Source: a virus
Length of the DNA: 64,000 nucleotides
Virus record (IMG/VR): IMGVR_UViG_3300035490_000323
Coordinates: 1 to 64,000 of that record
Reading direction: 5' to 3' (one strand)
The notes under the pieces are model-generated. The model made no database searches and was not told where the DNA came from. It saw only the letters and a program-made list of their open reading frames with translations. The position numbers and the translations under genes were made by a program. This document shows, piece by piece, positions 1-64,000 of the stretch (positions are counted from its first letter, which is position 1; each line of letters opens with the position of its first letter).

Positions 1-843
1 CATGATGTGGCGGTACATGTAGTGCTCAAGGGAGTTGCCGACCTCCGCCTGGCCGTTGCGCTGCTTCTGGGTGGTGCGCCCGTGGTTCCCGGCGTGGCAG
101 ACCACGATGACCTCGTCGGCATCGGTCTCCTTGAGGAGGAAGTTTATCCCGCTGATGATGAGGTCCTCGACAAAGACGATGGCGTCCATGGGCAGCAGCG
201 TGTTGGTCTCCTTGTGCTCCTCGGCGCACACCATGTTGTTGATGAAGTCGCCCAGCAGCGCCAGGACGATGGTCGCTACCCTGGTGTCGCGGTTGGTTAT
301 CTCCCACAGCCTGTGGCCGCCCTGGAAGAACCTGACGGCACGCTGTTTGCACTCATCCAGGTTGAAGGAGTTGGCCTCCCCTACCTCCCCCGGCAGCACC
401 TCCTCCTCGGCATGCCAGTCGGAGCCTACCATGATGGCCGCGCTCTCGCTGGTGCCCGCTGGCTGCTTGGGCTGGATGTCGATGAGCTGCGGGGTGCGTT
501 CCGACAGCCCCAGGGCATAGGATAGCTGCCTCTCGGTGTCGGCTAGCTGCTTGGCCACGTGGTCGAACTTGCTGCGCAGGTTCTCGGCCTTTGCCTTGAC
601 CTTCTCCTTCTCTATCTCTACCTGCTCCTTGATGCCCAGCTTGGGCGCGGGCGGCTTGGCCAGGGTAGGCAGCTTGGCGGCCTCCATGAAGTCCGGGAAG
701 GTGTTGTAGCAGTTCCCCCACCTCCCCCGGAACGGGCTGTTGCTCCTGAAGTAGTCACGGCTCAGGGGCTTGCCGCCGTTCTCCTTGAACAGGCGCTTCG
801 CCTCGGCGATAAGCTCCGTCTTAGTTGGCTTTTCCAGGCTCAT
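1..843 (-). CDS. Calcineurin-like metallophosphoesterase with N-terminal HNH-associated-repeat-like HTH (3' end truncated by window edge; absent from ORF track)
   Basis: Manual translation from ATG at 843: MSLEKPTKTELIAEAKRLF...VGSDWH...LLGDFIN...HAGNHGR (DxH, GD, GNH motifs); frame open to position 1. Confidence 0.8.
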   Translation of the reverse strand, partial: MSLEKPTKTELIAEAKRLFKENGGKPLSRDYFRSNSPFRGRWGNCYNTFPDFMEAAKLPTLAKPPAPKLGIKEQVEIEKEKVKAKAENLRSKFDHVAKQLADTERQLSYALGLSERTPQLIDIQPKQPAGTSESAAIMVGSDWHAEEEVLPGEVGEANSFNLDECKQRAVRFFQGGHRLWEITNRDTRVATIVLALLGDFINNMVCAEEHKETNTLLPMDAIVFVEDLIISGINFLLKETDADEVIVVCHAGNHGRTTQKQRNGQAEVGNSLEHYMYRHIM

Positions 844-1045
844 TGTTCTCCTCGTGCGGGGATGCGTGCCCCCGCTGTCCTTGCTTTGGTTGGGATGGGC
901 TTCCTCACTGATTAAGAGGCCGGTATTCACAGGACGGTGTAGCCTCCGGGTATACTGTTCCGCTCCTGGATAATCCTAACCATTCCTCTATCCCTGCCGT
1001 GTCCCATAATACCCGGAATTCCTGTCCCTTTAGCAGGGGAGGACC

Positions 1046-2281
1046 ATGGAGGCAGCACTCAGGGTAACGGCCAAGCTCCCGCAGCACCACTCGGCCCTCT
1101 ACCACGGCATACCCGTGGTCATAGAGTGGCCCAAGGGCAGCGTGCGCGAGGGCAAGGGCCCGGACGGGAAGCCCTGGCGGCGGACGATGAACGCCGACTA
1201 CGGCTTCATCGACGACACCGAGGCCAAGGGCGACGAGGAGCCGCTGGACATCTACATCGCCTCCGGCGACTGGGCGGAGGGTGCCGACCCCAGCAACCCC
1301 AAGGTATACATAATAGAGCAGTTGGACGGCAAGGGCGACTTTGACGAGTACAAGCTGGTGGCAGGGGTGCCGGACCTGGAGACCGCCCAGGAGCTTTACC
1401 TCTCCCACTACCCCAAGGAGTGGGGGCAGGACAGGCTGGGGGACTGCTACGAGGCCGCCCTGGACAGCCTGAGGGGGAAGGTCGAGGAGCACCAGGGGGA
1501 GACCAAGCAGGCAGGGGAGCGCCATGGCGGGCCAGTGCCTACAAGGGAAGAGGCGGAGAAGGTACGCAGGTTCCTTCAGGAGCGGATTGGCCCCTCCGCA
1601 AAGGTGATGGTGGTAGGCTCTACGGCCGGGGGAACACAGGGCCCGGGCTCCGACATAGATATCCTCCTGATGCCCCCCGAGGGGGTCAATGTCAACGACT
1701 GGTGGATTGAGGAGCCCCTGAACATAGAGCGGGCGATGACGGAGATGGGGTATAGGTTCGACCATTCCCCGATGACGGCCGAGGTGCAGTGCGAGGTCTA
1801 CCAGCACAAGGCAACGGGCATAGAGGTAGACCTGTTCTATGGGGAGCCGTGGAAGGGTGCCTCCATCTGGAAGCAGGGAGAGGAAAACATGGACAGGAAA
1901 ACAGCAGGCGAGGAGGCAAGGCTCCTGGAGTCTATCCGGGGCACGGACAAGGACATGGCTGGGTCGAAGCTGTCGGGCTTCTGGCACGATGGCCCGGCGA
2001 CCTGCATGGACTGCGTCCACAGGACCCCCCACTCCCAGAGGAAGGACGGCACGCAGGCAGACTCCTGCAAGCACCCCGTGGTCATGGCGGACCCGGAAGT
2101 CCAGGACAAGAAGCTACCGGACGGTACTATAGAGGTCGATGCCGACGACTGGTGCAGGTTCGCCAGGAAGCCCCAGAAGGGGGGCGGGGACGAGGAGAAG
2201 GCCAGCGGCCAGCCCGAGAAGCCTCCCCGCAAGGCGAGCATCGGCTCTATCTACATGAAAGTACTGGGCTCTATGGACTAG
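1046..2281 (+). CDS. Polyvalent protein: phage inorganic-pyrophosphatase-like domain + minimal nucleotidyltransferase + Cys-rich C-terminal domain
   Basis: IEWPKGSVREG...ADYGFI...DIYI...FDEYK (InPase-like); VVGSTA...SDIDIL (pol-beta NTase GS..DxD); CMDC...CKHP...WCRF; GGAGG RBS upstream. Confidence 0.75.
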   Translation: MEAALRVTAKLPQHHSALYHGIPVVIEWPKGSVREGKGPDGKPWRRTMNADYGFIDDTEAKGDEEPLDIYIASGDWAEGADPSNPKVYIIEQLDGKGDFDEYKLVAGVPDLETAQELYLSHYPKEWGQDRLGDCYEAALDSLRGKVEEHQGETKQAGERHGGPVPTREEAEKVRRFLQERIGPSAKVMVVGSTAGGTQGPGSDIDILLMPPEGVNVNDWWIEEPLNIERAMTEMGYRFDHSPMTAEVQCEVYQHKATGIEVDLFYGEPWKGASIWKQGEENMDRKTAGEEARLLESIRGTDKDMAGSKLSGFWHDGPATCMDCVHRTPHSQRKDGTQADSCKHPVVMADPEVQDKKLPDGTIEVDADDWCRFARKPQKGGGDEEKASGQPEKPPRKASIGSIYMKVLGSMD

Positions 2282-2327
2282 GGAGCAACCCTCCGTCAGG
2301 CAGTAACATCCACTAGGAAGGTGCAGG

Positions 2328-2618
2328 ATGGGCGGCAAGCCTAAGGGGGTAACCATAAGGGGGGTAAGGTTCCGCCCAGGGGAGGTGGACTGGGAGGATG
2401 CCCATGGCGTCTCCAGGGACGCCCTTCCCGACTTCGATGCCATCCGCAACGGCGCTACCGGCTTCGTAGGGGCCAAGATAACCTCCGCAGGCCTGATAGG
2501 CAAGGTAGGCAACTACCTTATAGTCATCACGGAGTATGACGCCGGTGACCTGGAGTCCACGGAGTTCGACTACACCCTCATCCCGCTCCGCCCCAAGACC
2601 GCAGTCCGCTACCACTAG
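2328..2618 (+). CDS. Small hypothetical phage protein (VxWxDA type)
   Basis: 96-aa ORF, phage-like codon usage, EVDWEDAH motif. Confidence 0.6.
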   Translation: MGGKPKGVTIRGVRFRPGEVDWEDAHGVSRDALPDFDAIRNGATGFVGAKITSAGLIGKVGNYLIVITEYDAGDLESTEFDYTLIPLRPKTAVRYH

Positions 2619-2705
2619 GCATCTCCTAGACTTTCCATTTCTTAACCAGGGGGCACCCTGGCCGCAAGGAGGCACCCCCATACCTTTGGCGTGCAAGGGC
2701 AACGG

Positions 2706-4634
2706 ATGTCCCCGAACCTTAACCCGCTCCTGATACCCAGAAGAAGGGCAGCCCCGCCGCCCGCTGGCCCGCTGCCGGGGTTCGTGCCCCTGGGCTATGA
2801 CTCCAAGACAGCATGGGAGGAAGTCTCCCTCTCGGAGCCTGCATACCACCTGCTCGGCGGCATCCTGGAGAGCGATAAGGACATAGCGTCCTGGCTGTCC
2901 AACGAGCAGGCGGAGGACGCCCCTGCCATCATGGGCCTCCTTTCCGGCAAGAGGATAGCCGTCATAGACATGGTCCGTGTGGCCTATGACAGGAGGGGGG
3001 AGGGGCTCGGGGCCAAGGCATTCAACCGCCTCCTGTGGAGGGCCAGGCGGGCCAAGTGCGATGCCATACTCCTGCTGTCCGGCGTCTATGAGAAGCAGCG
3101 TAGGGGCTTTAACATAACCAAGTTCTGGGAGGCAAGGGGGTTCGAGAGGATAGGGCAGACAGTCGGGGCAGTGGACAAGGGCGAGAAGCCCCGTAAGCTG
3201 CCCCTTATGGTACGCTGGCTCAAGCCTCTTCCCAAGACCGCCAAGCTGATAGAGTACGGCCAGCTCAAGAACATCCTCAGCGAGCTGATGGCGGACGTGG
3301 AGGGTAACCTCCCCACGCCTGACCTCAGGATTGTAAGCCATACCCGCCCTACCTGGGGGGGAAGGTGCCTGTGGACGCTCGGCAACCCCAACACTGTAAT
3401 AGAGATACAGAAGTCCGTCACCGCCGACGAGAGGAGCTTCCGGCGCATCCTGGCCCACGAGCTTTGCCACCACGAGCAGTACCTCGTCTACTGGTCCGTG
3501 TACACCCCCCGGAACTTCAAGTTCATGACCAGACTGGAGGGGGGGCACGGCAGGGTTTTCCGCAAGATAATGGACAGGTGGAACGCCAGGCACGGCAAGG
3601 GCTTCGTCACCGTCACCTCGGACAAGGACATCCTGTACGAGTTCGAGAGCAAGCCCTTCTTCGTCTTCGTCCAGCGCTTCCTCGGCGGCCGCCCCATATG
3701 GCAGGCCTCCATCCGCCTGACCGACAGGCAGCTCAGGTTCATGTCCGGCAAGAGGCAGGGGGACTACAAGCTGGTCCAGACCGACGACCGCAGGTTCATA
3801 AACGCCCCGGTGATAGGCTCCGGCAAGGGATGGCAGTACATCCCCGTGGAGGAGCACGAGTGGGAGGAGGCCGCCATCAGGCTATGGGAGCAGCCCGACC
3901 TGCGCATGCGGTGGGACGCCAAGCCCCCCGCCACCAAGGAGGAGGAGCAGGCGCTCCAGAGGCAGAGGGACGAGGAGGAGAGGGAGGCCCGCAGGAGGCG
4001 CTACGAGGAGCTGGCCGCCAGCATAGGGAGGCACGGTATGCCCCCCACCACGGCAGCCAGCAGGGACACCGCCCCTACCCCCGAGGTCCTGGAGGAGGCG
4101 AGGCAGATAAGGGCGGAGGAGAGGGAGGGGGACAGCAGCAGCGCCCAGCTCATGGCGGGCAACTGCGGCAATACCGCCACGGCCGCCGCCGACAGGTTCG
4201 GCTGGGACATAGAGTCGGGCATCTACATCCACGAGGGCAGGGGGCAGGACCATACCTGGAACATCCTGGCGGACGGGACGGTAGTGGACATATCCCATGA
4301 CCGGTTCGGGGAGCCGGACATCGCCGTCGCCAGGCCGGGCACCACGGAGCACGCCCGCTACCACCCGTACTGCTGGGCCTACAAGCCCCAGGAGGAGGCG
4401 GACGCCTGCCCGGTGTGCAACCCGCCTGGCGCGATGGCCAAGGATATGGCCAAGGCAGGGGACTCCCACAAGCAGACCCCGCACAGGGAGAACGAGTTCC
4501 CCGACCTGGACGAGGGCGAGGCCGTCGGGGGGTACGGTACCCAGCCCGAGTGTGTCGAGGGCAACAGGACGGGTCTGGGCATCGAGGAGCTGGCGAGGCA
4601 GGTGGAGATGACGGAGGTGCTGGATGGGACATAG
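2706..4634 (+). CDS. Polyvalent protein: GNAT acetyltransferase + SprT-like zinc metalloprotease + papain/transglutaminase-like domain
   Basis: RRGEGLG (GNAT motif A); ILAHELCHH...GGHGRVF (SprT HExxH + HG); GNCG...DHTWN...VVDISHDRF (C-H-D triad); start placed at ATG 2706. Confidence 0.75.
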   Translation: MSPNLNPLLIPRRRAAPPPAGPLPGFVPLGYDSKTAWEEVSLSEPAYHLLGGILESDKDIASWLSNEQAEDAPAIMGLLSGKRIAVIDMVRVAYDRRGEGLGAKAFNRLLWRARRAKCDAILLLSGVYEKQRRGFNITKFWEARGFERIGQTVGAVDKGEKPRKLPLMVRWLKPLPKTAKLIEYGQLKNILSELMADVEGNLPTPDLRIVSHTRPTWGGRCLWTLGNPNTVIEIQKSVTADERSFRRILAHELCHHEQYLVYWSVYTPRNFKFMTRLEGGHGRVFRKIMDRWNARHGKGFVTVTSDKDILYEFESKPFFVFVQRFLGGRPIWQASIRLTDRQLRFMSGKRQGDYKLVQTDDRRFINAPVIGSGKGWQYIPVEEHEWEEAAIRLWEQPDLRMRWDAKPPATKEEEQALQRQRDEEEREARRRRYEELAASIGRHGMPPTTAASRDTAPTPEVLEEARQIRAEEREGDSSSAQLMAGNCGNTATAAADRFGWDIESGIYIHEGRGQDHTWNILADGTVVDISHDRFGEPDIAVARPGTTEHARYHPYCWAYKPQEEADACPVCNPPGAMAKDMAKAGDSHKQTPHRENEFPDLDEGEAVGGYGTQPECVEGNRTGLGIEELARQVEMTEVLDGT

Positions 4635-7287
4635 CCCTGTTCCCGTTCCCAAGGAGGCGGTGGTGGGGCAGGTCTACCTCCTGCACTTCCTGGGGGAGGG
4701 CCTTGCCCACGGGGCGCAGGCCCGCACCCGGCACTACCTGGGGTGGTCCGAGGACGCGGAGTCCCGCATAGCCCAGCACATGCGCGGCACCTCCGGTGCC
4801 AGGCTGATGGAGGTAGTGAAGGAGCGCGGCATAACCTTCACCGTGGCAAGGGTCTGGGACAACGTCACGAGGGAGTGGGAGAGGAAGCTGAAGAACGCGG
4901 GCGGCCTGAGCCGCTGGTGCCCCGTCTGCAAGGCAGAGGGCACCATCCCGAAGTCGCGCCAGAGGACGAGGGCCGAGGTGCCTGCACCGCCCCCTGCACC
5001 GCCTACAGGCCCGGACTACGCGGGGCCCGAGGAGAGGGCGGGGGAGGACTTCGGCAAGGCCTCCGCATCTCACAGGCTCCCCAAGGGCGTGCGGGTCACC
5101 GTCAAGAGGGAGCGTCTGTCCGGCGGGAGCGACTGGTACATAGGGCACATCTGGAAGGACTACCAGTACGCGGGCCACTGCCCCGTCTATTCCGAGCTGC
5201 CGTCCAAGGCCCGGGAGGCGGCCATCGACTGGGCATGGCAGATGTTCCCGGAGGAGCACCCTGGCGGGGAAAAGGTAGCCTATGACTACAAGCAGATGTT
5301 CCGTACCATCCTTTCCGAGCTGGGGGCCCTGGACAGGCTGGCGGCCCGCAAGGCCGACGTGGAGATAAGCGCCTGGGTAAACTGGGCGAAGCGCGTCCTC
5401 CAGAAGCGCGACAGGATAACCTGGTTCCTCCGCCTCGGGCAGCTCAAGTGGGCGGACTACCTCGCCGATGCCTACCAGTGGTACAAGAGCCCTGGCTCCA
5501 GGGCGGAGGAGGCCAGGAAGTGGAAGGAGTGGATAAAGGCCAAGGCACAGCAGGAGGAGCCCCCTGCTACCCCGGAGGGGGCAGTCTCGACCCACATGGG
5601 GGCTGTCATGGCAAGGCTGGAGCACTACCTCAGCCTCCCCATCCCCGAGATACAGGGCACCGTCTTCCTGCGCCAGCAGCCAGGGGAGATACTGGACAGG
5701 TTCCATAGGCTGGAGAAGGACTGGAGGGACAGGCAGTCCCACCTCCTGAGGCCGCACCCGAGGGACGAGGGCAACGAGGCGGACGAGGGGGACGAGATAG
5801 TCCTGGAGTTCCCTGACGGCTGGGCATGGTGGAGGCTAGGCAGGTCTTACTGCCCCGAGGAGGCCCGTGCCATGGGCCACTGCGGGAACGAGGCCGCCGG
5901 GCCCGACAGGCCGGACGACCGTATCCTGAGCCTGAGGCATAAGGTAATCGTGAACAGGGAGACCTTCTGGGAGCCCCACCTCACGTTCATCTGGGACGAT
6001 GACGGGCTGCTCGGCGAGATGAAGGGCAGGGGGAACGAGAAGCCTGCGCCGAGGTACCACCCCTATATCGTTGCCCTGCTCGAACGCAAGGACCTTGTCT
6101 TCGGGATAAAGGGCGGGGGCTACCTGCCGGGGAACAACTTCTCCCTGGAGGACCTGCCCCCGGAGCAGCAGGAGAGGGTGAAGAAGGCCAACCGCAGCCT
6201 GGTCAGCGCCTCGGAGATGTACAGCGAGTCCCGTGGCAGCATGACCGACGAGCTTCTCCAGAGGATTGCGGACAGGACCGTGCTCAGGAAGGACCAGTGG
6301 AGGCCGGAGGAGGAGGCCTTCGTGGTGGATAAGTACGCCAACCCGGAGTGGTTCATATCCACGGAGGGCAGCCCGTGGCTGGAGGCCCAGATGATGCTGG
6401 CCCGTGGGGGGTTCGGCAAGCACCCCAACCACCAGGTCGTGGAGGAGGGGATAAGGGACCTGCTCTCCGTCCTGGACGACAGGGAGAGGAGGGCGGTGCT
6501 GGAGAGGATGCCCCCGATTCCCGGGCCGCCCCTCCTCTCCCGTGCCCCCAGCCCCGATGCCCCCTGGCGCAGCGAGGACCTGCCCTCCCTGTTCATGGAG
6601 GAGAGGAACGACCATGCCCTGTGGTCGTACCTCAGGGGGGCGACACGGATACTCAGCGCCCCCGAGCAGCAGGGGGAGTACGAGAAGCTCTGGGGGATAC
6701 TGGCCGCCGCCTGGGAGGCAGGCATCACCAGGGAGATGCGCCAGGCGGCCCTGGACAGGGTAAGGGGCTTCCTGGGCAACAACAGGCGGAACAATGTGCG
6801 CACCAACGATGCCTCCAGGGTAGCCTTCCCGGAGGCCAGCGACCCGGACTTCTGGAGCAAGCCCGTCCTGGTGGAGGTAAGTATCCAGGACGCCGTGCAT
6901 CTTGCCTCCCCCTTCTCCCATGAGGAGTCAGGGTACTCCGGGGGCGAGGACACGGCCATCTACATCGACGACTACTGGGAGACCAGCCACGGGGCCGTCC
7001 TGTACGATGCCAGCGCACCCTACAAGAAGCTCACCCTCCCCTCCGACCAGAAGAGGGACCTCGACCTCAAGATGGACAGGGAGTCCGAGGGCAGGGAGGG
7101 CAGGTCGGTCAGGCAATGGCACGAGGACTTCCTCAGGGGCCGCCCCTACGAGTACCTGCGCTGGCTGCGGGAGGAGGTACCGGCCATCTTCGAGCAGGAG
7201 ATGACGCCGGAGGCATGGGACGAGGGGAAGGCCAGGGAGGCCCTGATGGTGATGCTCCCCAGCCTCCGCTCCCAGGGGAAGGGCTAG
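4624..7287 (+). CDS. Polyvalent protein: GIY-YIG nuclease + PcfJ-like module
   Basis: VYLLHF...HYLGWS...RIAQH...GARL...ERKLK...WCPVC (GIY-YIG); EARAMGHCGN...ILSLR...EPHLTF...EMKGRGNEKP (PcfJ-like). Confidence 0.7.
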   Translation: MGHSPVPVPKEAVVGQVYLLHFLGEGLAHGAQARTRHYLGWSEDAESRIAQHMRGTSGARLMEVVKERGITFTVARVWDNVTREWERKLKNAGGLSRWCPVCKAEGTIPKSRQRTRAEVPAPPPAPPTGPDYAGPEERAGEDFGKASASHRLPKGVRVTVKRERLSGGSDWYIGHIWKDYQYAGHCPVYSELPSKAREAAIDWAWQMFPEEHPGGEKVAYDYKQMFRTILSELGALDRLAARKADVEISAWVNWAKRVLQKRDRITWFLRLGQLKWADYLADAYQWYKSPGSRAEEARKWKEWIKAKAQQEEPPATPEGAVSTHMGAVMARLEHYLSLPIPEIQGTVFLRQQPGEILDRFHRLEKDWRDRQSHLLRPHPRDEGNEADEGDEIVLEFPDGWAWWRLGRSYCPEEARAMGHCGNEAAGPDRPDDRILSLRHKVIVNRETFWEPHLTFIWDDDGLLGEMKGRGNEKPAPRYHPYIVALLERKDLVFGIKGGGYLPGNNFSLEDLPPEQQERVKKANRSLVSASEMYSESRGSMTDELLQRIADRTVLRKDQWRPEEEAFVVDKYANPEWFISTEGSPWLEAQMMLARGGFGKHPNHQVVEEGIRDLLSVLDDRERRAVLERMPPIPGPPLLSRAPSPDAPWRSEDLPSLFMEERNDHALWSYLRGATRILSAPEQQGEYEKLWGILAAAWEAGITREMRQAALDRVRGFLGNNRRNNVRTNDASRVAFPEASDPDFWSKPVLVEVSIQDAVHLASPFSHEESGYSGGEDTAIYIDDYWETSHGAVLYDASAPYKKLTLPSDQKRDLDLKMDRESEGREGRSVRQWHEDFLRGRPYEYLRWLREEVPAIFEQEMTPEAWDEGKAREALMVMLPSLRSQGKG

Positions 7288-10200
7288 ATGGAGAAGCTCT
7301 CCTACGACTACATGGAGATGTTCAGGGGCATACTCTCCGACTTCCCCGGCCAGCTAGAGCACCTGAGGAGGGAGGTCAAGTGGGCCAAGACCCTCCGCAA
7401 GCAGGACCGCATCACCTGGTTCCTGCGCTGGCTCAGGATAGCGGTATACGACGGCATAGCCCTTACCCTGCACGGGGACAGCGACCCGGCCAGGAGGGAG
7501 CTGTCCAGCAAGTACGCCCGCCTTATGGCCGCCGAGATGCAGCGGATAGGCTGGTCCGACAGGGACATGCTCTACATCAGCCTGCACAGCGCAAAGGACA
7601 GCATCGTACACTTCCTGGGCATCCCCTCCCCTGCCATCCAGAACCTTGTCTGGGGGAGGCAGACCCCCGCACAGCTACTAGGCAGCTTCGAGGAGGCGGA
7701 GAACGACTGGAAGGGGGCGGACAGCGACAGGGCGCTCGCCCCGCACGAGGACGACCAGGTAGCCCTGAGGTTCCCCAACGGCTGGGCGTGGTGGCTGCTG
7801 GGGAGGGGCTACTGCCCCGAGGAAGCCAAGGCGATGGGGCACTGCGGGAACGTGGCAGGGAGGGACCTGCCGGGGCAGCGCATCCTGAGCCTCAGGCGTC
7901 CCGTCAAGGGCCCGGGCGGCCGGGAGGCCTGGGAGCCCCACCTTACCTTCATCCTGCATATTGCCCACAAGGCGCTGGGCGAGATGAAGGGGCGCGGCAA
8001 CGAGAAGCCTGCCGCCAGGTACCATCCCTACATCGCTGCCCTCCTGGAGAGCCCCGTGGTGGAGGAGATATGGGGCGGGGGGTACCTGCCCGAGAACAAC
8101 TTCAGCATGGCGGACCTGCCCAGGGACGTGCAGGAGGGCCTTGTCCAGAAGAAGCCCGCCCTGATGACCTTCAGGATGAGGCTGGCGAAGGAGGGTGCCC
8201 AGGGGCCGAGCGAGGAGCTGGTCAGGGACATCACCTGGAAGCTGAGCATGGGGGCTGACGACTGGTCGCCCAGGCTGCGGGCGTTCAGGATAGGCACCTG
8301 GAAGAGCGCCATAGACTTCGCGGGGCAGTTCGGCACGGAGGAGACAAGGCAGGTAATCCAGCTTGCGCTGGACGGGGAGGGCATACCGACCTCCTCCGAT
8401 ATGGGGGAGGACGAGTATGTCCTGGAGGCCCTGAGGGCCCTCTCCCCCGACAACCTGAAGAGGGTAGTAGACTACACCCGCTGGACGGACCCCAAGGCGC
8501 TGGAGTGGTGGGCCAAGAACCGGGGCAACCCGGATACCCCCGAGGGCATCGCCCAGATGATAGGGAGGATGGACCTTCCCAATATCAGGACGAACCTCTA
8601 TAGCTGCTGGTACAGGGGGATGAAGAACGGCACCGTCTTCCAGCTCCTCCATGCCTGCTGCAACGAGATAGAGAAGCTAAACCCCGTCACCCCGGCAAGC
8701 ACGGAGCTGGCATGGGGAGACCCGTCCCCCAGGGCCGTCCAGACATATACCCGCAGCCCGGACAGGCTCCTCCTGGCAACGCCCCTCTGGGAGACCGTGC
8801 CCCTGGAGTTCGCCGCAGCCGTGGCCGACGACGAGGAGAAGGACCCCAGGGAGATGCCCTACAGGTACGAGGAATGGTCGGGGCTAGAGCTGAAGGCTCC
8901 CCCGGACGGCTGGGGGGACTTCAGCAAGAGGACGGTGAACGAGGAGGCCAGGTTCTTCTTCCATACCGGGGACGGTATACCGGAGCAGCTTGCCAGCCTG
9001 GATATCGCCAAGGTAGCCTATGACTACATGGAGATGTTCCGTGGCTTCCTGGCAGACTTCCCGAGGTTCCAGCCCACGGTGACCAACACCATAAGCTGGT
9101 GCAAGCGGGTCCTCAGGAAGCGCGACCGCATCACCTGGTGGCTGAGGCAGATGCGCCTCTTCTGGTACAACCTGGTAGCCGACAAGGCCTCGGCCTGGCG
9201 CTATGCCCCTGCGACAAACTGGCCCGCCACGGAGGTTCCGGCCGACAACACGGCCATGATAGCGCTGGCAGACAAGTACCAGGCGCTCTTCGACAGGGAG
9301 GTGCGCTCCCTGGGTCCCCTAGGGCTCGCTGACCGGTCGAACTACCTGGACCTGGGGATGTTCGCCAACTCCAACCAGAGCACGATGGAGCACCTGCTCA
9401 GCCTGCCCGTCCCAGAGATACAGAACCTCGTGTGGGAGAGGCAGACCAAGCAGGAGCTTTTCAGGACCCTCCTTAACTACGAGACGAAGTGGAAGGAGGA
9501 GAGCAAGGGGGTCCTCCGCCCCCGCCCAGGGGACAGGCCTGTCATTACCTTCGGGGACGGATGGGCATGGTGGCTCCTCGACCGTGGGTACTGCGAGGAG
9601 GAGGCCCGTGCCATGGGCCACTGCGGGAACGTCAACGGGCAGAACCGCCCCTACGAGCGCATCCTCAGCCTGCGGAAGTCGGTGCGCAGGGGGGGCACGG
9701 AGTATTACGAGCCGCACCTGACGTTCATCCTCGACACCCGCGACAGCTCCCTGGGGGAGATGAAGGGCAAGGGTAACAACAAGCCCGCCCCCCAGTACCA
9801 CCCCTATATCCTCAGGCTCCTGGAGAGCGACATAGTGAGCAAGGTGAAGGGCGGGGGCTACCTGCCGGAGCATAACTTCAGGCTGGGGGACCTCAGCGAG
9901 GAGCAGCGGGAGGAGCTTGCCCAGAGGAAGCCCTCCATGGCCGCCTTCTATATCCGCCTCAAGAGGGAGGGCCCCAGCCCGGCCCTGATAGCCGACATCG
10001 GCAGCGCCTTGCAGGTAGGGGGCTGGGACCCCGACCTCCAGGGGTACGTCATCAGGCAGTGGGAGAACATGTCCTCCCTGGCCGAGGACATAGGGAACGA
10101 CACGGCGAAGTGGATAGCCAAGGTGGTGGGGGGCGGGGAGTTCAACCGACATGATAGCCCAGACTTCGAGTACGGCGACCGCTCGGAGGCCATGAAGATG

Positions 10201-12756
10201 GCACTGGGTGCCTGCTCCGACAAGACCCTTGACCTTGTGGTCAGGTGCCTTGCCTACAAGTACCCCACCAACCTGGTGGAGTGGCTGGAGCACAACAACA
10301 CCGACTACAGCGGGCAGGCCACCGGGTTTATGGAGAGGGGGTTCGGCGACTCCCAGGCCCGCAAGTGGCTCTCCAAGCTCAACCTGAAGATAGACGGGGT
10401 CCTGGGCGATGACGATGACATCATAGACTTTATCGAGTTCGCAAGCCTGGACGACGAGGAGAGCACCCTCCTTAACGCCTGGACAGACGCCACGCAGTCC
10501 GGGACCGAGATAGACATGAATAGGGACTTCGAGCACGCTGCCAACGACCTCCTGGGCACGGAGTTCCCCTGGGGTACCATGCTGAGGAGGAAGGGAAAGT
10601 ACTTCTGGGACGACCCCATCTATGAGTTCATGCCCCTGGCCAAGGCTATCGAGGTAGCAGACAGCGGCGAGGACAGCGCCAGCAGCTACATGGAGGCCAA
10701 CGGCAGGGACGACAGCGAGGAGTTCAGGCTGAAGGTTGACGAGCCCTACTACGGATACAACGGCTGGGACGAGTCTGCCGCCGACGAGCGGATAAGCGAG
10801 GGGTTCAGCTTCAAGGAGGAGCCCGAGCCCGAGCCTCCCAAGAAGGCCAGGAGGCCCAGGAAGCCCAGGGCCCCCAAGCCAAAGAAAGTGATGTCGGCGC
10901 TCGGCGACATCGCAGGGAAGTCGGCGCTCGGCGGCATGAAGCTGGCCTACGACTACATGGAGATGTTCCGTGGGCTGCTCCAGGACTTCCCGGGCCGCAA
11001 GGAGACGATAGACGGGGAGATAGCCTGGTGCAAGCGGGTCCTCAAGAAGAGGGACCGCATCACCTGGTGGCTGAGATGGTTCAGGCTCTTCGAGTACCAT
11101 GGCATACGCCACAACCCCATGTACTACTGGAGCAAGTACTCCACCACCGAGGTAGAGGAGCAGCTCCCGCAGAACATCACCCCCGCTATCCGAGAGAGGC
11201 TGGCCGCCCTTTCCAGGAAGTACGACAAGGCCTACACGGACGAGATGCACAGGCTGGGCTGGACCGACTTCCGGGGGGGGCACTACCCCGACTCCACCAG
11301 GCATACGGTAGAGCACTACCTGTCCCTGCCCGTCCCGGAGATACAGGGCCTCGTCTGGGAGAGGCAGCAGCCCTACGAGCTGTTCATGCTCCTGATGGGC
11401 CTGGAGGAGAAGTGGAAGGAGAGGACCAAGGGGGTGGTCGCCCCCCACGAGGGGGACAAGCCGGTCCTGACCTTCGGCGGCGGGTGGGCATGGTGGCTGC
11501 TGGACAGAGGATACTGCGAGGACGAGGCAAGGGCCATGGGGCACTGCGGCAATGTCGCCGGGCAGTACGATGACGACCAGCGCATCCTCAGCCTGCGCCA
11601 GTCGGTGAGGAGGGGCAGCGAGGAGTTCTACGAGCCGCACCTCACCTTCATCCTGCATACCGGGGACAACTCCCTGGGGGAGATGAAGGGGAAGGGCAAT
11701 GCCAAGCCCACGGCAAGGTACCACCCCTACATCGTCAAGCTCCTGGAGAGCGGCCTTGTCGATAGGGTAAGGGGCGGAGGCTACCTTCCCGAGCACAACT
11801 TCAGCATGACGGACCTCCCGCAGGCGGAGCAGGACAGGCTGGTGGCCCTGAAGCCCTCCCTTATGTCCTTCGCCTACCGCCTGGGCAAGGAGGGGATTAC
11901 CAAGGGGCTGCTCTCCGACCTGTCCAGGGTGCTGTCCCCGATGGAGGAGGGAAAGCCCTATCCCGTCAAGGACTGGTACATGCCCAAGCGCCGTGGCTTT
12001 CTCATCAACTCCTACACGCTCAAGGAGTTCACAGAGGAGTTCGGGGACGAGGAAAGCCAGGATGCGGCCGATGTCCTGGAGGGCCGTACCGCGATATCCA
12101 CCGGCATCGGGGGAGGGGAGGGGTACTGGGCGGGGTGGGGGGGCACAGGGGGAGTGGACCCCCTTGAGGACACCCTGTCGGCCATAGGCATGACGACCCT
12201 TATGATGGCGGAGAAGTACTACAGGGGGCTCTCCAAGGAGCTGCTGCCGGACACCCACCTTGTCTGCACCTATGACCAGGCCCGGCGCACGTCCACGGGG
12301 CCGGTGGCCGGAATCCTCAGCTTCATATCCCAGAACAGGCTCCTGGCGGAGTCCAACAGCATCACCGAGGCATGGAAGAGGGGCAGGAACGCCGGGATAA
12401 AGGCCAGCATGCTCAAGGAGCTTGACAGTGCCCTGGACTCCATCCTGGACCGCCGCCTGGAGGACGGCACCATCTTCTACCGCCTCGACCCCGCAAGGTG
12501 GAACTCCGACATCGAGCACATCCTGCCCCTGGAGGAGGCCGTGGCGATAGCCGACCAGGGGCAGACCTTCGAGGATTTCTTCGAGGGGTGGGACCAGAGC
12601 GTCTGGACCCCCGTCATAGAGTTCGAGGTCCCCCCGCAGGGGTGGCCGGGGTGGGACGCCCAGGCGGCAGAGCTTGCCCTGAGGGAGCATTACTCCTCCG
12701 GGCAGGAGGAAGAAGGCAAGAAGCCTAAGCCTAGGGGGAGGAGGAAGGCCAGGTAA
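7288..12756 (+). CDS. 1822-aa protein with three tandem YDYMEMF/PcfJ-like modules, each followed by a variable region
   Basis: Three copies of YDYMEMFRG...DRITW...EAxAMGHCGN...EMKGxGN...YHPYI...GGYLPExNF. Confidence 0.8.
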   Translation: MEKLSYDYMEMFRGILSDFPGQLEHLRREVKWAKTLRKQDRITWFLRWLRIAVYDGIALTLHGDSDPARRELSSKYARLMAAEMQRIGWSDRDMLYISLHSAKDSIVHFLGIPSPAIQNLVWGRQTPAQLLGSFEEAENDWKGADSDRALAPHEDDQVALRFPNGWAWWLLGRGYCPEEAKAMGHCGNVAGRDLPGQRILSLRRPVKGPGGREAWEPHLTFILHIAHKALGEMKGRGNEKPAARYHPYIAALLESPVVEEIWGGGYLPENNFSMADLPRDVQEGLVQKKPALMTFRMRLAKEGAQGPSEELVRDITWKLSMGADDWSPRLRAFRIGTWKSAIDFAGQFGTEETRQVIQLALDGEGIPTSSDMGEDEYVLEALRALSPDNLKRVVDYTRWTDPKALEWWAKNRGNPDTPEGIAQMIGRMDLPNIRTNLYSCWYRGMKNGTVFQLLHACCNEIEKLNPVTPASTELAWGDPSPRAVQTYTRSPDRLLLATPLWETVPLEFAAAVADDEEKDPREMPYRYEEWSGLELKAPPDGWGDFSKRTVNEEARFFFHTGDGIPEQLASLDIAKVAYDYMEMFRGFLADFPRFQPTVTNTISWCKRVLRKRDRITWWLRQMRLFWYNLVADKASAWRYAPATNWPATEVPADNTAMIALADKYQALFDREVRSLGPLGLADRSNYLDLGMFANSNQSTMEHLLSLPVPEIQNLVWERQTKQELFRTLLNYETKWKEESKGVLRPRPGDRPVITFGDGWAWWLLDRGYCEEEARAMGHCGNVNGQNRPYERILSLRKSVRRGGTEYYEPHLTFILDTRDSSLGEMKGKGNNKPAPQYHPYILRLLESDIVSKVKGGGYLPEHNFRLGDLSEEQREELAQRKPSMAAFYIRLKREGPSPALIADIGSALQVGGWDPDLQGYVIRQWENMSSLAEDIGNDTAKWIAKVVGGGEFNRHDSPDFEYGDRSEAMKMALGACSDKTLDLVVRCLAYKYPTNLVEWLEHNNTDYSGQATGFMERGFGDSQARKWLSKLNLKIDGVLGDDDDIIDFIEFASLDDEESTLLNAWTDATQSGTEIDMNRDFEHAANDLLGTEFPWGTMLRRKGKYFWDDPIYEFMPLAKAIEVADSGEDSASSYMEANGRDDSEEFRLKVDEPYYGYNGWDESAADERISEGFSFKEEPEPEPPKKARRPRKPRAPKPKKVMSALGDIAGKSALGGMKLAYDYMEMFRGLLQDFPGRKETIDGEIAWCKRVLKKRDRITWWLRWFRLFEYHGIRHNPMYYWSKYSTTEVEEQLPQNITPAIRERLAALSRKYDKAYTDEMHRLGWTDFRGGHYPDSTRHTVEHYLSLPVPEIQGLVWERQQPYELFMLLMGLEEKWKERTKGVVAPHEGDKPVLTFGGGWAWWLLDRGYCEDEARAMGHCGNVAGQYDDDQRILSLRQSVRRGSEEFYEPHLTFILHTGDNSLGEMKGKGNAKPTARYHPYIVKLLESGLVDRVRGGGYLPEHNFSMTDLPQAEQDRLVALKPSLMSFAYRLGKEGITKGLLSDLSRVLSPMEEGKPYPVKDWYMPKRRGFLINSYTLKEFTEEFGDEESQDAADVLEGRTAISTGIGGGEGYWAGWGGTGGVDPLEDTLSAIGMTTLMMAEKYYRGLSKELLPDTHLVCTYDQARRTSTGPVAGILSFISQNRLLAESNSITEAWKRGRNAGIKASMLKELDSALDSILDRRLEDGTIFYRLDPARWNSDIEHILPLEEAVAIADQGQTFEDFFEGWDQSVWTPVIEFEVPPQGWPGWDAQAAELALREHYSSGQEEEGKKPKPRGRRKAR

Positions 12757-15700
12757 TGGCACAGGACCTAACAGCCATCAGCACGCCCGGCACGACCACC
12801 CAGGGCCCCGCGTTCAAGGCATGGTTCCGGAACTCCGTGGTGAGGAACCCGGACGGCAGCCCGAGGCCTGTCTACCATGGAAGCACGCACAGCTTCGAGG
12901 CCTTCAGCCTGAAGCCCGGCAACCCCGAGAACTGGTACGGCAAGGCGCTCTACTTCACCGACAGCCCCGAGGACGTGGGGAGGAACTACGCCACCCCCGA
13001 CTCGCCGGACCTCAGGGCCCGCATCGACAAGCGCACCGAGCAGCTCATGGACAGGCTGGTGGACGAGCTGGAGCAGGAGCTTGGCGAGGCGCTGAACTGG
13101 AACGACCCCCGCAAGGATAGGCTCTTCCAGGACGCCAAGTCCCAGGCCACCAAGGAGCTTATGGGCCCTGGTGCCATATCCTACAAGCTGTACCTGCGCA
13201 TCGAGCGGCCGGTAGTTATCAGGCAGGGCGGCGGCACCTACTTCGAGATAGACTACAACGAGAGGACCGGGAGGGAGACCGGCTCGGGCATGCGCCTGTA
13301 CAGGGCGGTGATGAAGGCGGCAGGGCAGCTCAACCTCCCGAACAGCGACGAGATATGGCGGCAGTCGGTATCGGCAGACGAGGGGATGACGGAGGGCTTT
13401 ACCGCCCAGCAGTTCGACGAGAACCTCCGCCACTCCGATGCCATGATGGAGGCACGGGACTGGGACGCCACCAACGAGGGCGAGTTCCTCTCCCTTGTCT
13501 ACCGCCTGGCCGGATACGACGGCATCATCATGGAGGACGCCGGGGCCACCTTCCACAACATGGGCATCCCCCCCGGCACCAGGCACTATATCATCTGGAA
13601 CCCCCGCCAGGCCAAGTCCGCCATTGGCAACACGGGCACGTGGAGCACCCGCACCCCCAGGCTGACGGCAGGCTGGGAGGAGGACGAGGGGGACTACGGG
13701 GTAGAGGACTACCCCCAGTGCCTCGGGGACTACGAGTTCAGGACGACATGCGTGTCCGAGGGCACCGGGGAGCACATCCAGGAGATGCTGGACAATGCCA
13801 AGGACTGCGGCTACAGCGAGGTAAAGAGGCACTGCGAGGGGCTGAGGCCGTGGGAGAAGGAGAACGGCTACGCCCCGGACGGCAGCCGTAAGGGGCTTAC
13901 CCTGCGGCACGACTGGGCCGTGAGGTACGGCAGGGGCACCTACAGGAGGATGCCCTGCTACTTTGTCGTGTGGAGCGGCATCGAGCATGTCTGGACGAGG
14001 AAGGGTGCCGGGGGGCAGGAAGGCTGGGAGGACTGGGCAGGGCGGACGTCAAGCAAGGGTGCTGGGAAGTCTGCCGGGAAGCCAGGCAAGGCAGGCCTCC
14101 TGTACCACGGCACCACGAAGGCCAACCTCCCGTCCATCATGTCCGAGGGTCTCAAGCCCACGGTGGGGCGCTATGCCGAGCTATGGCATGGCAGGGACCA
14201 TAACGACACGAGCAAGTCCAACAACCTGGCCCCCGTGGTGTTTGCCGCCCCCAGGGAGCACCTCGACGACTGCCTGCTGGCCATCTTCGCTGCCCTCAGC
14301 AAGGACTTCCCCAGGACCTCCACGGAGCAGTTCTTCGACAATGCCGTCCTCCTGGAGCTTCCCGCCGACCAGTTCACAAGGAACAGGTGGAAGCGCCCGC
14401 CGAGAAATATGAAGCATGTGGAGTCGAGGGACTACTACAGCACCAGCCCTGTCAGGCCTATCCGGGCGATAACAGGGGAGGAGCTGCGGGGGTTCGCAGG
14501 GTATGCCTACCAGAGCGCCCGCCAGGAGTGGTTCGGGGCATACGACCCGGAGAGCCCTGGGCGCAGGCTCGCGGCGGGGAAGGAATGGCCCCCCTGGATT
14601 GGGGTGGACCTGGACGGCACGCTCGCCGAGGAGCAGAGCCCGTTCGACCCGCTGACCATCGGCAGGCCAGTCCCGGAGATGGTGAGGAAGGTCAGGCAGG
14701 CATTGGAGGACGGCGTGGAGGTACGGGTCTTCACCGCCCGGCTTGCAGACAAGGGGCTCAGGGACAGGATTAAGCAGGCCATCAGGGACTATACCAGGGA
14801 GCACGTCGGCAGGGAGCTGGACAGCACCAACGAGAAGGACCCTGGCCTCAGGGAGATATGGGACGACAAGGCCAGGAGGGTGAGGAAGGACGAGGGCACC
14901 TTCGCCCTGCGGGGCACCGAGCGCCAGCCCTCCCGGGCCGACAGGTACCTGCGCGAGATGTGGAGCCCCGGCGACGGCGCTTGGTTCGAGTACCACTGCT
15001 GGGAAGACCCCAAGTCCTGCGATGCCAACCTGTGGTACCATTCGCACCAGAGGGTCACCGTGCTCGGCAAGGCGGACGCGGACGGCTGGCACAAGGGCTG
15101 GGATGGCAGCATGATGAAGGACCGTGCGGAGGCGGGTGCCCCGAGGGCGTATACGGTGAGATTCCAGGACGGGTACGAACGCACCGCCGGGGAAGACGAG
15201 CTGATGACCAGCCGGAGGGGATTCTACCGCCCCGACCCGCCAAGGCCGCCCAAGGCGTTCGCCCTGCGGGGGAGCATTATCGTCGAGGAGCCCCTCTACC
15301 ACGTCACCTTCAGGAAGAACCTGAGGAGAATCCTCAGGGAGGGGCTCCGTGGCGACCAGGAGCCTAACTGGCCCTTCGACTCGTCCCCCGGCAACGTGTA
15401 CCTGATGACCAGGGACGGGCTGGACTTCTGGATGGACAGGTACGAGGACCTGCTCCGCGAGATGGGGAGCAGGTCAAAGCTGGTGGTTCTGGAGGTATCC
15501 CCCAAGGGGCTTATGTTCCAGGAGGATATACAGGGCACCGAGGACTCGGGGACAGAGGCATACCGTACCGGCTTCGTCCCTCCGGGGAACATACATGCCA
15601 ACTGGCGGAGGACTGCCTCGCTTGGCAAGGCGGCCTTCAGGAGGCGTGCCCCCCTCTACCATGTGACCTTCTCGAAGAGCGTCCCGGCCATCCTGCGGGA

Positions 15701-15977
15701 TGGCCTGGTGCCGAAGACATACCCCAAGCTCCCCCCCAGCCAGTGGGAGAAAGGGGTATACCTTACCAGCAAGGAGGGCATACCGTTCTGGGAGAACATC
15801 CTGCGGGATGACATGAAGTGGGGGGGGTTCCACGACCAGCTCTCCGTCCTGGAGGTCTCGCCTGAGGGGCTGGAGCTGGAGTACGACCGGCAGGGGACAG
15901 GGGACTCTGGCGCGAAGGCGTACATTACCCCAAGGGTCCCGCCAGAGAATATCTCCGTCCTGCGGGGGCCTGTCTAG
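12756..15977 (+). CDS. Polyvalent protein: ART-PolyVal ADP-ribosyltransferase + three Tpt1/KptA-like ART domains + HAD phosphatase + two unknown domains
   Basis: FKAWF...VYHGS...YFT...GYDGII...QAKSAIGN; LYHGTTKANLPSIMSEGL; WIGVDLDGTLA...FTAR...WDD (HAD); LYHVT..IL..GL twice. Confidence 0.75.
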   Translation: MAQDLTAISTPGTTTQGPAFKAWFRNSVVRNPDGSPRPVYHGSTHSFEAFSLKPGNPENWYGKALYFTDSPEDVGRNYATPDSPDLRARIDKRTEQLMDRLVDELEQELGEALNWNDPRKDRLFQDAKSQATKELMGPGAISYKLYLRIERPVVIRQGGGTYFEIDYNERTGRETGSGMRLYRAVMKAAGQLNLPNSDEIWRQSVSADEGMTEGFTAQQFDENLRHSDAMMEARDWDATNEGEFLSLVYRLAGYDGIIMEDAGATFHNMGIPPGTRHYIIWNPRQAKSAIGNTGTWSTRTPRLTAGWEEDEGDYGVEDYPQCLGDYEFRTTCVSEGTGEHIQEMLDNAKDCGYSEVKRHCEGLRPWEKENGYAPDGSRKGLTLRHDWAVRYGRGTYRRMPCYFVVWSGIEHVWTRKGAGGQEGWEDWAGRTSSKGAGKSAGKPGKAGLLYHGTTKANLPSIMSEGLKPTVGRYAELWHGRDHNDTSKSNNLAPVVFAAPREHLDDCLLAIFAALSKDFPRTSTEQFFDNAVLLELPADQFTRNRWKRPPRNMKHVESRDYYSTSPVRPIRAITGEELRGFAGYAYQSARQEWFGAYDPESPGRRLAAGKEWPPWIGVDLDGTLAEEQSPFDPLTIGRPVPEMVRKVRQALEDGVEVRVFTARLADKGLRDRIKQAIRDYTREHVGRELDSTNEKDPGLREIWDDKARRVRKDEGTFALRGTERQPSRADRYLREMWSPGDGAWFEYHCWEDPKSCDANLWYHSHQRVTVLGKADADGWHKGWDGSMMKDRAEAGAPRAYTVRFQDGYERTAGEDELMTSRRGFYRPDPPRPPKAFALRGSIIVEEPLYHVTFRKNLRRILREGLRGDQEPNWPFDSSPGNVYLMTRDGLDFWMDRYEDLLREMGSRSKLVVLEVSPKGLMFQEDIQGTEDSGTEAYRTGFVPPGNIHANWRRTASLGKAAFRRRAPLYHVTFSKSVPAILRDGLVPKTYPKLPPSQWEKGVYLTSKEGIPFWENILRDDMKWGGFHDQLSVLEVSPEGLELEYDRQGTGDSGAKAYITPRVPPENISVLRGPV

Positions 15978-15999
15978 CCGTTCCCTCTAATAGAGACAC

Positions 16000-18900
16000 A
16001 TGGCGATAGCGGACAAGTTCGACCTGGGCTTCGTGGGGAGGCTGATGCGCTCCCGCAACGGCACCGTTGTCGGCACGCTCGGCGACCTGCTGAAGAGCCC
16101 CAGGGCGAGGGACCTCTACAAGGAGGCCCTGGGCGTGCCCGTCATGGTCCTGGACAGGCCCGTGCAGGGGGGCAAGTTCGTGGACAGCCCCGACCCCAAC
16201 CTCAGGTTCTTCGGGGCCTGCGGCTCCCTCCGTGGCAAGGCATGCATATTCGTCAACCCCCGCTGGGGGGAGGAGGAGACCATAAGGACCCTCCTGGAGG
16301 AGGGGGCGCACGCCCTGCGCAAGCTGAAGGGCAGGCCAGCGACGAAGCAGGACATCACGGCCCTTACCTCGGAGAACATCGGGGAGATGCACGACAGCCT
16401 GCCGGAGGAGGTGTCCGCCAAGCAGATGGCGGAGTATGTCCTGAAGACAGCCGCCCAGCTTCCCTCCGTGGCCTTCCGCCAGGTGTGGCATATCGGCAGC
16501 ATGGACCCCGAGGACAAGGGGAAGGATAGCCTGGAGGGGGCGGGGCTCAGCATATCCACCCACCCCGAGGAATGGCAGCAGATAGCCGAGCTGGGCGAGG
16601 GCCCGGTCTGGGAGCTTACGAGGAAGGGCAACAGGTTCCTTGACTTCCACCGCCTCACCAAGGCGCAGCTCGGTGCCATGGCCGACTGGGGGGCGCAGCA
16701 GGGCCTCATAGAGAGGCGGCCCGCCTGGCAGGTCAGGTGGTGGGACAGCGAGGACAACGGGTTCAGGTACGCGGAGACCGAGACCGAGGAGGAGGCGAAG
16801 GAGGAGGCCGGGGCGGTCGGGGGCAAGGTAAGGGCGCTCAGCAGCATAGCCTACCCGACTGACAGGCTGAGGAAGGCCACCAGGAACCCCCGTGCCAACT
16901 CCGTGGTGGCCATGGACCTGCTGGCGACGGTCTATGCCGACAAGGCCCTGGGCTGGGACGGCGTATGGTGGCAGGATACCCTGGACGTGCCTGGCCTCAG
17001 CGCCCCGAGGGGCGTTATCCTCCCCTCCAGGCTGGCAGGGTGGCAGAGGCGGCAGGTAGGCATGGAGGGGATAGAGGACTACGGTGCCCCCGGCAGGAGG
17101 GTATCCTCGGACAGGAGGTTCATCTGGCAGGGCAGGCATGGCAAGGCCCCGCAGCCCGGCGTCCCCTATTACCATGTCGCCCCGGCCAGCTACCAGGAGG
17201 GCCAGGATATCTACTCCTACGATGCCTACCAGGACGAGTTCGGCGAGGAGCCCGAGTGGAAGTGGGAGGAGGGCCAGATTGGGGATACCGACAAGGTCTC
17301 CCTGCATGACAGCCTGGAGGAGGCAGAGGGCTTCCGGGAGGAGTGGGTCCCCGGTGGCAGGGTCATAGAGGTCGTGTTCCCCTCCCCGCTGGGGCAGCTA
17401 GGCCTGTCCGGAGGGGTGAACGGCGAGGGGTACCCGTTCGTCCGCCATCGTATACCAGGGGGGTTCGTCAGGAAGGTCAGCAGTGGCCGGAAAACACTGG
17501 AGGAGCTTGCCCTGGAGTTCCGTGAGAGGCAGGAGGACTGGTTCGAGTGGCAGGATGACAAGGCGTGCTTCCGGGAACAGTGCCTTGGCATAGCCAGGGG
17601 CCTGGCCAAGTTCCTGACGGAGAACGGCATCCCTGCCGAGCCTTGGCACAGTTACTATTATGACGATGACGGGAAGCCCCATAACCACTGGTGGGTCATA
17701 GCCGGGGGCAGGGTGGTGGATGTAACGGCCGACCAGTTCCATCCCGAGGACCCCGACAGCTACCGGGTGGTCATAACAAGCCTGGATGACCCTCACTACA
17801 GGCAGAGGAAGGCCAGGCAGGCCGGGACAGAGTCCTCCCCCCAGTCCGTTCCCGCCATGCAGGGGTGGGGCTATGACGAGCCGTTCCCTGACAGGCACTC
17901 GGACTTCTTCGAGCTGGTGGAGAACCCCCACACGGACAGGGGCAGGGAGACCAGGGTGCTGGAGACCGGGGCACCGCCGCCCGAGGGCGGCGAGGGCAAG
18001 CCTGCCAGGGGAGAGCCTGGCCAGGAGGGCACGCTGGTCAGGCCGATGGCGTCCTTCAGGAGCGCCCTCCTGCGCAAGAAGGCATACAGTATCCTGGCGG
18101 TGTTCTGGGTCAAGCTCCAGGGGCGCATCCTGCTGTTCCCCAACAGGTTCCTCAACCATGACCAGATTCTACAGGAGACAGGCATCCCTGCGGGCGGCCC
18201 GGAGTACGACAGGATGCTGCGGGGCAGGGTGTTCATAGACCGGGAGAGGCGGCGGGTGAGGTTCACCCGGCACGGTGGGGGCTATACCCCCAACGATGTG
18301 GTGGAGGAGATTGTCAGCCGCTACCACCTCCAGGACTGGGAGATGGAGGACGAGGGCGAGGCCATGGGCAGGTACGGCTCTGTCCAGGGCGGGCCCGTGG
18401 TCGAGAGGCTCGGCCGTGAGGACATCCCCGAGGCCCTGGAGGTCATCGCCCAGTGCTTCCCCCAGTACGCGGACATCGCCGACGTGGTCTCCAGGGACGT
18501 CCGGGGGGACTTCAGCCTCTCCTATGGGATGAGGCTGGAGGGCAGGATTATAGGCTGCTACCTCCTGGGCCGCGTGCAGCTACCCGAGGAGTACCCCGGC
18601 CGCCCCGAGGCACAGGCATACGCAGGTAAGAGGGGCGTGCGGGGGGTGTGCCTGTGCCTGCTGCCCCAGTACCGTGGCAAGGGGTGGGGGGCAAGGCTTC
18701 GGGCCGTCCCGCTCTCCCTGGGGGCGGACTATGTCTGGGGCGAGCATTACAGCAGCCTGGACAACCTCGGCAAGTGGACGAGCTTCGGACGCAGGCTGCT
18801 GTTCGACACGAAGGATGCCAAGGGGCAGCCCTACCATGTTACCGTCATGGACCTGAGGGGGGGGCCGCCGAAGGCCGCCTCCTCCAGGGACCCCTACCTC

Positions 18901-21900
18901 TACCATGTAGCGCAGCCGGGCACCCTCGGGAACATAGCGAGGGACGGGCTCCAGGGCGGCATACTGGGCCCGAAGGTGTTCCTTACCGAGAGGGCCGGGG
19001 TCGGCTTCTGGCGGGGGTACGATGCGTCCGCCCCCGTCCTTCGCATGCGGCGGGACCTGCTGGAGGACCTGGAGCCGGACGACTACGGGACACAGGACTC
19101 CGGGTCCCCCTGCTACAGCGCCCAGCCCGTGCCCCCCGCCCGCCTGGAGTTCCGGGTGGACACCCCCCAGGGCGAGGCCTGGAGGCCCGTAAGGTACGCG
19201 CTCGCCAAGGCCGCCTCCCAGGGCATACCCTCCTTCAGGGGCCTCGTGCGGGAGCTTGGGGGCATGAAGTACCTCCTGTCCGAGGTCGATATCGACGAGT
19301 TCGACCTGGAGGGGTCGGGGAAGAAGCCCGAGGAGTACATCAGGGGCAAGTTCAACGAGGTGAGGTCGTTCTTCGCCGGGCTCAGGTACCCCATACCTGT
19401 CTACCGGGCAATAAGCGGGGACCGCAGCGAGCTGAGGACAAAGGGCTTCGGCACCTCGTGGTCGATGAGCGAGGGAGGGATGGGGGAGCAGGGGGCATAC
19501 CCCTACGAGGGGAACCCGTCCAGCTACCAGGTCTACTCCTCCCACGTGTCGCCCAGGGACATAAACTGGACCAGCACCCTCCTGCTGGCCATGGGGAGAT
19601 GGTGGGACAGGGAGAAGGAGATAGTGGTGCGCAACGGGGCACGGCTCAGGGTCGGCGACGATGACGGCAGGATGTTCGAGGTGACGGCGTCCTTCGGGAA
19701 GACCGCCCTCAATGTCCCCAAGCTGGTCCAGGACTTCGGCGCGAAGCTCGTGGAGAGGTACAAGGCCGACTTCCCGGACGACACAAGGGAAATCGACCCG
19801 GCGGCCCTAATCAACTCCCTTGTCCCGCTCGACCCTACCGGCAACCATGAGTACGTGTCATGGATAGTGGGCAACTATGCCCGTGGGGAGCTTGGCGAGT
19901 ACGATGATATCGAGGCCACCGTCATCCCGCTCATCGAGCGCTACCATGCCCTGAAGAAGACCAGGAACCTACAGCCCCAGGACACGAACATCCAGAGGCT
20001 ACGCGGGAAGGCCGCCCTGGAGGCACTGCTGGCAAGGTACGCCGAGGTAGAGGCGGAGTCGAGGCGGCAGAGGGCCGTCAGCAGGGAGCAGGCGTTCTTC
20101 AGGAAGGGGGAGGCCGAGCTGGTGCATGACGACCCGGAGATGAAGGTCGTCATCCCCGAGACCTGCGAGGCGGCCAAGTTCTTCGGCGTCAACACGAGGT
20201 GGTGTACGTCGGCCGAGAGCAACAACGCCTTCCAGCAGTACCACGAGGAGGGGCCGCTCTACATCGTCCTGCTCAAGAGGGAGAACAAGAGGTTCCAGTT
20301 CCACTTCCAGACGGCGCAGTTCACGGACGAGGCGGACAGGCCGCTCGACATCGAGGAGTGGCTGGTGGAGCACCCCATGGTGGCCAGGCTGCTCGGGCCC
20401 CTGGCCGAGAAGGCCGATTCCGAGTGCGACGAGTGCGCTGGCCATGGGAGCAGCAGGTGCGGGGAGTGCGACGGCGAGGGGGCCGTGGAGTGCGTGGAGT
20501 GCGGCGGCAGCGGGCACGAGCGCTGCAACGACTGCCAGGGGAGGGGAAGGGTCCCCTGCGGCACATGCAACGGCGTAGGCATGGCGGGCGGGGGGGAGTG
20601 CCCGGCGTGCCACGGCGACCAGTACGAGCAGTGCGGCTCCTGCCATGGGACGGGCAACAAGAAGTGCGAGGAGTGCGACGGGCGAGGGTCCCATGCATGC
20701 GGGAGCTGCGAGAACGGGAGCATAACGTGCGACAAGTGCGGGGGCACGGGCAAGAACCCCGAGATGAACCAGTTCCTCGAAGGGTGCCAGAGGGCCCTCG
20801 CAGGGCCGCTGTCCGTCCCTGCCCTCCGCAACCTCAGGAAGAAGAAGTGGCCAGCGCTGAAGAAGAGGGTCAAGGACTGGATAGAGCCCAGGAGGACCCC
20901 CGTACACGTCGGCCCCAGGGGCATGGCGTTCCTGCAATGGCTGGAGGGGGTGAAGAGGAGGCTCAAGGGCAAGAGGGGCAGCAAGACGGCAGCGGAGGGG
21001 AGGTGCCAGCACTGCGGGGGCAGCCGCATAGGCATGGCCCTGCACTCTCCCAGCGCTGACACCTACTGGTGCATGGACTGCAACAGGAACACCGACGTCA
21101 GGCGGGAGGGGGTAAGCTGGAGCCTGCGGGACGCTGTATCGAGGTGGGGCGGCAAGACGGCGGCCGGCGAGTGGTGGAGGAGGTGGAGGAAGACCGAGGT
21201 TCTCCCCAAGGGCACGGTCCTCTACCATGGGACGGCACAGGAGTTCCCAGGCATGGACCTTAGCCTGCCTGCCTGGTTCAGCACCTCCAGGTCGGTGGCG
21301 GAGCACTTCCAGTCATGGCACGGGGAGGACGAGGGGAAGCACCGCCTCCTGATGTTCAGGGCGACCAGGCCCATCCGCCTGCCCCGCATAGATGGCAGGG
21401 AGGACCTGGAGAGGATGGAGGACATGTTCGGCCTCCAGACCTCCTACGGGGCCGAGGACATAGTGGACAGCCTCTCCCAGAGCGGGCTGCCCGGCTGGGT
21501 TATCCCCCATAACTACCCGGACGGGGACGACATCCTGCTGGCGGAGACGGACAGCATCGAGTTCACGGGGCAGGAGCCCGAGGCCGCGGACGAGGAGAGC
21601 GGGGAGACGGACGAGTTCGGCCACAGCCTGGAGCTGCCCGGCAAGTGGACGAGGAACGGGGACGGCAACTGGGTCTACCATATGACCCCCGAGGAGATAG
21701 CCGAGCGGGAGCGCATCGTGGGGAAGAAGGGTGCAGAGGCTAGTGAGGACCCCCCTGTCACCAAGGAGCTGCTCACCACCCGCAACCCCAAGGCGATGAG
21801 GCCCTACCGCCCCAGCCTGGTCACCACCGAGGGCAACCCCAAGATGGAGAAGGGCCTGTCCAGGGGATACCTCACGGGCGTCATGCACCTCATGCCGGCC

Positions 21901-22434
21901 GACAAGAGCGGGTACGGGAACGTCTGCCCCTTCAGCTCGGCGGAGTGCCGCCATCACTGCCTGAACACGGCCGGCAACTGGGTGCCGCACAAGCTCCAGT
22001 CCCGCATCTACAAGACCAAGCTATACTTCACGGACCGCAAGAGGTTCCTGGAGGAGCTGAGGAGGAGCATCGCCAGGCTGGCCAGGAAGGCGGAGGAGCA
22101 GGGGCTCCTGCCCGCCGTGCGCCTGAACGGCACCAGCGACATCCCCAGCCTCGGCCTGATGATGTCCAGGGAGTTCCCGGACATTACCTTCTATGACTAT
22201 ACCCGCATACCCAAGCCCTGGCAGAGGATGAGGGGGAACTACCACCTTACCTTCTCCCGCTCTGGAGATGATGATAAGGAAGTAGAGGAGGCCTTGGACC
22301 ATGGGGTTAGCGTAGCCGTGGTCTTCGATACCAAGCCCAATCTTCCGTTACCAGGGGAATGGCCTAAGGGCAAAAGGCAAGGCAAGAGGGAAGGGGACAG
22401 AGACCGGTTTTGTGCTAAAGAACCCCCTGCTTAA
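16000..22434 (+). CDS. 2144-aa polyvalent protein: several ART-like domains, papain-like domain, GNAT, PcfJ-related domain, DnaJ-type zinc-finger run, C-terminal gp88-like domain
   Basis: QCLG...HWWV...VDVTADQF; QYRGKGWG; LYHVA, VYRAI, LYHGT ART starts; TRWCTSA...FQFHF; 10 CxxC motifs; NVCP...CLNTAG...RLNGTSDI...FYDYT...YHLTFSRS. Confidence 0.75.
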   Translation: MAIADKFDLGFVGRLMRSRNGTVVGTLGDLLKSPRARDLYKEALGVPVMVLDRPVQGGKFVDSPDPNLRFFGACGSLRGKACIFVNPRWGEEETIRTLLEEGAHALRKLKGRPATKQDITALTSENIGEMHDSLPEEVSAKQMAEYVLKTAAQLPSVAFRQVWHIGSMDPEDKGKDSLEGAGLSISTHPEEWQQIAELGEGPVWELTRKGNRFLDFHRLTKAQLGAMADWGAQQGLIERRPAWQVRWWDSEDNGFRYAETETEEEAKEEAGAVGGKVRALSSIAYPTDRLRKATRNPRANSVVAMDLLATVYADKALGWDGVWWQDTLDVPGLSAPRGVILPSRLAGWQRRQVGMEGIEDYGAPGRRVSSDRRFIWQGRHGKAPQPGVPYYHVAPASYQEGQDIYSYDAYQDEFGEEPEWKWEEGQIGDTDKVSLHDSLEEAEGFREEWVPGGRVIEVVFPSPLGQLGLSGGVNGEGYPFVRHRIPGGFVRKVSSGRKTLEELALEFRERQEDWFEWQDDKACFREQCLGIARGLAKFLTENGIPAEPWHSYYYDDDGKPHNHWWVIAGGRVVDVTADQFHPEDPDSYRVVITSLDDPHYRQRKARQAGTESSPQSVPAMQGWGYDEPFPDRHSDFFELVENPHTDRGRETRVLETGAPPPEGGEGKPARGEPGQEGTLVRPMASFRSALLRKKAYSILAVFWVKLQGRILLFPNRFLNHDQILQETGIPAGGPEYDRMLRGRVFIDRERRRVRFTRHGGGYTPNDVVEEIVSRYHLQDWEMEDEGEAMGRYGSVQGGPVVERLGREDIPEALEVIAQCFPQYADIADVVSRDVRGDFSLSYGMRLEGRIIGCYLLGRVQLPEEYPGRPEAQAYAGKRGVRGVCLCLLPQYRGKGWGARLRAVPLSLGADYVWGEHYSSLDNLGKWTSFGRRLLFDTKDAKGQPYHVTVMDLRGGPPKAASSRDPYLYHVAQPGTLGNIARDGLQGGILGPKVFLTERAGVGFWRGYDASAPVLRMRRDLLEDLEPDDYGTQDSGSPCYSAQPVPPARLEFRVDTPQGEAWRPVRYALAKAASQGIPSFRGLVRELGGMKYLLSEVDIDEFDLEGSGKKPEEYIRGKFNEVRSFFAGLRYPIPVYRAISGDRSELRTKGFGTSWSMSEGGMGEQGAYPYEGNPSSYQVYSSHVSPRDINWTSTLLLAMGRWWDREKEIVVRNGARLRVGDDDGRMFEVTASFGKTALNVPKLVQDFGAKLVERYKADFPDDTREIDPAALINSLVPLDPTGNHEYVSWIVGNYARGELGEYDDIEATVIPLIERYHALKKTRNLQPQDTNIQRLRGKAALEALLARYAEVEAESRRQRAVSREQAFFRKGEAELVHDDPEMKVVIPETCEAAKFFGVNTRWCTSAESNNAFQQYHEEGPLYIVLLKRENKRFQFHFQTAQFTDEADRPLDIEEWLVEHPMVARLLGPLAEKADSECDECAGHGSSRCGECDGEGAVECVECGGSGHERCNDCQGRGRVPCGTCNGVGMAGGGECPACHGDQYEQCGSCHGTGNKKCEECDGRGSHACGSCENGSITCDKCGGTGKNPEMNQFLEGCQRALAGPLSVPALRNLRKKKWPALKKRVKDWIEPRRTPVHVGPRGMAFLQWLEGVKRRLKGKRGSKTAAEGRCQHCGGSRIGMALHSPSADTYWCMDCNRNTDVRREGVSWSLRDAVSRWGGKTAAGEWWRRWRKTEVLPKGTVLYHGTAQEFPGMDLSLPAWFSTSRSVAEHFQSWHGEDEGKHRLLMFRATRPIRLPRIDGREDLERMEDMFGLQTSYGAEDIVDSLSQSGLPGWVIPHNYPDGDDILLAETDSIEFTGQEPEAADEESGETDEFGHSLELPGKWTRNGDGNWVYHMTPEEIAERERIVGKKGAEASEDPPVTKELLTTRNPKAMRPYRPSLVTTEGNPKMEKGLSRGYLTGVMHLMPADKSGYGNVCPFSSAECRHHCLNTAGNWVPHKLQSRIYKTKLYFTDRKRFLEELRRSIARLARKAEEQGLLPAVRLNGTSDIPSLGLMMSREFPDITFYDYTRIPKPWQRMRGNYHLTFSRSGDDDKEVEEALDHGVSVAVVFDTKPNLPLPGEWPKGKRQGKREGDRDRFCAKEPPA

Positions 22435-22436
22435 CC

Positions 22437-22832
22437 CTAGGCAAGGTGCCTATGTGCCAGTGCTTCTAGCATCCTCTCAAAGTCCCCGTCAGGAAACGCC
22501 CCCCGTGCCCGGTTGTATATCCAGCATGTAAGTCTTACATTTTCCGGGGAATAATCCCCTGTCTGGGATATGCGGTCTAAGGAAGGGCTGAACGAGTTGC
22601 TCCTGCTTCCCTTCCCCCCGTTTATATGGAGTTCCAGGGGTATCCCAGTTACCTCGCATACGCCTTTCTTGAGCTTCTCCTCAATCCAGGCCTGGGTGAT
22701 AGAGCACTTCACCTTTGCCTTTGCCGCCCGCTTTCTGGCATTGCAAAGAAGGAAGGATGCACGCCCATTTGTGGTCGTATAGTATTTGGAGAACTTCTTG
22801 TAGTTTAAGACCCTTTGCTTTTCTGTCGGCAT
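22437..22832 (-). CDS. Free-standing HNH-type homing endonuclease
   Basis: CEVTGIPL...SPSLDRI...YSPENVRLTCWIYN; lower GC than flanks. Confidence 0.75.
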   Translation of the reverse strand: MPTEKQRVLNYKKFSKYYTTTNGRASFLLCNARKRAAKAKVKCSITQAWIEEKLKKGVCEVTGIPLELHINGGKGSRSNSFSPSLDRISQTGDYSPENVRLTCWIYNRARGAFPDGDFERMLEALAHRHLA

Positions 22833-22867
22833 ATCTACCCCCTATTAGGAGATAGATAGTTTAGAGA

Positions 22868-23917
22868 CTATACCTTCCTCCGGTACCCCCCCATGCACAC
22901 GAGCTGCACGGCGTCCGGGTTGACGGCGAAGCCAGCCTTCTCAGTGAGGGTAAAGCCCATATGGTCAGGAGGATAGTCGGCTGACAGCACGCTCATCCTC
23001 GCCTCGTCGGCCACGTACCCCGCGTGGACTGCATCGTCTACCCCGTCCACGGCCCTCGTGGCCCTGGTATGCCCGGTGACGTACATCCACCCCTGGGGCA
23101 CAGACCGGCTCTGGTAGAACGCGGTACCGTCAATATACCCCAGCAGCCCCGTCTTGAGCGTTACCCTGTCGTGGTTGCGGTAGAGCCTGTCGTCCCTCAG
23201 CCCCAGCAGCTCCGTGGCATCGTGCGGGTGGGCGAAGATGTACTGGGCCTCCTTGACGCCCCGCCCCGAGAGCCTCTCCCTTGCCTCCTCCAGGAAGGAG
23301 GGGCTGAACGGGACGATGTCCCTGGCCACAGAGTCCATCAGGGAGAACATCCACATGTCCTCGGCATCGGTCACCTCCCCCTTTGCCAGGTTGAGGCAGC
23401 GTGCGACCAGGTCGAACCGGCGCTCTGTCACGTGCGAGGCGGGGAACCCGACCTCCGATGTAATCTCGAAGGCCGGGATGTCAGTGCCGTCCCCCGTGCT
23501 GCGGAGCTTGTCGTAATGCACGCCGTTATAGAGGGGCAGGACGCTGTGCAGGCCCAGGCGGCCAAGGCTGGAGACGTGGCTCCCGTCCACCACGCAGAAG
23601 GCCTTGCGGACCAGGCTCTTGTAGTCCCTGCGGCGTCTCAGGGACGGTCCCATGGCCTCCGCCAGCCTCCGGCGGCCATCGGCGTTCTTGAGGAAGCTGT
23701 AGATAAGGTCCTCCTGCTCGGGGGTCGTATGGGGGATGCCCCCAAGGTATACCTGCTCCCTGTCAAGCCAGAAGACGTCCCCCTGGGCAGTATCCCCCGT
23801 ATCCTCCTGGGCAAGCGCCACGGCCAGGCTGCTGGCCCTAAGCTGCCGTGCCCCTAGCAGTGCTGCCGTCCCCCCCAGCAGCGACCGGAAGAACCCCCTG
23901 CGCACCATCGTCCCCAT
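22868..23917 (-). CDS. Divergent major-capsid-protein paralogue with N-terminal Tat-like signal peptide
   Basis: GRRRLAEAMGPSLRRRRDYKSLVRKAF...FEITS...ERRFDLVAR...AED resembles large-myovirus MCPs (from memory); N-terminus VRRGFFRSLLGGTAALLG. Confidence 0.6.
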   Translation of the reverse strand: MGTMVRRGFFRSLLGGTAALLGARQLRASSLAVALAQEDTGDTAQGDVFWLDREQVYLGGIPHTTPEQEDLIYSFLKNADGRRRLAEAMGPSLRRRRDYKSLVRKAFCVVDGSHVSSLGRLGLHSVLPLYNGVHYDKLRSTGDGTDIPAFEITSEVGFPASHVTERRFDLVARCLNLAKGEVTDAEDMWMFSLMDSVARDIVPFSPSFLEEARERLSGRGVKEAQYIFAHPHDATELLGLRDDRLYRNHDRVTLKTGLLGYIDGTAFYQSRSVPQGWMYVTGHTRATRAVDGVDDAVHAGYVADEARMSVLSADYPPDHMGFTLTEKAGFAVNPDAVQLVCMGGYRRKV

Positions 23918-24368
23918 TGCCGTGCCCCTCCTTTGCCTGCTCTATACAGTACCCCTGGAAGGCCTTGAGCACCCTTGGCCTCTCCCTTACCCATTCCCAC
24001 GCCGTCCTGCCGTCCGGCATGGCTATGATGCCTATTACGTCCCCCAGCGGCCTCTTCTCGCCCCTGGCGGTCATCCTGAGGTCGTACCATAGCCACTCGT
24101 CCGACACGTCCCCGTGGTCGTAGTCCTGGTGCTCCTTGCTCACGGGGTCGTACAGCCCCCTCCTCCTGCCGCTGTGGAAGCTGGCCAGCAGGAAGAGCAT
24201 CTCGAACAGCATCAGGCACCACATGATGGAGTAGACAGCGTACAGCTCCGGTACCCTCGGCGTTATCTGCCCGGTCAGGAACGACCAGTCCCAGAAGGCC
24301 GTCGCCAGCACCACGAATGCGGCGGCCAGGAGGTACCGCAGCTCTTGCTCTTCCCCGAGTATCCTCAT
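23838..24368 (-). CDS. Hypothetical membrane protein (2 TM)
   Basis: Two hydrophobic stretches near the N-terminus; part of the overlapping - strand gene run. Confidence 0.55.
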   Translation of the reverse strand: MRILGEEQELRYLLAAAFVVLATAFWDWSFLTGQITPRVPELYAVYSIMWCLMLFEMLFLLASFHSGRRRGLYDPVSKEHQDYDHGDVSDEWLWYDLRMTARGEKRPLGDVIGIIAMPDGRTAWEWVRERPRVLKAFQGYCIEQAKEGHGNGDDGAQGVLPVAAGGDGSTARGTAA

Positions 24369-24676
24369 ACCACCACCTCCAGCAGCTCCCTTAGGTCTAT
24401 GCCGTGCTTCCTGGAAAGCTCCAGTATCTTCCCTGCCCTCCCCAGGTACCTTAGCTTCGTGATACCTGCCTGGCCCCAGGACTCGTCGTTATAGGAGCAC
24501 CCGTCTATATGGTTGGAGTTGCAGGTCTTGCGGTGGATGTAGTCCGCTACGTCCCTCGGGTCCCTGTGGTCCAGGGTATGGTCCTCGGCCTCCATCACGT
24601 TGGTGAAGGTCCTGCTACAGCGCTCGCACTCTATGATGAACCTTATCCCCACCAGCCCCCCGTCCTTGAGCCTCAT
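24365..24676 (-). CDS. Hypothetical protein with C2H2-like motif
   Basis: MRLKDGG...CERC...EAEDH; overlapping start/stop with neighbours. Confidence 0.55.
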   Translation of the reverse strand: MRLKDGGLVGIRFIIECERCSRTFTNVMEAEDHTLDHRDPRDVADYIHRKTCNSNHIDGCSYNDESWGQAGITKLRYLGRAGKILELSRKHGIDLRELLEVVV

Positions 24677-25101
24677 CAGTCCCCTGTCCTTCCCTCGGCC
24701 TCGATGGCATCGTTGAGGTTGACCCTGAGGTCCTTCTCGGAGGCGATGACACGGGTGACGCTGGGCATGTCGTCCCCGCCGATGGCCGTCAGCTTCAGGT
24801 TGGTGTTGTTCCATCCGCACCCGTAGGGCTCCTCCTTCGGGGGGAACTTCTCTATCTCCCTGAGCACCTGCTCCCCCACGGGGCTGACGCCCTCCCTCCT
24901 GGCCTTCCGCGAGGCCCTCGGCCCGATGGTGTCCGTCTTGACCGCTGTCGCGCTGCCAGTCAGGCCGGTGGTGTCCATGTTGGTGTCGCTGCTCACGATA
25001 GAGGACTCAAGCTCGGAGAACCTTACCGCCCCCTTCTTGCGCAGCTCCCGGTTGGGCCGGTCCTTCCCCATCTTCCTTACCCGCTTTACCCTGGCCTTCA
25101 T
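24676..25101 (-). CDS. Hypothetical protein
   Basis: MKARVKRVRK..., GGAGG upstream, overlapping start/stop. Confidence 0.5.
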   Translation of the reverse strand: MKARVKRVRKMGKDRPNRELRKKGAVRFSELESSIVSSDTNMDTTGLTGSATAVKTDTIGPRASRKARREGVSPVGEQVLREIEKFPPKEEPYGCGWNNTNLKLTAIGGDDMPSVTRVIASEKDLRVNLNDAIEAEGRTGD

Positions 25102-25271
25102 ACTGCCTCCTTTATGCGCCTGTCGCAGTAGGTACAATACCCCGAGGGCTCTATCGCCTCCTGGCCCCTGCCCCCCATGAACTTGGGGTCCTGTACCCAC
25201 TCCCTGGTGGGGAGGAACCTGTGGCAGAACTTGCACTGGGCCCAGTGCCCCGTCCTGAGCACGGCCCGCAT
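25098..25271 (-). CDS. Small zinc-finger protein
   Basis: MRAVLRTGHWAQCKFC...CTYC. Confidence 0.5.
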   Translation of the reverse strand: MRAVLRTGHWAQCKFCHRFLPTREWVQDPKFMGGRGQEAIEPSGYCTYCDRRIKEAV

Positions 25272-25279
25272 CAGCCTCC

Positions 25280-25675
25280 CTACCACCTCTTCTCCTCCGG
25301 CACGGCCCCTAGCAGCTTGTCCGTCGCGCTCCTGATTAGGTCCTGCCAGAGCGCCTTGAGGAACAGGAGCACGGTGGCGAGCACCCTCCGGACGGACCCT
25401 AGCCTGCTGCGCCAGCGCTGCCTGAACCTCTCCTGGTGCTCCCTCTCCCTCCTCTTGCGGTGGGAGAGCATGAGGACGTATGTCCCGTCTACCTCGGCGT
25501 TGATGTCCTCCCTCAGCGCCTTCTCGGTCCTGGCGCACATCCAGTCGTCCCATACCCTGGCGGACATGCTGCTGAGGGCCTCGTAGTACAGCCACAGCAG
25601 GAAGCCGCCCACTGCCAGCGCAGGCCACTTCAGGGCCAGGAATGCGGCAAGCGTGCCTATGGCTTTTCTGAGCAC
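25280..25675 (-). CDS. Hypothetical membrane protein
   Basis: GTG start after AAGGAG; hydrophobic N-terminus (TLAAFLALKWPALAVGGFLLWLYY). Confidence 0.5.
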   Translation of the reverse strand: MLRKAIGTLAAFLALKWPALAVGGFLLWLYYEALSSMSARVWDDWMCARTEKALREDINAEVDGTYVLMLSHRKRREREHQERFRQRWRSRLGSVRRVLATVLLFLKALWQDLIRSATDKLLGAVPEEKRW

Positions 25676-25826
25676 GGCGTTCTCCTTGAGGTGATAAGCT
25701 CCACCGAGTCGTTGGCGACATCGAAGGCGATGGCCACCACCGGCTCGTAGTCCCCTGTGTCCGGGTCGAATGCCCTTACCTCCAGGCCAGGGTAGTACGA
25801 CAGCATCCTGACTATGTCCGATGCCG

Positions 25827-27275
25827 TCATCCCCCCTCCCCTGTAGGGGGGCTAGGAAGGATGGGCCGGACGAGCTGGCCAGGGAAGACATACTCCACCC
25901 CTTTCCTCAGCCTCTCCATCGCCTCCAGGGCCTCCTCGCGGGTGGATATCGTGCCCTCTAGCTGCATGTCCTCGATGTCCCCCAGGATTAGCTTGAAGCC
26001 CCTTCCCGGCTCCATCCCCATGGCTATCAGGTCGTCCCCCGTGGCCAGCCTCTCCGGGCGTATCTCCTCGGGGGTCAGCGACATGCAGTAGTCCAGCATC
26101 TCGGTGTACTGCGCTGCCGCGTGGTCCCTGTAGTCCTTGCCCAGCTCCCCCTCCCCGTCCTCCTCGTCCTCCCTGCGCAGGAGGATGTCCTGCCTGGCCA
26201 GGACGACGCCGTTCCTGGCCCCCGGCGTGCGCATCAGCTTCTTGAGGCGGTAGCGGCTGTGGTTCTTGGGGTAGTAGTAGAAGTTCCCGTTGAGGAGCAG
26301 GTCCATGCGCACGTCCAGCGCCCCGCAGATGGCCCTGGCATGCTCCGAGGACAGCTTCAGGACATCCCTGCACAGGTGCTCGCTGTCCGTCTCGCAGGGG
26401 TCGGACCCGGCGAGCAGCATGGCCATCCCTAGGTCCTGGTCCGTGGTGGGGAAGGCTGCCAGCCTGTGCATGGCGTTGGCCAGGGAGGGCTTGACCGCCT
26501 CCCTGAAGGGCAGGTATTCGAGCAGCCCCGATGCCGCCAGGGCGGCCAGCCCGCCCGCAGCATTGGGGGACGCCACGAGCCTGAGCAGCTCCGCCGTGAC
26601 GCGCTCCACCGACACCCTCCTGATAAGGGGGGCGTTCCTCCTGATTGCGCCCAGGGTGCCCTGCTCTATCTGGAACCTGAGCTGGGCAGCGAACCTGCAC
26701 GCCCGCAGCATCCTGAGGGCGTCCTCCATGAACCTCTGCGTCGGGTCGCCGATGCAGCGGACGACCCTGTCCCTGATATCCCTGAGCCCGCCCACATAGT
26801 CCACGACGAGGCTGTCCCCGCCCGGCGCTGGCTGGATGGCAAAGGAGGTGCTCTGCGGCCCGCTGCCTGGGTGCCCCTCCGCCAGGGTCGTGCCGCCGTA
26901 CGAGATAAGCAGCCCGTTCATGGTGAAGTCCCGCCTGGAGACGTCCTGCTCGGCGGTGTCGCTGTAGAAGACAATCTCGGGATGGCGGCCGTCCTCGTAC
27001 CTGCCGTCCGACCTGAAGGTGGCCACCTCGGTGTTCACCCCGCCGATGACCACGGTGACCACGCCGAAGGCCGCCCCGATGGGGACGGTCTTCTCGAAGA
27101 GGCCTATGACCTGCTCCGGGCGGGCATTGGTCGTGACATCGTAGTCCTTGGGCTCCCTGCCCAGGACGAGGTCGCGCACGCACCCGCCGACGAGGTAGGC
27201 CTCGAAGCCTGCCTCGCTGAGCGCCCTGATTACCTGCTCGGCCGCCTGCCTTGCCTCAGTAGCCATAGCCGACAT
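25827..27275 (-). CDS. cca: CCA-adding tRNA nucleotidyltransferase (class II)
   Basis: YLVGGCVRD...DYDV (motif A), EVATFR, RRDFTMN (motif B), EDALRMLRACRF (EDxxR), ERVTAEL; lacks the poly(A) polymerase GRRF signature. Confidence 0.9.
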   Translation of the reverse strand: MSAMATEARQAAEQVIRALSEAGFEAYLVGGCVRDLVLGREPKDYDVTTNARPEQVIGLFEKTVPIGAAFGVVTVVIGGVNTEVATFRSDGRYEDGRHPEIVFYSDTAEQDVSRRDFTMNGLLISYGGTTLAEGHPGSGPQSTSFAIQPAPGGDSLVVDYVGGLRDIRDRVVRCIGDPTQRFMEDALRMLRACRFAAQLRFQIEQGTLGAIRRNAPLIRRVSVERVTAELLRLVASPNAAGGLAALAASGLLEYLPFREAVKPSLANAMHRLAAFPTTDQDLGMAMLLAGSDPCETDSEHLCRDVLKLSSEHARAICGALDVRMDLLLNGNFYYYPKNHSRYRLKKLMRTPGARNGVVLARQDILLRREDEEDGEGELGKDYRDHAAAQYTEMLDYCMSLTPEEIRPERLATGDDLIAMGMEPGRGFKLILGDIEDMQLEGTISTREEALEAMERLRKGVEYVFPGQLVRPILPSPPTGEGG

Positions 27276-27507
27276 CCTCCGCGCTTACCCACGGGCCGTC
27301 ATGCCTGCCGCACCCGGTGCATACCCGGATGGTAGCCGGGACCCCGGCCCCCCAGAAGCTAGTGCTGCCGGTCGTCCCGTGCGGCTGTTCGATGACCCGG
27401 TGCTCTATCCCGGCAGCCTTGCAGTCCTTGCAGTCATAGGTGTTTATCTCTCCGGGGCCGTAGCCCCGCATGACGAACGTCCCGAACGTCCCATGCTCTA
27501 GTCCCAC
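27256..27507 (-). CDS. Small zinc-ribbon protein
   Basis: CKDC...CTGC; start uncertain. Confidence 0.45.
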   Translation of the reverse strand: MGLEHGTFGTFVMRGYGPGEINTYDCKDCKAAGIEHRVIEQPHGTTGSTSFWGAGVPATIRVCTGCGRHDGPWVSAEDVGYGY

Positions 27508-27908
27508 CAGAGCCTTACCGCCTTATGGCCTATCGGCTCCTTGTCGGGGACAAAGGCCTCCGTCTCGTCCCGCTCGTCCTCCCCCAGGTCCGGGGCCGTG
27601 CCGGGGAGGGGGACATAGACGCATACGCTCCCCTCGCGGGCAAGGATGACGTCCCCCTTAATCTCCCCGATAAGGTCGTAGGTGAAGCCGTTGTACCCGT
27701 CCGGCACCGCTGCCCTCATTATCTCCATCCCCACGGCCGCCGGGACGGGCCTTGCGGCGTGGTAATGGAGGTTCCGCTGCCCCTCGTGCGGCGTCCCTTC
27801 CATGCAGCAGTCGGCATAGGCGAGCATCGTCTCCCTCGCCACGTCATCGTACTCGGGGGGGACGCCGTCCCCCACGTACATCCGGGGCCTCTTCGCTATG
27901 AGCCGCAT
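27498..27908 (-). CDS. Hypothetical phage protein
   Basis: GYNGF...LAREGSVCVYV...VRLWWD; GGAGG RBS. Confidence 0.6.
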   Translation of the reverse strand: MRLIAKRPRMYVGDGVPPEYDDVARETMLAYADCCMEGTPHEGQRNLHYHAARPVPAAVGMEIMRAAVPDGYNGFTYDLIGEIKGDVILAREGSVCVYVPLPGTAPDLGEDERDETEAFVPDKEPIGHKAVRLWWD

Positions 27909-27917
27909 CGGTCCTCC

Positions 27918-28127
27918 CTACCTTGTCTCCACCTTGTCGCAGCCGCACCTCGGGCATGTGAAGCGGCTGCCTATGGTGTCATGGCCCATGGTCGTCCTGA
28001 CCTTGCCCTGCCAGGCGCAGTTCATGCAGTGGGCGTCCTGCACGTACGACTTCTTGCCCCTGCACTCCCCCATGAAGCACTTGTTGTCTATGACCTGCGG
28101 GCCTCTCTTGCCCTTCTTTGCCTTCAT
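27918..28127 (-). CDS. Small zinc-ribbon protein
   Basis: MKAKKG...CMNC...CPRC; AGGAGG RBS. Confidence 0.55.
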   Translation of the reverse strand: MKAKKGKRGPQVIDNKCFMGECRGKKSYVQDAHCMNCAWQGKVRTTMGHDTIGSRFTCPRCGCDKVETR

Positions 28128-28138
28128 CGACCCCCTCC

Positions 28139-28354
28139 TTAGTCCGTCTCCCCCTCCCAGTCGGGGTCCACGTCGCAGTAGCAGAGCGTGTCCTCGCCTG
28201 CGCACCCCGTGCATCTGACGGACAGGCACTCGGGACAGATGGCAAGGTGCTTCCTGCCGTGCTCCTTGCATGCCTCGGCTGCGCTGAGCATGGACTGCAT
28301 CGTCCGCAGCCCTAGGATGTTGCTCTCGATGCCCAGGTTGTCGAGCGTCTGCAT
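28139..28354 (-). CDS. Small Cys-rich protein
   Basis: MQTLDNLG...CPEC...CTGC...CYC. Confidence 0.5.
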   Translation of the reverse strand: MQTLDNLGIESNILGLRTMQSMLSAAEACKEHGRKHLAICPECLSVRCTGCAGEDTLCYCDVDPDWEGETD

Positions 28355-28355
28355 G

Positions 28356-28667
28356 CTACGCCTCGGGCACGGGCCCCGGCTCGTCAATCAGCTCCCCGGA
28401 AGCCCCCCTGCGTGCTTGCTCGAATGGGGCCTGAGGGGCCTCAGCGGCCGGCGGCTCGATGCGCCACACCCTGACGCCCTGGCCTGCCACCCGCTGCCTC
28501 TTGAAGCGCCTGCCGGTCCTCCGCTGGAGGATGGCTATGGTCTTGGAAAGGCTGGAGCTGCGGGGAACGTTGATTACAGTGCTCTGCCCTACCTCCAGCT
28601 TCTCCAGCACGGCGTACTTCGACTCACGCTTGGGGACCGGTACCCCGTTCTCGATGACCTCGTTCAT
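28356..28667 (-). CDS. Small putative DNA-binding protein
   Basis: IENGVPVP...KY...LEVGQS...F...GVRVWRI, a common phage small-protein pattern. Confidence 0.6.
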   Translation of the reverse strand: MNEVIENGVPVPKRESKYAVLEKLEVGQSTVINVPRSSSLSKTIAILQRRTGRRFKRQRVAGQGVRVWRIEPPAAEAPQAPFEQARRGASGELIDEPGPVPEA

Positions 28668-28789
28668 TGGCTTCTCTCCTGGTGGACCGCTACTCCTCCA
28701 CATGTCTACTATACACAGGAATACTGGTCTATACGGGAAATTTATCCGAGAGAATTCCGTCTTCCGCCCCCCCTTATATGGGAGGAAAC

Positions 28790-29182
28790 ATGAAGAAGAT
28801 TCTCGCTATACTGCTCTTGGCCTGCCTGGTCGCATTCACCTCGCCCGCGATGGCGAAGGGGTCCGACACGGCCACCACGACCTTTACCCTGACCATCAAC
28901 GCACCGCTCGCTATCTCTACCCCGGCAGCGCTCCCCGGAGGGGTGGCGGGAGCGTCCTATGCCGTTACCCTGGCGGCCACAGGCGGCGTGCCGCCCTATA
29001 CCTGGTCCCTCAACAGCGGCTCCACGCTCCCCGCAGGGCTGACCCTGACATCGGCAGGGATACTGAGCGGGACGCCGACCACGGCGGGCACCTATTCCTT
29101 CGGCATTACAGTGACGGACTCCAAGCTGTCGCTGGTCAAGGCGGCCGCGAGCGTGAAGGTACCGGCGTCAGTATTGAAGTAG
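28790..29182 (+). CDS. Secreted putative Ig-domain (He_PIG-like) protein
   Basis: Sec signal MKKILAILLLACLVAF...AMA; LPGG...Y...LAATGG.PPYTW...LPAGLTL...G.LSGTPT. Confidence 0.75.
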   Translation: MKKILAILLLACLVAFTSPAMAKGSDTATTTFTLTINAPLAISTPAALPGGVAGASYAVTLAATGGVPPYTWSLNSGSTLPAGLTLTSAGILSGTPTTAGTYSFGITVTDSKLSLVKAAASVKVPASVLK

Positions 29183-29183
29183 C

Positions 29184-29540
29184 ATGAGAGGGCGTAGGCG
29201 TACCATACTCGGCGCTGCACTGCTGCCCCTTGTGGTCATCCTGGCCCCGCTATGGCTGGGCCAGGGATGCCGCCCGGCCCCGCGTGCCCCTGTGCAGGCC
29301 ACGGTGCCGGAGGCCAAGACTTTTGGCCCCTACCACCCCTATATAACCACGAAGGCGCTCCCAAAGGGCGTCCAGGGGCAGCCCTACTACTTCCAGCTCT
29401 CCGCATCGGGGTGCCCGCCCAAGGGGTGCATGTGGGTCGTGGTAGGCCTGCCCAGGGGGCTCAGGGCGTCCGCTGCCGGGGTCATCTCCGGGACCCCTAC
29501 CTCCTCGGGAAGCTCTAACGTGACTGTGACTGTGCTATGA
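29184..29540 (+). CDS. Membrane-anchored putative Ig-domain protein
   Basis: N-terminal hydrophobic segment; LPKG...YYFQLSASG...GLPRGL...GVISGTPT. Confidence 0.65.
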   Translation: MRGRRRTILGAALLPLVVILAPLWLGQGCRPAPRAPVQATVPEAKTFGPYHPYITTKALPKGVQGQPYYFQLSASGCPPKGCMWVVVGLPRGLRASAAGVISGTPTSSGSSNVTVTVL

Positions 29541-29926
29541 AATGGCCTGCCGTCATCCTGCTCCTGCTGTCCCTGGGTATCACGGGGGCCCGGGCCCAGG
29601 ATAAAACATCCCAAACCTTCACCATAGCGGTGTCAGCCCATGACGTTACTCTTTCCTGGACCCCGCCCACCCTCCTGGCGAATGGCAATCCCCTCCCTAC
29701 CGGTTCAGTTATAACCTATAATGTCTTCAGGGGGTCAACGCCCGGCGGGGAGGGCCCTACCCCTATCAATCCCGTGCCGGTCAGCACCGCAGGCTACAAG
29801 GACATTAAGGTGATTGGCGGGGCGACCTACTATTACTATGTCGAGGCCATAAACACCCTCGACGGGGTTACCAGCCCCCCGTCCGTGCCGTCCATGGAGG
29901 CGACTGCTACCGTTCCCTCGCCGTAG
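29537..29926 (+). CDS. Secreted fibronectin type III-like protein
   Basis: Signal peptide; VTLSWTPP...YNVFR...YKD...TYYYYVEA...S.PS. Confidence 0.7.
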   Translation: MKWPAVILLLLSLGITGARAQDKTSQTFTIAVSAHDVTLSWTPPTLLANGNPLPTGSVITYNVFRGSTPGGEGPTPINPVPVSTAGYKDIKVIGGATYYYYVEAINTLDGVTSPPSVPSMEATATVPSP

Positions 29927-30790
29927 CTAGATATGGCAGTCGCAGGCCACCGCCCAGCAGGCCTTGCTGGCGGACAGGACCTCGGCGACCTTCCTCTTCC
30001 ATTCCTCGGGCCGCATCATGCCGCTGGAGCACCCCCACCAGCCCATGGTGGCCCTCTCATGCCACTCCCCGTCCGGGGTGACCAGGGCATAGGGCACGAA
30101 GTCCCTGGGCAGCATGGACACAGGCATCATGTCCCCGTCGTACTTCTTCCAGCCCGTGGGCCACTTTACGGCCCTCCCTGTCCCCTTGCAGCCGTTGCAC
30201 TTGTACTCCGGGTCCTCCCGGCGCATCTGCTCGCCGAGGGCATCGTCCCTCAGCCCCGTGCCGAGGCAGAGGAAGCAGGTCTCGGCGTTGGCCCCGTCCT
30301 TCTCGGGCTCGTAGGCCGTGAACGTCCCCGTCCACCTCCCCCCGACCTGGAACCAGTCCCAGCGGGCCTTGGGGTTGCGGGTGGACCTGAACGTGCCGCT
30401 GCCATGGCAGTCCGTGCAGTCCGGGTCCGCCCTGTCGCAGTCCGGGTGGGCCATCATGGCGGCATGCTGCTCCTGCTCTACGTCCGCCTGGGCGCTGTCA
30501 ATCTCGTCGTTGTAGGCCTCCACCTGCTCCTTGGTCCCCTTGCCCTCCTCCCAGAGGCTTACCCCCAGCTTCTCGTACCTCTCGTGGATGGCATCGAACC
30601 TGGACCTGGCGTCCACCTTCTCCCTGGCCGCGTTCCTGGCCTTCTCCCCGACGCAGTAGCACTTGTGGTCGTACTCCTTTACCTCCAGGTTCTCGTTATA
30701 GGGGGCCAGCAGCACCCCCGCCATCGCCTCGGCGTTCTCACGCGATATCGGCTGCTTGTCCAGCAGCACCGTCACCAGGAAGTGCGACAT
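29927..30790 (-). CDS. Conserved phage hypothetical protein with CxxCxGxG inserts
   Basis: MSHFLVTV...NPKARWDWFQVGGRW...VTPDGEWHE...GWWG...CDCHI; start at ATG 30790 after AGGAGG. Confidence 0.7.
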   Translation of the reverse strand: MSHFLVTVLLDKQPISRENAEAMAGVLLAPYNENLEVKEYDHKCYCVGEKARNAAREKVDARSRFDAIHERYEKLGVSLWEEGKGTKEQVEAYNDEIDSAQADVEQEQHAAMMAHPDCDRADPDCTDCHGSGTFRSTRNPKARWDWFQVGGRWTGTFTAYEPEKDGANAETCFLCLGTGLRDDALGEQMRREDPEYKCNGCKGTGRAVKWPTGWKKYDGDMMPVSMLPRDFVPYALVTPDGEWHERATMGWWGCSSGMMRPEEWKRKVAEVLSASKACWAVACDCHI

Positions 30791-31004
30791 CCGTCCTCCT
30801 ATAGCCCCTTCCGGGGCACCCTTGCAGGTGCCCCAGGGGCCTCTTGCGGCAGAGATGGCCGGGGTGCCTTCTTCCCTCCCCCGCCACCTGCTAATACTAC
30901 CGGCCTGAGCCATACAGTGCTCTGGGTGGCCAGTGTAGGGGTGCCGTCCAGGCGGCCCAGGCGGCCCAGCCTTGTCCATCCGTCCCTGCTTTTCCTGCCC
31001 ATGC

Positions 31005-31349
31005 CTAGTAGTCCGTCCTGAACAGCTCCCTCGGGTCGTTCGGGATATCGGGGCCCTCGTCTGCCGGGGCCTCCCCCCAGGCCGGAGGGCTGTTGATGTC
31101 GAACGGCAGGTTGACGGGTATCGCTGCCGCCAGCCCTGCCTCCGCCGCCTCGCTCTCCCCCATAGGCGGGCAGAGGCTTACCCCCGCCCCCACGAGCTTA
31201 CCCGTCTCCCTCTCCCACTGCCAGTCACGGTCCCCCACCTGGAGATACACGTACTTCTCCTCCACCCTCACCTCTACCGGGCAGGGGCTTGGTATCCTCC
31301 CCTTGCTTGCCAGGAGGGGCACTACCAGGTCCTTGTGCTGATACCTCAT
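31005..31349 (-). CDS. Hypothetical protein
   Basis: 114-aa ORF, codon usage typical of the window. Confidence 0.5.
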   Translation of the reverse strand: MRYQHKDLVVPLLASKGRIPSPCPVEVRVEEKYVYLQVGDRDWQWERETGKLVGAGVSLCPPMGESEAAEAGLAAAIPVNLPFDINSPPAWGEAPADEGPDIPNDPRELFRTDY

Positions 31350-32013
31350 TGCTCTTCTCCTTTTCCCTTTCCTCTGCCTCGGCCGCCAGCCTGGCGGCCT
31401 CGGCCTTCTCCTTCTCGTAGTCGAACCCCAGCAGCAGAAGCTCCGCCTTGATGTTGGCCCTGGCTATCTCCGCCAGGGCCCCCTCGAACCCCTGCGACTG
31501 GAACATGGGGCTCTTCTGCACCAGCATGATAAGCCCCATGGTCCTGCCTATCTCCCATGCCCTGCTCCCCAGGTGCCCCCACCTCTCCCTTGCCCTGCGG
31601 GCGGACACCAGGTACGCTATCCTCGGGCGACCGTACGGGGAGAGGGCCATGTCTATGACTGTGGAGTAGCCGTGGGTAAGGTTCCAGCACCCGGAGATGA
31701 GGGGGACTATGTGCCTCTCCGCCTCCTCCAGGGAGAACCCCAGGCTGCGGCAGTCGCGCAGGAAGGCCACGGAGGAGATGCCCTCGTCGCCAGGCTCCCA
31801 GTCGTGGTAGAGCCATGCCGCCATGGCGTAGCGGCCGGGCAGGCGGCCCTCTATCCTCCTGTGCTCGTGGAGCCCGTACGCCAGGTAGGCGGCGTCCTTG
31901 GCCCTGGTGCGCCCCTGGTACCTTGCCAGGACGCCGGCCAGGATATGCCTCCTGCCCTCCTCCCCCTCGGGGTCGAGGACAGGCATGACCATCTCCTCCA
32001 GGGTGGGCCTCAT
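31225..32013 (-). CDS. Degenerate HD-superfamily phosphohydrolase (COG4339-like)
   Basis: LARY...AAWLYHD...GR...ARANIKAEL pattern; first metal-binding His appears lost. Confidence 0.5.
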   Translation of the reverse strand: MRPTLEEMVMPVLDPEGEEGRRHILAGVLARYQGRTRAKDAAYLAYGLHEHRRIEGRLPGRYAMAAWLYHDWEPGDEGISSVAFLRDCRSLGFSLEEAERHIVPLISGCWNLTHGYSTVIDMALSPYGRPRIAYLVSARRARERWGHLGSRAWEIGRTMGLIMLVQKSPMFQSQGFEGALAEIARANIKAELLLLGFDYEKEKAEAARLAAEAEEREKEKSNEVSAQGPGSAPPGKQGEDTKPLPGRGEGGGEVRVSPGGGP

Positions 32014-32111
32014 GCGGGGTAATACTGGGAGGGGGCGCTTCCGTATGGTCGTTCTTCTACATGCTCATAGAGTACGTCACCAGCGCCTCCAACCCTGGGA
32101 CGATGCCGATC

Positions 32112-33335
32112 TTACCACGTCTCCACTACCATAGTTCCCACGAAGTTCGTGGCCTGACCGCTGGTAGCAGACGCAAGGTTTCCGACGTAAACATAGAACG
32201 TGCCCGAAGACATGTCTATGTTCGTGTCCCTGGTGGCGGCATTGTATGAGCTTCCAGCAAACGGCGTGCCGTTGACTACCATGGACACTATGTTGGAGCT
32301 GGAGCCCAGGACGTCGATAATAAACTCGAAGTAGTTTTCCCCAGCCCATAGGCCAGGCCCCGTGTTCGAAGCACCTAGTATAGTGGTGTAGGTCGTATTG
32401 TTATTGTACTGGCTGTAGGCGTAGAACTCCCCGCTGCTGGGTATAGTCATCCCTAAGGTATAGCCATGCCCGGACGTGGACGTGGCGTCCTTGGATACGT
32501 ATAGGTCGTAATAAACGTAGGTGGCATTATAGACCATGTTCCAAGTCCACCTGATGCGGATGCGCTTGAACCCCGTGAAGCCCTGTACCGACTGATACAG
32601 GTTCGTGCCGGAGAAGAAAGTTGCCGGGGAGTTCCAGGTTATAGCAGTCTCGGTGTAGCCTGATACGTGGCCGCTAGGTCCAGTGTATCCGGTATAACCA
32701 GTGTAACCTGTGTATCCGCTATACCCCGTGGCCCCGTACCCGGTATAGCCTGTGAAGCTCCCTGGGCCTGTGTAGCCGGTGTACCCCGTCCCTCCTGGCC
32801 CCTGCTGGCCAGTGTAGCCTGTGAACCCTGTGTAGCCGGTATAGCCTGTGCCCCCAGGGCTTGCAGGGCCTGTGTAGCCGGTGTATCCTGAATATCCGGT
32901 GTAGCCAGTGTATCCCGGTCCTGTGTAGCCCGTGTAGCCGGTAGCGCCAGGACCGGTATATCCTGTGTAGCCTGAGTACCCTGTGTAGCCGCTACCACCG
33001 ATGTAGCCGGTGTATCCAGAGTAGCCTGTGAAGTTCCCAGGTCCCGTGTATCCTGTGTAGCCTGTGTAGCCTGAGTAGCCAGTGTAGCCGGAATAGCCCG
33101 TGAAGTTCCCTGGTCCCGTGTAGCCCGTGAACCCAGAATAGCCAGTGTAGCCAGAATAGCCGCTGTATCCGGTGTAGGCCCCGGTCCCCGTGTACCCTGT
33201 GTAGCCTGAGTATCCAGTGAAGTTGCCCGGACCTGTGTAGCCTGTGTAGCCAGAGTACCCCGTGTAGCCTGAATACCCCGTGTAGCCGGAATATCCGGTA
33301 GGGCCTCCGGGAGTGATAACGACGTTCTTGGCCAT
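32112..33335 (-). CDS. Collagen-like (Gly-Tyr-Thr/Ser) fibre protein with C-terminal beta-rich head
   Basis: About 210 aa of G-x-y triplets, mostly GYT/GYS, then a globular domain. Confidence 0.8.
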   Translation of the reverse strand: MAKNVVITPGGPTGYSGYTGYSGYTGYSGYTGYTGPGNFTGYSGYTGYTGTGAYTGYSGYSGYTGYSGFTGYTGPGNFTGYSGYTGYSGYTGYTGYTGPGNFTGYSGYTGYIGGSGYTGYSGYTGYTGPGATGYTGYTGPGYTGYTGYSGYTGYTGPASPGGTGYTGYTGFTGYTGQQGPGGTGYTGYTGPGSFTGYTGYGATGYSGYTGYTGYTGYTGPSGHVSGYTETAITWNSPATFFSGTNLYQSVQGFTGFKRIRIRWTWNMVYNATYVYYDLYVSKDATSTSGHGYTLGMTIPSSGEFYAYSQYNNNTTYTTILGASNTGPGLWAGENYFEFIIDVLGSSSNIVSMVVNGTPFAGSSYNAATRDTNIDMSSGTFYVYVGNLASATSGQATNFVGTMVVETW

Positions 33336-33352
33336 CTCTGCTTAGGGCCCCC

Positions 33353-34096
33353 CTATTTGCTTATCACGAACATCCCCTGCCCGTACGTGCTCGTGCCGCC
33401 AGAGTTGTTCCTAATATAGGTCTGGATTTGCCCGACCTCGCTGGCCAAGGACTGCGCGTAGCACAGCCCGCTCGGGGTATCCTTCCCACCTATGCCGCTC
33501 TCGTTGGGCAGGGCGGTGAACAGGCTCGTAAGGCCGCCGAAGGACGACGGGGTCCACGAGGGGTTGCTAAACCCGCCGTTGAAGTACCATTCCGTGGTGA
33601 TTATGTAGTATGCGGGGCTCGGGTAGCTGACGTTCGCCCAGTACAGCGTCCCGTAGGCATAGGCGGCCAGGGTGGGGAAGGCTGCCGGGGTCCAGCTATA
33701 GACGGCCGACGTCCCCTGAATCTCAATCACCGCGCCCACGTTCCAACCGTACCCGCCGACGTTATAGGGGTAGGGCCAGGCCGCGGACGGGAACACCCAT
33801 GCCTTGCCGTCGCCCGCCTGCACTATCCTGGTGCCGAGGTTGCACCCGGTGCTGGCCCCCGTGCCGTACGAGGGGGTCGAGGCCGTTACCGTCACGCCGC
33901 TGGGGAGCGGCGTCGTCGTCAGGGCAAGGCCGCTCCATATCGCTATGAAGAGGAGCGTGTCGCCCACTGTCGGGGTGCTGCCGAGGTTGACCGTGATGTT
34001 GCCGTTGAAGTTGAGAGCGCCAGCGGACTGGACCAGGACTGGCGTGGTCACATGCCTCCCGTACATCCCTGCGAGGATATGGGGCGCGTATGGCAT
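33353..34096 (-). CDS. Putative virion fibre-associated protein
   Basis: TPVLVQSA...TPTVGDTLL beta-rich; lies between two fibre genes. Confidence 0.55.
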   Translation of the reverse strand: MPYAPHILAGMYGRHVTTPVLVQSAGALNFNGNITVNLGSTPTVGDTLLFIAIWSGLALTTTPLPSGVTVTASTPSYGTGASTGCNLGTRIVQAGDGKAWVFPSAAWPYPYNVGGYGWNVGAVIEIQGTSAVYSWTPAAFPTLAAYAYGTLYWANVSYPSPAYYIITTEWYFNGGFSNPSWTPSSFGGLTSLFTALPNESGIGGKDTPSGLCYAQSLASEVGQIQTYIRNNSGGTSTYGQGMFVISK

Positions 34097-36456
34097 TATG
34101 TCTTGGACCAGCTCCCCGACAGCACGAACGCCGTCCAGTGGTTCGATGCATCGCAGACTATGCCGATGGCATCGCCGGCCGCCCCGGCCGAGGCGAGCGT
34201 CCCGGCAGAGGAGCCGTTCACGCCGTACAGGGCGGCGGTATTGGAGGCCGCCATCTGGATGGTCATCGCCGACGTGATTCCCGCGTAGTTGGCATAAATC
34301 CTCTGCATCCCCGCCGTGCCCGCAGGGGCATCGAAGGTGATGGTGCCGTAGTTGTTGAAGATGTAGTAGTCCACCCCGCCAGGGTCCGCCACCGGCCCTG
34401 CCGTGCCCTGGACGAGGGTAGGGACGGCGGATATGGAGGCACCGACAGGGCCAGTATAGCCGGTATAGCCTGAATATCCCGTGTAGCCTGAATAACCTGT
34501 GTAGCCTGAGTATCCTGTGTAGGCTGTGTAGCCAGTGTAGCCAGTGAAGCCCGTGAAGTTCCCAAGGCCGGTGTATCCCGTGTAGCCTGAGTAGCCCGAA
34601 TACCCTGTTATGCCTGGACCTGTGTAGCCTGTGTAGCCTGTGTAGCCTGAATAGCCTGTGTAGCCTGAGTAACCTGTGTAGCCTGTACGCCCTGTGTAGC
34701 CCGTATATCCAGAGTATCCGGTGTAAGCTCCCGGTCCTGTGTAGCCTGTGTAGCCTGTGTATCCTGAATAGCCAGAGTAACCTGTGTAGCCCGTGATATT
34801 AGGACCAGTGTAGCCCGTGTATCCAGAGTATCCTGTAAAGTTCCCCGGCCCCGTATAGCCTGTGAACCCAGAATAGCCCGTGTAGCCTGAGTATCCGCTG
34901 TAGCCTGTATCACCCGTATAGCCGGTAGAGCCCATCCCCCCGACCATGAACAGCCCGAAGTGCCCGTCATAGACCGTGAAGACCGCGTCTGCGGTGCTGC
35001 TGGTGACCCGTAGGTCAAAGACGTCCCCGAGGCTGGCGTTGATGATATCGGCCATGGCGGCGGCCTTGTACTCGCCGCTGCCCAGGCCGCTTACCACCGC
35101 CTCGTCACCGGCAATCTCCAGGCTGTTCTGGAAGAAGGCGATACGGAAGTCCGCTCCCAGGTCCCCTATGGTCGAGAGGACGGCGAAGAGCTTGTAGCTC
35201 CCCGGCTGGAGGACGGTAAGGCTGCTCCCGTCTACGCCGACACCCACCCTGTCGATGGTGCCTATCGTCCAGATGCCGCTTATCTGATAGAACTGGTTGG
35301 CATTGACGACTGTGGTCCCGGAGACGTTGGACTGGGTGTAAAGCTCCCCGAAAGCGCTGCCGGGCTGGAACCCCGTATACCCCGTGGACCCAGTGAAGTT
35401 GCCTGGGCCAGTATAGCCGGTGTAGCCTGAGTATCCAGTGTAGCCTGAGTATCCGCTGTATCCTGAGTAGCCCGTATAGCCGCTGTCGCCTGTAAACCCC
35501 GTGTATCCCGAGTAGCCTGTGAACCCGGTGAAGTTCCCCGGCCCGGTGTAGCCCGTGTAGCCTGTTATGCTGGGCCCAGTATAGCCTGTGTATCCAGAGT
35601 AGCCTGTGGCTCCTGTAGATGCCGCCTGGCCCGCAGGGCCGGTATCCCCGGAGTACCCCGTGTACCCGCTGTAGCCCGTGAACGCTCCGGGCCCGGTGTA
35701 GCCTGTATCCCCGTAGCCTGTGTATCCAGTGTAGCCAGTATCACCAGTGTAGCCAGTGTAGCCGCTATAGCCGGTAATGTTCGGGCCTGTATAGCCCGTG
35801 AAGCCCGTGAAGTTCCCCGGTCCAGTGTAGCCGGTGTAGCCCGAGTATCCAGTGTAGCCAGAATAGCCGCTGGGCCCGGTAAAGTTCCCCGGTCCAGTGT
35901 ATCCCGTGTAGCCGCTGAAGCCCGTAAAGTTCCCTGGCCCGGTAGGGCCGGTATGCCCCGTGTAGCCTGAATACCCCGTGTATCCAGAATAGCCCGTGAA
36001 CCCGGAATAGCCCGTAAAGTTGCCGGGACCGGTATCACCAGTGTAGCCCGTGTATCCCGTATATCCAGAGTAGCCGGAATAGCCCGTGTATCCCGAATAC
36101 CCTGTGAAGTTCCCTAGCCCCGTGTATCCAGTGTAGCCCGTGATGTTCGGGCCGGTGTAGCCCGTGAACCCTGTGCCCCCCGTGTAGCCCGTGAAGCCCA
36201 GCCCGGTGTATCCCGAGTACCCCGTGGCCCCCATTATCCCCTGGGACAGGAAGCCCCACCAGGGGGAGTTCACCTGCGGGACGTTGCCGGTGTTGCCCGG
36301 CTTCAGGGATATCCAGGAGTTGCCGTTCCAGGTGGCCACATGGTACTGCGGGTAGGTCTTGCTGGCGTTCCAGGGCGTGATGAAGGTCACCACCACCCCG
36401 CTGCTGCTCACGGTCGTCACGGAGGGGATAGACGGGTTGATTATGCCCTGTGCCAT
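34096..36456 (-). CDS. Collagen-like (Gly-Tyr-Thr/Ser) fibre protein with CBM5/12-like N-terminal domain and internal BclA/C1q-like domain
   Basis: WNASKTY...VATWNGNSW...PWW; two long GYT/GYS tracts with GPGNFT punctuation. Confidence 0.8.
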   Translation of the reverse strand: MAQGIINPSIPSVTTVSSSGVVVTFITPWNASKTYPQYHVATWNGNSWISLKPGNTGNVPQVNSPWWGFLSQGIMGATGYSGYTGLGFTGYTGGTGFTGYTGPNITGYTGYTGLGNFTGYSGYTGYSGYSGYTGYTGYTGDTGPGNFTGYSGFTGYSGYTGYSGYTGHTGPTGPGNFTGFSGYTGYTGPGNFTGPSGYSGYTGYSGYTGYTGPGNFTGFTGYTGPNITGYSGYTGYTGDTGYTGYTGYGDTGYTGPGAFTGYSGYTGYSGDTGPAGQAASTGATGYSGYTGYTGPSITGYTGYTGPGNFTGFTGYSGYTGFTGDSGYTGYSGYSGYSGYTGYSGYTGYTGPGNFTGSTGYTGFQPGSAFGELYTQSNVSGTTVVNANQFYQISGIWTIGTIDRVGVGVDGSSLTVLQPGSYKLFAVLSTIGDLGADFRIAFFQNSLEIAGDEAVVSGLGSGEYKAAAMADIINASLGDVFDLRVTSSTADAVFTVYDGHFGLFMVGGMGSTGYTGDTGYSGYSGYTGYSGFTGYTGPGNFTGYSGYTGYTGPNITGYTGYSGYSGYTGYTGYTGPGAYTGYSGYTGYTGRTGYTGYSGYTGYSGYTGYTGYTGPGITGYSGYSGYTGYTGLGNFTGFTGYTGYTAYTGYSGYTGYSGYTGYSGYTGYTGPVGASISAVPTLVQGTAGPVADPGGVDYYIFNNYGTITFDAPAGTAGMQRIYANYAGITSAMTIQMAASNTAALYGVNGSSAGTLASAGAAGDAIGIVCDASNHWTAFVLSGSWSKT

Positions 36457-36457
36457 G

Positions 36458-37057
36458 CTACCTCAGCCTCGGCGGCCAGTGTACCCTCCTGCTCTTGCGC
36501 TCTGCCAGCAACGGGTAGTCCCTCTCCGCCAGGTAGTCGCGGGTCACGTTGGCGGGGTTGGGGGTGGTCTCGTGCTGCTCGAAGGGCTGGGCCGTGTCGT
36601 CGATGTTCTTCTGGTTCTCCTGGTTGGCAAGGTCCTCGGTGCCGTGCCATACCTCGCCGACCTCGCCGGAGATGTCGTAGCCGTAGGCGACCTTCCCCTG
36701 CCGCAGGGCGGCGAGGATGCCGCTAATCTTGAGGGCCGCATAGTACTGGCACTGCACCGCCATGGCATGGCTGCCGGACAGGGCGTACTCGTCGGCGTTG
36801 CCGAGGTCCCACTTGGCGTAGCGTGCCTCGGCGATGAGCCTGCGGGCATTGCGCGGGAGGGCCTGAAGGGTGCCCCGGTACAGCTCCCTCAGCTTGTGGC
36901 GGGCGGACTCGTATACCTCCCTATGCTCCTCGGGGGCCTTGCCGGTACCGATGTTCTTCCTGAAGTCCACTATCCCCAGGACGGTCTGGCACAGGGCACC
37001 GAGGTCCCCCTGGCGGGCCGGGGAGACGGACTTCTTGCGCAGGAGCGGGCTCCGCAT
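36458..37057 (-). CDS. Hypothetical protein, possibly virion-associated (SPLLRKK N-terminal motif)
   Basis: 199-aa ORF heading the fibre operon. Confidence 0.6.
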   Translation of the reverse strand: MRSPLLRKKSVSPARQGDLGALCQTVLGIVDFRKNIGTGKAPEEHREVYESARHKLRELYRGTLQALPRNARRLIAEARYAKWDLGNADEYALSGSHAMAVQCQYYAALKISGILAALRQGKVAYGYDISGEVGEVWHGTEDLANQENQKNIDDTAQPFEQHETTPNPANVTRDYLAERDYPLLAERKSRRVHWPPRLR

Positions 37058-37095
37058 AGTTCCCTCTAGCTAGGGAACGGATAGACGGAAACTCG

Positions 37096-37365
37096 CTAGA
37101 CTGTCCTGGGGCTCAGCTCGGGGAGGGGTATGTCCTGGATGGGGACGCCCATGGCGTCCGTGGTAGTGGAGGTTATGTCTATGACAGTAGGCCGGGGGGA
37201 GAGGCGGACGACGAGGGCCTGGCGCGAGGGGTCGAGGTGCATGAGCACGCGGCTGCCCTGGGGGATGCTGAGGACCTCCGCCTGGGGCACCAGAAGCTCC
37301 CAGTCGCCCCCAGGGAGGCGGGTGCCGTGCCTCCTGACTATGGCCGCGATGGCCGCTGCGTTCAT
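37096..37365 (-). CDS. Hypothetical protein
   Basis: MNAAAIAAIVRRHG...; ATGA overlap with upstream gene. Confidence 0.5.
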   Translation of the reverse strand: MNAAAIAAIVRRHGTRLPGGDWELLVPQAEVLSIPQGSRVLMHLDPSRQALVVRLSPRPTVIDITSTTTDAMGVPIQDIPLPELSPRTV

Positions 37366-38102
37366 AGCTCTGCCACGACAGGGGGGTACGGCTGCTGCCT
37401 CCACCTCTCGTGCGGGTATCCGTACGGGTTGCAGAGCAGCCTGGCCTCCCCTACCCTCAGGTCGGCTGGCGTGTGGGTATGCCCGAACACCCAGAGCCTC
37501 GGCTGCCTCTCCCTGATAAGCCACCCCATGTCGGAGACGAAGAAGCGGTTGAGCTTGTCCCCCCTGTACTGGGGGGCTATGGCCTCCGTGGCGGGGATAT
37601 GGTGGGAGAGCACCACGGTGCTGTCCCTGACAAGCCTGACGGCCTGGCTGACGAACTCACGGTTCTCCTGGTACACCCAGTCCCGGAACCCCCTGATGAG
37701 GCCGAAGTCGTTGAGCTGGCGGGAGTACTTCTCGTTGTCGGGGTCGTCAGGGAACCAGAGGGGGCCGCCGAAGAACTCCACCCCGTCTATCTCCTCGGCG
37801 CTGTTCCTGAGCCAGTGGAAGTTGCCGGGCATATTGGCTGCCAGGGTATCCTCCGTCTGCTGCCTGCCGCCCGGGCCGTTGTGGTAGTACTCGTGGTTGC
37901 CCACCGTGTAGACGACGTGCCTGGCCTTGGAGGAGAGCGCCTGGAGGACGCCCCGGACACTGGACGGGGGCTGCCCGGAGGTCACCACGTCCCCAGGCAC
38001 CAGGAGGAAGTCGAGCCCCGGCTCGAAGGCCAGGGACTCCACGAACATCACGGGGTCCGGGTAGAACTCCGTGTGGAGGTCGGATACTAGCTGTAGCCTC
38101 AC
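37362..38102 (-). CDS. Metallophosphoesterase
   Basis: SDLH, PGD, GNHEYY, HH.P, FGHTH, NPYGY motifs. Confidence 0.9.
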   Translation of the reverse strand: MRLQLVSDLHTEFYPDPVMFVESLAFEPGLDFLLVPGDVVTSGQPPSSVRGVLQALSSKARHVVYTVGNHEYYHNGPGGRQQTEDTLAANMPGNFHWLRNSAEEIDGVEFFGGPLWFPDDPDNEKYSRQLNDFGLIRGFRDWVYQENREFVSQAVRLVRDSTVVLSHHIPATEAIAPQYRGDKLNRFFVSDMGWLIRERQPRLWVFGHTHTPADLRVGEARLLCNPYGYPHERWRQQPYPPVVAEL

Positions 38103-38329
38103 CTGCCCTCCGGGGCCTTGTAGTAGGGGGCGGGCCTCCTCCTCACCCCGCTGCGGCTGGCGATGGAGAAGACGGTATGGTACCTGAAGCCCAGCTTACG
38201 GGCGATGCGGGCATAGCTCATGGAGGGATGGCGGAGCCACCTCAGGACCCTCTCCCCCTCGGTATACCCGCCCAGGCCGATAACCACGAAGCGCTTCCTC
38301 ATCTCCCGGCCGCACTTGCAGGTCCTCAT
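38099..38329 (-). CDS. Small HTH-like protein
   Basis: SYARIARKLGFRYHTVFSIA. Confidence 0.5.
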   Translation of the reverse strand: MRTCKCGREMRKRFVVIGLGGYTEGERVLRWLRHPSMSYARIARKLGFRYHTVFSIASRSGVRRRPAPYYKAPEGR

Positions 38330-38571
38330 CAGACGTTGTCCCCCGAGATGTCGCACTTGGGTGCCCCGCAGGGGCACATGACCGCAACGAACGTGCCTAT
38401 CCCCGTGGGGCAGACATGGAAGAAGTACAGGTCGCCGCACGTGCCCGGCTTGAATTTACACGTGCCGTGGCAGTCCTTCCGGCTGGCATAGCCCTCAACC
38501 GGGGCATAGTGCTCCTTCTTCCAGGCCTCCAGCCTTTCCTTCTCGTCTGGCTCCAGCGTAAGGGTGGCCAT
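38329..38571 (-). CDS. Small Cys-rich hypothetical protein
   Basis: PTGIG...CPCG...CDI pattern; GTATTA motif 9 nt upstream. Confidence 0.55.
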   Translation of the reverse strand: MATLTLEPDEKERLEAWKKEHYAPVEGYASRKDCHGTCKFKPGTCGDLYFFHVCPTGIGTFVAVMCPCGAPKCDISGDNV

Positions 38572-38587
38572 GCTTAGGATAATACCA

Positions 38588-38899
38588 GCCTGCGGGCCTG
38601 TAAGCCGAATTTTGTGCCCGGCCAGGGCCAGGCGACAGCCATTCGTCTAGGGCGGCCGTTGCCGGACGCCTCAAGCTCGCTACCCGAGGGTCGTGGCGGC
38701 CCGAGCAGGGCCTCCCCTCCTATTTGCGATTGCTCCCCGTAGAGATTGCCCGTTTCACACCGGACCTAACCGGCTCGTCTCTGTTGCTCTAATCGTCACG
38801 CCCGGAGGGCATGCCGGGGCGTTACCCCGTACGGCGCTCTATGGAGTTCGGACTTTCCTCCCCCCCGTTGCCGGGGCGGCGGCTGTCCGGCCCGCAGGC
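38588..38899 (-). ncRNA. rnpB: RNase P RNA (bacterial type A, compact)
   Basis: - strand GAGGAAAGTCC (CR-I), GCAACAGAGA/GTGAAAC (CR-II/III), AGACGAATGG (CR-IV), ACAAAATTCGGCTTA (CR-V); terminal helix GCCTGCGGGCC/GGCCCGCAGGC. Confidence 0.95.
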
Positions 38900-39060
38900 C
38901 GGTACGCTATGGTTGGAAAAGCTAATATCCAGGCTTGACTACTACCGTGCCGACCGAGGGCCAGTATGCCGTGCCCGCAGGTACAGCAATGGGCCTACCG
39001 TTCGACTCGTTCACTGCCTTGAGGACATCGCCGACAGCACAACTGGCGGCAAGGACGGGC

Positions 39061-39234
39061 CTATGCTTCTCCATGGTCCTCCTGAGCTGGCAGAAGCCGC
39101 TTCTTCCACCTCCGCCAGTACCTCTTCCAGAAGCCCTTGACCTGCTCCGAGGGATACCGGCCATCGCCGTTATAGTCCCAGAGGATTCCCCTGCGCCTCC
39201 ATCCCCTGCGTACCTTGCGGGCCCTCGCGTGCAT
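39061..39234 (-). CDS. Small Arg/Trp-rich hypothetical protein (57 aa)
   Basis: MHARARKVRRGWRRRG...FWKRYWRRWKKRL; manual translation. Confidence 0.35.
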   Translation of the reverse strand: MHARARKVRRGWRRRGILWDYNGDGRYPSEQVKGFWKRYWRRWKKRLLPAQEDHGEA

Positions 39235-39326
39235 GCCGTATGTGCGTGCCCGGATGGACCGAGTGGAGCCCCTTGCGGGGCCAGTACGGGTTGCCGGAGG
39301 TTGCTTCTACGGCGCACGCACAAGAG

Positions 39327-39680
39327 TGGTGGAGGCGTCGGGAGTTGAACCCGAGTCCGAAGAGTTCCACGACCAGGAGACTACACGCTTGTCCGGTTCC
39401 TTCTCGCCTTGCTCCAGGCCCCTATGGACTCCGGCAATCACAGGGCCCGTCCGCATGCCTTGTCTCGCCACGGGAGCGGCAAGCATCCCCTGGCCAGCCT
39501 CCCAATCGACGCCTGGCCCCCGCCCGAAAGGCGGAAGCGGGGCAGGCGGCCTAACCCTAAAGGTTAAGCAAACGCATACTGCATGTTGGCAGTTGCTAAT
39601 CCCATCCCTGTTACGGTCGGCATGGGGCCACCGGCGTGCCTCCTAGCTATGGGCGCTCCCGTCGATTCCGATACGCCCCC
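39327..39680 (-). ncRNA. ssrA: tmRNA; tag (A)ANMQYAFA*
   Basis: 5' GGGGGCGTATCGGAATCGAC; 3' GGGTTCAACTCCCGACGCCTCCACCA with G3:U; resume codon GCC AAC ATG CAG TAT GCG TTT GCT TAA. Confidence 0.95.
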
Positions 39681-39864
39681 GGAGACTGACTACTGCTGCT
39701 GCAAGCTGTAGGGCCGCCTCTAAGCCGCCACATCGCGCTGAGCCATTCTTCCATGGGCCCCTCGACTTTAGGCAGCGTGGTTGAGCAGCGGCCCCACTAC
39801 TACGAGAGGGGACGGGGGCTCGGACCCCGAATGCTTCCCCCCTGCTATATAATACACTGGAAAT

Positions 39865-39957
39865 TGGTCCCGGTGCTGGGAGTCGGACCCAGTCCATTCC
39901 CTAATCTGGGGATTCACGGTTTATAAGACCGCTCGTTCGGCCGCAAACTTCACCGGG
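39865..39957 (-). tRNA. tRNA-Ile(UAU) with long variable arm
   Basis: CCCGGTG/CACCGGG-A-CCA; loop CT-TAT-AA; 23-nt variable region. Confidence 0.8.
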
Positions 39958-39963
39958 AAGGAA

Positions 39964-40040
39964 TGGCAGCGTAGACCGGGCTTGAACCGGCTATTGCCCT
40001 GGTTGAAGGCCAGGGGACTCGACTCTTCGTCTTCTACGCC
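39964..40040 (-). tRNA. tRNA-Glu(UUC)
   Basis: Cloverleaf, loop CC-TTC-AA, encoded CCA. Confidence 0.85.
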
Positions 40041-40203
40041 AAAAATTTAAGGCCGGATGGCATCCACGTTTGGGCCCATGCAGGCATGGCAAGGGCTGGC
40101 ACCGGCCTCGGTTTGCCAGCTCCCACTACGTGGCCCGGTTAAGACCGCCGTCCCGATGCGACCACCAATCAGACCTGCGGTCAAGGTATATGGTGGCCTC
40201 GCT

Positions 40204-40278
40204 TGGAGGCGCAGGGGAGAATCGAACTCCCGCTTAAAGGTTTTGCAGACCTCTCCCTTCCCACTTGGGTACTGCGCC
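40204..40278 (-). tRNA. tRNA-Cys(GCA)
   Basis: Loop CT-GCA-AA, U73, CCA. Confidence 0.95.
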
Positions 40279-40284
40279 GAATCC

Positions 40285-40359
40285 TGGAGGCCCGAGAGGG
40301 AATCGAACCCTCGCGTAGCGGTTTTGCAGACCGCCGCCTTGCCACTTGGCTACCGGGCC
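40285..40359 (-). tRNA. tRNA-Cys(GCA), second copy
   Basis: Loop CT-GCA-AA, U73, CCA. Confidence 0.95.
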
Positions 40360-40664
40360 AATACCTTCCTGGACCCGCCCTGCTCCCGCTCGAAGCCGTG
40401 CTCCCAGAGCCGGTGCGAGTCCTCCCCGAGCATCTCGGGGGTATAGTCGTTGTCGAAGAACCAGCGGACCAGGTGCGTCCTCGGGTACCGCTTGAACAGC
40501 TCCTCGAAGCACTCGAAGGTCAGGCGGTCCAGGAACTCCTCCGGCACGTAGCAGTGCTCCTTGTCCCAGGCCTTCCCAATCTCCTTCGTCCACCAGTCCC
40601 AGTTGAGCTTCCCGCGCAGGTACCGCATGAGAAGCTCGGGCTCCCGGCAGCCCTCCTCGGGCAT
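40350..40664 (-). CDS. Hypothetical protein inside the tRNA array (5' part may be frameshifted)
   Basis: 104-aa ORF with coding-like codon usage; frame stays open upstream to about 40840 without a start codon. Confidence 0.5.
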   Translation of the reverse strand: MPEEGCREPELLMRYLRGKLNWDWWTKEIGKAWDKEHCYVPEEFLDRLTFECFEELFKRYPRTHLVRWFFDNDYTPEMLGEDSHRLWEHGFEREQGGSRKVLAR

Positions 40665-40853
40665 CCTCCCGTGGGTCTCGCAGCTAAAGCAGCACTCGCC
40701 GCCGCTGAGCCCGCCCTCCCTTAGCGGGGGAGGGGTCGTGTTGGTCCGGTCCCACTGCTGGCCTGTCCATGGGGTGGAGCACCTGCTCCACCTTAGGTAG
40801 CTTCCAGCAGTTCTAGGTACCTCTTGGTCAGCCTCATACGGGCCTCACGGGCT

Positions 40854-40929
40854 TGGTAGGGTAGGCGGGAATCGAACCCGCAATCTCCTGGTTGAGGGCC
40901 AGGTGACTTAACCGTTCGTCTACTACCCC
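40854..40929 (-). tRNA. tRNA-Glu(CUC)
   Basis: Loop CC-CTC-AA, CCA. Confidence 0.9.
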
Positions 40930-40936
40930 GGAAACT

Positions 40937-41013
40937 TGGTAGCGTCGGTGGGATTTGAACCCACGGTTTGAGCCTTGAGGGGGCCCCGTCCTAGGCCGCT
41001 AGACGACGACGCC
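40937..41013 (-). tRNA. tRNA-Glu(CUC), second copy
   Basis: Loop CC-CTC-AA, CCA. Confidence 0.9.
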
Positions 41014-41194
41014 ACAATCCCTGCGGCAATGGGCAGCGGCCTCGCATCGGGAAGGCACCTTCCGGTGGACCAGTATGGCGTAGCCGCATGGCGGCATCCC
41101 GTTCCCTTCGCCTGCAAGTCCTTCGCATCCGCTGCCAGCTTGCAGCCTCCGCAGAGCTTGGTGGCCTCGGGGGTTTCCCCCTCCGGCCGCAGCT

Positions 41195-41270
41195 TGGTGG
41201 AACCGGTGGGAGTTGAACCCACAACCCCTAGACTGCCAGCCTAGTGCTCTCCCAGTTGAGCTACGGTCCC
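41195..41270 (-). tRNA. tRNA-Ala(GGC)
   Basis: G3:U70, loop CT-GGC-AG, CCA. Confidence 0.95.
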
Positions 41271-41405
41271 GAATTTCGCCCCAGGGGGACTTGAACCCCT
41301 CTCCCACGGTCGCCTGCAAGCTCGCATGGTTGCCCCCCCGCTAGCGCCTGCTCGGCACAGGGAGGAGGTTGCAGCCCCCTCCCCAGCCTCGGGGGCTGAG
41401 GAACT

Positions 41406-41480
41406 TGGTGCGTCCTACAGGAGTCGAACCTGTCGCTCCTTCTGTGTCAGAGAAGGCGTCTACCGCTGGCATAAGGACGC
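41406..41480 (-). tRNA. tRNA-Val(GAC)
   Basis: Loop CT-GAC-AC, CCA. Confidence 0.9.
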
Positions 41481-41486
41481 TGAACT

Positions 41487-41564
41487 TGGCGGGTACGACG
41501 AGATTTGAACTCGCGGTCTCCTCCGTGACAGGGAGGCGAGCACTCCGGGCTGCTCCACGTACCC
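41487..41564 (-). tRNA. tRNA-Asp(GUC)
   Basis: Loop CT-GTC-AC, G73, CCA. Confidence 0.95.
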
Positions 41565-41571
41565 GTGAACT

Positions 41572-41645
41572 TGGCGGTCCTAGCGAGACTCGAACTCGCT
41601 TTTCATCCGTGACAGGGATGCGTAATACCCATATACCATAGAACC
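41572..41645 (-). tRNA. tRNA-Asp(GUC), second copy
   Basis: Loop CT-GTC-AC, G73, CCA. Confidence 0.9.
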
Positions 41646-41808
41646 GAAAAACTAATTGGGGGCCTTCTTGCCCCCCTGCTTTGCCTTGCGGGCACCCTTC
41701 TTATGACCGGCCGGGTAGGGCTTGACCCGCCTCTGGCACATCTCACACCCTGCAACATGGCCATGCCGGTTGGCATGAGCGTTCCCCATCAGGGTCTCCG
41801 ATAAAACT

Positions 41809-41884
41809 TGGTGGAACCGATGGGAGTCGAACCCACAACCTCAGCATTGCGAATGCTGCGCTCTCCCAGTTGAGCTACGGTCCC
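41809..41884 (-). tRNA. tRNA-Ala(CGC)
   Basis: G3:U70, loop TT-CGC-AA, CCA. Confidence 0.95.
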
Positions 41885-41999
41885 GTTCGGGGACTCCGGG
41901 CGGTTACTCCATCGTCCCACAGGTCCAGTCTCTTAGGCCCCGGTCGGGGTAGGCCACCGCAGCCCCCCCTACAGGGGGCCTAGAGGGCTGAACCGTTCT

Positions 42000-42074
42000 T
42001 GGAGCGGGTAGCCGGACTCGGACCGGTCTTCTCTGGCTTGGAGGGCCAGGGCACACCCCTTATACCATACCCGC
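42000..42074 (-). tRNA. tRNA-Gly(UCC)
   Basis: Loop CC-TCC-AA, U73, CCA. Confidence 0.9.
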
Positions 42075-42191
42075 AATCTCTCCAGGATAGCCTTGCCACG
42101 GCCAGAAAGTAGCGGACTGCACGCCGGTTGCTACGCCTGCGCCCAGCCGGTAGCAACTACCCCCTGACCTTCGCAGGGCTACCCTGAAACT

Positions 42192-42265
42192 TGGAGCGGG
42201 CAGCCGGACTCGGACCGGCTTCGCTGGCTTGGGAAGCCAGGGCACAGCCCATATACCATGCCCGC
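42192..42265 (-). tRNA. tRNA-Gly(CCC)
   Basis: Loop TT-CCC-AA, U73, CCA. Confidence 0.9.
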
Positions 42266-42334
42266 AAATACCAATGGGTGCCTATTTGGAAAGTGTGACC
42301 CGCAGGTCAGCCATTAAGTCATGACACCCAATCT

Positions 42335-42413
42335 TGGTGGACCATGTGGGGATTGAACCCACCTGCTATCTGCATTGCAAGTGCAGCGACCACCCCGTGC
42401 AGTCCCATGGCCC
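42335..42413 (-). tRNA. tRNA-Ala(UGC)
   Basis: G3:U70, loop CT-TGC-AA, CCA. Confidence 0.9.
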
Positions 42414-42491
42414 ACGAGGCCATGCCCGATGCCAGGGGCTTTTGCGGCACTAAGCCATTTCGCCTTTGGGCACCAGCATGGTCCCGGAACT

Positions 42492-42568
42492 TGGAGCGGC
42501 TGGAGGGATTCGGACCCTCGACCTCTTCCTTGGCAAGGAAGCATTCTACCGGGCTGAACTACAGCCGC
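42492..42568 (-). tRNA. tRNA-Gly(GCC)
   Basis: Loop TT-GCC-AA, U73, CCA. Confidence 0.95.
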
Positions 42569-42651
42569 TCAAAAACTAATGTGGCAAGCAGGACTCCCAC
42601 CTGCCGTGGCTGTGACCCTCAAGCCTCCCTTTCCATTGCCACAAGCTAGCT

Positions 42652-42727
42652 TGGTGCCCTCGGCAGGGTTCGGACCTGCGCCCTCTCGCGTGTGAAGCGA
42701 GCGCTCTAACCGCTGAGCTACAAGGGC
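42652..42727 (-). tRNA. tRNA-Val(CAC)
   Basis: Loop TT-CAC-AC, CCA. Confidence 0.95.
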
Positions 42728-42733
42728 CAATCT

Positions 42734-42811
42734 TGGTACTCCGGGAGGGACTCGAACCCCCGAGTTGGTTGCTTGTAGGGCAACTGGCTTAGCCGCTCGC
42801 CGCACCGGAGT
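42734..42811 (-). tRNA. tRNA-Val(UAC)
   Basis: Loop CC-TAC-AA, CCA. Confidence 0.85.
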
Positions 42812-42823
42812 AAAACTCTCTGG

Positions 42824-42851
42824 AAACAAAAATGGCACCCTTTCGGGTGCC
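42824..42851 (-). terminator. Intrinsic terminator (attenuator) upstream of the tRNA operon
   Basis: GGCACCC-GAAA-GGGTGCC followed by ATTTTTGTTT on the - strand, 12 nt before the first tRNA. Confidence 0.85.
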
Positions 42852-42873
42852 TCCGGGAGCCAAAAGCTGGGTT

Positions 42874-42969
42874 TTACTGCCCAGCGCCTCCCGAAGGCGA
42901 AGTATCGCCCTCACACCCGGCGGCCACTGCCGCTATGACATCGACTTCCGTTATGTGTAGGGCCAGCAT
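42874..42969 (-). CDS. Leader peptide of the tRNA operon (MLALHITEVDVIAAVAAGCEGDTSPSGGAGQ)
   Basis: ATG after GGAGAG; 31 codons; core codons match the downstream tRNA set; overlaps alternative hairpins. Confidence 0.8.
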   Translation of the reverse strand: MLALHITEVDVIAAVAAGCEGDTSPSGGAGQ

Positions 42970-42983
42970 CTTCGCTCTCTCCA

Positions 42984-42995
42984 CCTATATAATAC
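42984..42995 (-). promoter_or_regulatory. Putative phage promoter core GTATTATATAG driving the leader and tRNA operon
   Basis: The same 11-mer lies upstream of the tmRNA unit (39845-39855); GTATTA recurs before other - strand genes. Confidence 0.55.
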
Positions 42996-43097
42996 CTCCG
43001 GTAGTCAAAGTTCTCAGGATTTTTTTGCAGCGCCTACCTCAGGAGCAGGCCAAGCACAAGGATATAGGCCAGCACCGCCGCCACGAACGCTATCCCC

Positions 43098-43421
43098 TTA
43101 GCCCTTTCCTTCCACATCGGCCCTTCCATAGACCAGCCTGAGCCTCTCATTGCTGGCAAGCAGCTTCTCTGCCCTGTCGCACTGGGCGCACCCGCAGCCC
43201 TCCAGGTACGGGGGAGGAGAGTAGTCAAAGCTGCTGAAGAACACCCTGTGGCCCTGGCCGTCGTACCTGTTCAGGTCATTCGTCGTCCTGCCGCCCTTGA
43301 GCGGAATCTCATGGAACAGCACGTCCAGGCGGTGGGGGCCGCACAGCACGATGGCCTCCCTGTCGAACCATACGTGGTGCAGGCCGTCCGTCCTCTCGCA
43401 GCCCAGCTCCTCGCAGACCAT
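43098..43421 (-). CDS. Hypothetical Cys-rich protein
   Basis: MVCEELGC...LCGPH...CGCAQC; GAGG RBS. Confidence 0.5.
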   Translation of the reverse strand: MVCEELGCERTDGLHHVWFDREAIVLCGPHRLDVLFHEIPLKGGRTTNDLNRYDGQGHRVFFSSFDYSPPPYLEGCGCAQCDRAEKLLASNERLRLVYGRADVEGKG

Positions 43422-43433
43422 CCTCGTTGCCTC

Positions 43434-43724
43434 CTATGCCGTTGGCGTATCGTGGTTCGGGGGCCTCTGCGGCTTCCCGGCGTCCTTGGTATGCTGCCTT
43501 AGCTCGTCGATGGTGAAGGTCCTGGTCATCCACAGGATGCCCTGGATGAACCCTATCCACCTGCTGGCCTTGGCCCTGTCGGGCTGCTTGCCGCCGAGGT
43601 GGAGGAGCATCTCGTCCGCCATCCAGGCAGCGTGCAGCAGGGGGGGGCCTCCCTTGAAGGACCCGCATACCCTCTCCCCCAGGGCCTTACGGTAGAACTC
43701 CAGCAGCCTGCGCTCCCTGTCCAT
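43434..43724 (-). CDS. Conserved phage hypothetical protein
   Basis: HAAWM...KASRWIGFIQG...IDELRQH. Confidence 0.65.
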   Translation of the reverse strand: MDRERRLLEFYRKALGERVCGSFKGGPPLLHAAWMADEMLLHLGGKQPDRAKASRWIGFIQGILWMTRTFTIDELRQHTKDAGKPQRPPNHDTPTA

Positions 43725-44190
43725 GCCTGGCCTCCCCGCGTACCTTCATGAGAATCCTGCCTAGGTGGTTGTGCTTCTCCCTGCCCTCGCACTTGCGGCA
43801 CGAGCATGCGCCCCAGAAGTTGTCGTGCCAGTAGTTGCCCTCCACCAGCTCCTCCTCGCCGGTCGCCAGGAGCTTCTCCCGGAGGGTGGGGTAGAGGCTG
43901 AACTTCTGCCTGACGAGGTCCTCCATGATGCCGAGGCTGGCCTGCTCCCAGTCCTTGCGGAGGTGCCCCTGCGCCGTGAGCTTCCTGGCCAGCTTCTTGG
44001 CCTCGCCAGGGGTAGTCCCTATCCCGTCCGCCGACCTGAACAGTATCCTGAGGCCTGGGGCCAGGAACTTTGCCGCCTGGTAGGCATGCTCCACGGAGTC
44101 GTACGCCTCCCCGTCCAGCCGGACAGGGAAGGGCCAGTAGAAGTTCGAGCAGAAGTCCAGCCTCCCCCGGAACGTGGCCTCACGACTCAT
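43687..44190 (-). CDS. NADAR (YbiA-family) hydrolase
   Basis: SNFY...SVEHAYQAAKF...AKKL...W...M...KF...LLATG...LVEGN.WHDNFWG...NHLGRILM.VR. Confidence 0.9.
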   Translation of the reverse strand: MSREATFRGRLDFCSNFYWPFPVRLDGEAYDSVEHAYQAAKFLAPGLRILFRSADGIGTTPGEAKKLARKLTAQGHLRKDWEQASLGIMEDLVRQKFSLYPTLREKLLATGEEELVEGNYWHDNFWGACSCRKCEGREKHNHLGRILMKVRGEARHGQGAQAAGVLP

Positions 44191-44746
44191 AGTGCTGGCT
44201 CTCTCCCTCGCTGCTCATGATTAAGTAAGGGGGCCTGACGTGGGCGGCAAAGCTGGCCGAGACGGCAAGCGCCATGCGTACCTTTTCCTTGGCATGCATC
44301 ACCGGAAGGGTCGCCAGTGCCCCCAGGGCATAGGGGCTGCCGCACCCTACGGCCTCGTAGCCCCCCTTCCTCTCGAACACCTGGAGGTCGTTCTCGAACC
44401 GGAATATCCTGCCCTGGATGCCTGCCAGGAATATGCCTCCGCTGGCGGGGTCCTCCTGGGTGACGGTATACCCCCCTGCCCCGAACGCCTTCCTGATGGC
44501 GTCCACGAGGTCCACGGTCATGTACCGCATGATGTGCTTGTCGCTGCCCCAGTCCGGCTTCGGAACCTCAAGGCGGTGCTGGAGGAGCTGGGTCATCCTC
44601 AGCGAGCCCACGGCCCCTATGAGCAGGGGGCCGTTTATGAACACCTTCGGGTTCTGGAGGACTACGATGTCCTCGCCGTCCGATGCTGCGCTGTCGGCCC
44701 CCATCCATATGACATCGCCCCTCGCTACCGCTACGACACAGGACAT
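44180..44746 (-). CDS. HslV/proteasome-like Ntn-hydrolase peptidase
   Basis: MSCVVAV...MGADS...NPKVF...AVGCGSPYALGAL (N-terminal Ser where the family usually has Thr). Confidence 0.75.
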   Translation of the reverse strand: MSCVVAVARGDVIWMGADSAASDGEDIVVLQNPKVFINGPLLIGAVGSLRMTQLLQHRLEVPKPDWGSDKHIMRYMTVDLVDAIRKAFGAGGYTVTQEDPASGGIFLAGIQGRIFRFENDLQVFERKGGYEAVGCGSPYALGALATLPVMHAKEKVRMALAVSASFAAHVRPPYLIMSSEGESQHYES

Positions 44747-45228
44747 CCTTCCTCCTTCTTGGGCACGCCCAGGAGGGCAACCTGCCTGGCTATCCTCCTG
44801 GGGGGCCACTCTAGCTCAATACCGACCCTGCGCAGGGTGGCCGTCACGTCCACGCCGCCTGCCTCCGGGTTATAGTCTGCGGTATAGCCCTCGTGCCCCG
44901 GCTGCAAGAAGAACGCTACCACCCTGTTCCTGAGCTGCTTCCTGGCCCGGGGCTGCCAGTACCGGCAGTTCCTTAGCTGGCGGTCCGTCCACTTAGGGTG
45001 CCGTAGGCGCATCCTGAGGACATGCGATGCGAGGTCGAACTCGTTGACGACAGCGTAGACGGGCCTGGAGAGGTCGAGCCTGTCGGCAAGGGAGGGGCAC
45101 GGGGGGCATCCAGGCTTCCTGCCAAGGTTAGGGCACCCCCTGGGATGGCCTGGGTAAGGCAGCCTGCACAGCTTGGCGGGGGAGTCGAAGAAGGCTATCC
45201 CCCTCAGCTCTGCCACGGTAAAGCCCAT
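44731..45228 (-). CDS. Predicted metal-binding protein (DUF2284-like)
   Basis: LCRLPYP...GCPNLG...CPP...PEAGGVDVTATL...IELEWP. Confidence 0.65.
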   Translation of the reverse strand: MGFTVAELRGIAFFDSPAKLCRLPYPGHPRGCPNLGRKPGCPPCPSLADRLDLSRPVYAVVNEFDLASHVLRMRLRHPKWTDRQLRNCRYWQPRARKQLRNRVVAFFLQPGHEGYTADYNPEAGGVDVTATLRRVGIELEWPPRRIARQVALLGVPKKEEGCPVS

Positions 45229-45608
45229 CAGTAGTCCTCTTCCCCTACTTCCATCCCCTGGCCGGGGCTGCTCTTGCAGCCACGGGAGTGGGGGTAGCCC
45301 GGCGTGCCCTTGGCACCGCACTCCAGGCACACCCCTGCTGCCCTGCGCCTTGCCTTCTCCCTGCTATACTGGGTAGGCTGCGGCCTGAGCCTTGGGAACT
45401 CAATCTCATACAGGTCGTCAATGGAGTCAAGCTGGTGTGCGACCACTACATCGTGGGGGCACTGGAGCGTAAGGCCGAACCAGACCCGGTGGAACTGGCC
45501 GACCCTCCACCCGAAGATGGTGTGGGCAAGGTACCAACTGCTGCCCACTGAGATGTCCTTGTTGTCACAGGTCCCGTCGAGCCTTATACGCCTTGACTTG
45601 ATGGCCAT
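45228..45608 (-). CDS. Hypothetical protein
   Basis: 126-aa ORF in an overlapping gene run. Confidence 0.5.
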   Translation of the reverse strand: MAIKSRRIRLDGTCDNKDISVGSSWYLAHTIFGWRVGQFHRVWFGLTLQCPHDVVVAHQLDSIDDLYEIEFPRLRPQPTQYSREKARRRAAGVCLECGAKGTPGYPHSRGCKSSPGQGMEVGEEDY

Positions 45609-45844
45609 TCCCCTGACTCCTTGACCCTTACCCCTGGCATCGTATGCAGGAGCGCCGAGAGGTGGGAGGGCCCGGTGCCGGGAAGCCCCATCAGGACGGA
45701 CATGGAGAAGGATTCCCCGTGGTCCTCAAGGACCAGCCTCCTGACCAGTGCCCCCTTGCGCCGGAGGGTGTTGAGCACCCGGCAGGGGAGTATGGGGTCC
45801 CTGTCGGTCTCCAGGGACACATGCCATGTCCTGTCGGCCTCCAC
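45584..45844 (-). CDS. Stand-alone ACT-domain protein (IlvM-like)
   Basis: DPILPCRVLNTLRRKG...LSALLHTMPGV; size and pattern of an ACT fold. Confidence 0.5.
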   Translation of the reverse strand: MEADRTWHVSLETDRDPILPCRVLNTLRRKGALVRRLVLEDHGESFSMSVLMGLPGTGPSHLSALLHTMPGVRVKESGEWPSSQGV

Positions 45845-45952
45845 AGCCCCTCCCCTACACTATACCTCGTGCGGGCTGGGTGCCAGGGCAATGCCTGCTC
45901 GGGCACCCATGCGGTTGGCGGGCTCGGTAAGGAAGGATGCTGGCGGGGCTTG

Positions 45953-46243
45953 TCATAGGGTGATAGGAAAGCTGCCCCCGACCTTGAGCGCGTTTGCGTC
46001 CGCGCCCGAGGCGATGGCTATGGAGGGGATGTCAACCTCCACCTTGGCGACACGGTTGGCCGGGACGTATACCCACTTGTTTTCCTTTTCCAGCTTCCTG
46101 AGCACGCCGAGGGTACCGAAGGAGGACATGGCCTTCAGGACCTCCAGGTCTATGGACTCACGGGTGGGGGCATTGGTCCTGAACTCCTGCACCTCGCCGG
46201 TGCCGTCATTGTAGGTGATGTTAAACCTGAGAAGGGTCTCCAT
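45953..46243 (-). CDS. Hypothetical protein
   Basis: 96 aa, AAGGAG RBS. Confidence 0.6.
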   Translation of the reverse strand: METLLRFNITYNDGTGEVQEFRTNAPTRESIDLEVLKAMSSFGTLGVLRKLEKENKWVYVPANRVAKVEVDIPSIAIASGADANALKVGGSFPITL

Positions 46244-46613
46244 GCTGCTCCTTTGCCTCCGGTAGGAGGGCTGGGTCGGTATAGGGCCCGACAGCCCCGG
46301 TCTTCAACCACTGGTCAAGGACGGGCAGGAGCCTTGACGTCAGGTCCGGGTGGGTGGGGTTGCACCAGCGGTCCGGTCCGATGTTGACCCATACCGTCTT
46401 GGGGTATACGTCATGGGGGAGAAGCTCGAACAGCTCCCGCTCCCCTACGACGACCACGACATCGGCCCAGTCGAAGAGCATCCTCTTGGTCGGCTCAGAG
46501 GTATGCCCCAGGCCTACCGCCAGGACATCCCGCTGCCCGTGGTTAATCTTGAGCAGCATCGCCAGCGATACCGACCTGCTGTTGCCGCCGTAGCAGCAGC
46601 AAAGAATCTTCAT
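46221..46613 (-). CDS. Low-molecular-weight protein-tyrosine-phosphatase-like protein
   Basis: ILCCCYGGNSRS (CX5RS P-loop), WADVVVV, IGPD. Confidence 0.75.
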   Translation of the reverse strand: MKILCCCYGGNSRSVSLAMLLKINHGQRDVLAVGLGHTSEPTKRMLFDWADVVVVVGERELFELLPHDVYPKTVWVNIGPDRWCNPTHPDLTSRLLPVLDQWLKTGAVGPYTDPALLPEAKEQHGDPSQV

Positions 46614-46617
46614 AGGG

Positions 46618-46830
46618 CTAGTAGTCCCTGATGGGGAGCCCGAGCATCTCTATGGCCTCGTGCAGGCCGTATGCCTCCCCCCTGCGGTACATGCGGTTCT
46701 CTGCGGTCTCCCCGCCGCCGTCGGCCGCCTTGACCCTTGCGTCCACGGAGCGGTAGGTGTCCTGTAGCTCCAGCACGGCCCCCAGGCTGACGAACACTTT
46801 CTGGTTTTGGACAGCTTTGTCCGTTCCCAT
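46618..46830 (-). CDS. Small hypothetical protein
   Basis: MGTDKAV..., AGGAGG RBS, GTATTA upstream. Confidence 0.5.
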   Translation of the reverse strand: MGTDKAVQNQKVFVSLGAVLELQDTYRSVDARVKAADGGGETAENRMYRRGEAYGLHEAIEMLGLPIRDY

Positions 46831-46859
46831 TTTCGTGTCCTCCTGCCCCTTAATACTGC

Positions 46860-48773
46860 CTAGAGGTCGCACTGCCCGTTGGAGCAGGCAATCTCCTTCA
46901 TGGCCGTGGTCTGGTCGTCCTTCTCGAAGTCCGTGAGCCTGGACCAGTCGAGGGGCGGCATCTTGGCCGCCGCCTCCCTGTACTGCTCCTCGGTTATCTC
47001 CGTGTAGGGGGCCTGCTGGTAGACGTGGTTGGTGTGCGGCAGGAACGCCACGCCCCCGACCTGGTCGAAGTGCTTGTGGACCCATGCCCCGACCTCCAGC
47101 CACTCGCTGTCCCGGACATAGATGGTGCAGCTCGGGTTATGCTCCGTCCAGTGCAGGCGGTAGGTGAGGTACATCTCTAGCTGCTCCACGGCGGTCATGG
47201 AGTCCTTCATCCTGGACCCCCTCGGGGAGGAGAGCGGGAAGAAGAACACGTCCACGTCGTTCGGCTTGGTCACGTCCGGCTCGTTCGGGACGCCCATGGC
47301 CTTCATAAACGCCCCCACGGGGTTCTTCCTGTCCTCCCGGATGGCCCGCATGTAGTGCTTCGAGTGCCCCCCGTGTATGCCTGGGGAGCAGCGGACAAGC
47401 TGGCTGACCGTGCCGCTCGGCTTGTTGCAGGTGACGGCGGCGGCGGGCGCTATGCCTATCTTCTCCGCCCACTCGGCGTTCACGGCCACGGAGTACTCCC
47501 TGAGCCTGTCGAGCATCCCCGCAAGCTCCGGGCCGTTCGTGGAGGTCAGCGGGTTGTCCATGACGCCGGAGAGGCTGACGCCCAGGAGGCGCTCCTCCTC
47601 GGCGTTCTTCTGCCAGTCCTTGCGCAGGTAGCGGAAGTTGGTCAGCGTGGCCTGGAAGGTGCCCAGGATGCTGGCGATGCGCACCTTGCGCCTCAGGCTC
47701 TCCTCGTCGTCCTCGGGGCGGGTGATGACCTCCGTGAGGTTGCACAGCCCCTTGGAGCGCAGGATAATCTCCCCGCAGGGGTTGAGCCCGAAGTCTATGT
47801 CCTTGGACTTCCTGCGGCCGCCGAGGGACGCCACCTTCTTGGTGGCCGCCTCGCGGTTGTATATCCCCCGCTCCCCGGAGCGGGACTCGCAGAGGGAGAG
47901 CCACTCCCGCATGAACATGACCATCTCGGGCTTCTCGGTGTAGACGGCGCTGTTGTTGGCGAGGGCACGCTGCTGGTTCTCGTTCTGCCACTGCCCGGTC
48001 TTGGCGTTGCGCATGCGGTCGTCGGAGAGGTTGCTAAGGCTTATCATGGCGGAGCGCCGGACCCCGCCGCTCACCACGATGTCGGCGACCATGCACATGA
48101 GGTCGTGGCACTCGATGCTGGTCAGCTTGCGGCCCGCCGCGTTCCTGAACATCTCGACGGTGAACTTGAACAGGCGGTTGAGGGGCCCCGGGCCGGACGC
48201 CCGGCCGCCGAAGGTCTTGAGGATGGAGCCCGCCGGCCGCACCAGGGAGAGGTCCCACCTGGGGATAAGCCCCCCGTACAGGAGGGCGATGAGCTGCCTG
48301 AACCCCGTCGCCCAGCCTATCTTGGAGTCACGGACCTTGATGACGGTGTCCTCGTCGTAGAAGCTCTCTGCTATGGTCGGCAGGCACTTGATATACTGGC
48401 GCTCCACGGAGAAGCCGAGGCCGACGCCGCACATGCTGATGTACATCGCCTCGTCGAAGCAGCGGGGGTCGTCGATGGCCATGTAGGCGCAGTTGTAGGC
48501 GGCAATCTCGTCCTTCTCCAGGGCCTTGCCCGCCGTCATCATGGCACGCATGGAGGGCATGACCTCCATTGCCAGGATAGCGGCCTCCAGCTCCGGCCCT
48601 ATGCCACGGTGCTCCTCCGGGATGCGCCCCAGGATGAACCCCATGTACCTGCGGACGGTCTCGGGCCAGTCCTCCCTGCGGCCCTCCTCGGGGAGCCACC
48701 TGGCGTAGCGCGACTTGAATATGTAGGACTGGAACGGTGTCATCTCGGCGCTCTGCGGCGTCGTCACGGGCAT
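46860..48773 (-). CDS. nrdJ: Class II (adenosylcobalamin-dependent) ribonucleotide reductase
   Basis: SRYARW...ETVRRY, YNC, GGVRRSA, NPCGEI, CNLTE, KPSGTVS, C-terminal CSNGQCDL. Confidence 0.95.
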   Translation of the reverse strand: MPVTTPQSAEMTPFQSYIFKSRYARWLPEEGRREDWPETVRRYMGFILGRIPEEHRGIGPELEAAILAMEVMPSMRAMMTAGKALEKDEIAAYNCAYMAIDDPRCFDEAMYISMCGVGLGFSVERQYIKCLPTIAESFYDEDTVIKVRDSKIGWATGFRQLIALLYGGLIPRWDLSLVRPAGSILKTFGGRASGPGPLNRLFKFTVEMFRNAAGRKLTSIECHDLMCMVADIVVSGGVRRSAMISLSNLSDDRMRNAKTGQWQNENQQRALANNSAVYTEKPEMVMFMREWLSLCESRSGERGIYNREAATKKVASLGGRRKSKDIDFGLNPCGEIILRSKGLCNLTEVITRPEDDEESLRRKVRIASILGTFQATLTNFRYLRKDWQKNAEEERLLGVSLSGVMDNPLTSTNGPELAGMLDRLREYSVAVNAEWAEKIGIAPAAAVTCNKPSGTVSQLVRCSPGIHGGHSKHYMRAIREDRKNPVGAFMKAMGVPNEPDVTKPNDVDVFFFPLSSPRGSRMKDSMTAVEQLEMYLTYRLHWTEHNPSCTIYVRDSEWLEVGAWVHKHFDQVGGVAFLPHTNHVYQQAPYTEITEEQYREAAAKMPPLDWSRLTDFEKDDQTTAMKEIACSNGQCDL

Positions 48774-49012
48774 AGGCCTCTCCCTCTCGCTTACCCTGCT
48801 GGGCTCTTCCGGTAGGGCATCTTCGTGCGGCTGATTAAGGGGGCGGTATTGGCGGAACGGTGTAACTGGCAGGTATACCGGACAAGCGGGTTTTGGCTAG
48901 CCTCTGGCAGATTTCAATGATGCGCTGGGTAAAGAGTTCGGGCATGGGCGGAAAAATAATTCCTGGGGGTATGGGGTCGTGCCTCCTGGGCTCGTCTTGC
49001 CCCTGACAATAC

Positions 49013-49744
49013 TCACTTCTTCTCAAAGCGGTCGCCTCCCTTGACGACAACAAACTGCGAGCCGACGAAGGACGCTGGCCTGGGGGCGGGCACGGCGGGG
49101 GGGGCGGCCTGCACGGGCTTCTCGGCGGGGGAGGGAGGAGGGACGGACAGCCCCGCCCTGGACACCACCCTCTCCTGGCGGGCCCTCTTGCAGGGGCAGA
49201 CGGTAAACCTCCACACGGGGTACTGCTCCGTGCGGGAGCCCTCCCCGTGGCACAGGGGGCAGCCCTCGATGCCCTGGGTGAGCTGGGGGACGGGGAACCA
49301 GGGGTGCTTCCTGGGGTCGTACCCCTGCGGGACGCCCTCTGCTATCTCCCTGGCGTGCCTCCTCACTGTCTTCAGCGACATGCCACGGGAGGCAAAGAAC
49401 CGCTCCTTCTGGACATCAGGGTCGGGGTGGAAGGCGAAGTGCATGCTGTAGCGCATCCGGGCGGCGGATATCTTCCCCTTGTCGTCCTCGATGTCCTCGT
49501 CCCACGTCTCCCACAGGACAGGCTTGCGTGGCGGGGGAAGGGGGGTATCCTGGCCCAGGCGGGTGGCGGCCTCGATAAGGGCGCTCGCGGCGGCTACAGC
49601 ATCCGGGGATGCCTCCGCAGGGACGGGCCGCCTGGAGACGAGCAGCCATGCGATGGCGGTGGGGCTGCACCCCATCGGGGCCTTGCTCCAGTCCCCCTCC
49701 CAGGACCTTGCTGTCCCGCTGCTAGGCATCTGCCGTGCCTCCAT
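49013..49744 (-). CDS. Replication-associated hypothetical protein with zinc finger
   Basis: CPLCHGEG...VCPCK (DnaC/DnaI-like Zn site); follows the initiator gene. Confidence 0.45.
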   Translation of the reverse strand: MEARQMPSSGTARSWEGDWSKAPMGCSPTAIAWLLVSRRPVPAEASPDAVAAASALIEAATRLGQDTPLPPPRKPVLWETWDEDIEDDKGKISAARMRYSMHFAFHPDPDVQKERFFASRGMSLKTVRRHAREIAEGVPQGYDPRKHPWFPVPQLTQGIEGCPLCHGEGSRTEQYPVWRFTVCPCKRARQERVVSRAGLSVPPPSPAEKPVQAAPPAVPAPRPASFVGSQFVVVKGGDRFEKK

Positions 49745-50399
49745 CGCTTCCCTCTCCTGTCACGCCTGCCTCCTCTGTTTTCTCCGGGCAGGGGGGGGCG
49801 CTTCCCTTAAGGGTTCTCTTAAGGGTTGATTGAAGGTGTTCTATTAAGGGTTTAGGTGGTTTAGGACCACTACCCCAGGGGTTTATAACCCCTACCCCAG
49901 TGGTCCTAAACCACCACCCCAGTGGTCCTAAGCCACTACCTGGGTGGTCCATAACCCCTACGTGGTGGTCTATAGCCCCCACCTCGCCTGCCGCCCAGGC
50001 GGGGTGGGCGAAGAGCAGCGTCCTGCCCGGCACCCTCTGGGTCCAGCCCTCGAACGCCTTGACCCCCTGCCTGTACTCTGCCTGTGCCTCCGGTATGTCC
50101 ACCACTCCCCGCAGGGAGTACCTGTTGCTCCCCTGCCACCCAGGGCGGCTGCTGTTGCACTGCCCCTCCGCCGTGGTCACGAGGTCGAGCGCCCACAGCC
50201 ACCTCATGGCCCTGATGACCGCCTTCCTGTCTATCCCCCCCAGCCTGTCCGCCAGGTCGCGGTAGGACGGCCAGCAGGCGTTCTCCGTGCTGGCCGTCCA
50301 GCACAGCTCCCAGGCCACGGCCCTCAGGGTGCCCAGGTCAACCCCAGGCACGGGGGGCAGCAGGGTGTAGTGCAGGGCGTCTGTGTGTCTGTTGCTCAT
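49722..50399 (-). CDS. Phage replication initiator (winged HTH)
   Basis: CWPSYRDLADRLG...AVIRAMRWL...LV...SNRYSL; internal iterons; adjacent to helicase. Confidence 0.7.
   Translation of the reverse strand: MSNRHTDALHYTLLPPVPGVDLGTLRAVAWELCWTASTENACWPSYRDLADRLGGIDRKAVIRAMRWLWALDLVTTAEGQCNSSRPGWQGSNRYSLRGVVDIPEAQAEYRQGVKAFEGWTQRVPGRTLLFAHPAWAAGEVGAIDHHVGVMDHPGSGLGPLGWWFRTTGVGVINPWGSGPKPPKPLIEHLQSTLKRTLKGSAPPCPEKTEEAGVTGEGSDGGTADA
49856..49985. repeat. Six ~22-bp iterons (GTGGT-N5-ACCAC core), putative replication origin
   Basis: Units start at 49856, 49878, 49900, 49922, 49944, 49965; AT-richer tract at 49805-49853. Confidence 0.7.
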
Positions 50400-50404
50400 C
50401 TTGC

Positions 50405-51985
50405 CTAGTATTGCGGCATGTCGTCCGCCAGGTCCCCGAAGACGCGCACCTCCGCCACGGCCTGGGCCGAGGCGGCTATCCTCTCGCCGGATGCGTCCTC
50501 GTCCTTCAGGGTGAACGCCCCGGTCGGCTGTAGCGTCATGGTGACGGCCGGCGGCTGCCTCCCCTCGCGCTTCTTGATGCACGCGACCTCAATCTGCCCG
50601 CTGGTCTTCATGTCGCTGTCGGACCAGACCGTCAGGATGAGGTCCATGTCGTCCTTAAGCTCGCTGTAGGTCCTGATGGCCTCAAGGGTATAGTGCCCCT
50701 GCCCCTCCTTGAAGTCCCCCTTCATGGCCTCCTTGTACGACTCCTTGGTAATCTGCACGGGGCTCACCACCATCAGGCCCCTGGCCTCGTCGAAGTTCCT
50801 GGTCATCTTCTGGATGCGGTGGATGAGGTCCCTCATCCCCTGGTCCTTCCAGCGGGGGTCGCCCGGTATCTCCATGCGGGTGATGTAGTCCAGCACCAGG
50901 AAGTCGTACCTGTTCTTGCCGTTGTAGACGGCCATCCAGTCGGCGATGGTGTCCCAGTCCCGCGAGGGGAACTCCTTCACCTCCAGCTTCCCCGGCAGGT
51001 TCCTGCGGTTCTCCAGGTCGAAGGTGACCTGCCGCATGAACTCGATGTCCGCCGGGGTCACCCGCTTGTCGTCCCAGGCCTTGGGGATGGGCAGTATCCT
51101 GCCCTCGTACTCGGGGCGGGTCGAGTGCAGGTAGGTCATGGCGTCCCATACCTGCCTGGGCGTGTGCTCGGTGGAGACATAGAGGCCGTTGGCCCCCTGC
51201 TTCAGCCAGTTATAGGCTATGAAGTTAGCCAGGGACGTCTTGCCGTCCCCGGCCTGCCCCACTATCCCTATGAACCTTAGCGCCTGCCTGCCGACCATGA
51301 GGCTGCTGTCCAGGTGCTCTATCCCCAGGGCGAAGCGCCCCGTCGCCGCCTTCTCGTCCATCCTGTCCGAGAACCCCTCGCGCACCGCCTGCATGTTCTC
51401 GTGCAGGAAGCCGTCCACGGGCGGGGACTCGTCGGCGAAGTCCTTTGTCCACTGCATCCTCAGCCACTTCATGGCGGCGGCAGGGCCACGCTCCTCCTTC
51501 TTGTCCTTCCCCTCGCGCCACTCGAACGCCGCCAGCCCGTTGGCAATCCTCCCGGCCTTGTCGTACAGGGCGGAGTGCCAGGTGCCCCGCACCTTGGAGA
51601 AGGTCTTCTCCAGCAGGACCAGGGTGTCCATGCCCCTCAGGGACCCCACCGGGGGCTCCCATCCCCCCTTCAGCAGGTCAAGCTGCTCCGTCACCCTGGC
51701 CGAGTCACCCCTCCCCTCGTCCCCCTGGGAGAACTCCTGGAGGTAGTCGGGGTTGCTGATTACGTAGTCCTTTACCCCCCCTGCCCCGGCGGGCAGGGAG
51801 CCGAACTTCTCGATGTACTTCCACACCGCCCTGAGGGTGGCGCTGGTCACTACCTCGTCGCTCCCCGGCACCCAGTCGCATATGCCGGAGAAGTGTACCG
51901 TCCAGGCCAGCTTCTTCTTGTTCTGGAGCACGAAGGGGTATAGGTCCTGCGTGCAGAGACGCCGGGTAAGCTCAGAGATATACAT
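50405..51985 (-). CDS. DnaB-like replicative helicase
   Basis: Walker A GQAGDGKT, YVSTE, LVLDYI (Walker B), PVQ, DMDLIL, KKREG. Confidence 0.85.
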   Translation of the reverse strand: MYISELTRRLCTQDLYPFVLQNKKKLAWTVHFSGICDWVPGSDEVVTSATLRAVWKYIEKFGSLPAGAGGVKDYVISNPDYLQEFSQGDEGRGDSARVTEQLDLLKGGWEPPVGSLRGMDTLVLLEKTFSKVRGTWHSALYDKAGRIANGLAAFEWREGKDKKEERGPAAAMKWLRMQWTKDFADESPPVDGFLHENMQAVREGFSDRMDEKAATGRFALGIEHLDSSLMVGRQALRFIGIVGQAGDGKTSLANFIAYNWLKQGANGLYVSTEHTPRQVWDAMTYLHSTRPEYEGRILPIPKAWDDKRVTPADIEFMRQVTFDLENRRNLPGKLEVKEFPSRDWDTIADWMAVYNGKNRYDFLVLDYITRMEIPGDPRWKDQGMRDLIHRIQKMTRNFDEARGLMVVSPVQITKESYKEAMKGDFKEGQGHYTLEAIRTYSELKDDMDLILTVWSDSDMKTSGQIEVACIKKREGRQPPAVTMTLQPTGAFTLKDEDASGERIAASAQAVAEVRVFGDLADDMPQY

Positions 51986-52015
51986 CCGACCCCTTCCTGG
52001 CTTTGGCGGGATTCA

Positions 52016-52579
52016 TTGGCATATACTAAATACCCTTCCGCACGGCAATCCCCCGCATCGGGGCTTCCAGGGCCTTCTTGTATGGCGTCCGATACCGTGG
52101 TGGAGGTCAGCCTTCTCCACTACAGGTTCCGATTCAGGAGGCTGGACTGGAAGGAGGAGGCCGCAGTCGGCCTTGACAAGAGCCCCCTCCGGGCCCTCCT
52201 CTCCCTCGCCCTCCGCGAGGTGTCCGGCCTTGCCCCCTCCTCCCTCGCAGAGGCACGCAGGGTGATAGACGCCATCCCCGAGGCCATCGCCGTCCGTGTA
52301 TGGAAGGTGTACCGTGGCTCCCTGCCGCCCTCCCGCAGGTTCTCTACCTCCAACCTGTACCAGGCACCCGAGCCTGCGGCCTATGCGGAGCGTATCGTGG
52401 AGGAGGAGCCGCTGGAGGACAGGGCACACGACCGTGCTGTAAGGGAGATGGAGAGCCGCTTCGGCAGGCAGGAGGTGGCAGAGGAGGCGGAGCTTAGCAG
52501 GAGGATTCTGGAGTCGGCCAGGAAGGAGGGGGTCAGGATAGCGAGGGCCACCCCCGAGAGGAGGGGCGATGGACGTTAG
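52016..52579 (+). CDS. Putative tail/baseplate assembly chaperone
   Basis: Start of the + strand tail module; true start may be ATG 52082; call from context only. Confidence 0.45.
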   Translation: MAYTKYPSARQSPASGLPGPSCMASDTVVEVSLLHYRFRFRRLDWKEEAAVGLDKSPLRALLSLALREVSGLAPSSLAEARRVIDAIPEAIAVRVWKVYRGSLPPSRRFSTSNLYQAPEPAAYAERIVEEEPLEDRAHDRAVREMESRFGRQEVAEEAELSRRILESARKEGVRIARATPERRGDGR

Positions 52580-53720
52580 GCCCAGGACATCCCCCGAGGT
52601 CCTCGGTACCTCCCCCTCCGGCCGCTGGCTGGGGGCATCCCCGTCCGCCGACTCCAGGCTCACGCCTGGGGCAGAGCTTGCCCGCAGCCTCAGCGAGGGG
52701 GTCGTCAACCGGGTCCCCCCGAAGTACATCCAGGAGGTAAGGGGCAGGGTGACCGAGGCATGCAGCGAGATTATAGGCATAGGGGCGAGGATACGCCCGC
52801 TCATGGTAGACGGCACCCAGCGGGGGTGGGTAAGGGGGTTCTTCAATACCGAGAGGCGTATCCTCCTCAGGTGGGTGCCGGACCCCCTCGACTTCGTGTA
52901 CCGCTGCCTGCTGCTCTCCACCTCCCTGGCGGAGGAGGAGGTGACTGCCCTCTCCTCCCTGGAGGTCGTCAGGCTGGTAAGGCTGGTCACGGCCATGGGC
53001 GAGAGGGACTCCTCCCTCTATCCCTACCTGTCCGCCTTCTCTACCACCAGGGACTCGGAGTGCCTCTGGCACAGCGGGGGGCAGTATGCCTCCTTCGAGA
53101 ACCGCAGGGTCGCCATGCCGGACGGGAAGCACATATCCATCCTTTGCCCCTCCGACCATGCCCGCCTCTGGGCCTCCCTCTGCACCTACCGCGAGCAGGC
53201 CAAGAAGCGCCTGGACGAGAACTGGAACGCCGTGCTGATAATACGCCCGTGGGCAGGCAAGTCCGTGGACGGCCTCGTGGCGGAGCTGAAGGGCGTCACC
53301 AAGCAGATGAAGGCGGATGCCCTGGAGCCGTGGGAGGGCATAGTCTCCGCCCCCCCGGACAAGTCCCTTGACGACGGGTGGGCGCACATAGAGAACATGG
53401 AGACCAAGGAGGGCATGCTCAGGGAGCTTCACGGGATGCTCAGCAACGACCGCCACGAGCAGCTAATGGCCGAGTTCGAGAGGCAGCAGATTGAGGCCGC
53501 AGAGCAGCGCAAGAGGCAGCTAGAGCGCATCGCGGCAGGGCGCGGCGGCCCTGGTATCAACAGGGAGGTCATCAGGGTGGAGACAGAGGTGGGGGCCTTC
53601 AAGAAGGAGAGGGAACTCAGGAAGGGGAGGATAGCCCCCCCTCCCGTGGCGGACAGGTATGCCGCAGACAGGAGCACCGGCACGGACATAGGGGAGAGAA
53701 TAAAGAGGTACCAGCAGTAG
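52569..53720 (+). CDS. Putative tail/baseplate assembly chaperone
   Basis: 383 aa; position before the tape measure gene. Confidence 0.45.
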   Translation: MDVRPRTSPEVLGTSPSGRWLGASPSADSRLTPGAELARSLSEGVVNRVPPKYIQEVRGRVTEACSEIIGIGARIRPLMVDGTQRGWVRGFFNTERRILLRWVPDPLDFVYRCLLLSTSLAEEEVTALSSLEVVRLVRLVTAMGERDSSLYPYLSAFSTTRDSECLWHSGGQYASFENRRVAMPDGKHISILCPSDHARLWASLCTYREQAKKRLDENWNAVLIIRPWAGKSVDGLVAELKGVTKQMKADALEPWEGIVSAPPDKSLDDGWAHIENMETKEGMLRELHGMLSNDRHEQLMAEFERQQIEAAEQRKRQLERIAAGRGGPGINREVIRVETEVGAFKKERELRKGRIAPPPVADRYAADRSTGTDIGERIKRYQQ

Positions 53721-53721
53721 G

Positions 53722-54444
53722 CTACTTCTTCCCGGAGAAGTAGGAGCCGATGCCCATTGCCGCTGCTGTCCCAAGGCATGTTGCCGCAACGGCATAGGGG
53801 TGGTTGTAGAGGGGGTGGCCGGGCTCCCCCGACCTCCTCTCTTGCTCCCACCTGGAGGCATGCTGTAGGCTGCGCCAGGCGGGGTAGGCGAACCACGCCA
53901 GGGCCCAGCATACCGGCCACGCCATGGGCGTGTTGGGGGCAGGGCAGACCAGGCAGGTGACCGCTGCATAGAGGAGCCAGAAGGGCACCATCCCCACCAC
54001 TATCCACAGGGCAGCGAACACCGACATATAGAGCATCCCGAGGAACATGACAGGCAGCGACCAGTCCAGCATCCACCTGTTCCCCGTCATGACGGCGCAC
54101 AGGGGGAATGCCAGGAAGAAGGCAGTCAAGACCATCACTGCCTTGTTCCTTATGTACTTAAGGGTGTTCTTAAACCCGTTGGGCATCCTGAGCTTGTATA
54201 CTATGTCTAGCGCCGAGTCTTTCAGCCTTTCCATCGCCCCCCCTGGGAAGGGCAGGTCGTACCTATAGAGTGTTTTCCATAGCTCGGGGTTTACCTCTAC
54301 CTCCCATTCCGTCCACTCGTCAGGGTGTACCCCTTCCAGTACTTGCCAGGGCCGGAGGGGCTCCCTGGCGGCCACCAGCCTGCGCCACTGCCAGCTTTCC
54401 CTATACTCCAGTGTATCCCCGTAAATCTCCCTGTTCTTTGCCAT
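53722..54444 (-). CDS. Multi-pass membrane protein
   Basis: Four to five hydrophobic segments; own TATAAT-like promoter near 54470. Confidence 0.6.
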   Translation of the reverse strand: MAKNREIYGDTLEYRESWQWRRLVAAREPLRPWQVLEGVHPDEWTEWEVEVNPELWKTLYRYDLPFPGGAMERLKDSALDIVYKLRMPNGFKNTLKYIRNKAVMVLTAFFLAFPLCAVMTGNRWMLDWSLPVMFLGMLYMSVFAALWIVVGMVPFWLLYAAVTCLVCPAPNTPMAWPVCWALAWFAYPAWRSLQHASRWEQERRSGEPGHPLYNHPYAVAATCLGTAAAMGIGSYFSGKK

Positions 54445-54550
54445 GGTAACCCTTTCCTCCATTATCATTATACACCAGTCTACACGCCATGGCCCAGGAT
54501 TCTGGCAATTCTGACATAAACAACTGCCACCTCACTAAGTAGGAGGGCAC

Positions 54551-55174
54551 ATGAGCGAGGAGACCAAGCAGAGCGCCGAGGCACAGCCGACGGCCCCCAA
54601 GTCCCTGGAGGAGGTCATCCTTGGCCTCAAGGGGTTCGGGATAGAGGAGAACGAGGAGATTCTCAACTTCGAGGCGTCCGAGAGGAAAATCAGCCTCAGG
54701 ATATCCAACATCCCCACGGAGCAGGAGATGAAGGCCCTGGTGGCCACCGAGGAGTTCAAGGGGTATGCCTGGGTCCAGCGCATCCGGTGCGAGATGCTCT
54801 CCAGGGCAGTGACCTGGATTAACGGCATAAGCATCAAGGACCTTGCCCCCGAGCAGAGGATAGTCACCGACCCCACTACCCCTGACAAGGCAAGGTGTGA
54901 CGTGCAGGTCGCCCTGCGCAACATACTCCTGGGATGGGGCCAGGAGGTCGTTCAGACCCTCTGGAAGATGCTCATGGTACACTCCGACAGGATTGAGAAG
55001 CGCATGCAGGCCAGCTTCCCCGACTCGACGCTTATGACCGACGTGGAGAAGCGCCTGTTCGAGGCCGCCCTCAGGGAGATACACGATGCCAGCAGGGAGG
55101 TCATAGAGGACACGGTGGCCAAGGTCACAGAGGGGCTCCTGCCCGCTGAGCAGGGCAAGGAAGGCACGGAGTAG
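54551..55174 (+). CDS. Baseplate hub/tail assembly chaperone (T4 gp26-like by context)
   Basis: LSRAVTWING...WGQEVVQTLW; AGGAGG RBS; directly upstream of tape measure. Confidence 0.55.
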   Translation: MSEETKQSAEAQPTAPKSLEEVILGLKGFGIEENEEILNFEASERKISLRISNIPTEQEMKALVATEEFKGYAWVQRIRCEMLSRAVTWINGISIKDLAPEQRIVTDPTTPDKARCDVQVALRNILLGWGQEVVQTLWKMLMVHSDRIEKRMQASFPDSTLMTDVEKRLFEAALREIHDASREVIEDTVAKVTEGLLPAEQGKEGTE

Positions 55175-55188
55175 CCAGGGGATAGCCA

Positions 55189-58100
55189 ATGCCCGACATC
55201 AACGACCAGCAGAGGACGCTACAGGGCCTCCTCAACACGATGAACGATTTCTCGGTCACCATGGCCGCCACGATGGACATGATGAACGAGAAGACCCGCC
55301 AGTTCATCGAGGTCTCGGACAAGCTCGTTGAGAGGTGGGGCACCATGGCGGACGATGCCAAGTCGTTCGTTGCCCACGTGGACCAGATGGAGAAGGGGTT
55401 CACCGAGGTCCTCCGCATGGTCGGCAAGCTCAAGGGCGGCATATTCAACCAGCGGGAGGTAAGGTACGTCAGGGAGGACTTCGAGAAGATAGCCAAGGCG
55501 GCCAAGCAAATCCTGGACGACGAGGGCCGCACTGCTAACGAGCGCCACCGGGCGAGGCAGACGCTCGATGCCATGACCAGGAGCCTTGAGAAGCTCAGGG
55601 ATGTTACCGCTGTAACCCCTAAGCTAGCGGGAGAACTCAGGAAAGAGCTGGAAGGGGTAGAGGGCACCCTTGGCTCAATCCGCAGGGAGATGGAGAAGAC
55701 CCGCAGTGCATTCGATGCCGTGGGCTCGGCCCTGCGGGATACCTTCGGGAATGTAAGGCTGTTCGAGCCGTTTACTCGGTTCTTTGACAAGTATCGCAGG
55801 CTGAAGGAGACTGGCGAGAGCATCAAGAAGACAGCCGAGGAGAACATAAAGAGGAGGGTAGAGGCATACCAGGTGAAGGCTGCCGGGAGGGAGGACCCCC
55901 TCCAGGAGCTACTCCATCGTATCCCGGTCACCCCGAGGGGCAAGATAGACAAGAAGGCCCTCCAGTCTATGGGGGCAGAGCAGAGGGCAGAGGTTGTCAG
56001 GGCTGCTCAGGAGGTAGAAGCCTTAAGGCCCAAAGTCCTGGAGGGCATGGTCGAAAGGTTCAGAGGAACCCCCAAGGGCCGCCAGAGGTTGGCACAGGGC
56101 ATAAGGGAGGCCGCCGGGCAGCTTGTCCGGGAGGGGGGGCCGGTAGGCCCGCTCCCAGCGCCTCCAGGTCCAGCGAGGGAGGTCATAGACTTCAGGGAGG
56201 GAGCCCCGGTAGGAGAGAGGTTCGCGGATGCTGCCCGGGCCTCCGAGACCGCCGCAGGCAAGGCGGCTGAGGCGGCCGCAACAGGTGCCTCTGCCGTAGC
56301 CGAGGCAGCGGAGACTGCTTCCGCAGTAGCGGCAGCCCCTACTGCCGGAGCAGGGGAAGGGTTGGCGGGCGGTATAGCCGCAGGGGCAGCAGCACCCGTT
56401 GCCAGGGCGCTTACAGGGGAGGGGCTGGCGGGCGTAGAGGCGGTGGCAGGTGCAGGGGCAGGAGGAGAGGCCGCCGCTGCAACGATAGGCGGGACGGTGG
56501 CAGCGGTCGCAGCCCCCGTGGCGGCCATCGCAGGCGTCCTGATAGCGCTCAAGGAGGCCTTCGACGGGATGGCGGAGGACAACAAGAAGATGTTCTCTGC
56601 CATAGGCGCGGGCGGCATCGCTGGCGGCGGCTACATGGCGATGCAGCAGGCACGCAGCCTGCTCAGGATGCCGGGCGAGCTGGGCTTCAAGTACGGCCAG
56701 ACGGAGCCGAGGAACCTGGAGATGATTCAGGAGATGATTAAGTACGGGATGGGCACCCCCGAGCTGTTCAGGCCCGGCGCTGTCAAGTCTCTGAAGAACA
56801 CCTTCCTCGGCGAGGCGGGGGTCAGCGGCCTGGCAGGGGTTGCGTTCGGGCCTGCGATGGTGGCAGGGATGGACACCCGGCAGGCGAGCGAGGAGACGAT
56901 GAAGCTCATCGTCCAGTACGGTAAGTCCATGGAGTCCGTCCATAAGTTCTTCGTGATGCTGTCCGCCGACGTGGACGCCTCCGGGATATCCACCTCCAAG
57001 TACCTTGAGATTATCGACGACGTCAACAGCCACTTTAGCCTGCTTACCAAGAGCCTGGGGGATGTCGTCTCGGTGCTCCGCACCCTGGGGAGCACCGGGA
57101 TGCTGACAGGCGAGTCCCTCAAGGAGTTCTCCCAGGCCTTCATGGTCCCCAAGGGGGCCCCCCTCCCGTGGAGGGCCTACCTGCTGGCCACTGCCCCCCA
57201 GGCACTAAAGACAGGCATGCTGAGGGGGATGGAGGCGAACGTCAGGACCCTGGGCGGGGATGTCTATAACAGCCTGGTGGATGCCCTGAAGACGACGGGC
57301 ATGACCGAGAATGCAGCGCAGAAGGAGCTGAGCGATAAGTATGGTATAAAGTCCGGCGCAGACATAGAGAGCCAGGACGCATCGTATATGACCGGGGTTA
57401 TAAGCGACATCTCCGGCCGTGCGGGCGAGAAGGGCCAGGAGTATACCCAGGCGGCAGGGACCACCCTAGAGACACTGACCACGCAGGTCGCCCAGGTTAT
57501 AAAGGGCAGGAGGGCGCTTGCCCCTGGCGGGAGCATGAAGGACATCCTGGAGTTCCTCCCCGGCCCCCAGACGCCGGGGAACGAGATGACCATCAACCTG
57601 CTCAACGCGCTCAAGGCCGTCGCCGGGACCGGCTCCGACGAGGAGGCATACCGCAGGCTGATTGCCCCCCGCCAGGGGGAGGAGAGGATTACGAACCAAC
57701 TCCTGGCGTCCCAACTGGCACCGCTGGGGAACCAGAAGGTAGAGGAGATTATGAAGCTGGTCGGGAAGCCCCTGAAGACCGCAGGCGACCTGGTCAGGCA
57801 GGCGGCCGAGGGCAGGCTCTCGCCGATACTGGCAAAGGACTACCTTCCGGGGATAGCCGAGTCCATAAACAAGGTCAGCAAGAACACGGAGCAGATAGAC
57901 GTCAGCCAGAACATAGATGACCTGGGGAAGGCGGTAAAGAGCCGCCTTGAGAAGAACTTTGCCCTCCGGGGAGAGGCTACACGCGGTATGGCCGTAAGGC
58001 TGGACCTCCTGTCGGACATAGCAAACCAGGACTCCGACCTGAACCAGAGCAATGCCAAGGACGCCGAGGACCGAGGCAATGTCTTGCAACGGCACAACCT

Positions 58101-58983
58101 GGAGCAGGCGATAGGCATGAGGGATACCAACGACTGGCTGGAGGCCATCTGGTCGGTGCTGACTAACCAGATTTACTGGCTGCTGTCGAACACCCTCGGC
58201 AGGGCGCTCAAGCTGTTCGGCATAACGCCCCCGGAGATGGGCGTGGACAGGGACACGGGGCGGGTTGTGCCCAAGGAGATGGGAGGCCCCCACTGGGAGC
58301 CCCTGAGCAAGGACTTTGCCGTGGCATCCGGCTTTTACAGTGCAGGCGGCCCCGGCGCAGGCAAGGCAGGCGCAGGAGAGGCAGGAGAGGCAGGCGGCAT
58401 TAGCACAGGCGGGGCAGGCTGGTGGGCCCTCAAGAACCTCAGTGGCCCCGGTGCATTGTGGAATACCCTCCGCTTTGCTGCCGGGCTCGCTGGGATTGGG
58501 GGCGCTGGGGCCGCCCCTACGCCCGGAATCGCCCCCGCGCCCGGTGCCCCCGAGCCTGGGGCCCTTGTCCCCGGCACAGGCAACAGCTTTGTCGATACCC
58601 TGCTGTACATACTGTCCGATGACTTCGAGGAGGCAGTATACAAGGCCCTCTGGGACAACCGGGACACCCTCTGGAAGGATGCCTGGCTCCCCAGCGTCCA
58701 TCCTGGGGGCATCCCTGCTGGCCAGGCGGCCCAGCAGATGGGAGGCATGGACAAGGATGTCTTCAGTAAGGTGTTCAACGTTGACGTGAGGAACTACCAG
58801 ACCAAGACGGACTACCATATGTCCGACCTAAGGACCCCCAACGGCTCGGACATAGGCACAAGCACGGAGATTACCCCCGACAAGGCCAAGAAGCTCGCTG
58901 TAGAACTGTCGAACACAGCGATAGGCCAGGCCTCTCAGAGGGGGCTGCTGCCCTCGGGCTTCAGCCCTGTCACCCAGCACTAG
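55189..58983 (+). CDS. Tail tape measure protein
   Basis: 1264 aa, helical and Ala/Gly-rich with a hydrophobic segment; between chaperones and baseplate genes. Confidence 0.7.
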   Translation: MPDINDQQRTLQGLLNTMNDFSVTMAATMDMMNEKTRQFIEVSDKLVERWGTMADDAKSFVAHVDQMEKGFTEVLRMVGKLKGGIFNQREVRYVREDFEKIAKAAKQILDDEGRTANERHRARQTLDAMTRSLEKLRDVTAVTPKLAGELRKELEGVEGTLGSIRREMEKTRSAFDAVGSALRDTFGNVRLFEPFTRFFDKYRRLKETGESIKKTAEENIKRRVEAYQVKAAGREDPLQELLHRIPVTPRGKIDKKALQSMGAEQRAEVVRAAQEVEALRPKVLEGMVERFRGTPKGRQRLAQGIREAAGQLVREGGPVGPLPAPPGPAREVIDFREGAPVGERFADAARASETAAGKAAEAAATGASAVAEAAETASAVAAAPTAGAGEGLAGGIAAGAAAPVARALTGEGLAGVEAVAGAGAGGEAAAATIGGTVAAVAAPVAAIAGVLIALKEAFDGMAEDNKKMFSAIGAGGIAGGGYMAMQQARSLLRMPGELGFKYGQTEPRNLEMIQEMIKYGMGTPELFRPGAVKSLKNTFLGEAGVSGLAGVAFGPAMVAGMDTRQASEETMKLIVQYGKSMESVHKFFVMLSADVDASGISTSKYLEIIDDVNSHFSLLTKSLGDVVSVLRTLGSTGMLTGESLKEFSQAFMVPKGAPLPWRAYLLATAPQALKTGMLRGMEANVRTLGGDVYNSLVDALKTTGMTENAAQKELSDKYGIKSGADIESQDASYMTGVISDISGRAGEKGQEYTQAAGTTLETLTTQVAQVIKGRRALAPGGSMKDILEFLPGPQTPGNEMTINLLNALKAVAGTGSDEEAYRRLIAPRQGEERITNQLLASQLAPLGNQKVEEIMKLVGKPLKTAGDLVRQAAEGRLSPILAKDYLPGIAESINKVSKNTEQIDVSQNIDDLGKAVKSRLEKNFALRGEATRGMAVRLDLLSDIANQDSDLNQSNAKDAEDRGNVLQRHNLEQAIGMRDTNDWLEAIWSVLTNQIYWLLSNTLGRALKLFGITPPEMGVDRDTGRVVPKEMGGPHWEPLSKDFAVASGFYSAGGPGAGKAGAGEAGEAGGISTGGAGWWALKNLSGPGALWNTLRFAAGLAGIGGAGAAPTPGIAPAPGAPEPGALVPGTGNSFVDTLLYILSDDFEEAVYKALWDNRDTLWKDAWLPSVHPGGIPAGQAAQQMGGMDKDVFSKVFNVDVRNYQTKTDYHMSDLRTPNGSDIGTSTEITPDKAKKLAVELSNTAIGQASQRGLLPSGFSPVTQH

Positions 58984-58999
58984 GAGACTTTAACCGTTT

Positions 59000-60571
59000 A
59001 TGGGAAGCGGCCTAACCAATGTCGGCAATGCCATCGCAGGGGCGGAGGGGTACGGGGTAAGCCCGAGCAACAACCCCACCCGCAACAACAACCCTGGGGA
59101 TATCAGCTCCAATGGAAGCGTAGTCTCCTACCCTACCATCGAGGCGGGCCAGGCTGCCTTGAACAACCAGATAAACCTGATAGCCAGCGGCACCAGCCCT
59201 GTCTACAATGCCTATGCCCAGTCCTTGGGCTTGTCCGACAGCTCGCAGCTCTCCATACAGCAGGTAGGCAGCAAGTGGGCGGAAGACTCCCAGAACTGGG
59301 TCAACAACGTCTCTACCTCCCTCGGCGTGGACCCCTCCACCAAGTTCTCGGACGTAGTCAACGGGACAACGCCCACCTCTGCCCCCGGCTCCCCCAACTA
59401 CCAGACGGTCAACCCCCCCGGCTCGGTGGTGAACATAGGCAGCGGGGACAGCGGCCTTGCCCCCCCTACAAGCTCCCTCTATAACAGGCAGGCCTCGCAG
59501 GCGAACTCGGTCACCTCCGACAACCCTACGGTAGGCTATGGCTCCCTGTTCCCTGACGTCGTAATCCAGACCGGCCTAGACGAGACCCCCTGGTACGCGG
59601 ACAAGGACCTGGTGACCGGCAACCCCAAGGTACGGGGGTCCGTGGACCCGGTAGTGTTCGAGCTTGTGCTCAGGGGCAGGGAGGACTACACCCTTTCCAA
59701 CAGCCAGCAGGTGCCCATCCAGATACAGCTCAACGCCTCGCTCAAGAGCATGACCACTACCATGAAGCACGTCTTCACCCCCAAGCGCACCAGGACGGGG
59801 TGGCATGTCACCATGTGGGGGATGCAGGCGGACACCATAGAGGGGACATGCACGACCGGCGTGTTCATGAACCAGCTCGGGCTGACGGACTTCTTCAGCA
59901 CCTCCACCCTGAGCAATGACCTCATACAGGCGATGACCAGCGGGTTCAAGTCCGTCTCCCAGGGGGCCGGCAACTTCCCCCTCGTGGGCATCCCCATCCC
60001 CCAGACCTTCACGGACGTGTACACCGACCCGGCCACCGGCCGGACCTATACCGGCTCTACCCAGCTCTACACCAACTACCGCCTCGGCAACCAGCAGTCG
60101 CCGTCCGTGCAGAGTTCCATCGTCACCCAGCAGAACGCCGACGAGGTCAACAAGTACCTGTCCTCGGGGGGGCACGACCCCGCCAAGGCATTCAGGGTAG
60201 CGGCCCAGGACGCCTTCCAGGAGTTCCTGTCCCTGTTCAAGAACAACGGCATGGTCTGGTTCAACACCCAGCAGGCGCTAGGGCCCAACCCCTCCGGCAA
60301 CAACGAAGTACAGGTTGACGTGGACCAGTGGTCCCCCCAGACGGCCCTGTCTGCCACCAGCATGAACGCCCGCAACAACGATGTCATGACGAGGGGCTCC
60401 GTGGTGATGAGGGTCAAGGGCACCACCTACCTCGGGTACTTCAAGAGCCTCAACTGGCAGATGTCGGCTATGAAACCCTTTAGCTGGGACTTCAGTTTTG
60501 TTTTCCAAGTGGAAAAGACGCTAGGGTATATATTTACCCCAGCCTTTGCCAGCGTATCATCGAATATATGA
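59000..60571 (+). CDS. Tail/baseplate protein with N-terminal lysozyme-like (NNPG) domain and tube-initiator-like C-terminus
   Basis: AIAGAEG...RNNNPGDI...YPTIEAG...KWA; C-terminal YLGYFKSL...PFSWDFSFVF. Confidence 0.6.
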   Translation: MGSGLTNVGNAIAGAEGYGVSPSNNPTRNNNPGDISSNGSVVSYPTIEAGQAALNNQINLIASGTSPVYNAYAQSLGLSDSSQLSIQQVGSKWAEDSQNWVNNVSTSLGVDPSTKFSDVVNGTTPTSAPGSPNYQTVNPPGSVVNIGSGDSGLAPPTSSLYNRQASQANSVTSDNPTVGYGSLFPDVVIQTGLDETPWYADKDLVTGNPKVRGSVDPVVFELVLRGREDYTLSNSQQVPIQIQLNASLKSMTTTMKHVFTPKRTRTGWHVTMWGMQADTIEGTCTTGVFMNQLGLTDFFSTSTLSNDLIQAMTSGFKSVSQGAGNFPLVGIPIPQTFTDVYTDPATGRTYTGSTQLYTNYRLGNQQSPSVQSSIVTQQNADEVNKYLSSGGHDPAKAFRVAAQDAFQEFLSLFKNNGMVWFNTQQALGPNPSGNNEVQVDVDQWSPQTALSATSMNARNNDVMTRGSVVMRVKGTTYLGYFKSLNWQMSAMKPFSWDFSFVFQVEKTLGYIFTPAFASVSSNI

Positions 60572-61221
60572 GATATCCAAGAAAAAGCGAGGCCCTGAGG
60601 AACTGCTGGAAGGCCATGAGCCAGGAAGACCGTGACAAGAGGGCCGCTGGCCTTAGAAAGCTGGGGATAAAGCGTGCTATCAACCGGGTTGGGATGCCGT
60701 ACGGGGACCTTACGGTCGTATCCTCGGCGGGAAAGAACAAGCATGGCCACTATATGTGGAACTGCTCCTGTGCCTGTGGGGGCGTCCGAGTAGTTTCTGG
60801 CCATCAGCTTAGGGACAAGAGGGTTACAAGCTGTAGGGCCTGTGCCTTGAGGAGAATATCCGAATTCCATAAGACGCACGGTAAAACCTGTAGCCCAGAA
60901 TATGCAATGCTTATGAGAGCGAAGTCCCGTGCAGCCCGCAGTGGCGCTAAGTTTGACCTGACTTTGGACGATGTGGTCATCCCTGCATTATGCCCCGTGT
61001 TTGGGACTCCATTAGCTCTCGGGACGGTTAAGGATAACGATAATAGCCCGTCTTTGGATAGAGTTAACAATGAAGGGGGATATGTGCGGGGGAATGTCTG
61101 GGTCATAAGCAAGAAAGCGAACCTGATAAAGAACAGCAGCACCCTTCCCGAGCTTAAGATGCTGGTCTCAGCCCTTGAGCACAGGCGGCAGCCAGTAACG
61201 AGTGTGTCGTCAAATGTCTAG
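60568..61221 (+). CDS. Free-standing HNH-type homing endonuclease
   Basis: YGDLTV...WNCSCACG...SC; CPVFG...SPSLDR...GYVRGNVWVISKKAN; lower GC. Confidence 0.8.
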   Translation: MRYPRKSEALRNCWKAMSQEDRDKRAAGLRKLGIKRAINRVGMPYGDLTVVSSAGKNKHGHYMWNCSCACGGVRVVSGHQLRDKRVTSCRACALRRISEFHKTHGKTCSPEYAMLMRAKSRAARSGAKFDLTLDDVVIPALCPVFGTPLALGTVKDNDNSPSLDRVNNEGGYVRGNVWVISKKANLIKNSSTLPELKMLVSALEHRRQPVTSVSSNV

Positions 61222-62503
61222 CAGCCCTGTCCAGGCCATCAACCCCTCTACGGTGACGGTCACCGCCACGCCGGAGCCCGTGTCTTATGTTGTAGACAAC
61301 TCCAACACCAAGGATGTCAATGACCTAAGCGACATCCAGGTATCCAGGCCCTCGAACTCCCCCGTGCAGCCCATCCTCCTTCCTATCCGGGGAGAGAAGC
61401 GCTTCATCCCCGAGGACCCCCTGGCCCTGCTGGGGCAGTCGGCCCAGACATCGAGCGCCTTCGGCCCCTACGCCCAGAACGGGGCGGCGAACGCCTCCTT
61501 CTTCACCACGGCGGCCACGGAGCCGTTCACGGACTGGGTCACGGTACGGGTCCCCCACCGTGGGGTATCCTCCAGCTACAGCACCTCCTCCCCGGCATAC
61601 GACCCGCACCTGACGGCCACCTACAGGTTCCTCATCAACCCGAACACCGCCCAGATATCCAGGAACACCGAGGACTCCCAGGCATTCGCCCGTGGGGGAT
61701 GGCAGTTCGGGGTATGGGGGGAGGGGCTTATCCATGTCGCTATGGCAGGCCACACCCCCGGCTACTACTGGGCGAAGGGGCTGACGGACGAGTATGCCTA
61801 CTTCACCGAGTCATGGAGGAACCTCCAGCAGCTAGTCATCGTCTTCGAGAACAACGGCTACTGGTTCGAGGGCGAGGAGGCCAACGAGGGGCCGCTTGCC
61901 CCAGGGTTCACCCGCAGGCGCATAAAGAAGCACCAGGATATCCAGCTCGTGGCCGCCAACTACATCTGGTACGGGATGTTCGACAACCTTACCGTCACCC
62001 TGGACGCCGAGCACCCCTACCGGGCGGAGTTCAGCCTCTCCTTCCTGGCATGGAAGGAGCGCACCAGGCAGGGCTCCCCCTATAGCCAGTGGGGGATACA
62101 GAACAGCACGGAGAGGGGGCACTCCTACAGTGCGGTCTCCTCCCCCGGCGCAGTCCTGGTACCGCCGAGCAATGCAGGGCAGCTAACGGCGCTGCCTCTC
62201 TCCCTGTCCCCCAGCGGCCTGTCCTCCCTCTCCTCCACCACGCCCTCGGTCATCATGGACTCGGGCCCCCAGATTCCTCCGGCCAGCGGCAGGCCAGCAT
62301 CCTCTCCCCTTAGCGGCCTGTCTTCCCTTCTCTCTACCGTATCCTCGGTCGTCAAGGGCTCGCGCTCCCTGGCGCTCCCGTCCGCCCTCTCGCTATCCCC
62401 TGCCGTGGCATCCGAGGGGGCATCCCAGTACCTTGTCTCCGGGGGCAGCGGCAGTGCTACCCCCAACCTGGGCCTGTTCTCCCCTAGCGAGGTGTTTGCA
62501 TAA
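61214..62503 (+). CDS. Baseplate/tail-tube-initiator-like protein
   Basis: FLINP...WGE...GMFDNLTVTLDAEHPYRAEFSLSF; paralogous in pattern to the C-terminus of the 59000 gene; ATG 61214. Confidence 0.55.
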   Translation: MSSSPVQAINPSTVTVTATPEPVSYVVDNSNTKDVNDLSDIQVSRPSNSPVQPILLPIRGEKRFIPEDPLALLGQSAQTSSAFGPYAQNGAANASFFTTAATEPFTDWVTVRVPHRGVSSSYSTSSPAYDPHLTATYRFLINPNTAQISRNTEDSQAFARGGWQFGVWGEGLIHVAMAGHTPGYYWAKGLTDEYAYFTESWRNLQQLVIVFENNGYWFEGEEANEGPLAPGFTRRRIKKHQDIQLVAANYIWYGMFDNLTVTLDAEHPYRAEFSLSFLAWKERTRQGSPYSQWGIQNSTERGHSYSAVSSPGAVLVPPSNAGQLTALPLSLSPSGLSSLSSTTPSVIMDSGPQIPPASGRPASSPLSGLSSLLSTVSSVVKGSRSLALPSALSLSPAVASEGASQYLVSGGSGSATPNLGLFSPSEVFA

Positions 62504-64000
62504 TGGGAGACTTCCTCGGCATCGAGACCCCGAGCACCGTCCGGCAGCCCGAGCAGGTGGAGCCCCCCATGGCTTCTTCCCCTGCCTCTTCCAACAGCAT
62601 CAGGAACATAGCCCAGACGGTGCAGGAGAGGGAGATAGTCAAGACCTGCCCGGACGTGGTGGTGTACATCGAGGGCAAGCCCTATATCACCAACCCCTTC
62701 ATAAACCTCAACGACTCCAGGAACCAGTCCAACTCCCAGTCCACGTCCGTGCCGTTCAACGACTACATAGACTCGTTCTCGGTGTCCTACCAGGTTGACA
62801 ACCTTGTCCCGACCGCCAGCTTCAGCCTCAACATCCCGGCCAGCCGCAAGTACCTGTTCCAGGCACCGGGGGGCAACAATATCCTGGAGCCTATGATGCA
62901 GGTCCAGGTGTTCGCCAAGGGGTACTTCTTTGCCCAGAACGGCAATACCCTCTACTACCGTGTGTTCAAGGGCCTTATAACCAGCGTCTCCTATACGGAC
63001 ACGGGCACCGCCCTCCAGGTAGCGGTCAGTTGCAAGGGGACCATGCACTTCCTCGACCTGATGTACGTGGACCTCCAGACCTCGCAGATTACCAACTCCC
63101 CCACGCCCGTCACGCCCTTCAACAGCAACCAGTACTTGATGAGCCCCTACCAGATGCTCGCCGACATATTCACAAGGTCCGTCACCTTCGAGGGCTTCCA
63201 GCTAACCTCCATACAGCAGGACAGCCTGAAGGCCGGCACCTCCGACTGGAAGGACTCTGTCAAGGCCCAGTTCATCAGCAGGTGGCAGACAATCCTCACC
63301 AACGTGACAAGGGACGTCCGCATCCTGGGCTACGGCTACCAGGACATCACCGGCCTCCAGGACAGCCAGGCCCAGGTGGGGGTACTCTATGATACGTTCA
63401 CCGCCGAGCCTAAGGACGCCGTGGGGCAGATGGCGTATAACATGCGTGCGAGCACCAACAGCCGTGTCCCCCAGAAGTCCATCATAGCCCAGGCCAGCGA
63501 CAAGGACCTGTATATCAACATCATGCGCACCTACCTCCCCGACTTCCAGGTGGCCGCCGTCCAGCAGCTTGGGGGCAAGACAGTGCCCCGCTCGGAGAGG
63601 ATAAGGTTCATAGCCAACCTCATAGGCTACGAGGGGTACCAGGACCTTGACGGGGCCATCGTCTTTAAGCCCCCCTACTACAACCTGGACGTCACCAACC
63701 TGGGGACGGACCCCGCTGCGCAGGGGCAGGGCGGCAGCTTTACCAGCAGTGCGACGAGCGCTGCCAGCTACATAAGGGCCAATGCCAACCCCTTCGTGGT
63801 GTACCTGAGCGAGATAGAGACGGAGACGGAGGTGGAGGACGAGGCCAATGTCAGGGCCACCCGCATGTGCGTCCAGCCAGACTTCATGAGCAACCTCCAC
63901 TTTCCCTCGGCCGAGGGCCCCCAGGTGCTCCCTGTCGCCGACCATATCGACATCGCCAAGCTGGCCAAGTTCGGCCTGCGCGAGCAGCCCCTCCGCAACC
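62503..64000 (+). CDS. Baseplate hub protein (truncated at window end; absent from ORF track)
   Basis: ATG 62503 MGDFLGIETP...PDVVVYIEG...MMQVQVFAKGYF...YYRVFKGLI...YQDLDGAIVFKPPYYNLD...KFGLRE; frame open to the end. Confidence 0.65.
   Translation, partial: MGDFLGIETPSTVRQPEQVEPPMASSPASSNSIRNIAQTVQEREIVKTCPDVVVYIEGKPYITNPFINLNDSRNQSNSQSTSVPFNDYIDSFSVSYQVDNLVPTASFSLNIPASRKYLFQAPGGNNILEPMMQVQVFAKGYFFAQNGNTLYYRVFKGLITSVSYTDTGTALQVAVSCKGTMHFLDLMYVDLQTSQITNSPTPVTPFNSNQYLMSPYQMLADIFTRSVTFEGFQLTSIQQDSLKAGTSDWKDSVKAQFISRWQTILTNVTRDVRILGYGYQDITGLQDSQAQVGVLYDTFTAEPKDAVGQMAYNMRASTNSRVPQKSIIAQASDKDLYINIMRTYLPDFQVAAVQQLGGKTVPRSERIRFIANLIGYEGYQDLDGAIVFKPPYYNLDVTNLGTDPAAQGQGGSFTSSATSAASYIRANANPFVVYLSEIETETEVEDEANVRATRMCVQPDFMSNLHFPSAEGPQVLPVADHIDIAKLAKFGLREQPLRN

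Follow-up and report, generated by a model that had tools for sequence, protein, structure and literature searches.

The question raised by this locus is why a phage should carry a tRNA array that looks sorted by the first base of the codon. The window analysed here, a 64,000-nucleotide stretch comprising positions 1 to 64,000 of viral record IMGVR_UViG_3300035490_000323, contains 17 co-oriented tRNA genes on the minus strand (39865-42811; 16 called by ARAGORN and one more via Rfam), 14 of which have anticodons ending in C36 and serve Val, Ala, Gly, Asp or Glu, the other three being two Cys tRNAs and a UAU tRNA. The first-pass annotation of this DNA took the array for a complete GNN codon-row set and proposed that the phage divides its tRNAs into codon-class operons, each with its own sensor leader, possibly matching nucleases that recognise anticodon base 36. 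Our analysis favors a different answer, which we consider likely: the array is part of one giant-phage transcription unit, made up of a promoter, a 31-codon leader, an antiterminator/terminator switch and the 17 tRNAs, and works as a ribosome-mediated attenuator in a phage whose hosts are probably Acidobacteriota of peat and wetland soils. The features of the locus are collected in Table 1.

Table 1. Features of the tRNA unit and the adjoining RNA genes, in order of transcription (positions in the window)
Feature	Position	Strand	Evidence or remark
Promoter-like motif containing GTATTATAT, upstream of leader	42983..42997	-	Motif match
Leader ORF, 31 codons, MLALHITEVDVIAAVAAGCEGDTSPSGGAGQ then stop	42874..42969	-	GGAG ~9 nt 5' of ATG
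Regulatory run, E8-D22, 15 codons, all GNN/ATA/TGT	42904..42948	-	Codon reading
Antiterminator 5' strand (candidate), codons S24-G28	42887..42898	-	Predicted pairing with 42849-42859
Inner hairpin, leader stop codon in loop	42866..42885	-	Fold; same layout in G001 and G002
Antiterminator 3' strand (candidate), overlaps first bases of terminator 5' arm	42849..42859	-	Predicted pairing
Intrinsic terminator, 7-bp GC stem, GAAA loop, then ATTTTTGTTT	42824..42851	-	dG -15.8 kcal/mol
tRNA-Val (UAC), C33	42734..42811	-	ARAGORN, Rfam; first tRNA after terminator
tRNA-Val (CAC)	42652..42727	-	ARAGORN, Rfam
tRNA-Gly (GCC)	42492..42568	-	ARAGORN, Rfam
tRNA-Ala (UGC)	42335..42413	-	ARAGORN; in Rfam a weak tRNA-Sec-like match only
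tRNA-Gly (CCC)	42192..42265	-	ARAGORN, Rfam
tRNA-Gly (UCC), C33	42000..42074	-	ARAGORN, Rfam
tRNA-Ala (CGC)	41809..41884	-	ARAGORN, Rfam
tRNA-Asp (GUC) copy a	41572..41645	-	ARAGORN, Rfam
tRNA-Asp (GUC) copy b	41487..41564	-	ARAGORN, Rfam
tRNA-Val (GAC)	41406..41480	-	ARAGORN, Rfam; 95% identity to G001 copy
tRNA-Ala (GGC)	41195..41270	-	ARAGORN, Rfam
tRNA-Glu (CUC) copy a, C33	40937..41013	-	ARAGORN, Rfam
tRNA-Glu (CUC) copy b, C33	40854..40929	-	ARAGORN, Rfam
tRNA-Cys (GCA) copy a	40285..40359	-	ARAGORN, Rfam
tRNA-Cys (GCA) copy b	40204..40278	-	ARAGORN, Rfam
tRNA-Glu (UUC), C33	39964..40040	-	Rfam 33.9 bits; 82% identity to G001 copy
Long-variable-arm tRNA, anticodon UAU, reads AUA	39865..39957	-	ARAGORN, Rfam
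Second GTATTATAT promoter-like motif, upstream of tmRNA	39847..39855	-	Motif match
tmRNA, tag ANMQYAFA	39327..39680	-	ARAGORN; Rfam 116.9 bits
Bacterial type-A RNase P RNA, compact, ~314 nt	38585..38898	-	Rfam 187.7 bits

ARAGORN called Val (UAC, CAC, GAC), Ala (UGC, CGC, GGC), Gly (UCC, CCC, GCC), two Asp (GUC), two Glu (CUC), two Cys (GCA) and a 93-nt long-arm UAU tRNA, and missed tRNA-Glu (UUC), which Rfam placed above its gathering score of 29 and which, read by eye from the sequence, has an 8-bp acceptor stem and a 4-bp T stem. Since Rfam supplies this gene, the array contains the complete set of 12 C36 anticodons, as the first-pass annotation had claimed. All 17 genes encode CCA, and five of the tRNAs have C33; U33 is near-universal in tRNAs. 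The suggestion that such clustering is unlike random tRNA capture also held up: the chance of finding all 12 C36 anticodons among 14 distinct ones drawn from 46 is 2.3e-9, and the chance that one row accounts for at least 14 of 17 genes is 2e-6 (8e-6 if any of the four rows is allowed). No other credible tRNA was found elsewhere in the 77,998-bp record, which represents a fragment of the phage genome. Two tRNA calls at 49850-49969 were rejected because they overlap on opposite strands within a hairpin repeat. The tRNA block is not an assembly artefact; the array was assembled independently in a 14.9-kb contig from a separate peat run, which covers this whole stretch with 9 differences, and at least half of the words sampled from the stretch occur in each of 19 DNA runs from ~18 peat, wetland and soil studies.

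The same GNN and Cys set, accompanied by tmRNA and with or without the UAU tRNA, is found in G001, G002, G007, G009 and G010, relatives with 35-50% identity in a marker protein. It has been kept in G002 at ~50% GC, compared with 64% here, and orthologous tRNAs are 68-95% identical while gene order is rearranged between relatives. In a further relative, G008, the block has gained Ile-GAU and is without any Ala or Cys tRNA, a change mirrored in its leader, which contains four Ile codons and none for Ala or Cys. A short ORF precedes all seven G-row blocks and a terminator six of them: hairpins with T runs equivalent to the terminator described here stand in G001, G002, G007, G009 and G010, and the G008 leader has a hairpin lacking the T run. 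ATA codons occur in the leaders of this phage, G001 and G002, the genomes with the UAU tRNA; the G009 leader has none, and no UAU tRNA was seen in the G009 block. The GTATTATAT motif also heads blocks of G001, G002, G003, G009 and G010.

Relatives carry further tRNA blocks, and these bear directly on the codon-row proposal. Rows are mixed in each: Leu/Tyr combines the C and U rows, Pro/Ser(GCU)/Met/Phe the C, A and U rows, and Ile/Thr/Gln the A and C rows. A division of the tRNA set into several blocks is seen in relatives, whereas the expectation that the other arrays would be row-specific is contradicted, as is the idea of codon-row operons; mixed arrays in relatives were the very outcome that the first-pass annotation had set as its refutation. 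The stronger form of that idea, in which the whole set is sorted into GNN, CNN, ANN and UNN operons that each replace the victims of a hypothetical base-36 nuclease, would fit the complete C36 set, the finding that six of the seven related G-row blocks keep the five G-row amino acids side by side, and C33, a loop change of the kind reported to defeat anticodon nucleases (PMC10264068). We regard it as extremely improbable, however, given the row-crossing blocks of the relatives and the G-row block itself, where Cys (A36) and UAU (U36) tRNAs are stable members and G008 admits Ile-GAU (U36). Furthermore, C33 is neither tied to a row nor conserved, the Glu tRNAs of G001 and the Val-UAC tRNA of G002 having U33, no sign of a base-36-reading nuclease emerged from the analysis, and known anticodon nucleases attack one tRNA species or a few of them and do not cover an entire row (PMC10264068, PMC11464382, PMC11555353).

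Another part of the first-pass proposal, that each block has its own sensor leader, was supported: every tested block has a codon-matched leader ORF, with a terminator in all except G008 and the Pro/Ser/Met/Phe block of G007, where none was evident after the leader. Leaders of the four block classes are richest in the amino acids of their own block (individual P 7e-6 to 0.018, for automatically extracted leaders except that of the G009 Leu/Tyr block, where the script picked the wrong ORF). Nine of the 10 leaders examined, from the four classes, have the promoter-like motif, and the tenth has a TATAAT-like box. In all 10, the final third of the ORF is predicted to pair with sequence leading into the 5' arm of the terminator, at dG -16 to -25 kcal/mol and z -2.8 to -4.8, values obtained with one partner fixed and reaching 6 nt into the terminator arm, against shuffles that keep mononucleotide composition only. 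The sequences of these antiterminator helices vary between phages. Ribosome footprints modelled on codons of the last third release the terminator arm, and footprints in the regulatory run do not.

At the locus studied here, the attenuator features comprise an ORF with a ribosome-binding site after the promoter-like motif, enrichment in block codons, and an intrinsic terminator before the first tRNA. The motif, which presumably acts as a promoter, occurs only twice in the window, before the leader and before the tmRNA. The tRNAs of the block read 21 of the 30 sense codons of the leader (P = 7e-4), and an uninterrupted run of 15 such codons has a probability of 1.5e-5 given the codon usage of the phage itself. 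Given the peptide, synonymous codon choice is not special (P = 0.40), so the match between leader and block lies at the amino-acid level. The terminator stem (42851-42834) is followed by its T run, and the terminator as a whole lies 12 nt upstream of the first tRNA. The duplex predicted between the two candidate antiterminator strands (dG -25.3 kcal/mol, z = -3.2 relative to shuffles) and the terminator stem share bases and would be mutually exclusive, and a ribosome modelled on codons 21 and 24-28 releases the terminator arm. The antiterminator covers only ~3 bp of the 7-bp core stem, and in whole-leader minimum-energy folds the terminator hairpin survives in almost all modelled states; in models the switch is seen solely with RNA that stops short of the terminator's 3' arm, and it therefore depends on a kinetic assumption.

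From this arrangement we infer that the leader is translated, that the structure switches, and what the physiological trigger may be. The tRNAs of the unit would together read all GNN codons, UGY and AUA, with tmRNA and RNase P RNA just downstream, and the leader would consist largely of amino acids served by the block, its last third doubling as a helix strand that sequesters the start of the terminator 5' arm. When the run of GNN, Cys and AUA codons is read quickly, the ribosome would reach and melt this helix as the polymerase transcribes the terminator, which could then form and keep the tRNA genes off. When charged tRNAs are scarce, the ribosome would stall in the run, leaving the helix in place, weakening the terminator and allowing the tRNAs to be transcribed, and the net effect would be negative feedback on tRNA supply. 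The model differs from the trp attenuator in predicting read-through when no ribosome is present. The purity of the G row would then be a property of one inherited regulatory unit, the units of relatives using amino-acid sets that cross rows, and the grouping is most likely the signature of a single tRNA unit that regulates itself rather than of tRNAs sorted by codon row across the genome.

A simpler explanation would be plain supply, in which a constitutive tRNA cluster serves the phage's most-used codons and the short ORF and hairpin upstream belong to a small gene that has a terminator of its own and no connection with the tRNAs. GNN, UGY and AUA make up 39.6% of phage codons, and in comparison with presumptive acidobacterial hosts (codon usage estimated with a crude gene caller on 19 short stretches of MAGs) the phage uses GGG ~3x, GAG ~2x and ATA ~2x as often, codons for which the block provides Gly-CCC, two Glu-CUC and the UAU tRNA. 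In boxes with a U34 tRNA from the block (GTA, GCA, GGA, ATA), NNA exceeds NNT, which is not so in most unserved boxes. Nevertheless, we find this explanation unlikely. The GNN share by the same host estimate is equal, 37% in the phage and 36% in hosts, and G002 keeps the set with a GNN share of ~30%. AGG, the most host-discordant codon at 6x the host value, has no tRNA here, and the Cys tRNA is duplicated although Cys accounts for 1.1% of codons. Plain supply also leaves unexplained the tracking of block composition by leaders (four classes, ten leaders) and the conserved pairing at the terminator.

Leader gating might also be combined with a biochemical cause of G-row purity, either independence of modification at position 37 or shared charging. 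C36/A37 tRNAs form the only row that requires no row-specific hypermodification at position 37 (t6A, m1G, i6A), and hence could be functional when mass-produced late; alternatively, charging might co-vary among the five amino acids, since all of them arise directly by transamination of central keto acids. Both premises are textbook knowledge of tRNA modification and amino-acid biosynthesis. The bundling of Val, Ala, Gly, Asp and Glu in one six-member block among 15 amino acids, the other blocks being row-mixed, is not accounted for by attenuation alone; it has P about 0.002 by our own arithmetic, and it holds in the diverged relatives (35-50% marker identity), with widely different GC where measured. 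Such a cause seems very unlikely to us, as the same block holds Cys (i6A-type) and UAU (t6A-type) tRNAs, tRNAs that depend on t6A make up most of the Ile/Thr/Gln block, and G008 lost Ala and gained Ile. A broader formulation, distinctly unlikely in our judgment, is modular tRNA homeostasis in giant phages of several lineages, where each leader would sample the codons of its own block, so that the phage could gauge which decoders fail and replace those alone, and the G row would be the largest module and a real biochemical class, defined by C36/A37 without position-37 hypermodification or by charging that reports carbon and nitrogen status. In such a scheme a decoder might fail because the host tRNA decays, because the cell starves or because a nuclease attacks.

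The RNase P RNA downstream of the unit is also present in G001 (203 bits) and was not found in G002 and G003. An RNA library contained an exact 398-nt contig over the tmRNA and an exact contig at 40929-41191, spanning tRNA-Glu (CUC) copy a and a spacer; the stretches adjoining both contigs were empty.

The UAU tRNA, also kept in G001 and (by eye) in G002, deserves separate consideration. Of the 20 genome contigs matched by an 18-mer from its anticodon arm, 19 bear the titles of Acidobacteriota lineages; stand-alone UAU tRNAs of 82-88 nt were found in 16 of the 20, and a 17th, L035, has a phage-like tmRNA and a 94-nt UAU tRNA. The long variable arm, the UAU anticodon and the acidobacterial link are the characteristics of allo-tRNA(UAU). 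With the allo-tRNA(UAU) of Acidobacteria (Mukai et al., 2017, PMC5389517) the phage gene shares the arm and the anticodon, and it differs in lying inside a tRNA operon whose leader has ATA codons. None of the six allo-tRNA(UAU) assayed in E. coli showed activity (PMC5389517). ATA makes up 38% of the phage's Ile codons and aligns with Ile, Val or Leu in homologues, which argues that the UAU tRNA serves translation.

The purpose of phage tRNAs has been debated for decades, and the proposals include codon compensation, making good the decay of host tRNAs, and evasion of defences that cut tRNAs. If the unit works as suggested, a sensor that switches a tRNA block on when that block's codons are read slowly would reveal what the phage responds to, and the purpose of its tRNAs would become testable by simple leader-reporter fusions. 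It would also extend textbook leader-peptide attenuation to tRNA genes and to viruses, and would account for short "hypothetical" ORFs and terminators ahead of tRNA clusters, for example gp083 of the cultured phage phiCbK. A leader-gated unit of this sort is most clearly marked by the complete G-row set, which on present evidence does not show the rows of the genetic code to be a unit of phage tRNA organisation.

Among known systems, the closest parallels are the leader-peptide attenuators (ilvGMEDA, thr, his, trp and enterobacterial pheST), which share a short ORF enriched in the sensed codons, an intrinsic terminator before the structural genes and a competing helix that depends on ribosome position, the last a candidate here; as in the ilv and thr leaders, one leader would sense several amino acids. 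Unlike those of amino-acid operons and pheST, the phage unit would control tRNA genes and nearby RNA-maturation RNAs, not enzymes or a synthetase, and it is found in a virus; up to 13 tRNA species would be sampled by one leader, unlike in amino-acid operons. Only two competing helices are apparent in it, with no 1:2 anti-antiterminator, so that read-through would be expected if the leader went untranslated. None of the 15 papers listed, out of 106 matches in a full-text literature search, dealt with the control of tRNA genes by leaders. T-box riboswitches similarly feed the state of tRNA back to transcription read-through of translation-related genes, but a T-box binds one uncharged tRNA directly and without a ribosome, whereas the phage unit would sense decoding speed across many tRNAs; Rfam detected no T-box here. 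Counter-defence phage tRNAs sustain translation once host tRNAs are lost. Those of T5 (loop changes), tRNA-Lys against PARIS and tRNA-Tyr against retron effectors resemble the present ones in being phage-borne with unusual loops (C33 here), and differ in that one or a few species answer each known nuclease (PMC10264068, PMC11464382, PMC11555353), in contrast to a whole row with unconserved loop changes. Many co-oriented genes with isoacceptors often adjacent are likewise found in the tRNA clusters of T4, T5, Tunturi_5 and phiCbK. The Tunturiibacter phage Tunturi_5, which infects the same host phylum, carries a CCA enzyme and no fewer than 39 tRNAs, with 38 matched by Rfam across the whole record and 39 called by ARAGORN within the 40.6 kb examined. 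Its blocks and those of phiCbK are row-mixed, unlike the G-row block, with at most 6 C36 anticodons per 17 consecutive tRNAs in Tunturi_5 and no bundling of Val, Ala, Gly, Asp and Glu in phiCbK. The Caulobacter phage phiCbK has a 45-residue ORF rich in S, L, P and K, together with an annotated terminator, just before its Pro/Lys/Leu/Ser block.

ARAGORN called 16 co-oriented tRNA genes in the array, and Rfam added a seventeenth, Glu-UUC, which ARAGORN had passed over. Together these calls match exactly the list of 17 tRNAs in the first-pass annotation: Val UAC, CAC and GAC; Ala UGC, CGC and GGC; Gly UCC, CCC and GCC; Asp GUC (two); Glu CUC (two) and UUC; Cys GCA (two); and a 93-nt long-arm UAU tRNA. 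As read from the sequence, Glu-UUC has an apparent 8-bp acceptor stem, a 4-bp T stem and a tiny D arm, and this layout is probably why ARAGORN missed it, as it did again in G001, a related giant-phage record. The layout recalls the irregular 8/4 tRNAs reported from polycistrons in peat metatranscriptomes (Mukai et al., PMC5389517). The annotation's further claim, that the set exceeds random expectation, is well supported: the probability of 14 distinct anticodons that include all 12 ending in C (C36, the readers of GNN codons) is 2.3e-9, and that of at least 14 of 17 genes falling in one codon row is 2e-6. By contrast, the cultured jumbo Tunturiibacter phage Tunturi_5, from the same host phylum, has at least 39 tRNAs but at most six C36 anticodons among any 17 neighbours. 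The stretch recurs, nearly unchanged, in assemblies made independently from peat, wetland and soil runs.

Coordinates of the tRNA array, its leader and other features of the record
Feature	Position	Strand	Remark
tRNA array	39865-42811	-	17 genes
tRNA-Val(UAC)	42734-42811	-	C33
tRNA-Gly(UCC)	42000-42074	-	C33
tRNA-Glu(CUC), two genes	40937-41013, 40854-40929	-	C33
tRNA-Glu(UUC)	39964-40040	-	C33; Rfam, 33.9 bits
Long-arm UAU tRNA	39865-39957	-	
tmRNA	39327-39680	-	just downstream of array
RNase P RNA, compact type-A	38585-38898	-	187.7 bits; just downstream of array
RNA-gene and enzyme set	38585-38898, 25827-27275, 12756-15977		
ACCA-ending minihelix	41159-41188		directly 3' of tRNA-Ala(GGC)
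Spacer with GGTTCAAGTCC element	41271-41405		T-arm-like
Short ORFs inside array	41660-41750, 40350-40664		coding-like GC3
Leader ORF	42874-42969	-	31 codons
Regulatory run	42904-42948	-	leader codons 8-22
Intrinsic terminator	42824-42851	-	12 nt before first tRNA
Proposed antiterminator	42887-42898 : 42849-42859		
Hairpin repeat	49850-49969		

The record is phage-like, encoding polyvalent proteins with ART domains, a GP88 domain, collagen-repeat proteins of the tail-fibre kind, a weak match to a major head protein, ribonucleotide reductase, a DnaB-like helicase and a CCA-adding enzyme. Related records of 67-142 kb are 21-42% complete by CheckV, so the complete genome is probably about 300 kb and the 77,998-bp record a fragment. 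No other credible tRNA was found in the whole record; two overlapping ARAGORN calls on opposite strands (Ile-tat and Leu-tag) were rejected as false positives on a hairpin repeat, which consists of direct and inverted copies of a GGTGGTTTAGGACCAC-like unit and is perhaps regulatory or origin-like. The phage has its own RNase P RNA and CCA-adding enzyme, though all 17 array tRNA genes encode CCA, and its polyvalent proteins carry ADP-ribosyltransferase domains and a Tpt1/KptA-like domain; taken together, this suggests that the phage invests in producing or mending structured RNAs.

Two routes to the array were considered: a host operon may have been captured en bloc, or the block may have grown as genes were duplicated and changed their anticodons. 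Paralogues are clear within one amino acid (Gly UCC/CCC 88%, Ala CGC/GGC 87%, Cys 80%), and similarity across amino acids is weak, at 71% or less. Within the array, a GC-rich minihelix resembling an acceptor-stem mimic and the GGTTCAAGTCC element may serve as signals for processing or be remnants of tRNAs. The array also contains a very basic 29-codon ORF, with a terminator-like hairpin at its end ahead of a tRNA-Asp, and a 104-codon ORF between Glu and Cys tRNAs; G001 has different ORFs at the equivalent place, two small membrane-like ones. Position 33 of tRNAs is almost universally U. Five of the 17 array tRNAs have C33 instead, which G001 keeps in Val UAC and Gly UCC, its Glu tRNAs having U33; the UAU tRNA of a second relative, G002, also has C33.

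The UAU tRNA points to the presumptive host. An 18-mer from its anticodon arm matched 20 genome contigs (L020-L039), 19 of them titled as Acidobacteriota lineages (Terriglobia, Bryobacterales, Acidobacteriaceae and others) and one simply as 'bacterium'; 16 of the 20, all MAG contigs, carry a stand-alone long-arm UAU tRNA of 82-88 nt. The phage tRNA and these matches fit the acidobacterial allo-tRNA(UAU) described by Mukai et al. (PMC5389517). Despite a G or C at 87% of third codon positions, the phage has ATA as 38% of its Ile codons, at 15 per 1000 codons versus about 8 per 1000 in the matched contigs. Reassignment of AUA to Ser through the long-arm tRNA was ruled out, because the ATA positions in the ribonucleotide reductase of the phage correspond to Ile, Val or Leu in 15 homologues, with invariant Ile at four of them, so AUA is read as Ile.

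Codon demand does not single out the G row, since GNN codons have nearly equal shares in the phage (37%) and in presumptive hosts (36%). Relative to host usage, GGG is used about three times and GAG and ATA about twice as often by the phage, and AGG six times, unserved by any Arg-CCU tRNA on the contig; such a tRNA probably lies in an unsampled block. AGG accounts for 55% of phage Arg codons, with a frequency of 37 per 1000 codons where the presumptive hosts have about 6.

Some evidence of expression came from a wetland metatranscriptome, in which one contig of 398 nt matches exactly over the tmRNA and another of 263 nt over tRNA-Glu(CUC) and its upstream spacer, with the adjacent stretches uncovered. 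The leader and most tRNAs are uncovered in these RNA-library contigs, and we drew no inference from that absence. The matches suggest transcription of a precursor in nature, RNA-library contigs being no proof of it.

The array DNA had no match in the 'phages' collection, and exact-pattern scans of viral contigs for UAU-tRNA and Val-UAC patterns yielded just G001, G002 and a single contig of 10.9 kb; wider relatives were found solely through protein alignment search, which reached G007-G011 at 35-47% identity. G001 (114 kb; CCA enzyme 47% identical) has the array's set without Val-CAC only, plus tmRNA and RNase P RNA, and G002 (128 kb, about 50% GC, with 45% identity in the marker protein) carries all of the set together with Cys, the UAU tRNA and tmRNA. 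In G001, the gene that immediately precedes the array has a PEP-CTERM-like sorting signal at its end (L013 9260-9350), a kind of signal found in bacteria with exosortases, including Acidobacteria. The block of GNN and Cys tRNAs recurs in G007, G009 and G010, while that of G008 holds Val (three), Gly (three), Asp, Glu (two) and Ile-GAU, without Ala or Cys. A mere effect of high GC was ruled out as the origin of the set by G002, which retains it with GNN at about 30% of codons. Orthologous tRNAs are 68-95% identical and gene order differs, and with the moderate GC of G002 this divergence argues that the GNN set is maintained by selection, independently of base composition.

Relatives also carry other blocks: Tyr and four Leu tRNAs in G007; seven Leu and two Tyr in G009; three Pro, Ser-GCU, two Met and Phe in a second non-G-row block of G007; and Ile, three Thr and two Gln in G002 and G003. 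In these blocks the tRNAs are grouped by amino acid, each amino acid with its full range of isoacceptors, yet the blocks cross codon rows, and therefore the earlier proposal that the phage divides its tRNAs into codon-row operons fails. Nor does the suggested link to nucleases recognizing anticodon base 36 fare better, as Cys, UAU and Ile-GAU tRNAs in G-row blocks argue against such a rule. What survives of that proposal is the observation itself and, as described below, a separate leader for each block. By our own arithmetic, with 15 amino acids represented in blocks, the five of the G row would fall into one six-member block with a probability of about 0.002, so a cause beyond chance is likely; it may be historical, may lie in shared metabolism, or may be that these tRNAs do not depend on modification at position 37. 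The order in G002 (array 2, marker gene, array 1) would place an Ile/Thr/Gln block of the present phage beyond the contig end.

The array is preceded by a GTATTATAT motif, which is found elsewhere only ahead of the tmRNA, and by a 31-codon ORF and an intrinsic terminator. Leader codons 8-22 are 15 consecutive GNN, ATA or TGT codons (P = 1.5e-5), and tRNAs of the block decode 21 of the 30 leader codons (P = 7e-4). For a peptide of this composition the use of synonymous codons is unremarkable (P = 0.40), so the signal lies at the amino-acid level. An upstream ORF of this kind precedes all seven G-row blocks; leaders of Leu/Tyr blocks are rich in L and Y, that of the Pro/Ser/Met/Phe block in M, P, F and S, and those of the Ile/Thr/Gln blocks (G002, G003), which follow a GTATTATAT motif and precede an inserted ORF, in T, Q and I. 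When leaders were tabulated against blocks, every automatically extracted leader scored highest on its own class except the G009 Leu/Tyr leader, for which the wrong ORF had entered the enrichment table (the terminator-adjacent ORF was used in the duplex test below), and with the same exception eight leaders are individually enriched (P 7e-6 to 0.018). In G008, Ala and Cys are absent from both block and leader, and ATA codons occur only in leaders whose blocks hold a UAU tRNA. Leader and block composition change together, and the idea that each block has its own leader was borne out in every case that could be examined, across four block classes.

How such a leader might act is suggested by folding. 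Whole-leader minimum-energy folds with ribosome footprints always form the terminator and never the antiterminator. For RNA ending just before the terminator 3' arm, the leader ORF's final third is predicted to pair with the beginning of the 5' arm, enclosing a hairpin with the stop codon in its loop; a modelled ribosome on the helix codons frees the arm, while one stalled in the regulatory run does not. The pairing design is present in 10 leaders of four block classes (dG -16 to -25 kcal/mol; z -2.8 to -4.8 versus shuffles, with one partner region fixed in advance). Helix sequences differ among the 10. Conservation of the RNA helix also accounts for the apparent conservation of the leader peptide towards its C terminus. 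Overlap between the candidate antiterminator and the core terminator stem is short. Fast decoding of the leader would lead to termination and slow decoding of block codons to read-through, with a net effect of negative feedback on tRNA supply; the modelled switch would depend on co-transcriptional kinetics and on putative translation of the leader. Some blocks have ORFs between the terminator and the first tRNA: an HNH-type endonuclease in G007 (L151 2296-2690), and a conserved ORF of ~150 residues starting MAKFEQHC in G002 (L127 4440-5380) and G003 (L128 4900-5275). If the switch works, these would be gated too.

Among the 15 matches listed, of 106 in a full-text literature search, there was no published account of leader control of tRNA genes. 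In our analysis the unit was likened to the multivalent leader attenuators of ilvGMEDA, thr and pheST, with the difference that here the genes under putative control are tRNA genes, in a virus. A cultured Caulobacter phage offers a closer likeness: in phiCbK, gp083 (JX100813 49540-49769; L159 2541-2770) has 45 residues, many of them S, L, P or K, and together with the annotated terminator after it stands directly ahead of tRNAs for Pro, Pro, Lys, Lys, Leu (three) and Ser (two). This looks like the same architecture as the leader-gated blocks, making phiCbK a tractable system for leader-gating.

Follow-up and report, generated by a model that had tools for sequence, protein, structure and literature searches.

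In the 64-kb window analysed here, part of a 77,998-bp IMG/VR virus record, the tRNA genes of a phage are preceded by a real and conserved element, which we consider likely to be a ribosome-mediated (leader-peptide) transcription attenuator gating the tRNA operon. Judged by the sequences of its relatives, the element belongs to a family of cassettes that exist in parallel. The decisive evidence comes from the comparison across tRNA arrays.

A leader element heads the tRNA operon

CheckV estimated the completeness of the source record, which has a G+C content of ~63%, at 25%; given its length of 77,998 bp, the phage genome should therefore measure roughly 300 kb. The 20 public sequencing runs listed with the sequence were all DNA and came from 19 peat, wetland and soil studies. 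A blastn search against the cultured-phage collection yielded tRNA-sized matches only and no cultured relative. Likewise, a comparison of the 96-aa protein encoded next to the element with viral contigs identified no relatives by that route.

A sequence-only reading of the window had described a promoter-like motif, a ribosome-binding site, a 31-codon ORF, alternative helices, an inner hairpin and a terminator. All of these were recovered base for base on the minus strand at the positions it had given. They belong to an island of stable-RNA genes that runs from 43,020 to 38,585 and comprises the following features:

43,020-38,585, minus strand: island of stable-RNA genes with the leader element, 17 tRNAs, a second copy of GTATTATATAG, tmRNA and a bacterial-type RNase P RNA
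42985-43017, minus strand: promoter-like site agreeing with 9/12 consensus positions; -35-like CTGAGA (43017-43012), 17-nt spacer, -10 TATTAT (42994-42989)
42985-42995, minus strand: conserved promoter motif GTATTATATAG, recognised by sequence, which encloses the -10 TATTAT
42975-42982, minus strand: Shine-Dalgarno-like GGAGAGAG, 5 nt before the ATG
42874-42969, minus strand: leader ORF of 31 codons plus stop, peptide MLALHITEVDVIAAVAAGCEGDTSPSGGAGQ; ATG at 42969, TAA at 42876-42874
42904-42948, minus strand: codons 8-22 of the leader, a 15-codon run, ATA and TGT included, read by tRNAs of the downstream array
42905-42911, minus strand: segment 1, AGGGCGA, 5' arm of the 1:2 hairpin
42888-42900, minus strand: segment 2, UCGCCUUCGGGAG, alternative partner of segment 1 or segment 3
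42866-42885, minus strand: inner hairpin GCUGGG/CCCAGC, whose loop holds the stop codon UAA (42876-42874)
42849-42859, minus strand: segment 3, CUCCCGGAGGC, which pairs with segment 2 as the antiterminator; its final GGC also makes up the base of the terminator stem
42824-42851, minus strand: intrinsic terminator GGCACCC-GAAA-GGGUGCC followed by AUUUUUGUUU, with a 7-bp GC-rich stem, a GAAA loop and a U tract
39865-42811, minus strand: regulated unit of 17 tRNA genes, called by ARAGORN and Rfam

Segments 1 and 2 can form a helix of 7 bp (AGGGCGA/UCGCCUU) and segments 2 and 3 a helix of 11 bp (GCCUUCGGGAG/CUCCCGGAGGC), each with one G.U pair. The leader RNA of 176 nt folded with -84.2 kcal/mol, corresponding to z = -6.07 versus shuffled sequences.

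The array codes for tRNAs for Val (anticodons UAC, CAC and GAC), Gly (GCC, CCC and UCC), Ala (UGC, CGC and GGC), Asp (GUC, two copies), Glu (CUC, two copies, and UUC) and Cys (GCA, two copies), and for a long-arm tRNA with the anticodon UAU. Sixteen of these genes were called by ARAGORN; the remaining one, at 39967-40040, was missed by this program and detected by Rfam only (33.9 bits; anticodon UUC). It carries C33, an unusual residue that occurs in five of the phage tRNAs. Downstream of the element, the 17 tRNA genes and one 104-aa ORF are followed by tmRNA, which has its own promoter.

The position of the element bears out its proposed place at the head of the tRNA operon. The first tRNA gene, encoding a tRNA-Val, begins 22 nt past the terminator stem. 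Only two exact copies of GTATTATATAG exist in the window, one in the leader element and one ahead of tmRNA, and the GTATTAT motif is absent from the gap between terminator and tRNAs and from the spacers of the array up to that second copy. The lack of a promoter motif between terminator and tRNAs indicates that the first tRNA lacks a separate promoter.

This arrangement suggests the following mode of regulation. Transcription would start at the TATTAT promoter, and a ribosome would translate the 31-codon leader, which consists mostly of codons read by the downstream tRNAs. During smooth decoding, the ribosome would advance as far as the stop codon, which lies in the inner hairpin loop, and would cover segment 2, leaving segment 3 unpaired; the terminator would then form and transcription would end 22 nt ahead of the first tRNA. 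If decoding is slow, the ribosome would linger on segment 1 and free segment 2 for pairing with segment 3. The 2:3 helix would sequester the basal GGC of the terminator stem, so that the polymerase could continue into the 17 tRNA genes. The net effect would be a negative feedback by which tRNA synthesis is matched to decoding demand. We infer leader translation and switching from the arrangement of the element, as well as the cause of slow decoding, which may be too little, uncharged or cleaved tRNA.

Codon matching of the window leader

Codon matching of the leader to the array exceeds chance expectation. The sequence-only reading had listed 15 consecutive codons (codons 8-22) as being read by tRNAs of the array. 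The codons are as listed; however, the run is fully cognate only if the tRNA detected by Rfam alone (39967-40040) is counted. Under the decoding rule applied in that reading, 13 of the 14 anticodons have a cognate codon in the leader and GUA is the missing one, in agreement with our count. Coverage is 14/14 if U34 is allowed to read G and 11/14 under strict Watson-Crick pairing.

In total, 21 of 30 leader codons matched the array and the longest run was 15, compared to a background of 42.5% array-read codons in the long ORFs of the window. Runs of at least 15 occurred in 240 of 300,000 random 30-codon gene windows (P ~8e-4 per window), and full anticodon coverage in 416 of 300,000. The leader had the longest run (15 codons) of all 286 ORFs in the window that start with ATG and comprise 15-60 codons; the runner-up had a run of 7.

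Four tRNA arrays of a relative have four matching leaders

The genome of a relative, G001 (316,945 bp, 99% complete), encodes 62 tRNAs in four arrays that are sorted by amino acid. All four arrays are preceded by the promoter motif, a codon-matched short ORF and a terminator, which extends the arrangement read at the window array to every array of this genome. The sequence GTATTAT[AG]T occurs nine times in G001, and six of these occurrences head the four leaders, tmRNA and an ncRNA of no assigned kind (flanks read by eye). The 5' half of the G001 terminators can pair with an upstream segment of the ORF, and a hairpin located between segments 2 and 3 carries the stop codon in its loop in all four leader families, G001 leaders A, B and D included. 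Arrays and leaders are as follows:

Array A: Tyr, Leu and Ser; leader MKNLSSNSLSSLSYSSSLLSGLVLPDGWDG, which contains all six Leu codons and five Ser codons
Array B: His, Arg, Asn, Lys, Phe, Met, Pro, Gln-CUG and Trp; leader MRNRKPNPMQWQPKRHFSRPSFGGLPFAP
Array C: homologue of the window array; leader MKTAITNPVDLIEAVAAVCEGGDTSPSGGLG
Array D: Ile-GAU, Thr and Gln-UUG; leader MLTITMPHTQTQTTISSGGGACLA

The fractions of codons read by the leader's own array were 18/29, 22/28, 17/30 and 10/23 (0.62, 0.79, 0.57 and 0.43) for the four leaders, versus 0.00-0.26 for the other arrays. The distinct anticodons were sampled completely (9/9, 16/16, 12/12 and 5/5). Of 200,000 random gene windows, none had as many matched codons as leader A or B, and none contained a run as long as that of leader A, B or D. 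Leader C, taken alone, was the least significant of the four, as 5,243 of 200,000 random G001 windows matched as many codons. When the 2,236 ATG-started short ORFs of G001 were ranked by matching to each array, leaders A and D came first and leader B second for their own arrays.

The matching extends to isoacceptors of the same amino acid. Leader B has CAG twice, and array B encodes Gln-CUG; leader D has CAA twice, and array D encodes Gln-UUG. Similarly, ATA occurs in leader C, whose array includes the tRNA with anticodon UAU in G001 as well, while leader D contains ATC and ATT, and its array encodes Ile-GAU. The leaders contain 50 distinct own-array codons compared to ~42 expected from synonymous resampling (combined P = 0.00025).

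Further variants of leaders A, B and D on other contigs retained the pattern. G007, a closer, high-GC relative, has a promoter flank identical to that of the window and a D-type leader matched to an Ile/Thr/Gln array.

Conservation of the window-type leader

Syntenic relatives were reached through the neighbouring NADAR-like gene. DNA-pattern scans of viral and metagenome contigs identified seven distinct versions of leader C, the type present in the window, in IMG/VR and in peat metagenomes; they stem from phages of peat and wetland. Most 16-mer matches were judged to be due to chance, having no tRNAs nearby or no promoter motif, and L090 and L168/L170 were discarded as chance matches after the flanking sequence had been read. 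The prokaryote genomes scanned with the leader-C pattern gave 0 matches and hence no host or prophage copy.

In each of the seven variants, the same promoter motif occurs upstream and the array starts with Val-UAC, Val-CAC, Gly-GCC and Ala-UGC. The ORF, the helices and the terminator were present in 7/7 variants and stem covariation was found among them, as should be the case if the sequence-only reading is correct. The terminator stem is 100% paired in all seven, with both sides changed in four of its seven pairs. The inner hairpin displays compensatory changes (CUGGG/CCCAG, UUGGG/CCCAA and UUGGA/UCCAA) and always contains the stop codon. The core of the 1:2 helix, GGCGA/UCGCC, is constant, while the fourth base of its loop, the third position of a Thr codon ACN, is U, C, G or A. 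The 9-bp core of the 2:3 helix, GCCUUCGGG/CCCGRAGGC, is kept in 7/7 variants, with a U.G pair replaced by U-A in three; due to this invariance, the helix itself yields no proof by covariation.

The third positions of UCG CCU UCG GG in segment 2, which are synonymous, are all constant, indicating a constraint at the RNA level. Segment 3 is constant as well, although it is non-coding and located between diverging flanks. The reading frame is also maintained. All variants have a purine-rich GAGAG/GGGAG 5-7 nt ahead of the ATG, the ATG is kept, and indels within the leader ORF are multiples of 3 in the alignment as read by eye. The closest informative pair, L085 and L088, differs by eight synonymous and two non-synonymous codons. 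Replacements preserve the composition of the leader, codon 9 being GTC, GCG or GTG, and the amino acid swaps Q to T and T to Q in leader D stay inside the set of its array. At the C terminus of the peptide, the motif CEG(G)DTSPSGG is conserved. This pattern of conservation indicates that selection on RNA pairing is superimposed on the reading frame.

A second conserved antiterminator serving the upstream codons, formed by GCCGCCGGG and segment 3, was considered and rejected, its complement being missing in the alignment rows of L083 and L088 (by eye).

Folding of the leaders in the presence of a ribosome mask

Equilibrium folding was performed with a ribosome mask of 28 nt that was shifted codon by codon. 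In leaders A and B, antiterminator and terminator overlap fully, and the model predicted a clean, position-dependent switch in the expected direction. For leader B, the predicted terminator probability was 0.98 in the free RNA, 0.01-0.11 for stalls on codons 3-14 (0.68 at codon 11), 0.80-0.99 at codons 15-18 and 0.99 for codon 19 and all later positions up to the stop codon. Leader A is predicted to adopt the antiterminator unless the ribosome covers segment 2 (codons 18-29).

In the window leader, the full terminator was favoured by 4.3 kcal/mol in the free RNA and by 0.2 kcal/mol when segment 1 was masked. With a ribosome-like mask on segment 1, the minimum-energy fold consisted of the full 11-bp 2:3 helix and a 4-bp remnant of the terminator. 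A ribosome at the stop codon abolished the 2:3 helix and resulted in a terminator probability of 0.97-1.0. The shift toward the 2:3 helix upon masking of segment 1, which the sequence-only reading had anticipated, thus occurred; however, the switch was only partial and restricted to codons 18-21 rather than extending over all 15 matched codons. Only A-site stalls on codons 18-21 (GGG, UGU, GAG and GGC) lowered the probability of the terminator base, to 0.24-0.53 for codons 18-20 and to 0.24-0.77 for codons 18-21, versus 0.99 at the stop. The same short sensitive window (UGU, GAG and GGA) was observed in four other variants, the set of variant profiles leaving out the D variants L116 and L217. 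The 2:3 helix and the terminator of the window leader share only 3 nt and largely coexist in the minimum-energy fold; the overlaps between protector and antiterminator and between antiterminator and terminator are conserved, each being only 3-5 nt long. Leader D of G001 displayed no equilibrium switch and leader D of G007 a partial one.

With the ribosome stalled on the matched codons 8-17, the 1:2 hairpin is predicted to stay intact, favouring termination, and most of the 15-codon run is therefore left unexplained by the simple model. These codons might act through the kinetics of folding, through polymerase pausing at the 1:2 hairpin or, via GNC complementarity, through a his-like cascade. 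Since GNC codons are mutually complementary (GGC/GCC and GAC/GUC), the strong folding of the leader could partly be a by-product of its composition.

Alternative explanations

The element might be the same attenuator responding to another signal, namely aminoacylation, amino acid supply or general translation stress, or might permit a constant low read-through, in either case without a nuclease-specific replacement response. A stalled ribosome cannot tell missing from uncharged tRNA, as is the case in the trp and his attenuators, and the sequence holds nothing that identifies the cause of slow decoding. A tRNA array of Anabaena is induced by general translational stress (PMC8421152). However, extra tRNA is no cure for amino acid starvation, and the one-to-one match between leader and array, down to CAG versus CAA for Gln and ATA versus ATY for Ile, is better explained by a sensor of tRNA supply. 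In addition, the phage-encoded tmRNA and RNase P RNA and the five C33 tRNAs hint at an independent or protected tRNA pool. We consider a different signal unlikely, while giving it some weight. The trigger proposed in the sequence-only reading, depletion of tRNAs by starvation or by host anticodon nucleases, is plausible as a putative trigger; uncharged tRNA would have the same effect on the ribosome.

A second alternative, which appears improbable, is a leaky but fixed terminator or insulator, or a stable leader removed from the 5' end by RNase P, that functions in the absence of translation-dependent switching; the codon matching would then mark, e.g., a co-expressed mRNA for testing decoding or a titration substrate. 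The overlap of only 3 nt and the partial equilibrium shift in leader C, and leader D of G001, which lacks a switch, are in line with this explanation. A constitutive terminator, however, needs neither an invariant non-coding segment 3 nor segments 1 and 2 that are invariant at synonymous sites, nor, in each of the four leader families, a stop codon placed in the loop of a hairpin that separates segments 2 and 3, nor the clean switching by position that is predicted for leaders A and B.

An independent micropeptide gene or structured small RNA that merely happens to lie upstream of the tRNAs is highly improbable: the conserved CEG(G)DTSPSGG, the very stable RNA (z = -6.07) and the separate promoter and terminator would suit it, but the conserved part of the peptide coincides with the RNA helices while the rest varies by indels and swaps with only its composition kept, four unrelated peptides track the anticodons of four arrays, which such a function does not predict, no Rfam family matches, and the first tRNA lacks its own promoter.

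Known families of regulatory RNA were addressed by Rfam searches at permissive thresholds. In the region 38500-44000, at E <= 1, only tRNAs, tmRNA and RNase P were detected and nothing over the leader, and at E <= 0.1 the leaders and 5' UTRs of the relative yielded no T-box or other family; riboswitches, T-boxes and known sRNA families were thereby ruled out. An attenuator of an amino acid biosynthetic operon was ruled out as well, the regulated genes being tRNAs and not enzymes. The element very probably functions as a ribosome-mediated attenuator, as judged from its sequence and that of its relatives.

Comparison with known regulatory systems

The architecture of the trp/his/thr attenuators, which the sequence-only reading had recognised in the element, is supported by its anatomy, its conservation and the leaders of relatives. 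In thrL (Thr and Ile), ilvL of ilvGMEDA (Ile, Leu and Val), trpL, hisL, leuL and pheL, a short translated leader ORF contains codons that report the speed of decoding, as is probable for the phage element. Also shared are the 1:2, 2:3 and 3:4 helices with an intrinsic terminator and the sampling of more than one amino acid; in these attenuators, termination is favoured by a ribosome at the stop codon, as is predicted for the phage leader. In contrast to these enterobacterial attenuators, which regulate biosynthetic enzymes, the phage element would regulate tRNA genes. The phage leaders sample up to 16 anticodons of nine amino acids, with synonymous codons diversified for isoacceptors; their stop codon is located in the loop of a hairpin inside the 2:3 helix, and they occur as parallel cassettes, one per array.

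The pheM attenuator of pheST likewise controls a component of the translation apparatus that serves the sensed codons. However, pheM responds to a single amino acid and its target is a synthetase gene, which codes for a protein, whereas the phage element would regulate the tRNAs themselves. T-box riboswitches also make antitermination depend on the state of a particular tRNA ahead of translation-related genes, but they bind the uncharged tRNA directly via Stem I and the T-box sequence and have no ORF; in the phage element, the translating ribosome would be the sensor.

Control of tRNA genes is, in textbook terms, exerted at the promoter, in response to growth rate or the stringent response. 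The closest published example of an accessory tRNA array under regulation is the Anabaena sp. PCC 7120 trn operon, a long array on a megaplasmid that is induced under translational stress (PMC8421152) and is controlled at the promoter level by direct repeats and the repressor TrcR (PMC8421152; PMC10272220). As proposed for the phage operon, expression of this array stays low until an impairment of translation induces it. It differs in being located on a bacterial megaplasmid and in being controlled at the promoter, while the phage operon would be controlled by leader and terminator; the words attenuat-, leader and terminator do not occur in PMC8421152. A full-text literature search found no described leader-peptide attenuator of tRNA genes; the sequence-only reading had likewise known of none that regulates tRNA genes by sampling many isoacceptor codons. 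What would be new is the application of a known mechanism, leader-peptide attenuation, to tRNA genes.

Significance for huge phages

We lean towards the broader view that huge phages of this lineage possess a modular tRNA homeostat, in which each array, sorted by codon class, is autoregulated by its own leader that samples the isoacceptors for the codons served by that array, so that a private tRNA pool is measured and topped up in real time. The shared promoter, A-rich stop-codon loop and terminator suggest that one ancestral module was duplicated and recoded for each array. Such a homeostat may be an answer to the shut-off of host tRNAs or to anticodon nucleases, which could explain the C33 loops.

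If confirmed, the elements would provide a direct, virus-encoded supply-and-demand feedback on decoding capacity that is resolved by codon class. Being self-contained and ~150 nt in length, they would also be compact natural parts that report the availability of chosen tRNAs. For the phages themselves, such regulation would help to explain why the tRNA arrays of huge phages are sorted by amino acid, how wasteful tRNA synthesis is avoided, and how host defences that target tRNAs are possibly met.

tRNAs and other elements of the arrays

U33 is a near-universal feature of tRNAs. In five tRNAs of the window it is replaced by C33, with anticodon loops of the form CC-NNN-AA:

42734-42811, minus strand: Val-UAC tRNA, C33
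42000-42074, minus strand: Gly-UCC tRNA, C33
40937-41013 and 40854-40929, minus strand: the two Glu-CUC tRNAs, both C33
39967-40040, minus strand: Glu-UUC tRNA, C33

The Glu-UUC tRNA of the window was not detected by ARAGORN; the same C33 tRNA is present in G001, a 99%-complete relative (L095, about 5450-5523, minus strand). Array C also includes a tRNA with a long variable arm, and further elements lie between tRNA genes:

39865-39957, minus strand: 93-nt tRNA, anticodon UAU, long variable arm
42583-42605, 41658-41675 and about 40041-40075, minus strand: spacer hairpins followed by AUUAGUUUUU-like runs
40350-40664, minus strand: 104-aa ORF between Glu-CUC and Cys

The UAU anticodon of the long-arm tRNA reads AUA, and the tRNA-Sec model scores this tRNA at 37.5 bits, below the model threshold. 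It is conserved in relatives, whose array C likewise ends with it (L095 about 5350-5445; L160 1269-1362). The spacer hairpins could act as internal weak terminators or as processing signals. Array B of G001 contains sub-threshold matches to YrlA, a Y RNA-like RNA, at L093 4858-4956 and 3809-3931, scoring 41.9 and 28.6 bits against a gathering score of 69. Operons of the D type (Ile/Thr/Gln) carry an ORF of approximately 115 aa with a Cys-rich N-terminus, positioned after the terminator and before the first tRNA.

RNA genes adjoining the arrays

Phage genes for RNase P RNA and tmRNA adjoin the tRNA array of the window, where a second exact copy of the promoter motif was also located:

38585-38898, minus strand: RNase P RNA of bacterial class A, scoring 187.7 bits
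39327-39680, minus strand: tmRNA, tag ANMQYAFA
39845-39855, minus strand: second GTATTATATAG promoter motif

Between this motif and the tmRNA gene (to 39681, minus strand) lies a GC-rich, apparently structured RNA of approximately 165 nt. Another RNA precedes leader A of G001:

L092 1059-1400 (G001 80058-80400): RNA of approximately 320 nt after a GTATTATATAG promoter

A CCGGGUCAC-like motif occurs four times in this RNA, which also has a terminator of its own, is without an Rfam match, and is directly followed by the leader A promoter.

Variation and possible common origin of the leader cassettes

From promoter to ORF, the 5' UTRs of G001 leaders A, B and D span 120-190 nt and contain hairpin-plus-U-run elements; that of leader C in the window is only about 15 nt long.

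L092 1455-1575, L093 1365-1550 and L094 1033-1220: structured 5' UTRs of leaders A, B and D
L092 about 1665, L093 about 1645, L094 about 1297 and window 42876: A-rich stop-codon loops

These structured 5' UTRs could provide an extra regulatory layer. In some relatives the cassettes are broken by insertions (L154 1840-2230 of G004; L113). In G004 and G006, approximately 440 nt are inserted downstream of the leader-B terminator and, as read by eye, part of the 3' half of the old terminator survives as a remnant ahead of tRNA-His. In L113, inserted genes separate the promoter and 5' UTR from leader A, placing them about 1.4 kb apart (promoter to leader). Each of the four leader families has its stop codon in an A-rich loop (UAAAGAC, UAAAAAGAAAGAC, UAACAAAGAC and UAGAAAA/UAAAA), a shared sequence feature which suggests that the four cassettes are descendants of one module.
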